The translations under genes and the position numbers were made by a program. From contig CBDDFZ010000001.1 of assembly GCA_965227515.1 (NCBI GenBank), positions 544,001-608,000 on the forward strand: 64,000 nucleotides of DNA. The letters run 5' to 3'. The number at the start of each line of letters is the position of its first letter. Position 1 is the stretch's first letter. The notes under the pieces were generated by a model. That model was not told where the DNA came from, made no database searches, and saw nothing but the letters and a program-made list of their open reading frames with translations. This DNA is from Alphaproteobacteria bacterium. GTDB taxonomy: Bacteria; Pseudomonadota; Alphaproteobacteria; CALKHQ01. Positions 1 to 64,000 of this stretch are shown here, in pieces.

Positions 1-177
1 CCATGTCGGGTTTCATGGCCGGCACGACACGGCGCCGTGGCACGACCGTGCGGTCACAGCGTTCTTCGAGCGGGTTATCGGACCGGAACTTACCGTCGCG
101 TAGGTCGTTCCGCTACCGGAATGATCGTTAGAATCTGTACGTTTGCGGCGACTTGATCCAAGTTGTGGTCAAGTATG

Positions 178-319
178 CCCCTCACCCTCCCAAACCTATC
201 GGTTCGGGCCCCTCCCTCTCCCACGCGGGGAGAGGGGGAAACACGGCCGACAATGACCCCTCCCCCAAGCCTGGGAGAGGGAGGGGCCCGGCCGGCAAAG
301 CCGGACGGGAGGGTGAGGG
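178..319. repeat. ~140-bp composite palindromic intergenic repeat (CCCTCACCCTCCC...GGGAGGGTGAGGG), CIR/RIME-like; copy 1
   Basis: Terminal inverted repeats plus internal CCCTCTCCC/GGGAGAGGG hairpins; near-identical copy at 55650-55791. Confidence 0.85.
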
Positions 320-349
320 TTGGTCTGATTCTGCTGCTGTTTCTTGAAA

Positions 350-1312
350 CTAGCGGTCGTTGGAGTGCCCGGCGCGGTGCATCAGCCGGGCGACCAGCTC
401 GTCGAGCTGCTCCAGCGTCTTGTAGCGCACGGTCACGGTGCCGCCGCCGGCGCCGCCATGGCGCACGCCGACCTTGAGGCCGAGCGCATCGGTCAACTCC
501 TGCTCCAGGGCGGCGGTATTGGCATCCGGCACCGGCCGGCCGCTCGCCCGCTTCGGCGATTTCGGCTGCTGCGCCAACGCCTCGGCCTGACGGACGTTCA
601 GCCCCTTGGCGACGATCTCGTTGGCCAGATCGCCGGGCCGCTCGGCGGTCAGCAGCGCGCGGGCGTGGCCCGCCGTCAGCCGACCGTCCTCGACCATCGA
701 CTTCACCGAGCCGGGCAGCGCTAGCAGGCGCATCATGTTGGCGATGTGGCTGCGGCTGCGGCCGATGATGTCGCCAAGCTGCTCCTGGGTGTAGCTGAAC
801 TCCTCGATCAGCCGGCGATAGCCGCCGGCCTCCTCCAGCGGATTGAGGTCCTGGCGCTGCAGGTTCTCGACCAGGCCGATCTCCAGCGCGCCGTGGTCGT
901 CGATCTCCCGCACCACGACCGGCACGTCGTGCAGCTTTGCCCGCTGTGCCGCGCGCCACCGCCGCTCGCCGGCAATGATCTGGTAGCGGCCGGGATTGCC
1001 CGGCTCGCGGCGCACGATGATCGGCTGCAGCACGCCATGGCGGCGCACCGATTCGGTCAGCGCGGCCATCTCCTCATCGTCGAACACCTGGCGCGGCTGG
1101 AACGGCCCCGGTGCCAGATCGCCGATCGGCAAGGTCTGGGTCGCCTTGCCCTCGCCACCTGACGGCGCGGCACCGCCGGCGCCGTCCTCCGGATAGTCGT
1201 CGCCGAGCAGGGCGGAGAGGCCGCGCCCGAGCTGGCGCCGCTTCGGCGCGGCGGTCGTCCGCGCGCTTTCGTCCTGAGTCACTGTCTCAGTCACTAAGTT
1301 GGTTGCCGGCAT
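350..1312 (-). CDS. parB: Chromosome partitioning protein ParB
   Basis: [30 protein letters not shown] and ENLQRQDL motifs; downstream of parA; start MPATN estimated. Confidence 0.95.
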
Positions 1313-2145
1313 CGCCGCAAGAACTCCCCTGCCAATTGCACATAGGCGCGCGCGCCCGGACAGCGCCAGTCGTAGACCAGCACCGGCTTGCCGTGAGACG
1401 GCGCCTCGGAGACGCGCACATTGCGCGGCACCACGGTGCGATAGACCACGTCGGCGAAATGCGACCGCACATCCTCCGCCACCATGTCGGACAGGTTGTT
1501 GCGCCGGTCGAACATGGTCAGCACCACACCGCCCAGCACCAGCCGGTGGTTGAAGTTGCGGCCGATGCGGTCGATGGAGCGCACCAGGTGGCTCAGCCCC
1601 TCCAGCGCGAAGAACTCGCATTGCAGCGGCACCAGCACCGAATCGGCGGCGGTCAGGGCGTTCAGGGTCAACAGGCCCAGCGACGGCGGGCAGTCGAGCA
1701 GGATGTGGTCATAGACCTCACGCGCCGGCGCCAGGCCGTCGTGCAGGCGGTGCGCGCGGCGCGGCGCGTCGACCAGCTCCAGCTCAGCCCCGAGCAGGTC
1801 GGGCGAGGCCGGCGTGATGAACAGGTTCGGAATGGTGGTCTCGCGCGCCACATCGCGCACCCGCGCCGCGCCGCTCAGCACCTCATAGATGTTGCGGGCC
1901 CGCTCGGTGGACGGCACGCCCAGCCCGGTGCTGGCATTGCCCTGCGGGTCCATGTCGACCAGCAGCACCTTCTTGTCGACGGCGGCGAGCGCGGTGGCGA
2001 GATTGATCGCCGTGGTGGTCTTGCCCACGCCGCCCTTCTGATTGGCGACGGCGATGACCTTGCCGGGATGAGGCGCCCTAAGGGTCGGTTGGGGAGCCTG
2101 GTTCGGCGCCTGCTGGGGCGCGGTGCGGGTGACGACGACGGACAT
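1294..2145 (-). CDS. parA: Chromosome partitioning ATPase ParA (Soj)
   Basis: [11 protein letters not shown] deviant Walker [24 protein letters not shown]. Confidence 0.96.
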
Positions 2146-2773
2146 AGCCTACCTTCACGATGGCGCCGCGCTGATCGCTGGCACTGGGGACGATTTCGGC
2201 CTCCATACTCCAACACTTTGTGGCTTCGGTCAACTCATCCCCAATATCTTGTGACTTGAGAAATAGGCATGTTCCCGAATTTTCGCCCGCATCCGCACCG
2301 GATTCGCCAATGAAAGGCGCTGCATAGGCGACGAGTTTCGCAAGCGGCGCGAGGGCGCGCGCGGTCGCCACATCGGCCCGCCAAGGCGTCAGATTTTCGA
2401 TCCGCGCGGCATGGACGCCAACTTCGAGACCCATGACGCGGGCCGACTCGCGCAGAAAGGCGCACTTGCGCTGGTCCGACTCGATCAGGTCGACATGGCA
2501 ACCGGTGGCGGCCGCCAGCACCAGCCCGGGGAAACCCGCCCCGCTGCCGAGATCGACGATGCGCGTCGCATCTGGCGGCAGATGACCGACGAGTTGCAGT
2601 GAATCGAACACATGGCGGTGCCAAATATCGTCCAGCGTCGACTTGGCGACGAGATTGATCCGGGCCTGCCAGCGCCGCAGCAGGTCGACATGGGCGGCCA
2701 GGCGGTCGGCCGTTTCACGTGAAACACCGGTGGCGGCGCGGAGATCGTCAGGCCCGAAGATGCGGCCCGGCAT
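2078..2773 (-). CDS. rsmG: 16S rRNA m7G527 methyltransferase RsmG (GidB)
   Basis: [22 protein letters not shown] motifs; lies between mnmG and parA. Confidence 0.93.
2711..2726. promoter_or_regulatory. parS site inside rsmG
   Basis: cGTTTCACGTGAAACA, 15/16 match to TGTTTCACGTGAAACA; encodes VSRET. Confidence 0.9.
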
Positions 2774-2778
2774 CCGGA

Positions 2779-4656
<1,878 letters not shown>

Positions 4657-4723
4657 GGCCGGTTGCTATATGGCTCCCGCCAGCCCAAGTCAAAGCCTCC
4701 AGGAAACGGACCGCCCGTGGCGG

Positions 4724-4739
4724 TGTTTCACGTGAAACA
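4724..4739. promoter_or_regulatory. parS site (perfect palindrome) between mnmE and mnmG
   Basis: TGTTTCACGTGAAACA exact consensus. Confidence 0.95.
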
Positions 4740-4761
4740 TCGGCGGCTTAGGCGGCGGCGC

Positions 4762-6069
4762 TCACTTGCCGATGCAGAATTCGGCAAACAGCCGGTCGAG
4801 CACGTCCTCCACGTCGACAGTGCCGACCAGGCGTCCGAGCCCGGCGAGTGCCGCGCGCACGTCCTCCGCCGCCATGTCGACCGACGGCGCCTCGCCGGCC
4901 CGTTGCAGCGCCGCAACCGTTTCGCCAAGCGCCTGACGCTGGCGCTGGCGCACGACGACGCCAGACACATCGCCCATGCGCCCACGCACCGCGTCTTTCA
5001 GGGCGGATACCAGCGTATCCATCCCCGCCCCGGTCAAAGCCGAGACGCCTAGTTCGTGCGGCGCCGCCGTCGACTCCCCCGCCAGATCGATCTTGTTCAG
5101 GACGTCAAGACGGATCGCATCGGGCGGTAGGTCCAGAGCATCATGGGCGCCCGCCGCCTCATCCGCCGCGCGCACGACAATGACGACGTCGGCAACGGCA
5201 CCCCGCGCCCGTGCCCGGCGCACGCCCTCCATCTCGATCTCGTCGCCGGATGCACGAAGTCCGGCGGTGTCCGCCAGCCGCGCGGGGATGCCGCCGATAT
5301 CCAACCGTGCCTCCACCACGTCGCGAGTGGTGCCGGCGCGCGGCGAGACTATGGCCAGGTCGGAGCCGACCAACCGATTGATCAGGCTCGATTTTCCGAC
5401 ATTCGGCGGGCCGAGCACGGCAATCGACACCCCATCCCGCAGCGCCCGCGCCGCCTGTTCCGAGCCAAGGCGGGTCCGGATATCGCCCGCAATGGCCGAC
5501 AGGCCGGCCCGCACCGTGTCGAGCAGATCGTCGGGCAGGTCCTCGTCGCTGAAGTCGATGGCGGCCTCCAGCCGCGCCGCGACGTCGACCAGCCGGTCAC
5601 GCAGGCCCATCGCCCAGGCATGGGTGGACCCATCCGCCTCGCGCGCCGCCACCCGGCGCTGTGCCTCGGTTTCCGCGGCGATCAGGTCGGCCAGCCCCTC
5701 CACGGCGGTCAGGTCGAGCTTGCCATTGTCGAAAGCGCGGCGGGCAAACGCGCCCGCTTCGGCCAGTGCCACCCCGGGCACCGCGCACGCGGCGGCCAGC
5801 ACCGCCTCCACCACCGCCGGGCCGCCATGGACGTGGAATTCGGCCACATCCTCGCCCGTGAAGCTCGCCGGCGCCGGAAACCACAGCACCAGCGCCCGGT
5901 CGATCGCCTCACCGGCCGCATCGCGCAGGGTGCGCAGCGTCGCCTGGCGCGGCGTCGGCAGCGCAACGCCCATCCGCGCCAGAACGCCGGCCGATGCCGG
6001 CCCCGAAAGCCGGACAACCGCGACACCCGCGGGCGGCGGCCCGCTGGACAGCGCGACGATGGTCGTCAT
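4762..6069 (-). CDS. mnmE: tRNA modification GTPase MnmE (TrmE)
   Basis: SFTGED, GPPNVGKSS, GTTRD, DTAGLR, NKID, C-terminal FCIGK. Confidence 0.97.
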   Translation of the reverse strand: MTTIVALSSGPPPAGVAVVRLSGPASAGVLARMGVALPTPRQATLRTLRDAAGEAIDRALVLWFPAPASFTGEDVAEFHVHGGPAVVEAVLAAACAVPGVALAEAGAFARRAFDNGKLDLTAVEGLADLIAAETEAQRRVAAREADGSTHAWAMGLRDRLVDVAARLEAAIDFSDEDLPDDLLDTVRAGLSAIAGDIRTRLGSEQAARALRDGVSIAVLGPPNVGKSSLINRLVGSDLAIVSPRAGTTRDVVEARLDIGGIPARLADTAGLRASGDEIEMEGVRRARARGAVADVVIVVRAADEAAGAHDALDLPPDAIRLDVLNKIDLAGESTAAPHELGVSALTGAGMDTLVSALKDAVRGRMGDVSGVVVRQRQRQALGETVAALQRAGEAPSVDMAAEDVRAALAGLGRLVGTVDVEDVLDRLFAEFCIGK

Positions 6070-6095
6070 GCGGCGCTCAGCTCAGCGCGTGCCCG

Positions 6096-6389
6096 TCATT
6101 CACCCGGCTTCTTGTCGTCGTCATTCGGGGTGTCGTTGGCGCCAGCCACGCCGCTCGCCTTGGCCCAGAATGCCTTCTGCAGCGCCTCGAACCCCTCCAT
6201 CACCGCCTTGCCGGCACCGCCGGAGGCCCAGGCCTTCAGCACGTCCTGCGCGTCCGACGCGCCGACCGCCTCCTCCAGCTTGCGCTTCCATTTGGAGATC
6301 ACCGCGTCCTGCATCGGCTTCACGTCCGGCAGGCCCAGGAACGCGCGCGCCTCTTCCGGTGTGCATTCGATATCGACCTTGAATTTCAT
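6096..6389 (-). CDS. Small conserved alphaproteobacterial protein (DUF6489-like)
   Basis: MKFKVDIECTPEEARAFLGLPDV N-terminus; GGAGG RBS upstream. Confidence 0.75.
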   Translation of the reverse strand: MKFKVDIECTPEEARAFLGLPDVKPMQDAVISKWKRKLEEAVGASDAQDVLKAWASGGAGKAVMEGFEALQKAFWAKASGVAGANDTPNDDDKKPGE

Positions 6390-6464
6390 TGCGTCCTCCA
6401 CCTCACTCAGCCATGCCCTACTTGACCATAGATATAAGCACGCCAGCCGAAGTCGGGAGCATTC

Positions 6465-8506
<2,042 letters not shown>

Positions 8507-8510
<4 letters not shown>

Positions 8511-9001
8511 CCGGCGAGCGCGCCGGCGCGGTTACGGAAGGGGTGCTGCCCACGCCTCTCGGCACCGTCAGCGTGCGCTTTTCCGGCAGCCAGTTGACCA
8601 GCCTGCAATGGGCCGGTGCCGAGGAGACCGAAGCGACCCGCCGGGCGTTGCGCGACCACGCCGGCTTGGCAGCGCTCAACGACCAGCTCACGCGCTACTT
8701 CAATCGCGAACTCAAGCATTTCGATATCGAAATGAATGCCGCGGGCTCAGACTTCCAGACCGCGGTCTGGGCGCAGATGTGCGCCATCCCCTACGGCACC
8801 ACCAGGACATATGGAGAGATCGCCGCGGCGGTCGGTGGCCAGCCGCAGGCGGTCGGCTGGGCCTGCGGGTCCAACCCCATCGCCATCGTCCAGCCCTGCC
8901 ACCGGGTCGTCGCCAGCAACGGCACCGGCGGCTTCAGCGGCGCCGACGGGGTGCCGGCCAAATGCGCCCTGCTGGCGCTGGAAGGCGCGATGCTATTATG
9001 A
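8507..9001 (+). CDS. ogt: Methylated-DNA--protein-cysteine methyltransferase
   Basis: FQTAVW, IPYG, PCHRV active site; ATGA overlap with upstream stop. Confidence 0.9.
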
Positions 9002-9073
9002 ATGCCTGCAACCGATGCGGCGCGGCACGCCGCGCGCCAAACACGACACAAGCAATCGAATCGAGGGGGACCG

Positions 9074-9772
9074 ATGCCCGAAATCCAGATCAGCGCCGCC
9101 GACGGCGGTGAATTCATGGCCTATGTTGCCGCGCCGGCGTCCGGCGGGCCGGCACCGGCGATCCTGGTCGAGCAGGAGATCTTCGGCGTCAACCAGGTGA
9201 TGCGCGACCTGTGCGACGGTTACGCCGCCCAGGGCTACCTCGCGGTCTGCCCGGACCTGTTCTGGCGCCAGGAGCCCGGCATCCAGCTCACCGACAAGAC
9301 CGAGGCCGACTGGGGCCGCGCGTTCGAGCTGTACCAGGGCTTCAACGAGGCGGCCGGCGTGGCCGACATCGCCGCCACCCTCGCCAAGGTCCGCTCCATG
9401 GACCAGTGCAACGGCAAGGTCGGCGCGGTCGGCTATTGCCTGGGCGGCAAGCTCGCCTATCTCACCGCCACCCGCACCGACGCCGATTGCAGTGTCGGCT
9501 ACTATGGCGTGGCGATCGAGGCGGCGCTGGACGAGGCCGTCGCGATCAAGGGCCCGCTGATGCTGCACATCGCCGAGAAGGACCAGTTCTGCCCGCCCGA
9601 GGCCCAGGGCGCGATCAAGGACAAGCTCGCCGGCAACGCGAAGGTCACCATCCACAGCTATGCCGGCATGGACCACGCCTTCGCCCGGGTCGGCGGCGAG
9701 CATTTCGACAAGGCGGCTGCCGAGCAGGCAAACGCCCGCACGGCGGCGTTCTTCAAGGAACATTTGGGCTAA
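9074..9772 (+). CDS. Dienelactone hydrolase family protein
   Basis: QEIFGVN, GYCLGG nucleophile motif, HAF. Confidence 0.92.
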   Translation: MPEIQISAADGGEFMAYVAAPASGGPAPAILVEQEIFGVNQVMRDLCDGYAAQGYLAVCPDLFWRQEPGIQLTDKTEADWGRAFELYQGFNEAAGVADIAATLAKVRSMDQCNGKVGAVGYCLGGKLAYLTATRTDADCSVGYYGVAIEAALDEAVAIKGPLMLHIAEKDQFCPPEAQGAIKDKLAGNAKVTIHSYAGMDHAFARVGGEHFDKAAAEQANARTAAFFKEHLG

Positions 9773-9801
9773 GAAGAACGAGCCCGTCACCTTTCTAACT
9801 C

Positions 9802-9893
9802 CGTCATGCCCGCACTCGTTGCGGGCATCCACGAGATGGCGGCGGAGCCGCCAAAGAAAGACGTGGATGGTCGGGACAAGCCCGACCATGACG
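9802..9893. repeat. Inverted pair of CGTC-type REP palindromes
   Basis: CGTCATGCCCGCACTCGTTGCGGGCATCCACG ... CGTGGATGGTCGGGACAAGCCCGACCATGACG. Confidence 0.8.
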
Positions 9894-9914
9894 ACTTTGA
9901 ATGGGACTGAACAC

Positions 9915-10886
9915 ATGACCAAGGCGATCAGGATTCACCAGCCCGGCGGGCCGGCAGCGATGGTGTGGGAGGACGTGGAGGTCGGCGACCCGGGCGCCGG
10001 CGAGCTGCGCGTCCGCCACACCGCCGTCGGGCTCAACTACATCGACACCTACCACAGGAGCGGGCTCTATCCGCTGCCGCTGCCGGCGACCATCGGCATG
10101 GAGGGTGCCGGCGTCGTCGAAGCCGTCGGTGACGGCGTAACCGGCTTTGCTGAAGGGGATCGTATCGCCTACGCAACGATTCCGGGTTCGTATTCGGAGG
10201 CCCGCCTGATGCCGGCGACGAAGGCGGTCAAGATACCGGACGGCATCGAGGATCGCACCGCGGCCGCGATGATGCTGAAGGGCATGACAGCGGAATACCT
10301 CACCCGCCGCACCTATCGTGTGGAAAAGGGCGACGCGGTGCTGTTCCATGCCGCGGCCGGCGGCGTCGGCCTGATCGCCTGCCAGTGGCTGAACCATCTG
10401 GGCGCGACGGTCATCGGGACCGTCGGCTCGGCCGACAAGGCCCAGCTCGCGACCGATGCCGGCTGCCACCACGTCATCAACTACCGCGAGGAGGATTTCG
10501 TCGCCAAGGTGAAGGACATCACCGGCGGCGCCGGCGTCGCCGTGGTCTATGACGGCGTCGGCAAGGCGACCTTCATGGACTCGCTGGATTGCCTGCGCAA
10601 GCGCGGCATGATGGTGACCTTCGGCAACGCCTCCGGCCCGGTGGACCCGTTCTCGCCGGCGATCCTGTCGCCCAAGGGCTCGCTCTACGTCACCCGGCCG
10701 ACGCTGATGGACTATTGCGCCACGCCCGAGGACCTGAACGCCAGCGCGAGCGCCCTGTTCGACGTGGTCAAGTCGGGTGCGGTCGGGATCGAGATCAACC
10801 AGACCTATCCGCTGGCCGACGCGCGCAAGGCGCATGAGGACCTGGAGGGCCGCAAGACGACGGGCTCCACCGTGCTGATGCCTTGA
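9915..10886 (+). CDS. qor: NADPH:quinone oxidoreductase (zeta-crystallin family)
   Basis: GLNYIDTY.RSGLY, HAAAGGVG, FGNASG, RKTTGS. Confidence 0.92.
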   Translation: MTKAIRIHQPGGPAAMVWEDVEVGDPGAGELRVRHTAVGLNYIDTYHRSGLYPLPLPATIGMEGAGVVEAVGDGVTGFAEGDRIAYATIPGSYSEARLMPATKAVKIPDGIEDRTAAAMMLKGMTAEYLTRRTYRVEKGDAVLFHAAAGGVGLIACQWLNHLGATVIGTVGSADKAQLATDAGCHHVINYREEDFVAKVKDITGGAGVAVVYDGVGKATFMDSLDCLRKRGMMVTFGNASGPVDPFSPAILSPKGSLYVTRPTLMDYCATPEDLNASASALFDVVKSGAVGIEINQTYPLADARKAHEDLEGRKTTGSTVLMP

Positions 10887-10954
10887 CCGCAGGCTTGACC
10901 ATTGCGGTGAAGCCGGTACGGCCACGCGATTGGGGCAGAATATTGGCGCATCGC

Positions 10955-10984
10955 GTTGCGGCCGGCGGGCGCCATGCCTATATA
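10955..10984 (+). promoter_or_regulatory. Putative RpoH (sigma32) promoter of dnaK
   Basis: GTTG-N18-CCTATATA, resembling the alphaproteobacterial RpoH consensus. Confidence 0.55.
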
Positions 10985-11202
10985 CCCGGAGACAGCTGGC
11001 ACGAGGCATGCGCCCGGTGCCGGCATTTTCTGTGATCGCGTGCTCTGTGTCGCCGGTTGCCGTCCGGGGCCGGCCGAAGACGCGATATCAACCGTGGGGG
11101 CCTCGAACAGCGCTGCTGTGCGGGCTGTGGAAAGCCGGACCGGGAACCCGCCTCCGAAGGGAACCCAGCGTCCGATGGGCCTGCTGAGAAGGGAATGAGT
11201 TC

Positions 11203-13134
<1,932 letters not shown>

Positions 13135-13168
13135 TCCGAACCGGCTGAACCAGCTCTAGGACGGATCA

Positions 13169-14329
13169 ATGGCAAAACGTGACTACTACGAGGTTCTCGG
13201 CGTCGACCGCGGGGCCGACGCCGACGACCTGAAACGGGCCTATCGCAAGCTCGCCATGCAGTTTCACCCGGACCGCAATCCGGGCGATACCGATGCCGAA
13301 CGCCAGTTCAAGGAAGTCGGCGAGGCGTACGAGATCCTGAAGGACCCGGAAAAGCGGGCTGCCTACGACCGCTTCGGTCATCAGGCCTTCGAGGCCGGGA
13401 TGGGCGGCGGTGGCGGGCGCGCCGGCGGCGCTGGGTTCGACTTCAATTTCGCCTCAGGGTTCGCCGACATCTTCGACGAGATGTTCGGCGACGCCATGGG
13501 CGGACGCCGGCGTGGACGCGGGCGCGGGTCGGGCCGTGGCGCCGACCTGCGCTACGACATGGAAATCACCCTGGAAGAGGCGTTCGCCGGCAAGCAGGCC
13601 GGCATCCGCGTGCCGGGGTCCATCCAGTGCGACACCTGCAACGGCTCCGGCTCCGAAGGCGGGGCCGCGCCGGTCAACTGCTCCACCTGCGGCGGCCACG
13701 GCAAGGTACGCAGCCAGCAGGGCTTCTTCACCATCGAGCGCACCTGCCCGGCATGCCAGGGCGTCGGCCAGACCATCGAGACCCCGTGCAAGGACTGCAG
13801 CGGCTCCGGCCGGCTGCAGCGGGAACGCTCGCTGTCGGTGAACATTCCGGCGGGTGTGGAGGACGGCACCCGCATCCGGCTCGCCGGCGAGGGCGAGGCC
13901 GGGTTGCGCGGCGGCACCAATGGCGACCTTTACATCTTCCTCGCCATCCGGCCGCACGACTTCTTCAAGCGCGAGGGCGCGGACCTGTTCTGCCAGGTGC
14001 CGATCACCATCGTCGACGCCGCCCTGGGCGGGTCGATCGAGGTGCCGACCATCGACGGCTCGCGCGCCAAGGTGACGGTGCCGTCCGGCACGCAGAACGG
14101 CAAGTTGTTCCGGTTGCGTAACAAAGGCATGTCGGTCATGCGCTCCAACGCGCGCGGCGATATGTACATCGAGGTCGGGGTCGAGACCCCGGTCCACCTG
14201 ACCCGGCGCCAGGAAGAGCTGTTGCGCGAGTTCCAGGAGGCCGGCGGCACCGAGCGCAAGCACAGCCCGCAGTCGGCCGGCTTCTTCGCCAAGGTGAAGG
14301 AATTCTGGGACGACCTGACGGACAGGTAG
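13169..14329 (+). CDS. dnaJ: Chaperone DnaJ
   Basis: J domain with HPD, G/F-rich region, four CxxCxGxG repeats. Confidence 0.99.
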
Positions 14330-14359
14330 AACAGACCGCCTCTCTCCATACGCCCCTAC

Positions 14360-14665
14360 TTGTCACCCTCGGCCTTGCGCCTGCTGGGCTCATACTTCAC
14401 ACCAACACAACATCGTCATCCTCGGGCTTGTCCCGAGGATCCATTCATGGGGCGGTCCGCGCCAGTGCCGATCGAAGCTGAAGTGGTGAGCCATTGCATC
14501 CATGCGCTCGCCAATCCAGGCGCCGAATCACCTCAACCTATCGAGGTTCTGGACAAATATGGGTCCTCGCCACAAGGGCGAGGACGACAATGGTTTAGTT
14601 CTTGAGAAATCGAGCGAAGCCTTGCGAGATGTGCGAAGCCCGCAGGGACAAGCCCGAGGACGACG
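14360..14665. repeat. Cluster of four CGTC/TGTC-type REP palindromes downstream of dnaJ
   Basis: CGTCATCCTCGGGCTTGTCCCGAGGATCCAT (14414), ATGGGTCCTCGCCACAAGGGCGAGGACGACA (14559), GGGACAAGCCCGAGGACGACG (14645), degenerate copy at 14360. Confidence 0.8.
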
Positions 14666-14798
14666 GTGTGAATTTGCCAATCAAGTAGATGGGCTAACGG
14701 CCCTTGTTTGGTGGCGTGCATGAGTGGTCGTCCCTCAAGATGTCGGTGTCATACACGGAGTCGGGTTTGCCGCTCCAAGACATCGAGGAGAGACGACC

Positions 14799-15842
14799 AT
14801 GAACTACTATGCCGGGATTGACGTTTCTTTGGAATGGTCATCGGTATGCGTTGTTGACGGCGCGGGCGGGATTGTCTGCGAGGCTCGTATTGCGAGCACG
14901 CCGGCGGGTTTGTTGTTGTGGTTTGGGTCTTTGGGGATTTCGGTTGAGCGGATTGGTCTTGAGGCGGGGCCGTTGTCGCAATGGCTTGTGCGGGAGTGCG
15001 CGCAGGGCGGTCTTTCGGTTGAGTTGCTGGAGACGCGTCATGTTGCGCGGGCCCTTTCGACGATGCCGGTGAAGTCGGACCGCTCGGACGCACGCGGGAT
15101 TGCTCAGCTGATGCGTGTGGGCTGGTTTCGTCCGGTTCACTGCAAGTCTTTGGCGGCCCAGGAGATGCGGGCCCTTTTGAAGGGTCGCGACCAGCTCCGC
15201 GCGAAGCTGCACGATCTTGAGATGCACCTTCGTGGTCAGCTGCGGAACTTCGGGCTGAAGGTAGGGCACACCACCAGGCGCAGCTTTTCGACACGTATTT
15301 CGGAGCTTGTGGCGGGGCATCCGGTACTGGAGGCGGTGGCGGGGGCGCTGCTGTCGGCACGCGATGGCCTGTTGCTATCGTTCACGGCGCTGGACCGGCA
15401 GGTCCGGGCGGCGGCGCAGGCCGACGATCGCGCTCGCCTGCTGATGACGGTGCCGGGCGTGGGGAGCATTGTCGGACTGACCTACTTGTCGGGAGTGGAC
15501 GACCCCGGGCGGTTTGCCTCGTCGCGCCTGGTGGGTGCGCACTTCGGCCTGACGCCGACCAAGCGCCAGTCGGGCGAGAGCGAGGTGATGGGGCGGATAT
15601 CGAAGGTAGGGGACGCCGATGTGCGCTCGGCCCTCTATGAGGCGGCACACGTGGTTCTGACCCGGCCGATCGAGGGCGGCTGGCTGAAGAGCTGGGCGAT
15701 GAAGCTGGCCAGGCGTGCGGGCATGAGGAAGGCGAAGGTCGCGCTGGCGCGCCGGCTCGCCGTGATCATGCACCGGATGTGGGTTGACGGCACACCGTTC
15801 AACCATGCCGGACCGGTGCGCCCGGCGATGGCGACAGCATGA
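14799..15842 (+). CDS. IS110-family DEDD transposase/recombinase
   Basis: YAGIDVS, IGLEAG, KSDRSDA (DEDD RuvC-like); C-terminal GLTPTKRQSGE with conserved Ser; GAGGAG RBS. Confidence 0.95.
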   Translation: MNYYAGIDVSLEWSSVCVVDGAGGIVCEARIASTPAGLLLWFGSLGISVERIGLEAGPLSQWLVRECAQGGLSVELLETRHVARALSTMPVKSDRSDARGIAQLMRVGWFRPVHCKSLAAQEMRALLKGRDQLRAKLHDLEMHLRGQLRNFGLKVGHTTRRSFSTRISELVAGHPVLEAVAGALLSARDGLLLSFTALDRQVRAAAQADDRARLLMTVPGVGSIVGLTYLSGVDDPGRFASSRLVGAHFGLTPTKRQSGESEVMGRISKVGDADVRSALYEAAHVVLTRPIEGGWLKSWAMKLARRAGMRKAKVALARRLAVIMHRMWVDGTPFNHAGPVRPAMATA

Positions 15843-15869
15843 TGGCCGCGGCATAAGGAGAACCGACAC

Positions 15870-16075
15870 ACGAGCTTCGACGGGCACCGACACCGGCCCG
15901 TCGAGCGCCGTCCCGCGCCGGGACGATGGATCAGGTCAGGCCGCCATCCGGGATGTCGCCTCGCATGAGAGCACGCTTCCGTAGATTGGACCGACCGATC
16001 CTCGCATATCCATCTTGGCGGCGGCCCTGCGCCGACCCCGTACAGAAGCATGACCCAGGCGCCGGGACGACGAAA
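15870..16075 (+). ncRNA. Predicted bridge RNA / seekRNA in the IS right end
   Basis: Stems 15877-15904, 15909-19/16058-69, 15928-42/15988-16001 and 16017-23/16030-37, with loops carrying target- and donor-matching segments; boundaries approximate. Confidence 0.75.
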
Positions 16076-16106
16076 AAGGGATTGACCAACAATGGCCCGT
16101 TACAGA

Positions 16107-16194
16107 AGCCCGGATGGAGCGAAGCACAATCCGGGGAAATGGCCACGGCTGGCGCGGAATTACCCCGGGTTCCACTGCGTTCCACCCGGGCTAC
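16107..16194. repeat. GTAG-type REP doublet (left unit interrupted by the IS)
   Basis: (GT)AGCCCGGATGGAGCGAAGCACAATCCGGG ... CCCGGGTTCCACTGCGTTCCACCCGGGCTAC. Confidence 0.85.
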
Positions 16195-16209
16195 GGAGAA
16201 ACATCGCCC

Positions 16210-17085
16210 TCAATTCAGTTTCGCGCGCAGTTGCTGGATCAGAGCGGCGGTCAGGTGGCGGCGCGACTGGCTGTCATCGCAGGCGAGCGATTCCTCCAGC
16301 GTCATGACGGCGGCGCGCAGATTGCCGAGTTCGGCATGCAACATCCCCATGTCGCGCCAGGCGAGCGGGTTCTGCGGGCCGATCCAGGTCATCGCCTCCA
16401 CCACGGCCAGCGCGTCCTCGAACCGGCGCTGGCGGATCAACCGCAGGCGCAAATTCTCCTGCAGCCGCATCAGGATGTCCCGGTTGCTCAGGGGCGCGTG
16501 GTGGGCCGGTTCCAGCTCCGCCTGCTCGCCCAGCGCCGCCTTCACCAACCGGCGCAAATCATGGGCTTCCAACAGATTGCCATTGTGGAACGGATCGACG
16601 ACAAGGCGCCCCTCCGCGCCGCTCAGCGCGATCAGGAAATGGCCGGGGAAGTTCATGCCGTCGGCCGGCCAGCCCTGGGCGCGGGCCACGTGCAAGTAGA
16701 TGATCGACAGCGCGACCGGCAGGCCCTTTCGCCGGTCGATCACCCGCAGCAGATTGGCATTCTGCAGGTCGTTATAGGTGTCCTGGTCGCCGCTGTAGCC
16801 ATTGGCCCCGGCGATCACCGCGCGCAGGGTTTCCACCCGTCCCGATAGCCCGTCAGCGCCTTTCAGCGCCACCGCCTCGGCCATCGCCTGCAAATGGCGG
16901 CGATAGTGGTCCAGGTCGGCGCCAGGCCGGGTGAGCAGGCCCAGGCGCAGCGCCACCTCGGTCAGGTCGACGTCCTCGTCGGTCTGGCCGCCGACGTCAC
17001 GCAGATACTGCTTGGTGTCCGTGTCGAGCACGCGGTTCCCGTGGCGGGCGCGCAGCTGTGTGACTCCGGCCGCGGCTTCCATCAC
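16210..17085 (-). CDS. SirB1/YchA family transglutaminase-like protein with C-terminal TPR
   Basis: VIDRRKGLPVALSIIY, GMNFPGHFL, VDPFHNG, ILMRLQENL. Confidence 0.85.
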   Translation of the reverse strand: MMEAAAGVTQLRARHGNRVLDTDTKQYLRDVGGQTDEDVDLTEVALRLGLLTRPGADLDHYRRHLQAMAEAVALKGADGLSGRVETLRAVIAGANGYSGDQDTYNDLQNANLLRVIDRRKGLPVALSIIYLHVARAQGWPADGMNFPGHFLIALSGAEGRLVVDPFHNGNLLEAHDLRRLVKAALGEQAELEPAHHAPLSNRDILMRLQENLRLRLIRQRRFEDALAVVEAMTWIGPQNPLAWRDMGMLHAELGNLRAAVMTLEESLACDDSQSRRHLTAALIQQLRAKLN

Positions 17086-17124
17086 GCGCCCGCTGCCGCC
17101 GGCCGGGCTATTGTGCCACTCCCG

Positions 17125-17778
17125 CTATTGCGCCGCCACCGTCGCGTGGCTGACCACCTCGCGCACATAGGGCACGTTGCGCGCATGGGCGATCACCCGC
17201 TCAGCCTCCCAGGAGCTGCGCGCCTGACCCATGATGTAGATGATCGCGTTGTGGGTCAGGATGCCGAAGTTCACCGCCTTGATCTCGTTGTCGAACAGCA
17301 GCTTGGACTCCATCCGGCTGGTGATGACGGTGTCCTGTGCCGTGTCGAGAAAGCCCGGGTCGCCGCCGACCGTGAGCTCGTCGATCACTTCGGCCACGCC
17401 CTCGACAGCCGCGGCCAGCGCAATCGCCTCCGCCCGGTCCGCCTCGGTCGCGACATTGCCGACCACCAGCACCCGCCCGTTGCGCACCAGGGTGCTCAGG
17501 TCCCAGAACGAGTCGGTGGCATGGTTCAGCCAGGCGTTGTTGACCTCCACCTGCAGGCCGGCGTCGCTCAGGGTGCCGTCGACGCCGCGGTACTCGGTGG
17601 CCGCCACCCCGGCTCGAGCCCCGGCGCCCAGCAGCATCGTGCCCGGGCCGCACGCGGCCAGGGGCGCGGTCACTGCGCTCAAAAATACCAGCAACAACAA
17701 TGATCGTTTCGCTGCCGAAACAACATTTGCCGTCGGGTGGGTCGAACGTCCTGTCGGCCGGCTGAATACGGTACGCAT
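17125..17778 (-). CDS. Dual-BON-domain lipoprotein (YraP/DolP-like)
   Basis: Lipobox LAAC, two BON repeats, adjacent to yraN. Confidence 0.85.
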   Translation of the reverse strand: MRTVFSRPTGRSTHPTANVVSAAKRSLLLLVFLSAVTAPLAACGPGTMLLGAGARAGVAATEYRGVDGTLSDAGLQVEVNNAWLNHATDSFWDLSTLVRNGRVLVVGNVATEADRAEAIALAAAVEGVAEVIDELTVGGDPGFLDTAQDTVITSRMESKLLFDNEIKAVNFGILTHNAIIYIMGQARSSWEAERVIAHARNVPYVREVVSHATVAAQ

Positions 17779-17791
17779 GGTTTTGGACCCT

Positions 17792-18187
17792 TCATCGCGA
17801 CTCGGGGCGCCATGCATCCACAATATGCCGGGGCAGCCGCCAAGGCGACATGGCGACCACGTCGAAGCGGATGTCGTGGCCGGCCAGCGCAGGCCGGCGG
17901 GCGACATAGCCGCTGGCGGCACGCTCGATGCGCTGCCGCTGCCGGGCGAGCAGCGCACCGGCGGCGGCATCCGTCTCGCCGCGCTGCTTCACCTCCACGA
18001 ACGCCACCACCCGCCCCCGGCGCGCGACGATATCGATCTGGCCGAGGGATGAACGCACGTCGCGCTCGACGATGGCGTAGCCGCGCAACCGCAGCCACAG
18101 CGCCGCCAACGCCTCGGCCCGCAAGCCCCGGCGCTGCGCCCGGACCTGGCGCTGGCGCCGGTCAGCGCCGCGGTTGTCCCTTGTCAT
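17792..18187 (-). CDS. yraN: YraN family putative endonuclease
   Basis: GLRAEALA, GQIDIVA, FVEVKQR, RFDVV, HIVDAW. Confidence 0.9.
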   Translation of the reverse strand: MTRDNRGADRRQRQVRAQRRGLRAEALAALWLRLRGYAIVERDVRSSLGQIDIVARRGRVVAFVEVKQRGETDAAAGALLARQRQRIERAASGYVARRPALAGHDIRFDVVAMSPWRLPRHIVDAWRPESR

Positions 18188-18190
18188 CGT

Positions 18191-19105
18191 TCAACGCGCA
18201 TCGTCATCGCCCGACAGGGCCAGCGCCCGCCGATAGACCTGCCGCCGCGGCAGGTTCATGGCGCCCGCCACCGCGTCGACCGCATCGCGCAGCGACATCG
18301 ATGCCAATGCCGCCTTCAGCGCATCGCCGACACCGGTCTCGTCCGGCGCGTCGCCGGCATTGGCCGCGCCCGGCCCGATCACGAGCACGATCTCGCCCTT
18401 GGGCGCCGGTGCCGCGCCGAAGCGCGCGGCGAGCTCGGCCACCGTGCCCGTTTCCACCGTCTCGTGCAGCTTGGTGAGCTCGCGGCAAACCGCGGCGTCG
18501 CGCGGCCCGAATACCGTTGCCAGCGCCGCCAGGGTGGCGGCGATCCGATGCACCGACTCGAACAGCACGAGTGTGCCGGGCACACCCGCCAGGCCAGCGA
18601 TCGCCTGGCCCCGCGCGCCTGGCTTGGCCGGCAGGAAGCCTGCGAAGTGGAAGGCGTCGGTCGGCAGCCCGGCCACGCAGAGTGCCGCCATCACCGACGA
18701 CGCGCCGGGTGCCACATGAACGGGCGTACCCTGGGCGCGGGCATCGGCGACCAGGCGGTAACCGGGATCGCTGATCAGCGGCGTGCCGGCATCGCTGACC
18801 AGCGCCACCACTTGCCCCTCCGCCAACGCCGCGAGCAGGCGCGGTCGCACTTTCGCCGCATTATGATCGTGATAGGACGTGGTGCGCGTCGCAACGCCGT
18901 AGCGATCCAGCAGGCGGCGGGTGACGCGCGTGTCTTCGCAGGCAACGAGGTCGGCCCCGTTGAGCACGTCCAGCGCCTTCAACGTGATATCGCCCAGATC
19001 GCCGATCGGCGTCGCCACCACATGCAGGCCCGGCGCCGGCGGGCGCCCCGCCGATGGCCAGTTTGCGGGCACCGGCGCGGCTGTGGTGGGTCGTTTACTT
19101 CGCAT
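18191..19105 (-). CDS. rsmI: 16S rRNA C1402 2'-O-methyltransferase RsmI
   Basis: VATPIGDLGDIT, CEDTR, SDAGTPLISDPG, RELTKLHE; start estimated. Confidence 0.95.
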   Translation of the reverse strand: MRSKRPTTAAPVPANWPSAGRPPAPGLHVVATPIGDLGDITLKALDVLNGADLVACEDTRVTRRLLDRYGVATRTTSYHDHNAAKVRPRLLAALAEGQVVALVSDAGTPLISDPGYRLVADARAQGTPVHVAPGASSVMAALCVAGLPTDAFHFAGFLPAKPGARGQAIAGLAGVPGTLVLFESVHRIAATLAALATVFGPRDAAVCRELTKLHETVETGTVAELAARFGAAPAPKGEIVLVIGPGAANAGDAPDETGVGDALKAALASMSLRDAVDAVAGAMNLPRRQVYRRALALSGDDDAR

Positions 19106-19279
19106 GCCGGCCTGGGTAGTTTGCGGGACCGAAAAATCACTCGACGGTCCGTCGGGTGGCGCAAGCATAAATGACGGCGCCATGGCTGGCGACAATGGCC
19201 ACCGCGGCAAGGCGGTAAGGCGATGCCAGAATGGGGTCCAAAAAAGCGGAATCAGGAAGATGAGCGAAAGGGGATGCGC

Positions 19280-20500
19280 ATGACTGGCCAGTTGGCACGA
19301 AATAACGAGGCACGGATCTCTGGAAAGAAGGCAGCCGGCTTGCTGGGCCGCGCCGCAGTTGTACTGGCGACGGCGGGCCTGCTCGCCGCCTGTGGCGCGA
19401 CACAACGGGCCGCCACGCCGCAATTCGGTACCGGTCCGACCGGGCCAGTGGTTGGGCCGGTCCAGACGGCCGCGCCGAACGTCGACGGCCAGGTGACGGT
19501 GGCGATCCTGCTGCCGCTTTCCGGGCCCGACGCCTCGCTTGGCCAGACCATGCTGAACGCTGCCCAGATGGCCGCGGTGGAGACCGGCGGCCAGAACTTC
19601 GTGCTGATCGCCAAGGACACCGGCGGCACGCCCACCGGCGCCACCGCCGCCGCCCAGGCCGCCATTGCCGAGCGCGCGGACCTGATCGTCGGCCCGCTGC
19701 GCGCCGAATCGGTTGCCGCCGTCGGCCCCATCGCCGCCTCTGCCGGCATCAACGTCATCGGCTTCACCTCGGACACCAGCGTGGCCGGCCCCAACGTCTT
19801 CGTCATGGGCTACACCCCGGAAGAGCAGGTCGACCGCATCCTGGCCTATACGGCACGCCAAGGCACCTCGGTAGTCGCCGCCCTGGTGCCGAACAGCCGC
19901 TATGGCAGCGTGGCCATGTCGGCGATGCAGGCGTCCGCCGGCCGCTACGGCGTGGGCGTCGGCACCGTCCAGACCTACGACCAGAGCCAACCCGACCATC
20001 GCGCCTCGGTGGAGCCGCTGCAAAGCGGCGGGTTCGATGCCCTGATGATCCCCGATTCCGGCGGCAGCCTGCAGCGCATCCTGGCGTTCGTCGGCTACTA
20101 CAACATCAACACCCAGGCGCAGATTCTGGGCACCAGCACCTGGTACGACAGCTCGACCCTCAGCGAGCCGGCGTCGGTCGGCGCCATCTTCGCCGGCGTC
20201 GACACCACGTTGCTCGCGAACTTCGAGGCCAAGTATTCCGGCGCCTATGGCGGCCAGCCGCCGCTGGTGGCCGGCCTCGCCTACGATGCGGTGGGCCTCG
20301 CCGCCAGCCTGGGCCGCAATCCCGAGGAGCAGGCCTTCGACCGCAACAACATCGCCAACCCGAACGGTTTCGGCGGTGTACTAGGCGCATTCCGCTTCGG
20401 CGGCAATGGCGTCGCCGAGCACGGCCTGGCGGTGCTGCGGGTGGAGCAGAACGGCTTCAGCGTCATCGATCCGGCACCGGGCAGCTTCATCGGGTTTTAA
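19280..20500 (+). CDS. LpoA/LppC-like penicillin-binding protein activator lipoprotein
   Basis: Lipobox LAAC, AILLPLSG, IVGPL, LAYDAV, GFGGVLGAFRF; divergent from rsmI. Confidence 0.8.
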   Translation: MTGQLARNNEARISGKKAAGLLGRAAVVLATAGLLAACGATQRAATPQFGTGPTGPVVGPVQTAAPNVDGQVTVAILLPLSGPDASLGQTMLNAAQMAAVETGGQNFVLIAKDTGGTPTGATAAAQAAIAERADLIVGPLRAESVAAVGPIAASAGINVIGFTSDTSVAGPNVFVMGYTPEEQVDRILAYTARQGTSVVAALVPNSRYGSVAMSAMQASAGRYGVGVGTVQTYDQSQPDHRASVEPLQSGGFDALMIPDSGGSLQRILAFVGYYNINTQAQILGTSTWYDSSTLSEPASVGAIFAGVDTTLLANFEAKYSGAYGGQPPLVAGLAYDAVGLAASLGRNPEEQAFDRNNIANPNGFGGVLGAFRFGGNGVAEHGLAVLRVEQNGFSVIDPAPGSFIGF

Positions 20501-20527
20501 TTAGGACTCAGCTCACGCTGATCGGCT

Positions 20528-20597
20528 CCAGCCCTCTCCCCCACCCGGCCACCCACAGGATACTGTCGTTGGGCGGCCGGGTGGGGGAGAGGGCTGG
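20528..20597. repeat. Long hairpin repeat between convergent genes; copy 1
   Basis: CCAGCCCTCTCCCCCACCCGGCC...GGCCGGGTGGGGGAGAGGGCTGG; second copy at 26886-26962. Confidence 0.85.
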
Positions 20598-20615
20598 CGC
20601 AGACTTGTTTGGAAC

Positions 20616-21803
20616 CTAACTCAGAAGATAACCCAGGACCGCATTGAGGCGGCGCGCGCCCTGCGCCGTGGCGCGGACGTGCGTGCCGTCGCAGTGGAGA
20701 TCGCCTGACCCGACCATCGCGTCGAGCCGGCTCGGAGGGATCAACGGGCTGTCCACGCCAGCCTCGATCGCGGCCAGATCCACCCCTTCGGTGAGCCTGA
20801 GCCCCATCATCAGCCGCTCTTCCGCCAGCATGCGGGGCTCAAGCGGGTCGCAGGCCCGCATGCCGTGGCCGTTGGCGGCCACCGCCTTCTGCCATGCCTC
20901 CGGCGCGCGTATGTTCTCGGTGGCCCGCCGGCCGCGGTCCCCGTGTGGCAATCGCCCATGCGCCCCCGGCCCGACGCCGACATAGGGGGCGTGGCGCCAG
21001 TAGGTCAGATTATGACAACATTCCTGACCTGCCCGCGCGTGGTTGGAGGTTTCATAGGCCGGCAGCCCCGCCTCTGAGGTCATCACCGCGGTCAGATCGA
21101 ACAACGCCGCCCCGGCATCGTCGTCCAGCGGGCTCAATTCGCCGCGCGCAACAGCGCGGGCAAACCCGGTGCCGGGCTCGATGGTGAGCTGGTAGAGCGA
21201 CAAATGTCCCGCGCCCACCGCCAGCGCATCCGACAGCGCCGCACGCCACGACGCCGGCGACTGGCCCGGCAACGCATAGATCATGTCGAAGCTGAAGCGT
21301 GGGAACCGTCGCGCCGCCATCTCTACCGCCGCCCGCGCCTCCGCCGCGCTGTGACGCCGGCCCAGAAACGCGAGCGTGTCGTCATCGAACGACTGCACGC
21401 CGATGGAGACCCGATTGACCCCGGCAGCGGCGAAATCGGCAAACCGGCCGGCCTCTGCGGAGCCTGGATTTGCCTCCACCGTAACCTCCACAATTGGATC
21501 GACGGACCATAGTTCCGCCACCGCGTCGATCACCGCCCCGGCCGCCTTACCGCTCATCAACGATGGCGTGCCACCCCCAAAAAAGATGCTCGTGACCCTA
21601 TTATTCTGGGTCTCATACGCAAAATAGGCCAATTCACGCCGAATGGCCGCGACCCAGGCCGCCTCATCGAAAGCGTCGCGCACGTGGCTGTTGAAGTCGC
21701 AGTAGGGGCACTTGGAGGCGCAATAGGGCCAGTGCACATAGATGCCGAACAGCGCGTCGGCCGCGTCGACGGACGGCCTGACTTGGTAGTCCCCTGTTGG
21801 CAT
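20616..21803 (-). CDS. hemW: Radical SAM heme chaperone HemW
   Basis: YVHWPYCASKCPYCDFN, GGGTPS, HNLTYW; start estimated. Confidence 0.93.
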   Translation of the reverse strand: MPTGDYQVRPSVDAADALFGIYVHWPYCASKCPYCDFNSHVRDAFDEAAWVAAIRRELAYFAYETQNNRVTSIFFGGGTPSLMSGKAAGAVIDAVAELWSVDPIVEVTVEANPGSAEAGRFADFAAAGVNRVSIGVQSFDDDTLAFLGRRHSAAEARAAVEMAARRFPRFSFDMIYALPGQSPASWRAALSDALAVGAGHLSLYQLTIEPGTGFARAVARGELSPLDDDAGAALFDLTAVMTSEAGLPAYETSNHARAGQECCHNLTYWRHAPYVGVGPGAHGRLPHGDRGRRATENIRAPEAWQKAVAANGHGMRACDPLEPRMLAEERLMMGLRLTEGVDLAAIEAGVDSPLIPPSRLDAMVGSGDLHCDGTHVRATAQGARRLNAVLGYLLS

Positions 21804-21839
21804 TGACCCGGATTGGTCCATTCGTTTCAGGCCGGGGTC

Positions 21840-23246
21840 TCAGGCAACGGCGCGCGATGCCGGTGGGTCCTCGACCCGCTCCGCCGGGAAGTGGATCGTC
21901 GCGGTCGTGCCGCTGCCGGGCGCACTCACCATCGACAGATGGCCGCCATGCAGCTCGACCAGCTGCTTCACCAGCGGCAGGCCCAGGCCGGTGCCCTGCA
22001 CCTGCTTGTTATAGACGTCGCCGACCTGGACGAACGGCAGCATCGCCTGGTTCAGTTCATGCGGGGTCATGCCGGTACCGGTGTCGGCAACCGAAAGCGT
22101 CAGGCCGCCGTCCGTGTCGCGCGCGTAGGCGACCCGCACGCGCCCGCCGCGCGGTGTGAACTTCATCGCGTTCGACATCAGGTTGATCAGGATCTGGCGC
22201 ATCCGGCGCTCATCGGCGCGCACGCAAATATCGGGAACAGTCGCGTCGGGCCAGTCCACGGCCACCCCGGCCTGGCCGGCCGCCGGCGCCAGCAACTGGA
22301 TGCAGGCCTTGATCGATGCATGCAAGCTGACCTTTTCCTCATGCAGGTTCAACTGACCGGCCTCCGCCTTGGAGAGGTCGAGCAGGTCGTTGATCAGGTC
22401 GAGCAGGTGGGTGCCGCTTTCATGGATCATGCCGGCATATTCGGTCTGCCGGCGCGTCGGCTCCTTGCCCAGGATGCCGAGCTTGATCATTTCGGAGAAG
22501 CCGATCACGGCGTTCAGCGGCGTGCGCAGTTCGTGGCTGACATTGGCCAGAAAGGCCGACTTCGCCTCATTGGCCAGTTCGGCCGTGTCGCGGGCGGCAC
22601 GCAGGTTTTCGGCCAATGCCGCGCGTTCGAATCGCAGCCAAACCGCATCCCTTTGGCTCTTGTGGTGCTCCAGCCCGACCTTGATCAGATAGACCAGATA
22701 GCAGAGCACCAGCACTTCCAGCGCCACCATCGTCTCGCCGCCGACCATGGCGCAGCCGACCAGCAGCTCCGCCAGCGTCAGCGTGGGGACCACCAGAACG
22801 CCGATCTTCTGCGTCGATACCTGGATGATCGACGCACCGACCAGGCCAGTGATGGCACAGGCCACGAAAGCCTGCCCGATGGGGTCTAGCTGGTACATGA
22901 ACAACGGCGCCAGGCTGCCCCAGGCCCCCATCGTCACGGCCATGCTGACGAAGTAGTACCATCCCCAGCGTGGATAGTGTTCCAGCGGCGGCCGCTTCAG
23001 CTTCCATTTCAGCAGCAACGCCGACCGCACGAGCAGCACGGCAACCATGGCCCCGGCCCAGATCCAGGGGTCTGGACCGGCAATACGGGTTTGCAGCGCG
23101 TATAGGAGGGCCGCCAGAATAATCGGCGTCAGAACGGTGGAGGTGGCCACCATGCGCCAGGCATTGGCGACCAACTCGGCGTCTGTGCGTGCCGCAAGCG
23201 TGGCGGCACTGCTGCCACCATCCGTCGCTCTGGCTTGATCTCGCAA
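21840..23246 (-). CDS. Membrane-bound sensor histidine kinase, PleC/DivJ (PdhS)-like
   Basis: About 5-6 TM segments, KSAFLANVSHELRTPLNAVIGFSE H-box, QILINLMSNAMKFT, GTGLGL. Confidence 0.88.
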   Translation of the reverse strand: MRDQARATDGGSSAATLAARTDAELVANAWRMVATSTVLTPIILAALLYALQTRIAGPDPWIWAGAMVAVLLVRSALLLKWKLKRPPLEHYPRWGWYYFVSMAVTMGAWGSLAPLFMYQLDPIGQAFVACAITGLVGASIIQVSTQKIGVLVVPTLTLAELLVGCAMVGGETMVALEVLVLCYLVYLIKVGLEHHKSQRDAVWLRFERAALAENLRAARDTAELANEAKSAFLANVSHELRTPLNAVIGFSEMIKLGILGKEPTRRQTEYAGMIHESGTHLLDLINDLLDLSKAEAGQLNLHEEKVSLHASIKACIQLLAPAAGQAGVAVDWPDATVPDICVRADERRMRQILINLMSNAMKFTPRGGRVRVAYARDTDGGLTLSVADTGTGMTPHELNQAMLPFVQVGDVYNKQVQGTGLGLPLVKQLVELHGGHLSMVSAPGSGTTATIHFPAERVEDPPASRAVA

Positions 23247-23391
23247 AGGCCGCCTCCATCAACCGAACTGCCGCCGCCGCGCGGCGCCAGCACAATCGTG
23301 GCGGATTATTACCAAACCGACCGTAACCTAATCCCAAACGCGCGTCACGATGTGCGCTACCGCCGGTAGGCTGGCCGATCTACAGCTTCAA

Positions 23392-24029
23392 TCAGCCGTC
23401 GATCAGGCGATCCAGCAGGCGCCGCAACGCGATGGCACGATGGCTGTAGCGCGCCTTGTCCTCGCCCGGCATCTCGCCGAAGGTGCGCTCATCGCCGTCG
23501 GGCACGAACATCGGGTCGTAGCCGAAGCCATGCGGCCCGCGGGGCGGCCAGACCAGCGTGCCGTCGACCCGGCCGTCGACCACGATCTCGCCTTCCGCGC
23601 CCGAAAGCCCTGGCCATTGCAGTACGACAACGGAGATGAAATGGGCGCGCCACTTGTCCGGCCCATCGCCGTCCGTTGCCGCGACCCGCTCGTTGAGCTT
23701 GGCCATCGCCATGCCGAAATCGCGTTCCGGGCCGGCCCAGCGGGCGGAATGGATGCCGGGCGCGCCGTCCAGCGCCGGCACCACCAATCCCGAATCGTCG
23801 CCGATTGAGGGCTTGCCGGACAGGTCGGCCGACGACTGCGCCTTGATGCGGGCGTTGTCGACGAACGAATCCCCGGTTTCCTCCGGTTCAGGCAAGCCGA
23901 GCGCGCCGGCGCTGTCCACCGAAACGCCCCAGGGCGCCACCAGCTCGCGCATCTCGGCCAGCTTGCCCGGGTTGTGGGTCGCCAGCACCAGGCCGCCGGC
24001 CAGCGCATCGGTCCAGGAGCCCGGCGCCA

Positions 24030-24033
<4 letters not shown>
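23392..24033 (-). CDS. rdgB: dITP/XTP pyrophosphatase RdgB
   Basis: [25 protein letters not shown]. Confidence 0.95.
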
Positions 24034-24785
<752 letters not shown>

Positions 24786-24883
24786 AACCCTCTCTATCCT
24801 GATGAATCCGGTGCGGCATACCAGCCGGCTCCGGCCGCGCAACCGTCATCCCCACGCTGCGCGAACCACGGGCCGACCGCAGC

Positions 24884-24913
24884 GTTGACGCTGGCCGGCA
24901 CGAACCTTACATA
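24884..24913 (+). promoter_or_regulatory. Putative RpoH-type promoter of hrcA-grpE
   Basis: GTTG-N17-CCTTACATA, similar to the motif upstream of dnaK. Confidence 0.4.
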
Positions 24914-25048
24914 CCGCCAAGCCTTCCGGCCACCGCCCGCTTGGGTGGGCGGCGCGCCGAAGCGGCCATTCGATACGCGGGGTGGAGACCAACTGCAAGC
25001 ATGGCGACCGGTGGCAATCGTGGCGACCCGACGCAGGCGACCAATCCG

Positions 25049-26119
25049 ATGAAGGGGTTGGATCGGCGCGCGCGCGACGTGCTGCGCCATGTCGTCGACG
25101 CGTTCGTGGAGACCGGGGGGCCGGTCGGCTCGCGCAGCATCTCGCGCCACATGTCGCTGTCGCTGTCGCCGGCAACGATTCGCAACGTGATGGCCGACCT
25201 GGAGGACGCTGGCCTGCTCTATGCGCCGCACACGTCCGCCGGGCGGCTGCCGACCGACGCCGGGCTGCGGCTGTTCGTCGACGGTATCCTGCAGGTCGGC
25301 GAATTGTCGGACACCGAGCGCCGCAGCATCGAGAGCAGTTGCCGGATCGAGAACCGCAACGTGCAGCGGGTGCTGGAAGCCGCCACCGACACCATGTCTG
25401 GCCTGGCCGCGTGCGCCGGCCTGGTGGTGGCGCCGAAGTCCGACGCGCCGCTGAAGCACATCGAATTCGTCAACTTGGCGCCGGGGCGGGCCCTGGTGGT
25501 GCTGGTCACCGGCGACAACCAGGTCGAGAACCGCGTGATCGAGGTGCCGGTGGGCCTGCCGCCCTCCAGCCTGGTGGAGGCGACCAACTTCCTGAGCGCC
25601 CAACTGGTCGGGCGCACGCTGTCGGAGGCGCGCACCGCGATCGAGCAGGAGCTGTCGACCCAGCGCGCCGAGTTGGACGCGCTGACCAAGCGGGTGGTCG
25701 CCGCCGGCCTGGCAAGCTGGACCGACGACGGCTCCGACGACGGCCTGCTGATCGTGCGCGGCCAGTCCAACCTGCTGGCCGACGTCAGCGCGGCGGAGGA
25801 TCTGACCCGCATCCGCACCCTGTTCTCGGCCCTGGAGCGCAAGCGCACAATGCTGCAGCTCATCGACTCGGCCGGGTCGGCGGATGGCGTGCAAATCTTC
25901 ATCGGCGCCGAAAGCGACCTGTTCGACCACACCGGCTGCTCGCTGGTGATCGCGCCGTTCCGCGACAGCCAGGAAAAGGTGGTCGGCGCTGTCGGGGTCA
26001 TCGGCCCCACGCGCATCAACTACGCCCGCATCATCCCGGTCGTCGACTACACCGCCCAGGTCATCGGGCGGATGTTGCCCGGAAGCGGCATCTCGGCCAC
26101 CGATCAGGTCGATAGCTAA
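25049..26119 (+). CDS. hrcA: Heat-inducible transcription repressor HrcA
   Basis: PVGSR, SPATIRNVMADLE, PHTSAGRLPT, GVIGPTRINY; start could be 25001. Confidence 0.96.
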   Translation: MKGLDRRARDVLRHVVDAFVETGGPVGSRSISRHMSLSLSPATIRNVMADLEDAGLLYAPHTSAGRLPTDAGLRLFVDGILQVGELSDTERRSIESSCRIENRNVQRVLEAATDTMSGLAACAGLVVAPKSDAPLKHIEFVNLAPGRALVVLVTGDNQVENRVIEVPVGLPPSSLVEATNFLSAQLVGRTLSEARTAIEQELSTQRAELDALTKRVVAAGLASWTDDGSDDGLLIVRGQSNLLADVSAAEDLTRIRTLFSALERKRTMLQLIDSAGSADGVQIFIGAESDLFDHTGCSLVIAPFRDSQEKVVGAVGVIGPTRINYARIIPVVDYTAQVIGRMLPGSGISATDQVDS

Positions 26120-26185
26120 TCAACTTGGCATCATGCCTATAATTCTCGTCACGAATGTAAATATCATCGAACCGACGGAGCAGTA

Positions 26186-26860
26186 ATGAGCGACCCCAAG
26201 CGACCGGACAGCACAGAGGGCACCTGGCCGCACGACGACGGCGGCGTCTCCGGCGCACCTGGCGCGGAGCACGCAGCCGACACCCCGCCGCCCGAAGGTG
26301 ACCCAGGCGACGACCCGGCTGCCAACGACCCCAGCGATATCGGCGGCGACGACGTGCTCGCGGCATTGCAGGCGGAAAACGCGCAACTGCGCGACCACGT
26401 CGTGCGCACGCTCGCCGACATGGAGAACCTGCGCAAGCGCACCGACCGCGAGAAGGACGATGCGCGCAAATACGCCGTCAGCGGCTTCGCCAAGGATCTG
26501 CTGACCGTCGCGGACAATCTGGAGCGCGCGCTCGCCGCAATGCCGAGCGGCGACGATCCGCAGGCCCAGGCCGCCAAGCCGTTGGCCGAGGGCGTGGAGG
26601 CGGTGCAGCGCGAACTGATGGCCGCGTTCGAACGCAATGGCGTGCAGCGGATCGAGGCGCTGGGCGAACCGTTCGACAGCAATTTGCACGAAGCGGTGAT
26701 GCAGGCGCCCTCCGCCGACTACCCGCCGGGCACCGTGTCCCAGGACCTGCGCACCGGCTACACCCTGCACGGGCGGCTGTTGCGCGCGACCATGGTGGCA
26801 GTGGCGACCGCACCGGCCGGTGGCGCCGCAGCCGACGACGGGGTCGACAAGACGGTCTAG
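26186..26860 (+). CDS. grpE: Nucleotide exchange factor GrpE
   Basis: ADMENLRKR, DNLERAL, FDSNLHEAV, GYTLHGRLLRA. Confidence 0.96.
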   Translation: MSDPKRPDSTEGTWPHDDGGVSGAPGAEHAADTPPPEGDPGDDPAANDPSDIGGDDVLAALQAENAQLRDHVVRTLADMENLRKRTDREKDDARKYAVSGFAKDLLTVADNLERALAAMPSGDDPQAQAAKPLAEGVEAVQRELMAAFERNGVQRIEALGEPFDSNLHEAVMQAPSADYPPGTVSQDLRTGYTLHGRLLRATMVAVATAPAGGAAADDGVDKTV

Positions 26861-26885
26861 ATCGGGAGCAGCTTACGCTGAATTT

Positions 26886-26962
26886 GCGCCAGCCCTCTCC
26901 CCCACCCGGCCACCCACGAAAGTATCCTGCCTGGGTGGCCGGGTGGGGGAGAGGGCCGGTGC
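26886..26962. repeat. Long hairpin repeat; copy 2, inverted relative to copy 1
   Basis: Same stem as 20528-20597; loop is the near reverse complement of the copy 1 loop. Confidence 0.85.
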
Positions 26963-26981
26963 CGACTTAAGTGATCATGCT

Positions 26982-27878
26982 CTAGGTCTTGAGAGTCGCC
27001 AGGTCCGCCGCCCGCATCCGCGCATAGCCGCGTTTCGCCGCCGCAGGGCTGCGGTTGGCATAGCAATAGACGCAGCCGTGCGGGCAGGTGTCATAGGCCC
27101 CGATGTCGCGGGATTCCGCGCACATGCACCCCGGGCGGTTGCCTTTGATGCGCGCCGTCATCTCGTGTCCCGCCACCCTGGACAGTCGGGCGCCGTCGAT
27201 GCAGGCCGCGGCCCCTAACGGCGAACCCTTCGCCTCGACCGAGGCCAGCAGGTCCGGCTGCGCGCACAAGGTGGCAGCCAGGCCATGCGCGGCGGCGATG
27301 CCAGCCAGGTCGCGCAGCAGCGCGGCCTTCTCGGCGGGCGGCGGATCGTGCCACGTGACACCGTGCGCCGCCGTCATCCGGTCCAGGTTGCGCCGAGTCT
27401 TGGCATAGATCGCGGCGAACGACAGCACGACCTCGCCGGTCAGGCCCGCCAGCTCTGCCGCCAGCCGCGCGAATTGCCGGCGATGCCAATCAGGCGGCGT
27501 CGCATCGGTGATCAGCACAGGGTCGTAGCGCCAGACCACCGCATCCGGGCCAAATGCCGCCCGCATTTGGCGGAAAACGGCGATCTGATGCGCGGTCGAC
27601 GGTACCGAGGCATCCAGCGCGCGCGGGTAGCCGATGACCGTGAACTGCACAACGAACGGCCACTTCTCGCCGTGCAGCCGCGCCAGCGTGGCCATGAAGG
27701 GCGCGGGATTGCGGGTCCAGAACACGAAGCCGTCGACCGAGGCGCGGTCCAGCGCCACCCGGGTCGGCGGCCCGCCATAGGGATTGGCCACCTCGCATAC
27801 CCCGCGCGCCAGTTGCGCCGTGAACCAATCGCCGTGAAAGGCGGGAATGTCGGTGCGGTAGGAGGCGGAAACGATCAT
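26982..27878 (-). CDS. DUF1848 family protein with C-terminal CxxxCxxC
   Basis: MIVSASYRTDIPAF, VFWTRNP, WRYDP, DIGAYDTCPHGCVYCYAN. Confidence 0.85.
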   Translation of the reverse strand: MIVSASYRTDIPAFHGDWFTAQLARGVCEVANPYGGPPTRVALDRASVDGFVFWTRNPAPFMATLARLHGEKWPFVVQFTVIGYPRALDASVPSTAHQIAVFRQMRAAFGPDAVVWRYDPVLITDATPPDWHRRQFARLAAELAGLTGEVVLSFAAIYAKTRRNLDRMTAAHGVTWHDPPPAEKAALLRDLAGIAAAHGLAATLCAQPDLLASVEAKGSPLGAAACIDGARLSRVAGHEMTARIKGNRPGCMCAESRDIGAYDTCPHGCVYCYANRSPAAAKRGYARMRAADLATLKT

Positions 27879-27910
27879 CGCGACCCGTGAGATCAGGCGG
27901 CCCGCGCCAC

Positions 27911-28588
27911 CTATACTCCCTCCTTTGCGTCGTAGAGGCACCATTCGGCGACCGCGCAGGAAGGGCAAGCCGGCTTGCGCGCCTTGCACACATAGCGGCC
28001 ATGCAGGATCAGCCAGTGGTGCGCGTGCTGCAGCCATTGCTTGGGCACCCGGCGCAACAGCGCCTTTTCGACCTCCAGCGGGGTCTTGCCGGGCGCGAGC
28101 CGGGTGCGGTTGGCGAGCCGGAACAGGTGCGTGTCGACCGCGATGGTCGGCTCGCCGAACAGCGTGTTCAGCACCACGTTCGCGGTCTTGCGCCCCACGC
28201 CGGGCAAGGCCTCCAGCGCGGCGCGGTCGTGGGGAACCTCGCCGCCGTGGCGTTCCAGCAACTGTTCGCTCAGCGCGATCACGTTCTTCGCCTTGTTGCG
28301 GTAAAGCCCGATGGTCTTGATCGCCTCGCGCAAGCGCTCCTCTCCGAACGCGACCATCTTCTCCGGGGTGTCGACATCGACGAACAGGGGTGCGGTCGCC
28401 TTGTTGACCGCGGCGTCCGTGGTCTGCGCCGACATCACCACCGCCACCAGCAGGGTGAAGGCGTTCTTGTAGTCCAGCTCGGTCGTCGGTTCCGGATTGG
28501 CCTTGGCCAGGGTTGCAAAGAATGCGTCCACCGACGCCTTGCTCATCAGCTTCTTGGCCATGTGCCCCGCCAACATTTCCGTGGTCAT
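27911..28588 (-). CDS. nth: Endonuclease III
   Basis: SAQTTD, HhH LPGVGRKTANVV, VDTH, CKARKPACPSC..C Fe-S motif; true start may be slightly downstream. Confidence 0.97.
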   Translation of the reverse strand: MTTEMLAGHMAKKLMSKASVDAFFATLAKANPEPTTELDYKNAFTLLVAVVMSAQTTDAAVNKATAPLFVDVDTPEKMVAFGEERLREAIKTIGLYRNKAKNVIALSEQLLERHGGEVPHDRAALEALPGVGRKTANVVLNTLFGEPTIAVDTHLFRLANRTRLAPGKTPLEVEKALLRRVPKQWLQHAHHWLILHGRYVCKARKPACPSCAVAEWCLYDAKEGV

Positions 28589-28704
28589 CGTACCGTGGGC
28601 GTGACGTTCGGTCGCAAGCGCGCCCGATGCCCCCCACGCGCGCCATTCATATCATCAGGAACGACATTGTCGCGGACCAAAGGCACAGGCATCCTGAACC
28701 GGCG

Positions 28705-29217
28705 ATGACAGCCAACCCAACCACCGATAACCCCGACGGCCCGGGCGCCCCGGTGATTTTCGACGCGGTGCTAACCCCGCACCGCAGCATGTCGCCGCGC
28801 GTCGCCCGCATGCTTGTGCTGGGCTTCGCGCTGATCAGCGCCACTGCCGGCGTTGCCTTCGTCGCCAATGGCATGTGGCCGATCGCCGGCTATTTCGGGC
28901 TCGACGTGCTGCTGGTCTGGTTCGCATTCCGCGCCAGTTTCCGCGACGCGCGCCGGTTCGAGACCGTGCGCCTGACGCCTGTCACCACCACGGTGCGGCG
29001 CGTGCTGCCCAGCCGCCAGGAGCGGAGCTGGTCGCTCAACACCGCCTGGCTGAAAGTGGAACACGACCCGGATGCCCTGCCGGCGCGGCCGATCACGCTG
29101 CGCAGCGCCGGCAAGTCGCTCAGCATCGGCCGCTTCCTCACCCCCGGCGAGCGCGGCGACCTGGCCGATGCCCTGCGCGCGGCGCTCGCCCGGCTGCGCG
29201 GGCCACACCTCGGTTGA
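28705..29217 (+). CDS. DUF2244 family membrane protein
   Basis: LTPHRSM, WPIAGYFGLDV, IGRFLTPGER; divergent from nth. Confidence 0.85.
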   Translation: MTANPTTDNPDGPGAPVIFDAVLTPHRSMSPRVARMLVLGFALISATAGVAFVANGMWPIAGYFGLDVLLVWFAFRASFRDARRFETVRLTPVTTTVRRVLPSRQERSWSLNTAWLKVEHDPDALPARPITLRSAGKSLSIGRFLTPGERGDLADALRAALARLRGPHLG

Positions 29218-29228
29218 CTACACCCCGG

Positions 29229-30170
29229 TTGAGCGCACCCCCGCTGACGGCCGACACGCCGGCCACGCCGGAACCCCGCGTTTCGCAGGGCAGCAGTTTG
29301 CGCACCGGGCCACTGGAACTGGCGATGGTGGTAGCGCTGGGCTGCATCTGGGGCGGCAGCTTCACGTTGATAAAGCTGGGCGTCGAGACCATCCCGCCCG
29401 TCACCCTCACCTTCACGCGGATGCTGATCGGCGCGGCCATTCTCGGCGCGATCTGCGCCATCCAGCGCACCCCGTGGCCACGCGGTCGCGGCGTCTGGCT
29501 GGTCATGCTGGGCGTGGCGCTGGCCGGCAATGTGGTGCCCCAGGTGCTAATTTCCTGGGGCGAGACCCGCATCGATGCAAGCCTGGCCGCCATTCTGATG
29601 GCGATGATGCCCATCGGCGCGCTCGTCATCGCCCATCTGCTGACCACCGACGAGCGATTGTCGGTGCGCCGGGTCTGCGGCGTCGTGCTCGGTTTCGGCG
29701 CCGTGCTCGTGCTGGTCGGCCGCGATGCCCTGGCCGGCATGGGCGGCGCCGTGATCGCGCAGCTTGCCGTCGCATTCGGCGCCATGAGCTATGCTTATTC
29801 CGCCGTGCTCAGCCGCCGGCTGGCCGGCGTGCCGCTGCTCAGCCTCGGCACGGCGACACTGACGCTGGGCGCGGTGGTGCAACTGCCGGTGATGCTGGCG
29901 TTCGAGGCGCCCTGGCGGCTGGAGCCCTCGACGACGTCAATGCTGGCCGCGGCCGGGCTCGGCGTGGTGTCGACCGGGGTCGCCACGCTGCTCTATTTCG
30001 CCGTCATCACCCGTGCCGGCGCCACCGTGCTGGCCATGAGCAACTACCTGGTGCCGCTGGTCGGCGTGCTGATCGGCGCGGTGTTCCTGGGCGAGGCGAT
30101 CAGCTACGCCGCCATCGTGGCGCTTGCGATGGTGATGGCCGGGGTCTGGCTGATCAGGACCAGGGCTTGA
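29229..30170 (+). CDS. DMT/EamA family transporter
   Basis: IWGGSF, about 10 TM helices, NYLVP..GAVFLGE; start uncertain. Confidence 0.88.
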   Translation: MSAPPLTADTPATPEPRVSQGSSLRTGPLELAMVVALGCIWGGSFTLIKLGVETIPPVTLTFTRMLIGAAILGAICAIQRTPWPRGRGVWLVMLGVALAGNVVPQVLISWGETRIDASLAAILMAMMPIGALVIAHLLTTDERLSVRRVCGVVLGFGAVLVLVGRDALAGMGGAVIAQLAVAFGAMSYAYSAVLSRRLAGVPLLSLGTATLTLGAVVQLPVMLAFEAPWRLEPSTTSMLAAAGLGVVSTGVATLLYFAVITRAGATVLAMSNYLVPLVGVLIGAVFLGEAISYAAIVALAMVMAGVWLIRTRA

Positions 30171-30204
30171 TTGTTTCAGCGTACACTTCCCGATCCCACT
30201 TCCC

Positions 30205-30220
30205 TTAACCCGGTCTTTAC
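30205..30220 (+). promoter_or_regulatory. Putative CtrA binding box
   Basis: TTAA-CCCGGTC-TTTAC versus TTAA-N7-TTAAC; extra TTAA half-site at 30248. Confidence 0.55.
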
Positions 30221-30261
30221 CAGCGCAGGCGCAAGACAAAGCGTTTCTTAATCATGCCCCG

Positions 30262-31635
30262 TTGGCCACGGCCCGCAGGCCATCCAGCGGGGGGATGCCG
30301 GAGAGCGCTGTGTCAGGCACCAAGTTCATCGTCGAGACCTACAACGGCCATGCGTGGGTCACCCACACCCGCAGCGACGACCTGGATGCCGCCGGCCATG
30401 CCGCCCGCGCCCTGCTGGCGGAAGACGCCAAACAGGCGATCCGCCTGACCAAGAGCACGTTCAACCCGAAGACCTACGATTTCGAGAACAGCATCCTGTT
30501 CTCCCACGGCCGCATCCGCGCCCAGTGGCTGCCGAAAGTGAAGACATTCGTTGCCGCCGCATCGTTCGCCGGCGCCGGCGTGTTCGGCATGGCCGCCGTA
30601 GCCGACAGCGCGTGGCTGAGCGACATGTTCGACGCGCCCACCCAGGCGGTCGCCCAGTTCTTCAATCCGTCCTACGACGACCCGCTGCCCGCCGCATCCG
30701 CCCGCCCGATGGCGAGCGACATCGATCTTGCCGCCCTGGCCCCGGCCGCCGGGTCCCATGGCGACGTCCCGGCAGACATCGAACCTATCGCCGAACAATT
30801 CGACTGTGATGCCTTCATGTCCGGCCACAACACCGACGTACCGGCGGAAACGGCGGCCGATACCATCGCGCTCTGCCGCAGCGCGACGGATGGAAATGCT
30901 CCCGCCCAGCGCGACCTGGGCCTGCTCTATCGCGACGGCAATGGCGGCGTGGTCCGCGACGACGCGATGGCCGTCGGCTGGCTGCAGCGCGCGGCACGGT
31001 CCGGCGAGGTTGCGGCCTATGCCCCTCTGGCCGCCCTGTTGCTGGCCGATGAGGAAAATACGGAGTCCGTCGAGCGCGCCATCGGCTGGCTGCACGCCGC
31101 CGCCGTTGCCGGCGACAGCGACAGCGCCGTGCAGCTCGCCGCGATCTATCGTGCTGACGAGCTGGTGGCGCCGGACCCGCGGATGGCGCTTGCCTACGAC
31201 ATGATGGCGGCCGAACTGGGCGAGACCGACGCCATGCGCCGTGTCGCCGACGCCTTCGCGCAAGGGATCGGCACTGTGCAAGACGAGCGCGCCGCCGCCC
31301 GCTGGCAGGCGCGTGCCGATGCGGCCGAAACTCCAGTTGAAGCCGTCACCGTGAATGGCGCAAGCAGCGAAGCTGCGGCGCCGCAGCCGGCGATTGTCAC
31401 CCTGCAATGGGAATCGCCCATCGCCGAAGCGCAGGCCCCGGGCGGCGCCCTGGCGATGCCGCCGGCGTTCTCGGCCATCGGCGCTACGCTTGACAGCGGG
31501 GTCGACATGGACAGCGACTTCACCGCCCCGGCCGGCGCGCTGGGGGCCACGTTGGCTGACGCGCATACCCCTGCCGCGCCCGCGACGCCTGATGTGCAGT
31601 GGGCGGCACCGACCCTCGGACCGGCGCTGAGCTAG
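30262..31635 (+). CDS. Membrane-anchored Sel1-like repeat protein
   Basis: Hydrophobic segment, then AQRDLGLLYRDG..AVGWLQRAA-type Sel1 repeats; start may be 30295 or 30310. Confidence 0.8.
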   Translation: MATARRPSSGGMPESAVSGTKFIVETYNGHAWVTHTRSDDLDAAGHAARALLAEDAKQAIRLTKSTFNPKTYDFENSILFSHGRIRAQWLPKVKTFVAAASFAGAGVFGMAAVADSAWLSDMFDAPTQAVAQFFNPSYDDPLPAASARPMASDIDLAALAPAAGSHGDVPADIEPIAEQFDCDAFMSGHNTDVPAETAADTIALCRSATDGNAPAQRDLGLLYRDGNGGVVRDDAMAVGWLQRAARSGEVAAYAPLAALLLADEENTESVERAIGWLHAAAVAGDSDSAVQLAAIYRADELVAPDPRMALAYDMMAAELGETDAMRRVADAFAQGIGTVQDERAAARWQARADAAETPVEAVTVNGASSEAAAPQPAIVTLQWESPIAEAQAPGGALAMPPAFSAIGATLDSGVDMDSDFTAPAGALGATLADAHTPAAPATPDVQWAAPTLGPALS

Positions 31636-31641
31636 ATCGGC

Positions 31642-32478
31642 TTACGCTGGGTCGGCGCCAGCCCGCCGTGGCTTGGCCGGGATCAGCAGGCTCTCGATAG
31701 ACCTGAACGCCGACCAGCAGGCATACCAGTAGCGGCGCCTGCCGAACCCGCCGGCCTTCAAGACGCGCCCGTGGTCGAACCAGACCAGGAACACGACGCC
31801 GCAGAAGAACGCGCGCTGTAGGCGCACCCGCCAGGCGTTGCGCCACGGCGGACCGCCCACGCGCAACCGGCCCAGGGTGCCGGCCTGGAACACGACATGG
31901 GCACGCTCGTCGCGCAGGATTTCCGCGCAGATCGAGCGCAGGGTTAGCGATCCGGTCGCCCGCGCAAGGGCCTGGTAGTACACCAGCGCGATCAGTTCCG
32001 CCGTCAGCAGCACGGAAATCGCCAGGTCCAGCCCACCGAGCTTGCGGACGTAGCGGAAGATGGTGTCGGTCCAGTCCCGGCTGCGCTTGGCCAGCCCGCA
32101 GTCGTCCATGAACCGTCCGAGCTCGGCCGCATGGCGCTGTTCCTCGCGAATGAACAGGCGGCAGGCATAGGAATAGGAATGGTCGCCAGACTTTTGCGCA
32201 TGCAGGTCGGCGTGGTGCTGCAGGAATCGCCCGTCGGAGTTCTCGCCGAGCTGGAACTTGGCGATGGACCGTCCAATGGCACGCCGCTCTTCGGCGGTCA
32301 GGCCGTGGTTGTCGTTCCAGATGATGGCGCGCCGCGCCGCCAGATTATTGCGGAAATAGGCCACCCAGGGCCCAGCGGGGCCGAACGGTGCCGGCTGCAA
32401 TGTTGCGTGCGCTTCGCGCGCCGAAACCACCGCGCCGCTGGAACGGGCGCCGCGACCGGTCTGCTCGAACATCCGCAT
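31642..32478 (-). CDS. Ferritin-like (diiron carboxylate) domain protein
   Basis: FQLGE, EEQRH, TAEL..YY, DERAH ligand pattern; start uncertain. Confidence 0.75.
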   Translation of the reverse strand: MRMFEQTGRGARSSGAVVSAREAHATLQPAPFGPAGPWVAYFRNNLAARRAIIWNDNHGLTAEERRAIGRSIAKFQLGENSDGRFLQHHADLHAQKSGDHSYSYACRLFIREEQRHAAELGRFMDDCGLAKRSRDWTDTIFRYVRKLGGLDLAISVLLTAELIALVYYQALARATGSLTLRSICAEILRDERAHVVFQAGTLGRLRVGGPPWRNAWRVRLQRAFFCGVVFLVWFDHGRVLKAGGFGRRRYWYACWSAFRSIESLLIPAKPRRAGADPA

Positions 32479-32533
32479 CGATCGATCGCCCCCTCTCGGT
32501 CTCTGCAAGGTGCGCGGGCGCCGACTGCGGCAG

Positions 32534-33340
32534 TCAAAGCCCGAGCACGTCGCGCATTGTATACAGACCCGGCGGCTTGCCGGAACCCCAATGCGCCGCC
32601 CGCAGCGCGCCACGGGCATAGATCTCCCGGCTGGTGGCGACATGGCCCAGGGTCAGCCGCTCGTGCTCGCCCGCGAAAACGACTGAATGCTCCCCGGTCA
32701 CCGTGCCGCCGCGCATGGTGGCAAACCCGATGTCACCCGCGCGGCGCGGGCCGGTGATGCCGTCGCGGACCGACTGGCGGACCTCGCCCAGCTCGACCCC
32801 GCGACCCGCCGCCGCCTCGCGGCCCAGCGCCAGGGCGGTGCCGCTGGGCGCATCGACCTTGCGGCGATGGTGCATTTCGCAGATCTCGATGTCCCAGTCC
32901 GCGCCCAGAATGCCGGCGACCTGCCTGGTCAGCGCCTGCAGCAGCACGACGCCGACGCTGGTATTGGGCGCATGGATGATGGCGGTGTGGCGGGCGGCGC
33001 GCGACAAGGCCGCCTCCTGGTCGTCGGACAGCCCGCTGGTGCCGGCCACATGGACGCAACGCGCCTGGGCCGCCAGCTCCGAATGGCGCTCGGTGGCGGC
33101 GGGCGACGTGAAGTCCAGCACCGCGTCGGCAGCGGCGAACAGCGGCACCGGGTCATCGGTCACCGAGACACCGATGGCTTCCCGGCCAGCGAGCTCGCCG
33201 GCATCGCGGCCAAGCGCGGGCGAGCCCGGGGCCTCGGTCGCCCCGCTGACCACCGCATCCGGGTCGTCCAGCACGGCGGCCACCAACATCCGGCCCATAT
33301 GGCCGGACGCCCCGACCACCACGATATTCAATGCCGCCAT
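32534..33340 (-). CDS. dapB: 4-hydroxy-tetrahydrodipicolinate reductase
   Basis: [26 protein letters not shown]. Confidence 0.96.
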
Positions 33341-33395
33341 CGGCCGCTCCTGAAGTTGTCTCGCGCCAGCGAAAATCTCTCAGCGCCGCGGGAGC

Positions 33396-34829
33396 ATGAC
33401 TTTTGCGTTGCGGATGGTCAACGCAGCGACGATGGTTGCGGCCATGGCGCTCGTCCTTTCCGTCACCGCGCTGCTTGCCAGCCTATTCCTCCTGGATGCC
33501 AGCAACGGACTGCTGGGCACCGTCCTTGCCCTGCGCCTTGGCGCCGCCGACGTGGGCCGGGAATGGGTCGGCCCCGTGCTGGCCTGCTACTCCATCGGCT
33601 TCATCCTCGGCGCGATGCTGTGCGCGCGCATCATCGCGCGAGTCGGGCACATCCGCGCCTTCGCCGCCTTCGCCGCCATTGCCTGCTGCATCGCGCTCGC
33701 CCACTCGCTGACCGCGAACCTCTACATGTGGGCGTGGATGCGCGTCGTCACCGGTTTCTCGCTGGCCGGCATGTTCATGGTGGTCGAAAGCTGGATGAAC
33801 GAGCGCGCGGTCAACCGCATCCGCGGCGTGATGCTCAGCCTCTACATGATCGTCCATTTCAGCGGCGCCGGCGCCGGCCAGTTCCTGCTGAACCTGGCGC
33901 CCATCGAGGGCTACCACCTGTTCGTGATTGCGGCGATGATCGGGGCGCTGTCGCTGGTGCCGCTGGCGCTGACGACCAGCGAGCAGCCACGGGTGCCCAC
34001 GCCGGAGCGCTATGGCCCCCGGCAACTCTACAAGGTGTCGCCCTTGGGGGTGTTCGGGGCGTTCGGCACCGGCATCATCTCCGGCACATTCGGGTCGCTG
34101 GCGGCGGTGTTCGCCGGCGACATGGGCATGGATATCGAGCAGATCTCCATCTTCATGGGCTTTGCCCTGCTTTCCGGGCTGTTGCTGCAGTTCCCCATCG
34201 GCCTGCTGTCGGATCGGATCGACCGGCGCTGGATCATCGTCGGTACCTTCGCGGTCCCCGGCGTGCTGGCGATCGCGATGTCGGTGCTGGTGCTGGTGGC
34301 CGCCGACCAGATCCCGGCCTGGTTCATCATCGTCGGCGCCTGTGCCTTCACCGCGGTGGTCTATACGCAGTACGCCGTGTGCGTCGCCCACGCCAACGAC
34401 TTCGCCGGGCCGGGCCGGACCACGCAAGTCTCCGCCGGGCTGGCCATGATCTGGGGCTGCGGCCTGGTGCTGGGCCCGATCGTCACGTCCATCGTGATGG
34501 CGGCCATCGGGCCGGCCGGCTTCTGGATGTTCTCGGCGTTGACCGCCGTCGTCGTGGTGATCGTCGCTGTGCTGCGCATGCGCGCGCGGCCAACGGTGGA
34601 CTCGGTCACGCCCTACGTGCCGGCCTATGAGCGCGCGACCCCGGCCGCCGTGGTGCTCAACCCCGGTGTCGACCCAGACGACGTCGACAGCCTGGCCCAG
34701 TACGAGCCGCCTGCCGAAGATGAGCATCCGGCGGACGAGGAGGCGACCGCCGTCACGCCGAACCTGCCCGCGACGCCCGAGCCGCCGGCCGACGCCGCGT
34801 TCGAGGATGCGGAACCGCAGCCGCGCTAA
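33396..34829 (+). CDS. MFS transporter (YcaD-like)
   Basis: 12 TM pattern, RVGHIRAF, VESWMN, QFPIGLLSDRIDRR, HAND; start may be 33432 or 33444. Confidence 0.88.
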   Translation: MTFALRMVNAATMVAAMALVLSVTALLASLFLLDASNGLLGTVLALRLGAADVGREWVGPVLACYSIGFILGAMLCARIIARVGHIRAFAAFAAIACCIALAHSLTANLYMWAWMRVVTGFSLAGMFMVVESWMNERAVNRIRGVMLSLYMIVHFSGAGAGQFLLNLAPIEGYHLFVIAAMIGALSLVPLALTTSEQPRVPTPERYGPRQLYKVSPLGVFGAFGTGIISGTFGSLAAVFAGDMGMDIEQISIFMGFALLSGLLLQFPIGLLSDRIDRRWIIVGTFAVPGVLAIAMSVLVLVAADQIPAWFIIVGACAFTAVVYTQYAVCVAHANDFAGPGRTTQVSAGLAMIWGCGLVLGPIVTSIVMAAIGPAGFWMFSALTAVVVVIVAVLRMRARPTVDSVTPYVPAYERATPAAVVLNPGVDPDDVDSLAQYEPPAEDEHPADEEATAVTPNLPATPEPPADAAFEDAEPQPR

Positions 34830-34912
34830 AGCACGACCCAAACCAGGTCAGATTATCGGGGAAATGCCGGCGCCTTGCTGTTTCCGGGCGCCGACTGGAA
34901 TCTTCAAAACGC

Positions 34913-35233
34913 CTAGAGCGCGTCCTCGATCCAGGCGTAGAGATCGCTCTTGGCCATGTTGCCGACCTTGGTCGCCGCCAACTGACCGTCCTTGAACAGC
35001 ATCAATGTCGGAATGCCGCGCACACCGAACTTCACCGGCGTGTCCGGGTTCTCGTCGATGTTCAGCTTGCCGACGATGATCTCGTCCGCCTTGTCGCGGG
35101 CCAGCTCTTCCAATGCAGGCGCGATCGCCTTGCAGGGGCCGCACCATTCCGCCCAGAAGTCCAACAACACGGGCTTGTCGGAGTTCAGGACGTCCGACTC
35201 GAAGCTCGTATCCGAAATTGGCTTGGTATCCAT
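34913..35233 (-). CDS. trxA: Thioredoxin
   Basis: DFWAEWCGPCK, GVRGIPTL; follows addA. Confidence 0.97.
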   Translation of the reverse strand: MDTKPISDTSFESDVLNSDKPVLLDFWAEWCGPCKAIAPALEELARDKADEIIVGKLNIDENPDTPVKFGVRGIPTLMLFKDGQLAATKVGNMAKSDLYAWIEDAL

Positions 35234-35331
35234 GACAATGCTCCCAACCCTTCGGGCAGCGGTTGCGTCCGCCACACGGTCACCTGCGGCTAGCCGCCGG
35301 CCAGCACCATGTAGGCTGATGGTCAAACGTG

Positions 35332-38300
35332 TCAAGCTAGGTCGGCTCGATCCAATTCCGCATCGGCCAGACGGTCGGCGCGCGGCCCGGCGGTCCAGAT
35401 CAGCCAGCACTCGACCGGCCGGTCCGGGAAAACCCGGCGCAAGACCGAGCGATAAAGTGCCATTTGCCGCAGATAGGCGGGCGGCGTTGTGGCGACGGTC
35501 GCGGGCGGCGCGCGGTTGGTCTTGAAATCGGCGATGACCACGCGGTCGTCCAGGACGCTCATCCGATCGACCTGGCCGGAGATTTCCGCACCCTGGTGCA
35601 CGCCGACGATGGGCACCTCGGCCAGGCTGCCGGGCCCGAACAGCCGCGCCAAGTCCGGGGCGCCGATCACCGCCAGCGCCTCTTGCGCCAGCGCCCCGGC
35701 CTCCGCCTCCGGCGCGCCGGGCCAGCGCCGTGCCACCAGCCGCCGGGCGGCGGCATCGCGGCGGTCGGGCGGCACTTCCGGCAACGCCTGCAGCATCGCA
35801 TGGATCAGGTTGCCGCGTTGCCGGGGGGTCAGGTCCCCGGCGGCCGTGTCCGGGCGTGGCGACAGCACCGGCGGCGCCTCCTCGAACCCGCCTGACGGCG
35901 ACGCAACGACCGGTCTCGGCCGCTCCCGCGCCGGATCGTTTCGAGCCCAGAACGGCAAAGGCGACCCCGTCACTTCGGCGTCCGGCGCGCCTGTATCGCG
36001 TGGAGTTTCCTTTTGGGGGCAGGCGTAGCGCCATGCGGCCAGGTCCTCCAGTCCGGCGCCGCCGGTAACGCCGTCGGGCACCTCCGCCGCCGACAAGTCC
36101 TCCAGGCCGGCGCGCACCAGCCCATGCCACGACTCCTCGACCGCGCCGGCATTCGAGGCCGGCTCGACACCACAGACATAGAGCCGGTCCTCGGCGCGGG
36201 TCATGGCGACATAGAGCAGGCGGTGATACTCGCGCCGCTGCGCGGCCTCGGCCAACTGGTGGGCCTGGCCGATGGTGGCGTCCTCATCGTCCCGGCGCGG
36301 CGCCCACAATGGTGCCGCCGCCCCGCTCGCGGCGCCACGCACCGCTGGGTCCGGCTGCCAGAAGACACGGTTGCTCACCTTCGGCCGGCCGGTCGTGTCG
36401 GGCAGGAACACCACCGGCGCCTGCAGGCCCTTGGCGCCATGCACCGTCATCACCCGCACCACGTCGGCGCTGCCCTGCTCCGGGTCGCGCTTCACTTCCA
36501 CGTCGCTCGATGCGAGCCACTGCACGAAGCCGATCAGCGACGGCGCATGCCGCGCCTCATAGGCAAGCGCCAGGCTCAGCAGCTCGTCGATGGGGTCGGC
36601 GGCATCGGGGCCCAGGCGGCGGAGCATGCGCTCCCGGCCGCTGACATCATCGCCGCCGCCATCCCCACCTCCATTGCCATCGCGCGCGTTCAGCATCGCC
36701 TCGACCAGCGCATGAGGCGACAGCCGGGCCGCCATCCGGCGAAAGTCCTCGATGGTGGCATGGGCGCGGCCAAGCCGGCTGTCCGGGTCGGTCTCGGCTT
36801 TCTCTTGGAGGGCTTTCCACAGCCGCCGGCTCTGCCGTCCTGCCGCCAGCGCGAACAGATCGTCCTCGTCGCAGCCCAATAGCGGCGATTTCAGCGCCGC
36901 CGCCAGGGTCAGGTCGTCGTCGGGCAGCACGATCACCCGCGCGAACGCGATCAGGTCCTGCACCGCGATGTGGTCGGTCAGCTTCAGGCGGTCGCGGCCT
37001 GCCACCGGCACGCCGCGCGCCTTCAGCTCGCGCACCAGCATGTCGTCCAGCGCGAAGCGCCGCCGCACCAGCACCAGGATGTCGCCGGCGCGGATGGCGC
37101 GGCCCTTGGACTCGAGCACCTCGTTGCCGATCATCGCGGCGATGCGGTCGGCCAGCCGGGTCGCCAGCCGCGAGACCGGCGAACGCTCCTCGGTCGCCTC
37201 CACCGGCGGCTTCCACGGCGGCGGCGTGTCGTCGACCGCGCGCGGCTCCAGCCCCCACAGCTCGACGAAGCCGCCGGCGCCCTCGCGATGCGCCTTGTGC
37301 TCCAGCCAGTCCCGGTCGCGCTGCTGCACGCCATCGGCGGCGGCCGGCCGTTTGAAGACCGCGTCCACCGTGTCCAGCACGGCACGGACGGATCGGAAGG
37401 ACGTGCCCAATGCAATGTCCGAGAAGCTATAGCCCGCATCGCATATTTCGGTTTCGAAATGAGTGCGCATGGCGCCGAACAGGGCCGGGTCCGCGCCCTG
37501 GAAGCTGTAGATCGACTGCTTCTCGTCGCCGACGGCGAACACGGTGCGCGGCGGCGGGCCGGCGGCATCGGCGGCGTGGGCGAAGAACTCGTCGGCCAGC
37601 AGCCGCATCACTTCCCACTGGTCGGGGCTGGTGTCCTGCGCCTCGTCGATCAGGATGTGGGCGAGGCCGCCGTCGATCTTGTAGTGGACCCATGGCGCGA
37701 TGCCGGGCTGGCGCAGCAGCGCCAGGGTGCGCGCGATCAGGTCCTCGTAGTCGAGCGCGGCGCGATAGGTCTTCATCGCCTGGTAGCGCGCGATCACCGC
37801 GTCGGCGACGCGGACCAGCGCTGTCGTCCCCGCCAGCACGCCCGCACTGAGCAGTTCGTCGACAAAATCGACGATCCGCGCCTGCTCCCGCGCCAGTGCG
37901 TCGGCGGCATCGGGATCGGCCTCGCTCACCTTCTTGGTCGCCAGGGTCTTCTGCGGCGTGCCCTTCTGGGTTAGCCAGACCCTGCGATACGCCCCGAATC
38001 CGGCGCGGCGCGCGGCCTCGTCGCCAGCCAACCAGCCGGCGATGGCCTGGCCGCGGGCACCGTCGGCGCCGCTACCGCCGAGCAGGGCGACGGCGGCCCC
38101 GCGCAGTCCTTCGCGGTCGAAGGCGCCCTCGGCGCAGGCGGCGGCAATCACCGCTTCCGGCGTCACCGGGCCGGGCAGCCCCAAGACACCGGGGAGGGCG
38201 GCCAGCGCGCCCCGCAGCCCGCCATGGGCATCGATCCATGTGGAGAGCTTGCCGCGCGCGGCGACCATGCCGCGCAGCAGGTTGTCGATCTCGTCGGCGG

Positions 38301-38889
38301 AGATCTGGCCGGCCAGCAGCGACAGCGCCTCCGCCACGCCGTCGTCGGCATCTTGCGCCACCGTCAGCACGTGCATGCGCGCGGCGGTCAGCAAGTCGGC
38401 GGCCTCCCGCTCCTCGATCACGCCGAAATGCGGCGCGACGCCGGCCTCCAGCGGAAAGCGGCGCAGCAGCGACTGGCAGAAGGCGTGGATGGTCTCGATC
38501 CGCAGGCTCTCGCGATTGTCCAGCACCTCGGCGAACAGCCGGCGCGCATCCTCCACGGTCTTGCCGGCTATCGGGCTGTCGGCTATTGGGCTGCCAGTCA
38601 GCGCGGTCAGTTCCAGGCTCAGCTCGTGCGGCGCGCAGGTCGCCCAGTGCGCCAACCTGTCGGTCAGCCGGTTGACCATCTCGCCAGCCGCCGCCTTGGT
38701 GTAGGTCAGGCACAGGATGCGGTGCACCGACGCCCCGCTCAGCAACAGGCGCAGCACCCGGTCGGTCAGCACCTTGGTCTTGCCGGACCCGGCCGAGGCC
38801 GACACCCAGACCGACCCGCCGGGCGTGCTGGCGGCGAGCTGTTCGCCGGTGGGCTCGCCCTTCCGTGGCTCGGCAACGGCCTCGCTCAT
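35332..38889 (-). CDS. addA: DSB repair helicase/nuclease AddA
   Basis: ASAGSGKT, DEAQDT, VGDEKQSIYSFQGA, TVHGAKGL, YVAMTRA, DFKT nuclease motif. Confidence 0.96.
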   Translation of the reverse strand: MSEAVAEPRKGEPTGEQLAASTPGGSVWVSASAGSGKTKVLTDRVLRLLLSGASVHRILCLTYTKAAAGEMVNRLTDRLAHWATCAPHELSLELTALTGSPIADSPIAGKTVEDARRLFAEVLDNRESLRIETIHAFCQSLLRRFPLEAGVAPHFGVIEEREAADLLTAARMHVLTVAQDADDGVAEALSLLAGQISADEIDNLLRGMVAARGKLSTWIDAHGGLRGALAALPGVLGLPGPVTPEAVIAAACAEGAFDREGLRGAAVALLGGSGADGARGQAIAGWLAGDEAARRAGFGAYRRVWLTQKGTPQKTLATKKVSEADPDAADALAREQARIVDFVDELLSAGVLAGTTALVRVADAVIARYQAMKTYRAALDYEDLIARTLALLRQPGIAPWVHYKIDGGLAHILIDEAQDTSPDQWEVMRLLADEFFAHAADAAGPPPRTVFAVGDEKQSIYSFQGADPALFGAMRTHFETEICDAGYSFSDIALGTSFRSVRAVLDTVDAVFKRPAAADGVQQRDRDWLEHKAHREGAGGFVELWGLEPRAVDDTPPPWKPPVEATEERSPVSRLATRLADRIAAMIGNEVLESKGRAIRAGDILVLVRRRFALDDMLVRELKARGVPVAGRDRLKLTDHIAVQDLIAFARVIVLPDDDLTLAAALKSPLLGCDEDDLFALAAGRQSRRLWKALQEKAETDPDSRLGRAHATIEDFRRMAARLSPHALVEAMLNARDGNGGGDGGGDDVSGRERMLRRLGPDAADPIDELLSLALAYEARHAPSLIGFVQWLASSDVEVKRDPEQGSADVVRVMTVHGAKGLQAPVVFLPDTTGRPKVSNRVFWQPDPAVRGAASGAAAPLWAPRRDDEDATIGQAHQLAEAAQRREYHRLLYVAMTRAEDRLYVCGVEPASNAGAVEESWHGLVRAGLEDLSAAEVPDGVTGGAGLEDLAAWRYACPQKETPRDTGAPDAEVTGSPLPFWARNDPARERPRPVVASPSGGFEEAPPVLSPRPDTAAGDLTPRQRGNLIHAMLQALPEVPPDRRDAAARRLVARRWPGAPEAEAGALAQEALAVIGAPDLARLFGPGSLAEVPIVGVHQGAEISGQVDRMSVLDDRVVIADFKTNRAPPATVATTPPAYLRQMALYRSVLRRVFPDRPVECWLIWTAGPRADRLADAELDRADLA

Positions 38890-41852
38890 TCCGGGTCCTC
38901 CCCGCCGACCGCGCTCCATTCGCTGGTCCGGGCCAGGTGCTGGTAGTCGTCGTAGCGCGGCGCGTGCTTCGGCGACGGGCGGGCGAGATAGGGCGTGGCC
39001 GCGTCATCGAAGCGGGCGACGAGGCCGGCCAGCCCCGTCTTTGCCTCGGCGATCACATCGTCGGGCGGGCCCTTGGTGGCCGATTTCACCTCGCCGGCCG
39101 GCACCAACCCGCCGACCCGCCAGTACTCGAGCGCCGAGATCGCGGTCGCCGACACGCCCTCGAACCCGCCGGCCAGCACCATCGCGCCCTCCAGGGTGAG
39201 CTGCGGGGCATAGCCCGCCGCCACTTCGGTCGCCGAGGGCGGTGCGCCGGTCTTGTAGTCGATGACCCGCGCGGTGCCGTCGGCCAGCAGGTCGATGCGG
39301 TCGGCGGTGGCGGACAGGGTGAACGGTCCGGCCTGGCCCATCACCTCCATCTCGCCCTTGCGCTCGGTGACCGTGCGGGCGATGGCGTGCGCGCGCTCGT
39401 CCTGCCGCTCGGCGAACCAGGCGGCGACCCGGGCGATCCTGGGCCACCACAGGGCACGGATCGCCGGTGAATCGATACTGTCGTCCAGCACCTGGCGGCC
39501 CAGCGCCAGCAAGGACTCCAGCGTGCCGGGACCATCCCCAGGGCCGTCCGAGGCGACGAAGCGGTCCAGCACGTCGTGCACCACATTGCCGAAATCGGCC
39601 GCGCCGGGCTCCTCGTCCAGGTCGTCGAGCTTGCGCAAGCCCAGCACATGGCGGGCATAGACCGCATAGGGATTGCGCCGCCACATCTCGATCTGGGTGA
39701 CCGAAAGCCGGCGCGGGCGGGCGGCCACCGGCGGCGTCGGGGCTGGGCGGGCAACCGGAGCCAAGCCCTTCGGCCGGTCGAGCGCGGCGGCCCAGGCCAG
39801 CCAGTCGCCGGATGCGAAGCGTGTGGCCTCGCCGCCGCCAAACGTGTCCAGCGTCGCATCCAGGCGCAGCAGCCAGCGCGACGGCGTCGTCGGCGCGCCA
39901 TCGACCCTCAGCGCACGGGTCAGCATCACTTCCGGCGCGGCGAAGCATTGCGCAAAGTCGTGCGCGGAAAGCCCGATGCGGCGGTCGGCGCCGGGCAGGC
40001 CGAAGGTGGCGCGCATCGGCCGGCTCATCCACGGGTCGATGCCGGGGTCCGGCGGCCAAGTGCCGTCGTTCAGGCCGCCCAGCACGACCAAATCATGGCG
40101 CTGCAGCCGTGCCTCCAGCGGTCCCAGGATCGCCAGCCGGGGGTGGGTGCCGAACCCGGGGCGGACGGTCACGGACTCCAACCCGGCGGTCAGCACGGCG
40201 AGGTAGTCGTCCGGCGTCAACGGTGCACAGTCCGCGGCGGCGACCCCCAGGTCGTCCAGCACTTCCTGCGCCGCATTGCCGTCATCGCCCGCCCAAAGGC
40301 TGTCGGCGCCGGCCAGCGCCTCGGCGGCGGCGATGTGGGCGGCCAGATAGTCGGTCAGCGGCGCGGTGGCGCGCGGATCGGTGCACAGCGCGGCGAGCGG
40401 GCCGAGTTTCGCCTCCAGGCTGTCGAGCCACCCCAGCCAGCGCGTGCGATGGTCAGCCGCATCGTCGGCGGCAACGCGGGCGCGCAAACCCTCGAACCCC
40501 GGCGCCGGGCGCGGGCCGCGCAGGTAGCGCCGCTCGAAGGTGCGGATGTCGGCATCGTGGGCGCCGCGCATATCCTCCGCCACCAGCGGGTGATGCAGCA
40601 GGGCGAGCAGGGGCACCGGCGCCAGACCCTCGATCGCCGCCTCGAGGAGATGCAGCAGGTACCGGCCCGCGCGGGACCGCGACAGGCGCCGGCCGGCACT
40701 GTCGTCGATGGCGATATGCCAGCGCGCCAGCAGCGCCGCCACCCGCGCCGCCAACTGCCGGTCGGGGGTGACGAGCACGCCGGTGCGCTCCGGGGTCTCC
40801 AGCACGCCGCGCAGGGCCAGCGCGATCGCCGTCGCCTCGTCCTGCGGCGTCGGGCAGTCGACCCGGGTGACGCCAGCCATCGCCGAGCGCACCTGCGCCG
40901 CCGGAAAGTCCTCGCGGGGCACGTCGCCGGTGCGCGATGCCGGCAGTTGCGCGATGCCGACGAGCCGCAGCCGGTCCGGCATCGGCGGCGGTTCGTCCGG
41001 CGCGCGCGGCCAGTCGGCAACTGCCTCGCGCGGCAACCCCATCTGGTCGAGCAGGTGCTTCAGGCCGTATTGCGGATGGGTCGGCCCGACGGCCGCCCAG
41101 TCATCGTCATCGAGGGCGCGGTCCAGGCCGGGCAGGACGACCACGCCGTTCGGCAACCCCGCCACCGCCGCCACCAACGCGGCGGTTGCCGGCACGGTGC
41201 CGGTGGTGCCGGCGGCGAAGATCGGACCATCGGGCGGATTTGCGCGCCACGCCGCCGCCATCGCCCGCAACAGCCGGTTGCGCCGATCGGCCGGGTCGAT
41301 CAAGCCCATACCGTCGAGGATCCGCGGCCAGTGCTCGGTGACGATGCGCAGGAACGCCACCGTGTCCTGCCAATGTTGCGGGTTCGGCAGGTCGACCAGA
41401 TCGGCCAGGCGCGCCCAGTCCAGCCCCTCGGTGTGGACCTGGTCGACCAGCCGCGCCAGCTCGTCGGCCAGCCGCAACGCCATGTCCTGGGTGCCGGCGA
41501 AGGTGCCGCCGCCCTGGCGGATCAGCCGGGCCAGGATCAAACGGCGGCGCATCTCGCCGATGGCTGGCGGGATATCCGCGTCGCCGATCAATGCGTCCAG
41601 ACCGAGGGTCTCAGGTGCATCGTCGTCCGGGGCGCCGAACGTCGAGATGCGCGGCAGCAGCAGGCCGTCCCGCGCCCCGTGGTGCAGGAACGCTGCCCGC
41701 AGCGCCCGCTCGGCGCGCCGGGTCGGCAGCAGGATCCGGGCGCGGGCCAGCGACATCGGGTCGGTGCCGATGCGGGCAAGAATGCCGTGGGCCAGCGCAT
41801 CGACGAACGACCGGTCGGCCGAGATCGTGAAGACGCTGCCCGAGGCGGCCAT
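38886..41852 (-). CDS. addB: DSB repair protein AddB
   Basis: LLPTRRA, LVTPDR, LGPLEARL, ADRID..IDYKTG, PQL. Confidence 0.95.
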   Translation of the reverse strand: MAASGSVFTISADRSFVDALAHGILARIGTDPMSLARARILLPTRRAERALRAAFLHHGARDGLLLPRISTFGAPDDDAPETLGLDALIGDADIPPAIGEMRRRLILARLIRQGGGTFAGTQDMALRLADELARLVDQVHTEGLDWARLADLVDLPNPQHWQDTVAFLRIVTEHWPRILDGMGLIDPADRRNRLLRAMAAAWRANPPDGPIFAAGTTGTVPATAALVAAVAGLPNGVVVLPGLDRALDDDDWAAVGPTHPQYGLKHLLDQMGLPREAVADWPRAPDEPPPMPDRLRLVGIAQLPASRTGDVPREDFPAAQVRSAMAGVTRVDCPTPQDEATAIALALRGVLETPERTGVLVTPDRQLAARVAALLARWHIAIDDSAGRRLSRSRAGRYLLHLLEAAIEGLAPVPLLALLHHPLVAEDMRGAHDADIRTFERRYLRGPRPAPGFEGLRARVAADDAADHRTRWLGWLDSLEAKLGPLAALCTDPRATAPLTDYLAAHIAAAEALAGADSLWAGDDGNAAQEVLDDLGVAAADCAPLTPDDYLAVLTAGLESVTVRPGFGTHPRLAILGPLEARLQRHDLVVLGGLNDGTWPPDPGIDPWMSRPMRATFGLPGADRRIGLSAHDFAQCFAAPEVMLTRALRVDGAPTTPSRWLLRLDATLDTFGGGEATRFASGDWLAWAAALDRPKGLAPVARPAPTPPVAARPRRLSVTQIEMWRRNPYAVYARHVLGLRKLDDLDEEPGAADFGNVVHDVLDRFVASDGPGDGPGTLESLLALGRQVLDDSIDSPAIRALWWPRIARVAAWFAERQDERAHAIARTVTERKGEMEVMGQAGPFTLSATADRIDLLADGTARVIDYKTGAPPSATEVAAGYAPQLTLEGAMVLAGGFEGVSATAISALEYWRVGGLVPAGEVKSATKGPPDDVIAEAKTGLAGLVARFDDAATPYLARPSPKHAPRYDDYQHLARTSEWSAVGGEDPE

Positions 41853-41861
41853 TATCCTGAT

Positions 41862-42641
41862 TTAGGTGTACAGGGCGTGCAGCAGGTCGCCGGCCAGGAA
41901 CGCCTCGGCCTCGCGCAAGGCGGCGGGCGTGCCGACGTGGAACCACTCGCCGTCGTGGTTGAGCCCGAACAGCCGCCCGGCCGCCTCCGCCCGGTCGAAC
42001 AACAGCTTCATGGAGAACGGGTCCGGCGGCAGATTGACGAAGACGCGCGGGTGCACGATCTGGACGCTGGCGAAAGCGAATGGCGCGGAATGTCCTTCCT
42101 CGCGGCCGGTCAGGTGGCCCATCGGATCGAGGTCATAGTCGCCCAGGCCGTCATAGCCCAGGGCGCGCGCGGTCGATTTGACCAGCAGCAGGATGTCCAT
42201 CCGTTCCGGGTCCCACATCGCCTGCATGCGGTCGAGCGTCGGCATCGGCCCGTCGAGCCAGAACGCGTCGCCGTTGATGACGAAGAACGGGTCCGGCCCC
42301 AGCCGGTCGAGCGCCCTGCGCACGCCGCCGCCAGTGCCCAGCAGTTCCGGCTCGTGCATCACCTCAACCCGCGGCGATTGCCACAGCGACAGGTGGTTGG
42401 CCAGCCGGTCCGCCAGGTAGTGGGCATTGACCACAACATCGGTGATGCCGGCCTCCACCAACCGGTCGAGGATGGTGTCGATCAGGCTGCGGTCGGCCAG
42501 CGGCAGCAGGGGCTTGGGCGTGGTGTCGGTCAGGGGACGCATGCGGGTGCCCAGCCCGGCGCACAGCACCATTGCCCGCGTGATTGGGGCTCGGGTGATG
42601 GGCGCGCTGGACGCGGCGGCGGTTTCGGACGGCGCGGTCAT
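41862..42641 (-). CDS. murU: Nucleotidyltransferase, MurU-like
   Basis: LCAGLGTRMRPLT..PKPL, WFHVGTP; adjacent to amgK-like gene. Confidence 0.8.
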   Translation of the reverse strand: MTAPSETAAASSAPITRAPITRAMVLCAGLGTRMRPLTDTTPKPLLPLADRSLIDTILDRLVEAGITDVVVNAHYLADRLANHLSLWQSPRVEVMHEPELLGTGGGVRRALDRLGPDPFFVINGDAFWLDGPMPTLDRMQAMWDPERMDILLLVKSTARALGYDGLGDYDLDPMGHLTGREEGHSAPFAFASVQIVHPRVFVNLPPDPFSMKLLFDRAEAAGRLFGLNHDGEWFHVGTPAALREAEAFLAGDLLHALYT

Positions 42642-42680
42642 GGCGCCATGTCTGCAACGCGCGCGCGGCGAAGGCAAGCC

Positions 42681-43697
42681 TCAGCCGGCATCGGATGCGC
42701 CAATCTCGCGCCATGCGGGACGGGCGTGTTGCGCGAACCACGCGGCGACCGGCGCGTTGGCCGGATGGGAGAGCGCCGCGTCGAGCCGCCGCCACGTGCG
42801 CTGAAGATGCTGCAGTGGCTGGGCGGCGAGACCGGCGCGGGCGGCGATCCGCCCCAGGCCGCCCAGGATCTGGCAGGCGCGCTGCGCACTGGCGACCGCC
42901 ATTGCCGTCTCCAGCCATTCCCCGGACACGCCCGTGACCCCTTTGAGGAAGCGATCTGTCGCCGCCATCACCACGTCGGCCGTCGCATCGCGGCGGACGT
43001 CCTGCAACAGGCAGGCGAGGTCGAAGCCCGCCGGCGCCAGCACCGCGTCCTGGAAATCGATCATGCCGCAGCGGCCAGGCGGCGGCCGGTCCGGCAGCCA
43101 ATAGAGATTGCCGGGGTGGAAGTCGTAATGGGCCACCGCCAACGGGCCGTCCATCGCCGTTGACCAGGGCGCCCGCCACGCCGCAATGAACGATTCCCGC
43201 ACGGCAGGGCCGTCGGCCTTCGGATCGGCCAGCGGCAGGTAGAAGTCGACGAACCGGGCCGCCCGCAGGCCCGCCTCGGCCGCGTCGAACACAGGCACGG
43301 GCTGGCCCCCACTGCGCGACGCGTCGTGCATGCGCACCAGCACATCCACCGCCGCGTCGTAGTACGGCGCCGGGTCGGCCCCCGCATACAAGAGATCGGA
43401 CATGGATTGCGCGCCGTAGTCCTCGCACAGCAACAGGCCCTGCGCCGGATCGACTGCGAGGATCGCCGGCACGCTCAGCCCGGCCGCGTCCATCCAGCCA
43501 TGCACGGCGACGTGCTGCGCCATGGCGCCGCCGGGCCAGTCCATCAGCACCGCCGATTGCCCGCCCCGGCTCAGACGGCGGAACCCGCGCGTCGACCAGT
43601 CGGCGGCGATGGGGCTTGCGGCCGCATCGCCCCAGCCCGCCGCATCCAGGAACCCGCGGACCGTATCTTCGTGCTTGCCCATTAAATCATTTCGCAT
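42681..43697 (-). CDS. APH-family phosphotransferase, AmgK-like MurNAc/GlcNAc kinase
   Basis: ADWSTRGFRR, EDYG, HYDFHPGNL, IDFQDA; tsaE-amgK-murU synteny. Confidence 0.8.
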   Translation of the reverse strand: MRNDLMGKHEDTVRGFLDAAGWGDAAASPIAADWSTRGFRRLSRGGQSAVLMDWPGGAMAQHVAVHGWMDAAGLSVPAILAVDPAQGLLLCEDYGAQSMSDLLYAGADPAPYYDAAVDVLVRMHDASRSGGQPVPVFDAAEAGLRAARFVDFYLPLADPKADGPAVRESFIAAWRAPWSTAMDGPLAVAHYDFHPGNLYWLPDRPPPGRCGMIDFQDAVLAPAGFDLACLLQDVRRDATADVVMAATDRFLKGVTGVSGEWLETAMAVASAQRACQILGGLGRIAARAGLAAQPLQHLQRTWRRLDAALSHPANAPVAAWFAQHARPAWREIGASDAG

Positions 43698-44223
43698 CTG
43701 CAACGATCTTTGCCCAGCGTTCGGTCCAGCGCTGGCCGGCACGCCAGGTGAGCTGGCGCGCACTGTCCGGCGCGGCATCGGCGCCAGCCTCGTCGACCGC
43801 GGCGAAGCCGAGCCAGAGGCAGTCCCGAGGCAGCAGTGCGGCGATCCGTTCCGGCCACTCGATCAGGCTGATGGCGGAGGCGAACGCGTCGTCCAGGCCC
43901 AGTTCCTCCGCCTCCGCCTCGGTTTCCAGCCGATAGGCGTCGACATGCCAGATCGGGGGTTCTGCTTGGTCGTAGACCTGCACCAGGGTGAAGGTGGGGC
44001 TGGCCACGGTCAGCGCCGGGTCGCCGGTGGCCGCCCGAATGAAGGCGCGGGCGAACGCGGTCTTGCCGGCGCCGATCGGGCCGCTGAGCGCGATCACGTC
44101 GCCGGCGCGCGCCACCGCGGCCAGTGCTGCCGCCAGCCGCTCGGTGGCCGCCAGCGACGGCAGGCCCATCTCGCCCTCGGACGCCGCCCCGGGCGCGTTA
44201 CCGACCGCTTGATCGTGGCGCAC
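43687..44223 (-). CDS. tsaE: tRNA threonylcarbamoyladenosine biosynthesis ATPase TsaE
   Basis: GPIGAGKT, SPTFTLV, HVDAYRL, IEWPER; start 44223 (GTG) or 44169. Confidence 0.93.
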   Translation of the reverse strand: MRHDQAVGNAPGAASEGEMGLPSLAATERLAAALAAVARAGDVIALSGPIGAGKTAFARAFIRAATGDPALTVASPTFTLVQVYDQAEPPIWHVDAYRLETEAEAEELGLDDAFASAISLIEWPERIAALLPRDCLWLGFAAVDEAGADAAPDSARQLTWRAGQRWTERWAKIVADAK

Positions 44224-44243
44224 AACGCCCCCATGTTGCGCCG

Positions 44244-45281
44244 ATGCAATCCACCCAGACAAGCGATCCCATCCGCACCGACATCGTCGTTGTCGGCGCT
44301 GGTCCGGTCGGGCTGTTCAGCGTGTTCGAATTAGGCATGTTGAAGATGCGTGCCCATGTGGTCGACACCCTGGCCACCATCGGCGGGCAGTGCGCGGCAC
44401 TCTACCCGGAAAAGCCGATCTACGACATTCCGGGCTTCCCCGCGCTGTCGGCGCAAGAGCTGGTCGACAACCTGGCCGAACAGGCGGCCCCGTTCGAGCC
44501 CACCTATCATCTGGGCGAGCAAGTGACCGGCGTCGCGGCCCGTGCCGACGGCCGGTTCGACGTCACCACCAGCGGCGGCACCCGCCTCGATTGCGCCGGC
44601 ATCCTGATCGCCGCCGGCGCCGGCGCCTTCGGCCCCAACCGGCCGCCGCTGGACGGCATCGAGGACTTCGAGGGTACGAGCGTCCACTACATGGTCCTGC
44701 GCCGCGACGACTTCGCCGGCAAGCGGGTGGTGATCGCCGGCGGCGGCGATTCCGCGGTGGACTGGGCGCTGGCGCTGCACGACGTCGCCGCGCACGTGGC
44801 GGTGGTGCACCGGCGGCCGAAGTTCCGCGCCGCCCCGGAATCGACCTCCAGGCTGGCGGCGCTGGCCGACAGCGGCGCGCTGGAGCTGGTCGTGCCCTAC
44901 CAACTGGCGGGGCTGGAGGGGGACCGGGCCAGCGGCCGGCTCGACGGCGTGGTCGTCGCGACCCTGGACGGCGCGCGCCGCGTGCTGGAAGCGGACGTGC
45001 TGCTGCCGTTCTACGGGCTCTCGATGACCCTCGGACCCATCGCCGAATGGGGCCTGAACATCGACCAGCACCACATCGCGGTCGATCCGTCGACCTGCGC
45101 CACCAACGTGCCGGGCGTGCACGCGGTGGGCGATATCGCCACCTATCCCGGCAAGCTGAAGCTGATCCTGACCGGGTTCAGCGAGGCGGCGATGGCCGCC
45201 CACGCGCTCTACGACCGGGTCCACCCCGACACCGCGCTGCACTTCGAGTACTCGACCACCAAGGGCGTGCCCGGGGCGTAG
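44244..45281 (+). CDS. Thioredoxin-reductase-like ferredoxin--NADP+ reductase (YumC type)
   Basis: GAGPVGL, GGQC..LYPEKPIYDIP, GGGDSAVDWA, YPGKLKLIL; no CxxC. Confidence 0.88.
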   Translation: MQSTQTSDPIRTDIVVVGAGPVGLFSVFELGMLKMRAHVVDTLATIGGQCAALYPEKPIYDIPGFPALSAQELVDNLAEQAAPFEPTYHLGEQVTGVAARADGRFDVTTSGGTRLDCAGILIAAGAGAFGPNRPPLDGIEDFEGTSVHYMVLRRDDFAGKRVVIAGGGDSAVDWALALHDVAAHVAVVHRRPKFRAAPESTSRLAALADSGALELVVPYQLAGLEGDRASGRLDGVVVATLDGARRVLEADVLLPFYGLSMTLGPIAEWGLNIDQHHIAVDPSTCATNVPGVHAVGDIATYPGKLKLILTGFSEAAMAAHALYDRVHPDTALHFEYSTTKGVPGA

Positions 45282-45329
45282 TTCGCGCGCGTTCGTTGCA
45301 TGGTTGCGCATTCCGCTCCCAGCCGGGTT

Positions 45330-45586
45330 CGTCGCCCTCCTCGCGCTTGTCGCGAGGGCCCATGTGCGGGGCGGGCCGGGCCGTTGCGGAAGGAAGCCGT
45401 AACGTTGGCCCATCGAGACCCGGTGTCTGCCTCATCGTGAGGCGACTACATCAACTTGTTCATAAGCTCGGACAGAAATGGGTCCTCGCCACAAGGGCGA
45501 GGACGACAGTAACTTTTTTTCTGCTGCGATTGAGTGACCCGGCGACGAAGTGCGTGGTCACGATAAGGCCAAACCCGAGGATGACG
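45330..45586. repeat. CGTC-type REP cluster between convergent FNR-like gene and divL
   Basis: 45478-45508 is identical (31 bp) to 14559-14589; further units at 45330 and 45574. Confidence 0.8.
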
Positions 45587-45616
45587 ATGGGGTGAAGCGT
45601 TAAGACGCCAGCATCG

Positions 45617-48223
45617 CTACTCGGCCGACAGTGCCTTCGGCGGCTCGTAGTCCAAGAAACGCTCGGGTATGGCGGTTGCCGCCTTGGCATCCAGCGGCAG
45701 CCTGACCACGAAGCGGGCGCCGGCCTCCTGGTTGGCATCGACCTCGATGCTGCCGCCATGGGTCTCGACCACGCTCTTGACCAGGGCGAGGCCAAGGCCC
45801 GGACCGGACCGCCGCGAGCGCGGGTCCAGCCTGACGAAGCTCTCGAACACCCGCTTGTGCGCCTTCTCCGGGATGCCGATACCGGTATCGGCCACCGCCA
45901 GCACCATGGTGTCGCGCTCGCGCGCCGCCGAAACCGTGACCCGCCCGCCGTTCGGGGTGAACTTGATGGCGTTGCTGATCAGGTTGAACAGCACCTGTTT
46001 CAGGCGACCCTCGTCGGCCACCACCTCGCCGACGTTGCGCGGGCAATCCAACTCGATCTCCAGGCCCTGCTTGCGCGCCCATTCGCGGGTGGTCGCCGCC
46101 ACGCTGTCCAGCAGGTCGGGGATCGACACATCGGTGAACTCCAGCTCGAACCGCCCGGCCTCGATGGATGCCAGGTCGAGAATGTCGTCGATCAGCGTCA
46201 GCAGGCGGTAGGACGCATCCAGGATGCCGCGGGTGTACTCGCCCTGGCGCTCGTTCAGCTCGCCGAAATAGCGGTTTTCCAGAATCTCGCAGAATCCGAT
46301 GATGGCGTTCAGCGGGGTCCGCAGTTCGTACGACACGTTGGCCAGGAACTCCGACTTCAGCACGTCGGCGGCCTCCAGCGCCTTGGTACGCTCCTCCAGC
46401 GCCCGGGCGACGCGGATGCCGTCGGTGACGTCGATATAGCTGAACAGCATGTTGCCGTCGGGCAGCGGCACCGCGGCGTAGTCCAGCACCGTGCCGTCGG
46501 CGCGTTCCACCTTGCCGGAACTGGCCCGCCGCTCGGTCACGTCGGTGATCATCTGGGTGCCGAAATTCCCTGAATCGTCGGCATCGTCGCGCAGCAGCGG
46601 CGCACACTGCTCCACGAAGTCGCGCACGTGCAGCTGGCTGTGGCCGTCGCTCAGGTCCAGGCTCCAGATCTTCTCGAACGACGGGTTGCTCAGCTTCAGC
46701 CGGCCGTCGCTGCCATAGACGGCGACGCCTTCGTGCATATTGTCCAAGGTCTCGCGGTGCACCGCGACCGAAGTGTGGTACGAGCGTTCGATCGCCAGCG
46801 TGTCGGTCACGTCCTCATAGGTGAACACCAGGCCGCCGAACGGATGCGGCGAGATCACCCGCCGCAGCGCCGTGCCGTCCGGCAGGTAAAGCTCGTCCTG
46901 CAGGGTCGAGAGCACGCTGTTGAACAGCTTCATCTGCTCGCGCTTGTAGGCCGGGAAGTCGGCGTATTCCGGCACCTTGCGCAGCTCGCGCAGCGCCTCC
47001 AGCACCTCGCCATAGGTGGGCCCGGCCTTCAGCCACTCGGAATCCAGGCGCCAGACCTCGGCATAGGCCGGGTTGTGGAAATTCATCCGCCCATCGGCGC
47101 CGAACATGGCGATGGGGATCGCCAGATTGCGCAGCACCGCGGCGTGCGCCTCGGTATGGCGCTGCAGGTCGGTGCGCGCATCCTCGATGTCGGTGCGGTC
47201 GACCGCGATGCCCGCCATCCTGCCGCCAAGCAGCGAGAACTCGGTGAAGCGCAGGAACCGCCGCGAGCCGCCGATGATGACATGGCCCTCGGCCTCCTGC
47301 ACCCGGCGGGTCCGGTCGACCTCGCGCGCCAGGTCGCGTCCGTCCGCGCCCAGCACGCCGGCGGCCAGCTCCCGCTGGCTGGCGACCGCGGCCTGGCCGT
47401 TGCCGGTGTCGACGCCCTGGCCATAGGCGGTGTTGGCATAGGTTAGGCGCAGGTCCGCATCGCGCAGCCAGACCGGCATCGGCAACGCATCCAGCAGGGC
47501 GGTCATGTCGTCGCGCACGTTCTCCAGCGCGCTCACACGCTGGTCCGCCTTGCGCAGGCGCTCGGCCAGTTCCGCGACCGGCAACAACCAGATCGCATCC
47601 TCCTTACGGCGACCCTCGCCACGGATGCCGACGGCGGCGAAATCGCGGCCATTGCCCCGGCTGCGCACGTCCAGGCGGAAGGGCGTGCCGTCGCCGCGCA
47701 GCGCCGCGATGGCGCGCTGCAGCGGCACCCGGTCGGCATCGCGGAACAGATCCAGGAAGCCCGCCAGGTCCATAGTGGCCCCAGGCGTCGAGGCTGCAGG
47801 GTTGGAGGGCGCCGATCCGGCGCCAGGCGCGGCGTCTTCCGCGGTGGCGGCCAGCTCGCCTGGCGATCCGGCCAAGAACACCAGGCGGTCGCGGTCCCAC
47901 GCCACCACGGCCACCGGTGCCGAGGTGAGGATGCCGTTGCCTTGGATACCGAACGGCTCCACCGGCTTGCGGCTGCGCCAAAGGAAGACGACCAGCGCGA
48001 CGCCGGCCAGGATGGCGGCGATGGCGAGCCCCAGAAAAACGCTGGCGATGTCCAGGCTGGGTCCGGCCGCACCACCGTCGCCCACCTGGGCGAGCGCGCG
48101 CGTCGGACCGGCCGCCAAGACGGCGACAACGATGGCTTTGATGTTGATCCAGCGCGCGGCCGATCGAGGGTGCGGTCCCACTGACCGCCCCAAAGGTCGC
48201 CGGGGGCGCGACGCGTAGGTCAT
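45617..48223 (-). CDS. divL: PAS-domain pseudo-histidine kinase DivL
   Basis: Multiple PAS domains; H-box NVSYELRTPL with Tyr in place of His; ahcY-divL-tsaE synteny; start uncertain. Confidence 0.85.
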   Translation of the reverse strand: MTYASRPRRPLGRSVGPHPRSAARWINIKAIVVAVLAAGPTRALAQVGDGGAAGPSLDIASVFLGLAIAAILAGVALVVFLWRSRKPVEPFGIQGNGILTSAPVAVVAWDRDRLVFLAGSPGELAATAEDAAPGAGSAPSNPAASTPGATMDLAGFLDLFRDADRVPLQRAIAALRGDGTPFRLDVRSRGNGRDFAAVGIRGEGRRKEDAIWLLPVAELAERLRKADQRVSALENVRDDMTALLDALPMPVWLRDADLRLTYANTAYGQGVDTGNGQAAVASQRELAAGVLGADGRDLAREVDRTRRVQEAEGHVIIGGSRRFLRFTEFSLLGGRMAGIAVDRTDIEDARTDLQRHTEAHAAVLRNLAIPIAMFGADGRMNFHNPAYAEVWRLDSEWLKAGPTYGEVLEALRELRKVPEYADFPAYKREQMKLFNSVLSTLQDELYLPDGTALRRVISPHPFGGLVFTYEDVTDTLAIERSYHTSVAVHRETLDNMHEGVAVYGSDGRLKLSNPSFEKIWSLDLSDGHSQLHVRDFVEQCAPLLRDDADDSGNFGTQMITDVTERRASSGKVERADGTVLDYAAVPLPDGNMLFSYIDVTDGIRVARALEERTKALEAADVLKSEFLANVSYELRTPLNAIIGFCEILENRYFGELNERQGEYTRGILDASYRLLTLIDDILDLASIEAGRFELEFTDVSIPDLLDSVAATTREWARKQGLEIELDCPRNVGEVVADEGRLKQVLFNLISNAIKFTPNGGRVTVSAARERDTMVLAVADTGIGIPEKAHKRVFESFVRLDPRSRRSGPGLGLALVKSVVETHGGSIEVDANQEAGARFVVRLPLDAKAATAIPERFLDYEPPKALSAE

Positions 48224-48303
48224 GCGGCCAATCTACGCCGATGCGCCCGGAGGCTCAATGCGCCCGGGCAATGCACCCGGGCAAGCATCCATTCTGGCGA
48301 AGG

Positions 48304-48468
48304 CTAGTGTGGTGGTTTCGAAGTTCGCCATACAACTGCGGTGGTGCCTGTGCGAACTTCGAAACCGAAAACCACACTAGAAACAATATGTTGCTAGTGT
48401 CCCAATCGAATCTGAAGTTCGATCGAGGCCAGCAAATACTATTACGAACTTCAGATTCGGGACACTAG
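48304..48468. repeat. 165-bp CTAG-bounded double-hairpin element (MITE/RIME-like)
   Basis: Two hairpins, each CTAGTGT...GAAGTTCG...CGAACTTC...ACACTAG, joined by an AT-rich 13-bp spacer. Confidence 0.85.
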
Positions 48469-49757
48469 TAGCGGTAATGGTCCGGCTTGAACGGGCCTTC
48501 GGTGGCGAGGCCCAGGTACGTAGCCTGCTTCTCGGTCAGCTCGCTCAGGTTCGCGCCGACCTTCTTCAGGTGCAGCCGGGCGACCTTCTCGTCCAGGTGC
48601 TTCGGCAGCACATAGACCTTGTTCTCGTAGTTGGCGTGGTTCTGCCACAGCTCGAGCTGCGCCATGGTCTGGTTGGTGAAGGATGCCGACATCACGAAGC
48701 TGGGGTGGCCGGTGGCGCAGCCCAGGTTCACCAGCCGGCCCTCGGCCAGCAGGATGATGCGCTTGCCGTCGGGGAACACCACCTCGTCCACCTGCGGCTT
48801 GATCGCCTCCCACTTCATGTTGCGCAGCCCATCGACGTCGATCTCGGTGTCGAAGTGGCCGATGTTGCAGACGATGGCGCGGTCCTTCATCGCGCGCATG
48901 TGGTCGACCTCGATGACGCCGACGTTGCCGGTGGCGGTGACGAAGATGTCGCCCTGCGGCGCCGCCTCTTCCATGGTCACCACCTGATAGCCCTCCATCG
49001 CCGCCTGCAAGGCGCAGATCGGATCGACCTCGGTCACCATCACCCGGCAGCCGGCATTGCGCAGCGAGGCGGCGGAGCCCTTGCCGACGTCGCCATAGCC
49101 GGCGACCACCGCCACCTTGCCCGACATCATCACGTCGGTGGCGCGGCGGATGCCGTCGACCAGGCTCTCGCGGCAGCCATACAGATTGTCGAACTTGGAC
49201 TTGGTCACGCTGTCGTTGACGTTGATCGCCGGCACCTTCAGCTCGCCCGACTTCTCCATCTCATAGAGGCGGTGCACGCCGGTGGTGGTCTCTTCCGACA
49301 GGCCGCGGATGTCGGCCATCAGCTCCGGATAGTTCTCGTGCATCCGCTTGGTCAGGTCGCCGCCGTCGTCCAGGATCAGGTTCGGGCGCCAGCCGTCCGG
49401 CCCCTCGATGGTCTGGTCGATCGCCCACCAGAACTCCTCGTCGTTCATGCCCTTCCAGGCGAACACCGGCACGCCGCGCTCGGCCACGGCGGCGGCGGCA
49501 TGGTCCTGGGTTGAGAAGATGTTGCACGACGACCAACGCACTTCCGCGCCAAGCTCGGTCAGGGTCTCGATCAGCACGGCGGTCTGGATCGTCATGTGCA
49601 GGCAGCCGACGATGCGCGCGCCGGCCAGCGGCTTGGCGGCGCCGAACTCCTCGCGGGTCGCCATCAGGCCCGGCATTTCGGTCTCGGCGATCGCGATCTC
49701 CTTGCGACCCCAATCGGCCAGGCTCATGTCGGCGACTTTGAAGTCCTGCACGGTCAT
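48465..49757 (-). CDS. ahcY: Adenosylhomocysteinase
   Basis: [46 protein letters not shown]. Confidence 0.99.
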
Positions 49758-49919
49758 TTCTACGGCTCCTGAATAAGGGATGGCGCGCCTCGCGGCTCGT
49801 TATGGCCTCAAACCCCAATGGGTCGGCGCGGGCGTATGTAAGGCGGCGATGCGCTATAGCAGAGCGGGTGCGCCCAAACAACCGTAGCTGGCGCTGCACG
49901 AAATCCGGCCGGTCGAAGC

Positions 49920-50243
49920 TCAGCCTTGCGGCGGGTCGTCCTGGTCCTCGTAGAAGCCGGCGGCGACCAGCGCGCACAGCGCCTCCAGGGCCAGAACCGC
50001 CTCGCGCCCCGCCACGCGCACCTCCAACGAGCTTCCCGGCCCGGCACCCAGGTACATCAGCCCCATGATGCTGCGCCCGTCGACAACGGTATCGCCACGG
50101 GCGATCTCCACCGCGCAATCGAACTGCTCGGCCAGCTTGGTGAACTTGGCGGCGGCGCGGGCGTGCAGGCCCTTCTTGTTGCAAACCTCGACCCGGCCGA
50201 CCAGTTGGTCGCCCACGGAACCGCCGGACGAACTGCCAGACAT
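49920..50243 (-). CDS. ptsH: HPr/NPr phosphocarrier
   Basis: NKKGLHARAA (His15) and GRSIMGLM (Ser46). Confidence 0.9.
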   Translation of the reverse strand: MSGSSSGGSVGDQLVGRVEVCNKKGLHARAAAKFTKLAEQFDCAVEIARGDTVVDGRSIMGLMYLGAGPGSSLEVRVAGREAVLALEALCALVAAGFYEDQDDPPQG

Positions 50244-50269
50244 CTCGCCAGGCGGTTCGCCGCTGCCGC

Positions 50270-50671
50270 TCACACGCTCTCCAGCAGCTTGGACGCAACG
50301 TTGATGTACTTGCGCCCGGCCGCCTGGGCCTGGTCCACCGCGTCGGCCAGCGATGCCTCGCCGCGCACGCTGGCCAGCTTGATCAGCATCGGCAGGTTGA
50401 CGCCGGCGATGACCTCGACCTTGCCTTCGCTCATGGCGGAGATGGACAGGTTGGACGGCGTGCCGCCGAACATATCGGTCAGCACGATCACCCCGTCGCC
50501 GGTGTCGGCCGCGGCGATGCTGTCGACAATGTCCTGACGGCGCTGTTCCATGTCGTCGTTGGGGCCGATGCACACGGTTTCGATCCCCGTCTGCGCGCCC
50601 ATCACATGCACCAGGGCGGCAATGAATTCCTCAGCCAACCGGCCGTGGGTGACCAGCACCAGTCCAATCAT
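50270..50671 (-). CDS. PTS EIIA, mannose/fructose type (ManX-like)
   Basis: LVTHG, TDMFGGTPSN, GVNLPML. Confidence 0.92.
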   Translation of the reverse strand: MIGLVLVTHGRLAEEFIAALVHVMGAQTGIETVCIGPNDDMEQRRQDIVDSIAAADTGDGVIVLTDMFGGTPSNLSISAMSEGKVEVIAGVNLPMLIKLASVRGEASLADAVDQAQAAGRKYINVASKLLESV

Positions 50672-50710
50672 TGCATTCGATCCAATTCCCTCTCGGGCCA
50701 ATAACCCCGT

Positions 50711-51652
50711 TCAAGTCCGGGCGGCGTCGGCGTCGGCGGCACCCAGGTCGCGGTGCAGCGCGGTCACCATCCAGTCCCGCTCGCTCAGCCAGTCCGCCAG
50801 ACGGCGCGTAACATAGACCGAGCGGTGGCGTCCACCCGTACACCCAACCGAGATGGTCAGATAGCTTTTCCCTTCGCTGGCATAGCGCGGCAACAGTTCC
50901 GCGATCAAGCCGGTCAGCCGCTCGAAGAAGTCGGCAAAGCCCGGGTCGGCGGCCACATAGTCCGCCACCGGCGCGTCCAGGCCGGTCATCGGCCTGAGTT
51001 CGGCGTCGTAGTGTGGGTTGCGCAGGAAGCGGACGTCGAACACCAGGTCGGATTCCCGCGGCAGGCCGCGCTTGTAGGAGAACGACTGCACGAACACGGC
51101 CAGCGTCGGCGCGGTTCCGCCGAACGCCGCCATCAGGCGCGAGCGCAGGTCGGCGGGGGCCGATTGCGAGGTGTCGATCACGATGTCGGCAAGCTCGCGC
51201 AGCGGCGCCAGGCGCTTGCGCTCCAGCGATATGCCGTCGGCGACAGGCCGGTCGATGGCCAGCGGGTGGCGGCGGCGCGTCTCGGTGAAGCGCCGCATCA
51301 GCACGTCGGAATCGCAGTCCAGGAACACCACCGAGACCATCAGCCGGGCCTGGGCCGCCAGCGCGCCGATCTGGCCGATGAATTGCTCGGCGTCGAAGTC
51401 GCGGGTGCGGATGTCGATGCCGATGGCCAGCCGTGCCGGTGCGTTGCCGCCGGCGACCACGTTCTCCAGCAGCGACAGCGGCAGGTTGTCCACCGCCTCG
51501 TAGCCGGCGTCCTCCAGGATGTTCAGCGCAGTCGAGCGGCCGGCGCCGGACATGCCGGTCACCAGCACCAGCTGCGTCGCCCGTTCGCCAGTGTCGGGGG
51601 TGTCGGTAGTGTCGGCCATATCGGCGCCGCCCCCGGCTTCGCTGCCGCTCAT
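50711..51652 (-). CDS. rapZ: RNase adapter RapZ (YvcJ/YhbJ)
   Basis: GMSGAGRS, VDNLP, ETRRRHPL, FDVRFLRNP, GCTGGRHRS. Confidence 0.95.
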   Translation of the reverse strand: MSGSEAGGGADMADTTDTPDTGERATQLVLVTGMSGAGRSTALNILEDAGYEAVDNLPLSLLENVVAGGNAPARLAIGIDIRTRDFDAEQFIGQIGALAAQARLMVSVVFLDCDSDVLMRRFTETRRRHPLAIDRPVADGISLERKRLAPLRELADIVIDTSQSAPADLRSRLMAAFGGTAPTLAVFVQSFSYKRGLPRESDLVFDVRFLRNPHYDAELRPMTGLDAPVADYVAADPGFADFFERLTGLIAELLPRYASEGKSYLTISVGCTGGRHRSVYVTRRLADWLSERDWMVTALHRDLGAADADAART

Positions 51653-52065
51653 GTGGCCATCGCCCCGGCCAATGCGATCTTCACCTTGGCCACCGCCGAT
51701 GCCTCGAACGGGTCGAGCGCCAGGGTCGCGATCGCGCACCCCGCCAGCTCGGCCGTGGTGGCCTGTGGCAGCCGCTCGACGTCCACCGCTGCGACCAGGT
51801 CGATCGCCAGCGCCAGGCGTGCCTCGCCCAGATACGCGACCCGCATCAGGCCGACGCCACGCACTTCCAGCATGCCGGCCAGCGCAGCCGGCGCGCTGGC
51901 GTAGACCTGCCCGTCGCGCGCCGCCAGATCGACCCGGTCGTCGGCCACCAGCACGCCGCCGGCATCGATCAGCCTGAGCGCCAGATCGGACTTGCCGGCG
52001 CCCGAAGGCCCGCGCAGCAGCACACCGTGGTCGTCCAGGGCAACGCAGGCGGCGTGGATCTGCAC
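51649..52065 (-). CDS. hprK: Short alphaproteobacterial HPr kinase/phosphorylase
   Basis: HAACV, GPSGAGKSDLAL, LVADD, LEVRGVG. Confidence 0.88.
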   Translation of the reverse strand: MQIHAACVALDDHGVLLRGPSGAGKSDLALRLIDAGGVLVADDRVDLAARDGQVYASAPAALAGMLEVRGVGLMRVAYLGEARLALAIDLVAAVDVERLPQATTAELAGCAIATLALDPFEASAVAKVKIALAGAMAT

Positions 52066-52072
52066 GGGGCCG

Positions 52073-52630
52073 TCAGCCTTTCACCAGGTTCAGCAGCGAC
52101 GGGCGGTAGTGCGCCACCGGCGGCACGCCCGTATCCGGCACCTTGGCCAGGTCGTCGCAACGGCGCAGCAGCACCGCGTCCTCGGCAAAGGGCCGCGCCA
52201 TGAAGGCATCCATCGCCGCCGCGTCCATCGGGCCGCCCTGCAGCTCCAGGCTCAGCACCGATGCCGGCGACAGCCCGTCGAAATAGGTGGCGTCGGCAGC
52301 GCACAGATAGCGCTTGGCATCGACATGCAGGCGGATCGGCTCGGTCATTTCCGGCCCGAACCAGCGCGCCAGATAATCGGCGGCGACGTGCTCGTGCTCG
52401 CCGTCGATGCCGTTGGCGGCAGTGGTTTCGTCCTCATGGCCCATGAGGTGGCCGATGTCGTGCAACAGGCCGGCGGCAACCAGCGCGTCCCGCCCGGGCA
52501 CCTGTTCGGCGAGGTGTGCCGCCGTCTGCAGCATGTGCTCGGCCTGGGTCACCGGCTCGGAGAAATAGGCATTGCCACCGCCGTCCCGCAGCAGGACCAG
52601 CAGCGTGTCGACGATCGGATTTCCGGCCAT
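52073..52630 (-). CDS. HD-domain protein, PhnZ/TmpB-like
   Basis: VTQAEHMLQ, LLHDIGH, HEH, LHVDAKRYLC, SLELQGG, RRCDDLAK. Confidence 0.85.
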   Translation of the reverse strand: MAGNPIVDTLLVLLRDGGGNAYFSEPVTQAEHMLQTAAHLAEQVPGRDALVAAGLLHDIGHLMGHEDETTAANGIDGEHEHVAADYLARWFGPEMTEPIRLHVDAKRYLCAADATYFDGLSPASVLSLELQGGPMDAAAMDAFMARPFAEDAVLLRRCDDLAKVPDTGVPPVAHYRPSLLNLVKG

Positions 52631-52631
52631 C

Positions 52632-54290
52632 TCAGAACAGCTCCCCTTGCTGTCTTGCCGGTTTGTCGGCTGGGGACTTGCTGGCCGTTTGCTTCTTTGC
52701 CGTTTGTATCTTAGCCGGGGCCTTGCCCGCCGGGGCACCTGACACAACCGCCGGCACCTCGGCATCGGGTCCGTCGGCGAATTCGATCCGCACCTCGTCG
52801 CCCGCGCGCAGCACACCGGCCCGGGTCACCGGTTTGCGCGCGGCATCGCGGACCACGGCGAAGCCGCGCGCCAGCACCGCGCGATAGGACAGGCTCTCCA
52901 GCGTGCGGCCCTGGGCAGACAGGTCGCGCCGGCGGCTTTCCAGCCCGCGCGCCACCGCCGCCGCCATCCGCGCCTCGAGGTCGGGGAGCTGACGGCGATA
53001 CTGCCGCGCCTGTACCGCCAGCCGGTCGGGCGACAGCCGCGACGCCACATTGCCGAGCCGGCGGTCAGCCCGGCCGAGAGCGCGCTCATAGGCGGCAGCC
53101 AGGCGCTGGCTTGCCAGCCCCAGGGTCGCGCGCTGCGCCGCCACCCGCTCGCGCGGGCTGGTCAGGCGGCCGGACGCGATCTCCAGGCGATGGCGGGCGG
53201 CGCGCAACGCTGCGGCGGCATCCTTGCGGGTCGCCTCCCAGCGGTCGTCGAGCCGCTGCCATGCCGCTTGCAACAGGCGCTCCGGCTCGGGCAAGCCACG
53301 GGCGAGCCCGGTCAGATAGTTGCGCCGCTCGGCCATCAGCCGGGTCAGACCGCGACGCAGACGGGCCTCGTCCTCGCCGACGCGGGCGGCCAGGTCGGCG
53401 CGCACCGGCACCGCCATCTCGGCGGCGGCGGTCGGCGTCGGCGCGCGCACGTCGGCGGCGAAGTCGATCAGCGTGGTGTCGGTCTCGTGGCCGACGGCGG
53501 AGATCAGCGGAATGGCGGAGGCCGCCGCTGCCCGCACCACCTCCTCCTCGTTGAAGGCCCACAGATCCTCCAGCGAGCCGCCACCGCGCGCGACGATGAT
53601 CAGGTCCGGGCGCGGCGGGTCGCCATCTTCGGCCAGCGCGTTGAAGCCGGCGATGGCGGCGGCCACCTGGCCAGCGGCGGCTTCGCCCTGCACCACAACG
53701 GGCCACACCAGCACCGGGCGCGGAAAGCGGTCGGCCAGCCGGTGCAGGATGTCGCGGATCACCGCCCCGGTGGGCGAGGTGACGACGCCAATCACCTCGG
53801 GCAGGAACGGCAGCGCCTGCTTGCGCTCGGCATCGAACAGACCCTCTTCGGCCAGCTTGCGGCGGCGCTCCTCCAACAGCTTCAGCAGCGCGCCTTCGCC
53901 GGCCATCTCCATGCTGTCGATGACGATCTGGTAGGTCGAGCGCCCGGCATAGGTGGTCAGCCGGCCGGTGACCACGACCTCCAGCCCCTCTTCCGGCCGC
54001 ACGCCGAGACGTCCCACGGTGCCGCGCCAGACGACCCCGTCCAGCACCGCCTTGTCGTCCTTCAGCTTCAAATAGCAGTGGCCGGAGGCGGGGAAGCTCG
54101 GCCGCGAGATCTCGCCGCGCACGCGCACATGGCCGAACTCGCCCTCGATGGTCTGCTTCAGCGCCCGCGACAGGTCGCTGACCGACTGCACCGGGACGTT
54201 GCCCAGCGGATCGGGGCCTTCAGTATTCAGGTCCGGCTCGCCGGGCGCGCCCGGCGGAAAGCGAGAATCGAATTTGCCACCGCTCATCAT
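52632..54290 (-). CDS. xseA: Exodeoxyribonuclease VII large subunit
   Basis: GEIS..SGHCY, TSPTGAVIRDI, RGGGSLEDL, GHETD, PTPTAAAE. Confidence 0.96.
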   Translation of the reverse strand: MMSGGKFDSRFPPGAPGEPDLNTEGPDPLGNVPVQSVSDLSRALKQTIEGEFGHVRVRGEISRPSFPASGHCYLKLKDDKAVLDGVVWRGTVGRLGVRPEEGLEVVVTGRLTTYAGRSTYQIVIDSMEMAGEGALLKLLEERRRKLAEEGLFDAERKQALPFLPEVIGVVTSPTGAVIRDILHRLADRFPRPVLVWPVVVQGEAAAGQVAAAIAGFNALAEDGDPPRPDLIIVARGGGSLEDLWAFNEEEVVRAAAASAIPLISAVGHETDTTLIDFAADVRAPTPTAAAEMAVPVRADLAARVGEDEARLRRGLTRLMAERRNYLTGLARGLPEPERLLQAAWQRLDDRWEATRKDAAAALRAARHRLEIASGRLTSPRERVAAQRATLGLASQRLAAAYERALGRADRRLGNVASRLSPDRLAVQARQYRRQLPDLEARMAAAVARGLESRRRDLSAQGRTLESLSYRAVLARGFAVVRDAARKPVTRAGVLRAGDEVRIEFADGPDAEVPAVVSGAPAGKAPAKIQTAKKQTASKSPADKPARQQGELF

Positions 54291-54339
54291 GGGCTACTAT
54301 CTACGCCAACCATGACAGTTTTCGAAGCGGGGAGCGCAC

Positions 54340-55617
54340 ATGCGGGTTCTGGTGGTGGGGTCAGGCGGGCGCGAGCACGCGATCTGCGCGAAACTGGCGC
54401 GCGATGCCGGCATCTCGGCGGTGTGGTGCGCGCCGGGCAGCGCCGGCATCGCCCAGGACGCGACCTGCGTGGACGTCGCCGTCACCGACCTTGACGGGCT
54501 GGTCGAGGCCGCGCGGGCGCAGGCCGTCGACATCGTCGTTGTCGGGCCGGAGGCACCGCTGGTGGCGGGGCTGGTCGACCGTCTGGACGCGGCGGGCATC
54601 CCGGTGCTGGGGCCGACCGCGGCCGCCGCGCAACTGGAAGGCTCCAAGGCCTTCACCAAGGATTTGTGCGCGCGGGTCGGCATCCCCACCGCCGCCTATG
54701 GCCGCTTCTCCGAGCCGGCAGGCGCCAAGGCGTTCGCCGAGGATCTGGGCGCACCTCTGGTGGTGAAGGCGGACGGGCTTGCCGCCGGCAAGGGCGTCGT
54801 CATCGCCGAGACCATGGCCGCCGCCCATGATGCCATCGACGGCATGCTGACGGCAGGGCGGTTCGGCGACGCCGGCGCCGAGATCGTGGTCGAGGCGTTC
54901 CTGGAGGGCGAGGAGATCAGCCTGTTCGCGCTGAGCGACGGTGCCGCCGTGGTGCCGTTCGGCTCGGCCCAGGACCACAAGCGCGCATTCGATGGCGACC
55001 AGGGCCCCAACACCGGCGGCATGGGCGCCTATGGGCCGGCGCCGCGCATGGACGACACCCTGACCGCCGAGGTCATGCACCGCATCATTCACCCCACGGT
55101 GGCGGAGATGGCGCGGATGGGCATGCCGTTCCGCGGCTTCCTGTTCGCTGGCCTCATCCTGACCGACCACGGGCCGCAATTGCTGGAATACAACGTGCGC
55201 CTGGGCGACCCGGAGGCGCAGGTGGTGCTGGGCCTGCTCAACACCGACATGGCCGACATCCTGGGCGCGGTCGCCAAGGGCTCCATCGCCGACCTCAGGC
55301 TGGACTGGGCCGACGAGGTCGGGCTCAGCGTGGTGATGGCGACCAACGGCTATCCCGGCGCCTATGTCCGCGGCAGCGAGATCGCGGGGGTCGAGGACGC
55401 CGCCGCCCGGCCGGGGGTGCGCATCTATCACGCCGGCACGTCGGGCGGCCCCGGCGCCTGGCGCGCCAATGGCGGCCGGGTGCTGAACGTGGTCGGCACC
55501 GGGCCGGACTTCGCCACCGCGCGCGAACGGGCCTATGGCGCGGTCGACGCCATCGACTGGCCGGACGGCTTCTGCCGCCGCGACATCGGCTGGCGGGTGG
55601 TGGGAGCAGGCGGTTAG
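54340..55617 (+). CDS. purD: Phosphoribosylamine--glycine ligase
   Basis: [38 protein letters not shown]. Confidence 0.98.
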
Positions 55618-55649
55618 CGCGCTCTGGGCGGCGTAGTTATCGCGATTGC

Positions 55650-55791
55650 CCCCTCACCCTCCCAAACCTATCGGTTCGGGCCCCTCCCTCTCCCACGGGG
55701 AGAGGGGACCCGCCGGCGCGCCTTCAACCCCTCTCCCGCATCGTGGGAGAGGGAGGGGCCCGGCCGGCGGAGCCGGACGGGAGGGTGAGGG
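55650..55791. repeat. ~140-bp composite palindromic repeat; copy 2
   Basis: First ~47 bp identical to the start of the 178-319 copy; same right arm; divergent central spacer. Confidence 0.85.
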
Positions 55792-55821
55792 CCGGCGCAA
55801 GACCTTGCTGGCAGGCCGCAC

Positions 55822-55850
55822 AAAAAATCCCCGGCACCGAGGCGCCGGGG
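55822..55850 (-). terminator. Rho-independent terminator for the 55926-56942 gene
   Basis: On the minus strand: CCCCGGCGCC/GGTGCCGGGG stem followed by ATTTTTT. Confidence 0.7.
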
Positions 55851-55925
55851 TGAGTCAGTCACGTGATGGGAGCAGATCTCCTCCACGCCGCCGGAATGGC
55901 GGCGCGCCGGAGGTGTGAGCCTCGC

Positions 55926-56942
55926 CTATCTGGCGAGGTGGAGGCGCACCGCCTGGACGGTGAAGTTCCCCGCCAGGTTGAGCGCCAACTCAGGTGTGTC
56001 GGAGCCGACCTTCAGGCCCGACCACAAATCCAATCGATAGGCGGCGGTGTTGACGCCGACGCGTGCCGCGTTGCTGGCCGTGCTGCCGCCGACCAGCAGG
56101 CTGGCCTGGCCGAAGCCATGGGCGGTGCGGCCGAACAGGGTGACCGCCTCGATATTGCAGCCCTGGAACGCCGCCAGGTTGAACAGGTCGTTCAGGCGGA
56201 TGCGCTGGCCGCTCACCTGCACATTCACCTGCCGCTCCAGCACCTGGCAGTTCGGCTGCGGCTGCGGGTTCCAGCCGGGGTTCCATCCCGGGTGGCCGCC
56301 GCCTTGACCGCCACCCTGGCCATTCGCCGGCGCGAGCTCGATGCTGATGCGGGTGATCTGCACGCGGCCGTTGACGTTCAGGCGCATGCGGTTGAAGTCG
56401 TCGCCGATCTCGGCGTTGCCGCCCGGGTCCAGCACCACCCGGCTGGTGTTGCGGGCGAACGCCTGGTCCGCCAACTTGTCGTCCAGCAGCAGGGCCAGCG
56501 TGCCCCATGTCGCATAGGGCGTGGTCTCGATGATCACGCTGCGCACGGTGCGGCCGCGATAGGCGGGGCCAAGATTGGCGATCTGGCGCAGGCCGATGGT
56601 CTCGTTGGCGACCAGGCGGTTGACCGGGACGGCGATCACCTGCGAGGGGCCGCCATTGCCCCAGTTGCCATTACCCCAGTTGCCATTACCGGGATGGTTG
56701 CCCCAGTTGCCGTTGTTCCAGTTTCCGTTGTTGCCGTTGCCCCAGCCGTTGTTGCCCCAACCATTGTTGCCGGCATGGCCGTTGTTCCAGCCGCCGCCAT
56801 TGCCCCCGCCATTCCCCCAGGCGATTTGAGGCGGTGCACTCAACGCTGGCGCGTCGTCCTGCCCGGAATAAAGGGGCGCCGCCATGGCCTGGCCGGCCAA
56901 TGCCAGCAGGCCGAGGCCCGCGATTGCCGTCTTGACGATCAT
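55926..56942 (-). CDS. Secreted hypothetical protein: G/N/W low-complexity repeat plus two tandem beta-rich domains
   Basis: Signal peptide ending AMA|A, GGAG RBS, GN(G)NW repeats, two related ~105-aa domains. Confidence 0.8.
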   Translation of the reverse strand: MIVKTAIAGLGLLALAGQAMAAPLYSGQDDAPALSAPPQIAWGNGGGNGGGWNNGHAGNNGWGNNGWGNGNNGNWNNGNWGNHPGNGNWGNGNWGNGGPSQVIAVPVNRLVANETIGLRQIANLGPAYRGRTVRSVIIETTPYATWGTLALLLDDKLADQAFARNTSRVVLDPGGNAEIGDDFNRMRLNVNGRVQITRISIELAPANGQGGGQGGGHPGWNPGWNPQPQPNCQVLERQVNVQVSGQRIRLNDLFNLAAFQGCNIEAVTLFGRTAHGFGQASLLVGGSTASNAARVGVNTAAYRLDLWSGLKVGSDTPELALNLAGNFTVQAVRLHLAR

Positions 56943-57150
56943 GTCCCGCTCCTGGTTGCTTGATCGCATGGTCCAGAGTCTTTCGAACCGCGGCTGTCGT
57001 TCTGTGCACCGCGTGCGTCCGATGAGCGGAATATGGCGCCGCGCCGCATTGCGGCTGTATGGCCCGGGCGTTATTTGTTTGTTGGAAGCCTTAAAAGGAA
57101 ATAACAGGCGCGCTATTCCAATTTACCGGCGCGCAGGCCATGTCTTCGGC

Positions 57151-57438
57151 ATGATGATCAGGAAAGATTGCATCAGCGCGGCCGCCATTGCATTGGCTCT
57201 ACTGTCGGCGAGTGTGCCCGCAGGCGCGCAAAACGGTTCCGCCCCCGACCTGCTGTCGATTCTCTCGCAATTGCAGCAGAACCCGGCCTATGCCGGCCAG
57301 ATCGTCGGCACCCAGGCCTATCGCCCCGACCCCCAGTCCGACCGCGTGCTCTACCAGGTGCGCATCCTGCGGCCGGACGACCAGATCATCGTGATCTACA
57401 TCGATCCGGCGACCGGTCAGGTGGTGAACCCAAATTGA
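57151..57438 (+). CDS. Small periplasmic PepSY-like protein
   Basis: Signal peptide; YQVRILRPDDQIIVIYIDPATGQVV PepSY-like C-terminus; precedes RR-HK. Confidence 0.7.
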   Translation: MMIRKDCISAAAIALALLSASVPAGAQNGSAPDLLSILSQLQQNPAYAGQIVGTQAYRPDPQSDRVLYQVRILRPDDQIIVIYIDPATGQVVNPN

Positions 57439-57491
57439 AGTAACCTTCTCCAAATTGCGCTAGCATGACGCCAGCGATGTAGGGAGGCGTC

Positions 57492-58178
57492 ATGCGCGTG
57501 CTGCTGGTGGAAGACGATGCCGATCTGGCCGACCAGATCGCCAATGTGCTGCGCGGCGAGCATTTCGCCGTCGACATGGTCGGCGACGGCATCGCCGCGG
57601 CGGAAATGGGCGTCGCCGAGCCCTATGACGCGGTGATCCTGGACCCCGGCCTGCCCGGCATGGACGGCATCAGCGTGCTGCGGCGCTGGCGCGAGAAGGG
57701 CCTGACCATGCCGGTCATCGTGCTGACCGCCTCACGCAAGGAAGTCTCCGACATGAAGGAGGCGGTGCGCGCCGGCGCGACCAACTACCTGACCAAACCC
57801 ATCGACATGGAGCTGCTGCTGGACTGGCTGCGCGGCGTGGTCAATTCCGCCGGCCCCAACACCTCGCCCGCCGTGCTGACCGCCGGGCGGATCAAGATCG
57901 ACACCCAGTCGCTGCGCGTGTTCCTGGACGGCGCGCCGGTCAAGATCACGCCGACCGAATACCGCATCCTGCACTACATGGTGGTCAACCGGGAGCGGCC
58001 GGTGTCGGCCGAGGAGCTAGTCAAGCATAATTTCGATGGCGAAACGAGCAAGACCACGGCTGAGATTCCGGTCTATATCAGCCGCCTGCGCGACAAGCTC
58101 GACCGGCGCTTGATCCAGACCGAGTACGGCTTCGGCTATCGCCTGGTCTGCGACGACGACGCGGCACCGGCGGCCTAG
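57492..58178 (+). CDS. OmpR/PhoB-family response regulator
   Basis: LLVEDD, ILDPGLPGMDG, YLTKP, winged-helix TEYGFGY. Confidence 0.93.
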   Translation: MRVLLVEDDADLADQIANVLRGEHFAVDMVGDGIAAAEMGVAEPYDAVILDPGLPGMDGISVLRRWREKGLTMPVIVLTASRKEVSDMKEAVRAGATNYLTKPIDMELLLDWLRGVVNSAGPNTSPAVLTAGRIKIDTQSLRVFLDGAPVKITPTEYRILHYMVVNRERPVSAEELVKHNFDGETSKTTAEIPVYISRLRDKLDRRLIQTEYGFGYRLVCDDDAAPAA

Positions 58179-58228
58179 CGCCGCGCGGCCGGCCAGCGCC
58201 CCCTCCAAACTCACGCACCCGAACGGCC

Positions 58229-59620
58229 ATGCGTCTCAGGCTGCCGCCAACGCTGATCGGCCGGGTCACCACGGTCGCCGTCACCCTGTCGGTGCTGGCG
58301 GTGCCGATCATCTGGGTCTCCGCCGACATCATGCTGCGGATCTTCGCCGAGGGCGTGGTCGACAGCCAGCTCCGCACTTTCGGCCAGCAGTTGCGGGGCG
58401 CCCGCGCCGCCGCCCAGGGCACCGGCGACTTCGCCTTCATCGAGCCCGACCTGCAATGGGTCTGGCAGATTAGCGTCGACGGCGCGGTCGAGCACCGCTC
58501 GATCGCGCTCGCCATCCCGGATGTAGAGCTGCCGGGGCCGGAAAGCGACGGGCCGACCCGCAGTTTCGAGGTCGACTTCGAGGACACGGCCATCGGGCGC
58601 TTGCGGCTGGCCACCCGCACCGCGCTCGAGTCGGAGGGCGAGGGGGCATTCACGCCGGTGACCTACACCGTCGGCATCAGTTCCGAGCGCTATCAGGGAC
58701 TGGTTGATGTCTACGTCGACGACCTGTCGACGCTGGCGCTGGTCGCCACCGTGCCGACCTTCGTGTGCCTGGCCGCCCTGGTGGTGGCGGTGCTGCTGAT
58801 CCTGCGCCTCAGCCTCAACCGGGTGGAGCTGGCGGTCGACCGGTTCCGGCACGGCGCCACCGAGCGCATCGAGGGCCGGTTCCCGACCGAGCTGGCCCGC
58901 CTGATCGCCCAGGTGAACGAGCTTCTGCGCCGCAACGCCCAGATGCTCGACCGCACGCGGCGTTATGTCTCCAAGATCGCGCACGACCTGAACCACCCGA
59001 TCGCGGTGCTGACCAACATGCTGAAGGGCACGCCGCAGCAGGACGACGCGCAGCGGCAGCTGGAACGCATGGGCGGGCTGGTAGAGCGCTACACCACGCT
59101 CGCCCGCGCGGTCGGTCCCGGCGCGCTGACGGTGCGCGAATGCCAGGTGCGGCCCGTTCTGGACGACACCGCCGACAGCTTCCGCCTGCTGTTCCGCCGC
59201 ACACCGCTGGAGATCGCGGTCGACTGCGCCCCGGACCTCGCCTTCCCGGTGGAGACGGCGGACCTTGAGGCGATCCTCTCCAACCTGGTCGGCAACGCGC
59301 ACAAGTACGCAACGGCGCGCGCCCGCATCTCGGCAGCGCGGGACGCCACCGGGCTGACGATTACCGTCGACGACGACGGCCCCGGCATTCCGGCGGCGGC
59401 ACGCAAGACCGCTGTGGCCTGGGGCCGACGGCTGGACGAGGCGCCGCCCGGCTCCGGCTTCGGCCTCACCATCGTGGCCGACCTTGTCGAGCTCTATGGC
59501 GGCAGCTTCGCGCTGGATGAATCGCCCATGGGCGGGCTTCGCGCCGAAATCACCCTGCCTGGCCCGTCCGGTGCGGCGTTGGAAGCGGAACAGCCGGACG
59601 GCATGCCTGGCCGCGCATAG
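58229..59620 (+). CDS. Sensor histidine kinase (PhoQ/FeuQ-like architecture)
   Basis: Two TM segments, FPTEL HAMP, AHDLNHP H-box, NLVGNAHKY, DDDGPGI, GSGFGL. Confidence 0.9.
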   Translation: MRLRLPPTLIGRVTTVAVTLSVLAVPIIWVSADIMLRIFAEGVVDSQLRTFGQQLRGARAAAQGTGDFAFIEPDLQWVWQISVDGAVEHRSIALAIPDVELPGPESDGPTRSFEVDFEDTAIGRLRLATRTALESEGEGAFTPVTYTVGISSERYQGLVDVYVDDLSTLALVATVPTFVCLAALVVAVLLILRLSLNRVELAVDRFRHGATERIEGRFPTELARLIAQVNELLRRNAQMLDRTRRYVSKIAHDLNHPIAVLTNMLKGTPQQDDAQRQLERMGGLVERYTTLARAVGPGALTVRECQVRPVLDDTADSFRLLFRRTPLEIAVDCAPDLAFPVETADLEAILSNLVGNAHKYATARARISAARDATGLTITVDDDGPGIPAAARKTAVAWGRRLDEAPPGSGFGLTIVADLVELYGGSFALDESPMGGLRAEITLPGPSGAALEAEQPDGMPGRA

Positions 59621-59694
59621 CGCTTGCCTTGGCGGCGCGGCACTGGCACGGTCCGCCGCACGCAATTCCCGGCACCCACCACCGCACGGATTTC

Positions 59695-60696
59695 ATGACA
59701 GAGACCAGCCAACAGGCGAGCCTGGACGTGGTCGGCATCGGCAACGCCATCGTCGACATCCTGTCCCACGCCGAAGAGGACTTCCTGCAGCAGCACGCGC
59801 TGACCAAGGGCGCGATGAACCTGATCGACACCGATTTCGCCGACCGGCTCTATGCCGCCATGGGACCGGCGGTGGAAACCTCCGGCGGGTCGTGCGCCAA
59901 CACCATGGCCGGCGTGGCCTCGTGCGGCGGCAAGGCCGGCTACATCGGCAAGGTGCGCAATGACACCTTCGGCAAGATTTTCACCCATGACATCCGCGCC
60001 ATCGGCGTCGACTTCGACACCACCATGTCGATCGACGGCGCGCCGACGGCCCGCTGCCTGATCCTGGTCACGCCGGACGCCCAGCGCACCATGCACACCT
60101 ATCTGGGGGCCTGCATCGAGCTGGGGCCGGAGGATGTGGATGCCGAGATGGTGCAAAGCGCGGCCATCACCTATCTGGAGGGCTATCTGTGGGACCCGCC
60201 GCGCGCCAAGCAGGCGATGCTGGACTCCGCCAAGATCGCCCATGATGCCGGGCGCACCGTGGCCCTGACCCTTTCCGACCCGTTCTGTGTCGAGCGCCAC
60301 CGCGACAGCTTCCGCGGCCTGATCGACGATCATGTCGACGTGCTGTTCGCCAACGAGGCGGAGGTGATCTCGCTCTACCAGGCGAAGGACTTCGACGAGG
60401 CGGCGCGCGCGGTGCGCGCGCACTGCAAGGTCGCGGCGCTGACCCGCAGCGAGAAGGGATCGGTGGTGGTCTCCGGCGACAACATCGTCGCCGTGCCGGC
60501 CGAGCCCGTCGAGCGGGTGGTCGACACCACCGGCGCCGGCGACCAGTACGCGGCCGGGTTCCTCTATGGGCTGGCGCGCGGCCGGTCGATGGCCGACTGC
60601 GCGCGGATGGGCGGCATCGCCGCCGCCGAGGTGATCGACCATCTCGGCCCGCGACCGGAACGGCCTCTCAGCAAGCTGATGCAGGCGGTCGGGTAG
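59695..60696 (+). CDS. PfkB-family adenosine kinase
   Basis: GNAIVD, SGGSCANT, LEGYLWD, DTTGAGD. Confidence 0.88.
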   Translation: MTETSQQASLDVVGIGNAIVDILSHAEEDFLQQHALTKGAMNLIDTDFADRLYAAMGPAVETSGGSCANTMAGVASCGGKAGYIGKVRNDTFGKIFTHDIRAIGVDFDTTMSIDGAPTARCLILVTPDAQRTMHTYLGACIELGPEDVDAEMVQSAAITYLEGYLWDPPRAKQAMLDSAKIAHDAGRTVALTLSDPFCVERHRDSFRGLIDDHVDVLFANEAEVISLYQAKDFDEAARAVRAHCKVAALTRSEKGSVVVSGDNIVAVPAEPVERVVDTTGAGDQYAAGFLYGLARGRSMADCARMGGIAAAEVIDHLGPRPERPLSKLMQAVG

Positions 60697-60781
60697 TTCT
60701 GCCGCTGCACCCACGGCGCTCGATTGAATCCCTACACTTGGACGCCTATCGTTGGTCGACTCGGGCACCGGGAGGCATACG

Positions 60782-62629
60782 ATGGGCACCGTGCGATTTG
60801 GCTCAAAGGGCGTATGGATCGGCTTCATGGCGGGGGCCATGGCTGCCGCCTGGGCGCCGCTGGCGCTCGCGCAAGACGGCGAGGCGGAGGTCGGCCCCAA
60901 TGGCGGCATCGTCAGCCACGCCATGGTCATGTTCGGCGAGCCGAAATACGCGCCCGGCTTCGACCATCTTGACTACGCGGTGCCCGATGCGCCGAAGGGC
61001 GGCACGTTCCGCCAGCACGTCATCGGCACCTTCGACAGCCTGAACCCGTTCATCCTGCCCGGCGCCACCGTGACCGGCGCCCATTTCTGGAACCAGACGC
61101 TGATGGCGCGGGTGTGGGATGAGCCGTTCACGCTCTATGGCCTGATCGCCGAGACCGTCGAGATGCCGGAGGACCGGACCTGGGTGGTGTTCAACCTGAG
61201 GCCGGAGGCGCGCTGGCACGACGGCACCCCGATCACCGCAGAGGACGTCAAGTTCTCCATCGAGACCATGGTGACGCTGGGCACGCCGCGCCGCCAGCAA
61301 TATGCCGACGACATCGCGTCGATCACGGTGCTGGGCGATCGGTCGGTGCGGATCGACTTCACCGACAAGGCCAACCGCGAGACGCCGATGATCATGGGCC
61401 TGATGCCCATGGTCTCCCAGGCCTATTACGCCGAGCATCCGTTCGAGGAACCGACGCTGGAACCGCCGCTCGGCAGCGGCCCCTATCGGGTGGGATCGGT
61501 CGATGCCGGCCGCAGCATCAGCTATGAGCGGGTCGAGGACTATTGGGCCGCCGACCTGGGCCTGAGCGCCGGCCATTACAATTTCGACCGACTGACGTTC
61601 GAGTATTTCCGCGACGCCACCGTGGCGATGGAGGCGTTCCTGACCGGCGCCTACGACTTCCGCGGCGAGGGCGATCCTTCGCGCTGGGCGAGCGTCTATA
61701 CCGGCCCCGCCGTGGACGCCGGCGAGATCGTGCTGGAGGAAATCGGCAACGCCCGCCCGTCCGGCATGAACTCGTTCGTGTTCAACACCCGGCGCGAGAT
61801 TTTCGGCGACTGGCGGGTGAGGCGCGCGCTGGCCTATGCGTTCGACTTCGAGAGCCTGAACGAGACGCTGTTCTACGGCGCCTACAGCCGAACCACAGGC
61901 CTGTTCGACAATTCGCCGCTGGCGTTCAGCGGCGTGCCCGAGGGCCGCGAGCGCGAGCTGCTGGAGACCGTGGCCGACCAGCTGCCGGACGGCATCTTCG
62001 ACGAGCCGTTCGTGGTGCCGGGCACCGAGGAAGGCGCCACCCTGCGCAGCAACCTGCGCGAGGCGCAGATGCAGCTCGCCGAGGCGGGCTGGACGGTGCA
62101 GGACAACGTGCTGACCAACGAGGCCACCGGCACGCCGATGGCTTTCGAGATATTGCTGGTCACCCCGGCGAACGAGACCATCGCGCTCGCGTTCGCCGAC
62201 AATCTGGCACGCTTGGGCATCGAGGCGCGGGTCCGCACCGTTGAGTCGGCGCAATATCAGGAACGGCTAACCACCTTCGATTTCGACATGATCATGTTTC
62301 GCTGGAACGTGACGCTGTCGCCGGGCAACGAGCAGTTCCTCTATTGGAGCACGGCGCAGGCCGACCAGGACGGCAGCCGCAACTATGCCGGCATCCGCAA
62401 TACGGCCATCGACGCATTGATCGGCGAGCTGGCCAACGCGCGCACGTCCGAGGAGCTGACCGCCGCCGCCCGTGCCCTCGATCGCACGTTGATGTGGGGC
62501 TACTACTTTGTGCCGCTCTACCACGTGACGTTCGACCGGGTGGCCTACTGGCAGGGCTTCGGCCATCCGCCGGAACCATCGCTCTACGGCAATGTCCTGG
62601 AGGCGTGGTGGGCGGAGCCGGTGGAATAG
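60782..62629 (+). CDS. ABC family 5 extracellular solute-binding protein (YejA-like)
   Basis: GEPKY..F.H.DY..PDAPKGG, FDSLNPF, WHDGTPITAEDV, PLGSGPY. Confidence 0.9.
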   Translation: MGTVRFGSKGVWIGFMAGAMAAAWAPLALAQDGEAEVGPNGGIVSHAMVMFGEPKYAPGFDHLDYAVPDAPKGGTFRQHVIGTFDSLNPFILPGATVTGAHFWNQTLMARVWDEPFTLYGLIAETVEMPEDRTWVVFNLRPEARWHDGTPITAEDVKFSIETMVTLGTPRRQQYADDIASITVLGDRSVRIDFTDKANRETPMIMGLMPMVSQAYYAEHPFEEPTLEPPLGSGPYRVGSVDAGRSISYERVEDYWAADLGLSAGHYNFDRLTFEYFRDATVAMEAFLTGAYDFRGEGDPSRWASVYTGPAVDAGEIVLEEIGNARPSGMNSFVFNTRREIFGDWRVRRALAYAFDFESLNETLFYGAYSRTTGLFDNSPLAFSGVPEGRERELLETVADQLPDGIFDEPFVVPGTEEGATLRSNLREAQMQLAEAGWTVQDNVLTNEATGTPMAFEILLVTPANETIALAFADNLARLGIEARVRTVESAQYQERLTTFDFDMIMFRWNVTLSPGNEQFLYWSTAQADQDGSRNYAGIRNTAIDALIGELANARTSEELTAAARALDRTLMWGYYFVPLYHVTFDRVAYWQGFGHPPEPSLYGNVLEAWWAEPVE

Positions 62630-62644
62630 GCAGGCCAGCGCGCG

Positions 62645-63154
62645 ATGGCCACGTTAGAGGTCGTGACCGGGGACATCACCCGGCTTGAGGTCGACGCCAT
62701 CGTCAATGCCGCCAACACCAGCCTGCTCGGCGGCGGCGGGGTCGACGGCGCAATCCATCGCGCGGCCGGGCCAGACCTGGTCAAGGCATGCGCGGCCCTT
62801 GGCGGCTGCGAGACCGGCAGCGCCAAGCTCACCAATGGCTTCCGGTTGCCGGCGCACTATGTGATCCACGCGGTCGGCCCGGTGTGGCGCGGCGGTGCGT
62901 CCGGCGAGCCGGACCTGCTCGCGGGCTGTTATCGCACCGCCATCGATCTGGCCGCCGAGCATGAGATCGCGAGCATCGCGTTCCCGGCGATCTCCACCGG
63001 CATCTACGGCTATCCGTTGCAACCGGCCGCCGAAATCGCTGTCGGCACCGTGCGCACGGCCATGGACTCCCGCCCGGCGCTGGCTCGCGTGCTGTTCTGT
63101 TGTTTCAGCGATGGCGACGCGGCGGTGTATCGCGAGGTGCTGGCGCGGGGCTGA
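62645..63154 (+). CDS. ymdB: Macrodomain O-acetyl-ADP-ribose deacetylase (YmdB-like)
   Basis: GDIT, VNAAN, GGGGVDGAIH, PAISTGIYGYP. Confidence 0.9.
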   Translation: MATLEVVTGDITRLEVDAIVNAANTSLLGGGGVDGAIHRAAGPDLVKACAALGGCETGSAKLTNGFRLPAHYVIHAVGPVWRGGASGEPDLLAGCYRTAIDLAAEHEIASIAFPAISTGIYGYPLQPAAEIAVGTVRTAMDSRPALARVLFCCFSDGDAAVYREVLARG

Positions 63155-63267
63155 CGATCACTTCACCATCTCGCCCCTTGCCGCGACCTTCGGCATGTGA
63201 TTGAACAATGGACGCGAGCAGCCTGGGTCTGCTCGACATTTCAGACACGGTGGAGAAGGGCGGACCA

Positions 63268-64000
63268 ATGTTCCGCAAGGATCGCGGTGCGAAAAGGCCG
63301 GAACGCGGCAGCGCGAACGGTGCGGCACGCACCCAGCCAACAGTGGACATGGCGCGGCTGCGCCGCCCGGACGCCGGCGAGAAGGCCGCAAGCAATGGAG
63401 CGCCCGCTTCCGGACCGGCGGCATCCGGCCCTGCCACACCGGCGGCGCGGTCCAACGGCACACCCCAAGGCGCGGCGCACGGCTCACCGGCTGCGACCAA
63501 CGGTGCGCGCGGCGCCAAATCGGCCAAGGCCGCGCCCGATATGGCCGACCAGGGCAAGCCCAGAGCGGGCAGGCCCGCACCGGCCGCCCCGGCCCAGCCG
63601 CTGGATCACGACGTTCCGCATATGCCGCCAGGTGGGCTGGCCGCCTCGCCGATTGCCGCACTGCGCACCAATTGGCTGCGCGCCTCGGCGCCCGCCATGG
63701 CCGACATTCCCAACTTCCCCCCAAAACGGGAGCAGCCCGTGGCCCGCGTCGACTCGACATCGCTGGATCCGCATCGCCACCCCGACAACCGACACGGCGA
63801 CAGCCGCCTTTCCGATGGGCGACACGGCGACAGCCGTCACTCCGATGGGCGCCTCTCCGATAGCCGCATGCCGGACGGGCGCATGTCAGACGGGCGCATG
63901 TCCGATAACAGGCATGTCGACGTCGGCCGGCGCATGCACATTGGCCGCGACATCACCATCAGCGGCGAGATCAAGTCCTGCGGCCTGCTGGAGGTGGAGG
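63268..64000 (+). CDS. Bactofilin-like protein with long disordered N-terminus (truncated by window end)
   Basis: Open frame MFRKDRG... ending MHIGRDITISGEIKSCGLLEVE (start of a bactofilin beta-helix); GGAG RBS; absent from the ORF track because there is no stop in the window. Confidence 0.75.
   Translation, partial: MFRKDRGAKRPERGSANGAARTQPTVDMARLRRPDAGEKAASNGAPASGPAASGPATPAARSNGTPQGAAHGSPAATNGARGAKSAKAAPDMADQGKPRAGRPAPAAPAQPLDHDVPHMPPGGLAASPIAALRTNWLRASAPAMADIPNFPPKREQPVARVDSTSLDPHRHPDNRHGDSRLSDGRHGDSRHSDGRLSDSRMPDGRMSDGRMSDNRHVDVGRRMHIGRDITISGEIKSCGLLEVE
63775..63924 (+). repeat. Ten degenerate 15-bp coding tandem repeats (R-[HLM]-x-D-[GSN])
   Basis: RHPDN RHGDS RLSDG RHGDS RHSDG RLSDS RMPDG RMSDG RMSDN RHVDV. 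Confidence 0.85.

Follow-up and report, generated by a model that had tools for sequence, protein, structure and literature searches.

An IS1111-type insertion sequence with REP palindromes as target sites and a predicted bispecific bridge RNA in its 3' non-coding end

Does the long non-coding right end of an insertion sequence (IS) in this window (the whole stretch of 64,000 nucleotides that was analysed) encode an RNA that specifies both the site of insertion and the ends to be joined? A first-pass annotation, made from the letters alone, had proposed an intact, RNA-guided IS110/IS1111 recombinase with four guide segments behind its gene. According to our analysis the element is very probably an active IS1111-group IS whose insertion is guided by a bispecific bridge RNA, the long seekRNA, from its 3' non-coding end. 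The argument is built from the anatomy of the element, its copy number and target site, the guide matches, and the covariation of the guides with their flanks and of the RNA pairs with each other.

The ends of the element were set by comparison of its copies, and the following features were found in and around it.

14687-14688, plus strand: AG core, left copy, on the target side; directly before ATGGGC in 19 anchored copies and L020, the empty site having a single AG
14689-16108, plus strand: IS1111-type insertion sequence, 1420 bp with the AG counted once
14695-14712, plus strand: left subterminal inverted repeat, 18 nt, 78% complementary to 16085-16102, 6 nt from the end
14724-14800, plus strand: leader hairpin burying the Shine-Dalgarno sequence and ATG of tnp (-39.9 kcal/mol, z -3.26)
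14799-15842, plus strand: transposase/recombinase gene tnp, 347 aa, identified by Pfam, NCBIfam and motif
15874-15905, plus strand: hairpin immediately 5' of the guide RNA core, in the fold of the whole right end
16082-16087, plus strand: TTGACC, candidate -35 box of a circle-junction promoter, 21 nt from the IS end
16085-16102, plus strand: right subterminal inverted repeat, an 18-nt arm and the partner of 14695-14712, 6 nt from the end
16107-16108, plus strand: AG core, right copy, from the comparison of anchored copies
16109-16135, plus strand: REP palindrome, the right half of the target; copy homology extends to 16135
16161-16200, minus strand: neighbouring uninterrupted REP, inverted, with an empty target at 16183-16194

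The left junction reads ...caagt-AG/ATGGGC (the slash marks the boundary), which starts the IS at 14689, and the right junction reads TTACAGA-AG/cccggatgg, which ends it at 16108. All 19 anchored copies, and L020 as well, have identical ends and an AG on either side. The left non-coding end (14689-14798) is 110 nt long, and the right one (15843-16108), downstream of tnp, is the longer with 266 nt. In Pfam the transposase contains the domains DEDD_Tnp_IS110 (PF01548, 1.6e-12) and Transposase_20 (PF02371, 2.3e-20), and it matches the NCBIfam equivalog NF033542, 'IS110 family RNA-guided transposase', with a score of 239.4 bits, the cut-off being 140. Residues 250-259, GLTPTKRQSG, fit the GL-P----SG motif. 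Using phmmer, the C-terminal domain is related to the transposases of IS621 (E 2.6e-11) and ISCro4 (about 3e-11), and no alignment of the N-terminal domain with the IS621 transposase was detected. Because domains, motif, subterminal repeats and a long non-coding end downstream of tnp are all present, the sequence supports the assignment to the IS110 family, IS1111 group, as the first-pass annotation had claimed for the recombinase.

The genome contains 20 full copies with 89-100% identity, plus one deleted copy. The description of the element as intact agrees with the copies: the 347-aa frame is kept in 17 of 19 aligned copies, 345 aa are found in 2 of 19, and several copies are 100% identical. 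Twenty near-identical intact copies imply that this IS1111-group element, as judged from its sequence, has been active recently.

By eye, similar inverted repeats are seen in the leaders of homologs, and a hairpin of other sequence stands at the position of 15874-15905. TTGACC, also by eye, lies at an equal distance from the end in L028-type relatives, there outside the inverted repeat. A promoter scan found no sigma-70-like promoters within the linear element, and a search for sequencing runs listed no RNA run with it, a result that is neutral on expression. No family reached the threshold in an Rfam scan of 14300-16400 with E up to 10; the sole match, a mir-1419 miRNA model on the REP, has an E of 2.2 and was discarded as chance.

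The insertion site is nGT-AG/CCYGGRTG in 20 of 20 full copies. Insertion is orientation-specific, and apart from the shared core no part of the target is duplicated. A search of the genome for the joined empty site, GTAG-CCYGGRTG, gives 114 occurrences in four variants, compared with 0 for a reversed control pattern. One of these empty targets, ctccgtagcccggg, is found in the neighbouring REP on the minus strand at 16183-16194 (contig 560183-560194). The target and circle junction that had been reconstructed from the window thus have ends that are shared by the 19 anchored copies and L020, and a target present in the 114 empty sites. For the annotation of this genome, the IS accounts for 20 insertions and the REP elements are insertion hot spots.

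Four segments of the right end match the two halves of this target and the two halves of the donor, i.e. the joined IS ends.

15944-15952, plus strand: right-target guide CCATCCGGG, predicted to pair with the top strand of CCCGGATGG
15978-15984, plus strand: left-target guide and core, TCCGTAG, in top-strand sense and therefore expected to pair with the bottom strand
15985-15986, plus strand: AU following the core of the left guide, handshake-like, identical to the dinucleotide that opens the IS left end
16010-16016, plus strand: right-donor guide CCATCTT, predicted to pair with AAG/ATGG of the circle junction
16041-16048, plus strand: left-donor guide and core TACAGAAG, in sense as TACAGA-AG, the right IS end

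All four are located where the first-pass annotation had placed them, and in the order that it gave, right before left: the complement of the top strand (15944-52) is 5' of the segment in top-strand sense (15978-84). It had also pointed out that the left-target guide fits its own flank weakly, and in this copy the left flank does match over GT and AG only. Each motif alone is found in 0.15-1.0% of mononucleotide shuffles of 15843-16075, while all four together are found in 0 of 200,000.

If the target segments are guides, they should change with the flanks, and this was one of the checks suggested with the original claim. Genomes and metagenomes supplied 129 related loci. Of these, 118 have a detectable homolog of the RNA region; the other 11 were dropped, as were rows where the anchor patterns failed or a contig end cut off the flank. 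Each distinct guide string entered the statistics once, through one representative. There are 41 distinct right guides among the 89 loci with both guide and right flank. The longest complementary run averages 7.29 nt with the cognate flank and 3.68 nt with other flanks (0 of 10,000 shuffles), and runs of at least 7 are seen for 28 of the 41 cognate pairs but only 3.8% of the non-cognate pairs. The runs are 6 or shorter for 13 of the 41 distinct guides, and L053, L030, L046 and L023 show a clear mismatch to the right flank. For the left guide (43 distinct), 3.60 of the 6 nt that precede the core are identical, compared with 1.75, again reached in 0 of 10,000 shuffles. Across homologs the 5' guide thus tracks the right flank and the 3' guide the left flank.

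The same relation is visible within the genome. The copies form two sublineages with G or A at guide position 15950, and the A variant goes with CCTGG targets. In the guide-G lineage 9 of 13 copies are inserted in CCCGGATG, a site that makes up 18 of the 114 empty sites (binomial p 2e-5). In the guide-A lineage, 6 copies and L020, all 7 are in CCTGG sites, compared with 36 of the 114 empty sites (p 3e-4). The association of C or T in the target with G or A in the guide has a Fisher p of 4.6e-4. The RNA regions of L001 and L020 differ at 2 of 168 positions, at an overall identity of 89%. The flank covariation, this one-base switch and the compensatory changes of the RNA pairs described below together support, at the level of sequence, the reading of the target segments as guides.

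A much simpler role for the 3' structure would be that of a 3' UTR stabiliser or terminator of the tnp mRNA, with guide matches that arose by coincidence or are left over from the REP target. The region is GC-rich and structured and its single-sequence z-score is modest, as this would allow. A scan for terminator-like sites found none on the plus strand of the 3' region, which leaves the idea with little positive support. It is contradicted by the shuffles, none of which contains the four motifs jointly, by guides that change with the flanks across 41-43 distinct variants, and by the one-base switch of guide and target. We give it hardly any credence.

The guide reading by contrast predicts a defined RNA, for which we propose the following elements.

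15906-16073, plus strand: predicted bridge RNA or long seekRNA core, about 168 nt, matched by covariance model R1 with 109.9 bits (E 4.7e-27)
15909-15922, plus strand: closing stem, 5' strand, paired with 16054-16069 in the constrained fold
15924-15943, plus strand: basal stem of the target loop, 5' strand, paired with 15987-16004 in the constrained fold
15954-15975, plus strand: terminal hairpin of the target loop, 15954-62 with 15967-75 (helix 6, compensatory change in 9 of 10 pairs)
16017-16037, plus strand: hairpin separating the donor guides, 16017-23 with 16030-37 (helix 7, compensatory change in 6 of 7 pairs, 93.5% of cells paired)
16054-16069, plus strand: closing stem, 3' strand, from the constrained fold and the duplex test

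When the guides are forced to be unpaired, the minimum-energy fold of 15906-16073 places all four guides in loops between four helices, and these are the four helices drawn in the first-pass annotation. The free fold of the same region has a z of -2.04 and is equalled by 5 of 200 shuffles, i.e. the signal is modest, and the free fold of the whole right end (15843-16110) is no better than shuffles (z -1.14). Alignment-free duplex energies separate cognate from non-cognate strands, with -23.4 and -18.2 kcal/mol for the closing stem and -18.9 and -15.2 kcal/mol for the basal stem; for each, 0 of 5000 shuffles did as well.

Run on a plain MAFFT alignment, RNAalifold recovered no more than 15 pairs (-7.73 kcal/mol), missed the closing stem and paired an invariant GGG with a CCC just 5' of the left-donor guide. 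For this reason the consensus structure of the majority subfamily was written by hand; R1 was built from it and the sequences were realigned (A2). The inner three pairs of the closing stem are ambiguous, due to the alternative GGG-CCC pairing. The seed alignment A1 was made without 8 distant sequences (L033, L037, L044, L075, L098, L121, L124, L125), which were all regained in A2. R1 matches 83 stretches in 89 sources. Among 40 other genomes it has matches in 2, and in 0 of the 3 of the same family, a patchy distribution.

In A2, compensatory changes on both sides are seen in 37 of 44 model pairs, including 13 of 14 in helices 1-2, counts that lean towards the model since A2 was fitted to our structure. 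Of the cells, 86.8% are paired; shuffles give 72.3% and slid partners 32-48%, and none of five measures is reached in any of 500 shuffles. This was the covariance test over homologs that the original claim had called for, and it favours the structure. The window's own row in A2 is mispaired through register shifts, and its helices were therefore checked by the constrained fold. There are 320 G.U cells and 116 A.C cells, which favours the sense strand of tnp.

These pairs bear on whether an RNA is involved at all. The right end could also act as DNA, as a mimic of target and donor that is read by the protein or by DNA-DNA pairing, and the guide-flank covariation alone cannot tell RNA from DNA. 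The helices flanking the guides are, however, kept by compensatory changes, which together with the excess of G.U over A.C cells indicates a single-stranded, sense-strand molecule. Relatives have also been shown experimentally to use RNA, according to the main texts of PMC11187229 and PMC11208160. We regard action at the DNA level as very improbable.

Whether the predicted RNA also reads the donor is a harder question. Three forms of the left-donor guide occur (ACAGAAG, AGAGAAG, AGCGAAG), each with an identical right-end extension adjoining the inverted repeat, an equality that is partly built in, because the right ends were located with a pattern derived from the guide, allowing 2 mismatches. 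The complement of the right-donor guide follows the left end in L056 (ATGGTG), L125 (CTTGGG) and L121 (ATGGGC). In L037, L044 and L124 the left end begins with C, and the guide does not follow this change. The matches of donor guides and ends thus covary in few independent changes, fewer than for the target guides, and some loci do not follow.

The two bases after the left-target core agree with the IS left end in most of 45 distinct combinations (39 AT/AT, 3 CT/CT, 3 discordant), representing few independent events, and the sequences suggest handshake-type bases after the core of this guide. A second candidate, a DBL handshake between the two bases after the left-donor guide and the first two of the right target, was weak (0.96 against 0.84 of 2 matches, 883 of 20,000 shuffles) and was rejected.

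It is possible, if rather unlikely, that only the target module (about 15924-16004, the equivalent of a short seekRNA) is functional. The donor guides would then be by-products, either conserved sequence bound by the protein or an incomplete duplicate of the right end, and the ends would be read via the subterminal repeats. The main text of PMC11187229 reports that for ISEc11 an 82-nt seekRNA with target matches only sufficed for transposition, so donor segments may be dispensable, and it states the role of the long form as unknown. The long subterminal repeats of IS1111 elements could serve in end recognition (main text of PMC11208160). In our own data, the right-donor guide is nearly invariant (CCCAT) and ignores the left-end change in the three loci above, the left-donor guide and the CCG upstream of it look like the right end, and the DBL handshake is weak. 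These points are opposed by the three left-donor forms with their matching extensions and by the three loci in which the right-donor complement tracks the left end. Compensatory changes maintain helix 7 and helices 1-2, i.e. the donor hairpin and the closing stem, which is not expected of a non-functional tail. In addition, according to the main text of Durrant et al. (2024, PMC11208160), 93% of IS1111s have a predicted bridge RNA in their right end, and its donor-complementary bases often lie in a multiloop.

Taken jointly, the results could mean that the genome has recorded a natural reprogramming, with single-base discrimination in vivo (C or T at target +3), by a long RNA that is a true bispecific bridge, with donor guides flanking a hairpin and a two-base handshake after the left-target guide. 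We see the chances of this combined reading as even. If it is true, it would settle what the 'long seekRNA' does in IS1111-group elements, a question left open so far.

According to our model of a bispecific bridge RNA, 15906-16073 would be read on the sense strand, probably within the tnp transcript or from a circle-junction promoter, and fold into the equivalent of a long seekRNA. The target internal loop would lie between the stem 15924-43/15987-16004 and the terminal hairpin; its 5' side, CCAUCCGGG, would pair with the top strand in the right half of the REP site, and its 3' side, (C)CGUAG, with the bottom strand in the left half and AG core. The donor segments would be single-stranded and flank the hairpin 16017-37, CCAUCUU pairing with the top strand of AAG/ATGG and UACAGAAG with the bottom strand of TACAGA-AG, the donor being the junction at which the IS ends are joined in the excised circle. 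Strand exchange at AG by the DEDD/serine recombinase would then insert the element in one orientation at GT-AG/CCYGGRTG. Transcription, protein binding and chemistry are here taken to be those of the family (Durrant 2024, Siddiquee 2024, Hiraizumi 2024).

RNA-guided IS110/IS1111 recombinases are in development as programmable DNA-insertion tools, and the mechanistic work has mostly been done on IS621, a member of the IS110 group. The element offers a compact IS1111-type system, with a 347-aa protein, a predicted RNA of about 168 nt and four readable guides. The 41-43 distinct guide variants of its relatives give the pairing rules of the subfamily. It is also a good candidate for finding out whether the long IS1111 RNA really binds the donor.

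The mechanism itself is already known. Set against the main-text descriptions of known elements, and judged by its sequence, the element is a real IS1111-type bridge/seekRNA system and a new example of one. The best annotated protein relatives are 'IS110 family transposase' genes on plasmids of Methylocystis, Mesorhizobium, Sinorhizobium and Rhizobium, which match over the full length at 68% amino-acid identity or less and carry the family name only, with no RNA annotated. Closest in description are ISEc11, ISPa11, ISKpn4 and ISPst6 (Siddiquee et al. 2024, main text, PMC11187229), which likewise have a transposase of about 340 aa with DEDD and PF02371 domains and a GL-P----S/TG motif. The IS1111 elements in that text also share subterminal inverted repeats (7-17 bp or more), short terminal extensions and a long region downstream of tnp. 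Their seekRNA is encoded there, the top-strand match preceding the bottom-strand match and both guides facing each other in a loop, the same order as here. The 168 nt of our predicted RNA fit the long form of 145-170 nt, and its inner 80 nt or so the short form of 70-100 nt. ISPa11 also targets REPs. The present element differs by its host, which to judge from the relatives appears to be an alphaproteobacterium, by another REP and by the AG core, a separation drawn from descriptions. Here, furthermore, the matches to both donor ends are readable and partly covary, while the role of the long form is left open in that text.

REP-targeting members of the IS110 family include ISPpu9, ISPpu10, ISPa11, ISPsy8, ISRm19 and ISRm22 (Tobes & Pareja 2006, PMC1525189; ISPpu9, PMC12288879; ISPpu10, preprint 10.64898/2026.03.19.712850). 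As PMC1525189 describes them, they also insert into repetitive extragenic palindromes in a specific orientation and reach many copies per genome; they have other hosts and another REP sequence, a comparison made by description only. IS621, as presented by Durrant et al. (2024, PMC11208160) and Hiraizumi et al. (2024, PMC11208158), likewise uses a bispecific RNA in which a target loop is combined with donor segments, and both strands of each DNA are read around a 2-nt core; it also has handshake-type bases after the core, which are suggested here too (the AU after the left-target guide). In IS621, however, the RNA is upstream of the gene in the left end and here it is downstream, and the order of the target guides is the reverse. 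The donor guides of IS621 line a simple internal loop, whereas here they flank a hairpin in a multiloop, and in place of 2-3-bp subterminal repeats and a CT core the present element has long repeats and an AG core.

The genome of the window (5.5 Mb, two contigs) was searched with window 14650-16150, which gave 20 full-length copies of the insertion sequence (IS), 89-100% identical, as well as a copy with an internal deletion and four short matches to REP. In all 19 anchored copies, and in the copy at locus L020, which was examined separately, the IS starts with ATGGGCTAACGG right after AG and ends with CCGTTACAGA-AG right before CCYGGRTG. The copies are 1420 bp (12 copies), 1429 bp (5), 1414 bp (1) or 1423 bp (1) long. 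The joined empty site GTAG-CCYGGRTG, with a single AG, has 114 occurrences genome-wide, split evenly between the strands (57 each), and the reversed control pattern has none. Among the empty sites, 60 are CCCGGGTG, 33 CCTGGGTG, 18 CCCGGATG and three CCTGGATG. The joined target is the 5' edge of the REP palindrome CCCGGATGGAGCGnnGCGCAATCCGGG. Copy ends, joined empty site and REP edge thus define an element at window 14689-16108 with an AG core and REP as target, and they bear out the reconstruction in the first-pass annotation.

Many of the REP sites, e.g. window 16109-16135 and 16161-16200, form inverted pairs spaced by about 70 bp. The IS itself lies in the intergenic space 3' of a gene at window 13169-14329, which we take to encode a DnaJ-like chaperone from the J-domain start and zinc-finger CxxCxGxG repeats in its translation. 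Other short intergenic palindromes, of the GGGACAAGCCCGAGGA type, are located upstream of the IS (14414-14442, 14560-14590, 14640-14668) and differ by eye from the targeted REP.

Features of the element (window coordinates; the stems are from the constrained fold)
14695-14712 and 16085-16102: subterminal inverted repeats, 18 nt, 6 nt in from each end
14799-15842, plus strand: open frame of the transposase gene tnp, 347 aa
15909-22/16054-69: closing stem
15924-43/15987-16004: target-loop stem
15954-62/15967-75: terminal hairpin
16017-23/16030-37: hairpin between the donor guides

The transposase frame is intact, with 347 aa in 17 of the 19 aligned copies and 345 aa in two, and several copies are 100% identical, so the IS has moved recently. 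The internally deleted copy (G000:C1:998353-999215) fuses the first ~720 bp to the last ~155 bp, so that the C-terminal part of the transposase is missing from it, as is the 5' half of the target loop.

Each of the four guide segments proposed in the right end was found, i.e. right target (15944-52), left target plus core (15978-84), right donor (16010-16) and left donor plus core (16041-48). In 200,000 shuffles of 15843-16075 the single motifs appear in 0.15-1.0%, and all four jointly in none. When 15906-16073 was folded with the guide segments held single-stranded, the helices agreed exactly with those named in the first-pass annotation. The free fold is similar, but the two target guides pair with each other, and its energy is a modest gain over shuffles (z -2.04). 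For the whole right end the fold energy is not better than that of shuffles (z -1.14). Directly 5' of the RNA core a 12-bp hairpin is present (15874-15905), and by eye the relatives have a hairpin of other sequence at the matching position; it may belong to the transcript or serve as a signal for processing.

The decisive test of the guide reading is the covariation between guides and flanks. A transposase search gave 29 loci from species genomes and 80 from metagenomes, at 41-69% amino-acid identity, and a profile search identified an RNA-region homolog in 118 of 129 loci. Conserved anchors were used to extract the right-target guide (the stretch 3' of the 5' stem), the left-target guide (9 nt + AG before AUUG), the CCCAU region and the CCGnAnAGAAG segment, together with the IS ends and the sequence flanking them. 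For the 41 distinct right-target guides (89 loci with a right flank), the mean longest complementary run is 7.29 nt with the own flank and 3.68 nt with other flanks, a mean that none of 10,000 shuffles reached. Runs of at least 7 nt are seen in 28 of the 41 cognate pairs and in 3.8% of the non-cognate ones. The right targets are diverse across lineages (CCCGGATG, GGCGGATT, CGGACATG, GACTCGAA, GGTGGGCAA, GGCCAGCG, GGACAGG and others), and the guide tracks each of them. The 43 distinct left-target guides have an identity over the 6 nt 5' of AG of 3.60 with the own flank and 1.75 with others, again with 0/10,000 shuffles. This match is short, mostly 2-6 nt past the core, and in the window copy it is GT + AG only. 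Both target guides track their own flanks across homologs, the check that the first-pass annotation had named, and we are almost certain of their function.

There are exceptions, as 13 of the 41 distinct right guides have runs of 6 nt or less. At four loci (L053, L030, L046, L023) the right flank is clearly mismatched, with runs of 2-4 nt, possibly due to off-target insertion, recombination between copies, nested insertions or assembly chimeras. The right flank of L053 is the target of another subfamily (GGTGGGCAAAGG). At three metagenome loci (L076, L081, L094) the guides and flanks have GATTCGAACC on the right and ...GGAG on the left, and by eye the reverse complement of the joined site resembles a tRNA T-arm (GGAGGTTCGAATCCTCC), so some family members may target tRNA genes.

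Inside the genome, two sublineages differ by one right-target guide base (window 15950). The G lineage, 13 copies, carries the guide CCATCCGGG (complement CCCGGATGG), and the A lineage, six copies (~95% identity) and L020 (89%), carries CCATCCAGG (complement CCTGGATGG). The CCCGGATG sites hold the G lineage in 9 of 13 cases against 18 of 114 empty sites (binomial p 2e-5), and CCTGG sites hold the A lineage in 7 of 7 against 36 of 114 (p 3e-4). The table of C/T at the site by G/A in the guide gives a Fisher p of 4.6e-4. The RNA region of L001 and L020 differs at 2 of 168 positions while the elements are 89% identical overall, which shows that this region is under strong constraint or has recombined.

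The left-donor guide UACAGAAG is a repeat of the element's final 8 nt, and the right-donor guide CCAUCUU is the complement of AAG|ATGG at the joined ends. In relatives the left-donor guide has the forms ACAGAAG, AGAGAAG and AGCGAAG, each with the same extension between the right-end inverted repeat and the core; because the right ends were located with a guide-derived pattern, only this three-form correspondence counts as evidence. The complement of the right-donor guide tracks the left end in L056 (ATGGTG), L125 (CTTGGG) and L121 (ATGGGC), and fails to do so at the first base in L037, L044 and L124. In these last three, it is the left-target guide that varies, its core being followed by CU instead of AU, in agreement with the left end CTGGGG. 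Over 45 cases, the bases after the core and the left end are AT/AT in 39, CT/CT in three and discordant in three. The pattern is similar to the handshake guides of IS621 (PMC11208158), with about one lineage behind it; on the donor side the equivalent test gave a weak signal. Donor-guide function is quite likely, and is rated below that of the target guides because a short seekRNA was enough for transposition of ISEc11 (PMC11187229).

From 67 distinct sequences in a plain MAFFT alignment, RNAalifold recovered 15 pairs only. A hand-written 44-pair consensus of the majority subfamily was then turned into a covariance model, R1, and 83 matches were realigned. Standard pairs fill 86.8% of the cells, against 72.3% in column shuffles and 32-48% with partners slid by 1-3 columns. 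Both sides change in 37 of 44 pairs, and each of five measures was reached by 0/500 shuffles, on an alignment fitted to R1. For that reason an alignment-free stem test was run on 71 distinct sequences. In both long-range stems, pairing of the 5' strand is stronger with the 3' strand from the same locus than with 3' strands from other loci, at -23.4 vs -18.2 kcal/mol for the closing stem and -18.9 vs -15.2 kcal/mol for the target-loop stem (0/5000 shuffles each). The excess of G.U cells (320) over A.C cells (116) points to the tnp sense strand as the folding strand. The partner of the invariant GGG of GGGACGAUGG is ambiguous owing to this invariance, being the 3' strand of the closing stem in R1 or the CCC just 5' of the left-donor guide in RNAalifold.

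The tnp leader (window 14724-14800) forms a long predicted hairpin, GGUCGUCCCUC paired with GAGGAGAGACGACC (-39.9 kcal/mol, z -3.26), which hides the Shine-Dalgarno sequence and the start codon. Judged by eye, homolog leaders have a like arrangement with other sequence. The predicted fold probably serves as translational control against read-through transcripts. A promoter scan found no sigma-70-like promoter in the linear element. Exactly 21 nt separate TTGACC (16082-16087) from the right IS end, and the distance is equal in L028-type relatives, where the motif is outside the inverted repeat. At a spacing of 17 nt, this hexamer and the GAAG|AT that spans the circle junction might constitute a promoter of the kind proposed for the family (PMC11187229).

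The 347-aa product matches Pfam DEDD_Tnp_IS110 (1.6e-12) and Transposase_20 (2.3e-20), and contains the GL-P----SG motif (GLTPTKRQSG, residue 250). Its score against the NCBIfam equivalog 'IS110 family RNA-guided transposase' is 239 bits (cut-off 140). With that name already in use at NCBI, the kind of system is not new. The non-coding ends are 110 nt (left) and 266 nt (right). Subterminal inverted repeats and a longer right non-coding end are defining features of the IS1111 group according to Siddiquee et al. (PMC11187229) and Durrant et al. (PMC11208160). On its sequence, the element is assigned to this group, with a putative bridge RNA or long seekRNA encoded in the right end. R1 matches in two of 40 other genomes and in none of the three of the same family, and no Rfam family covers the RNA region. 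Among annotated plasmid relatives the best have no more than 68% identity, and their only label is 'IS110 family transposase'. Judged against these relatives, Rfam and the genomes searched with R1, the element has probably not been described before. The solved IS621 and ISCro4 transposases are distant in sequence, related through the C-terminal domain only (~3e-11), and the predicted RNA matches the published IS1111 architecture, with the top-strand match first and the donor bases in the multiloop.
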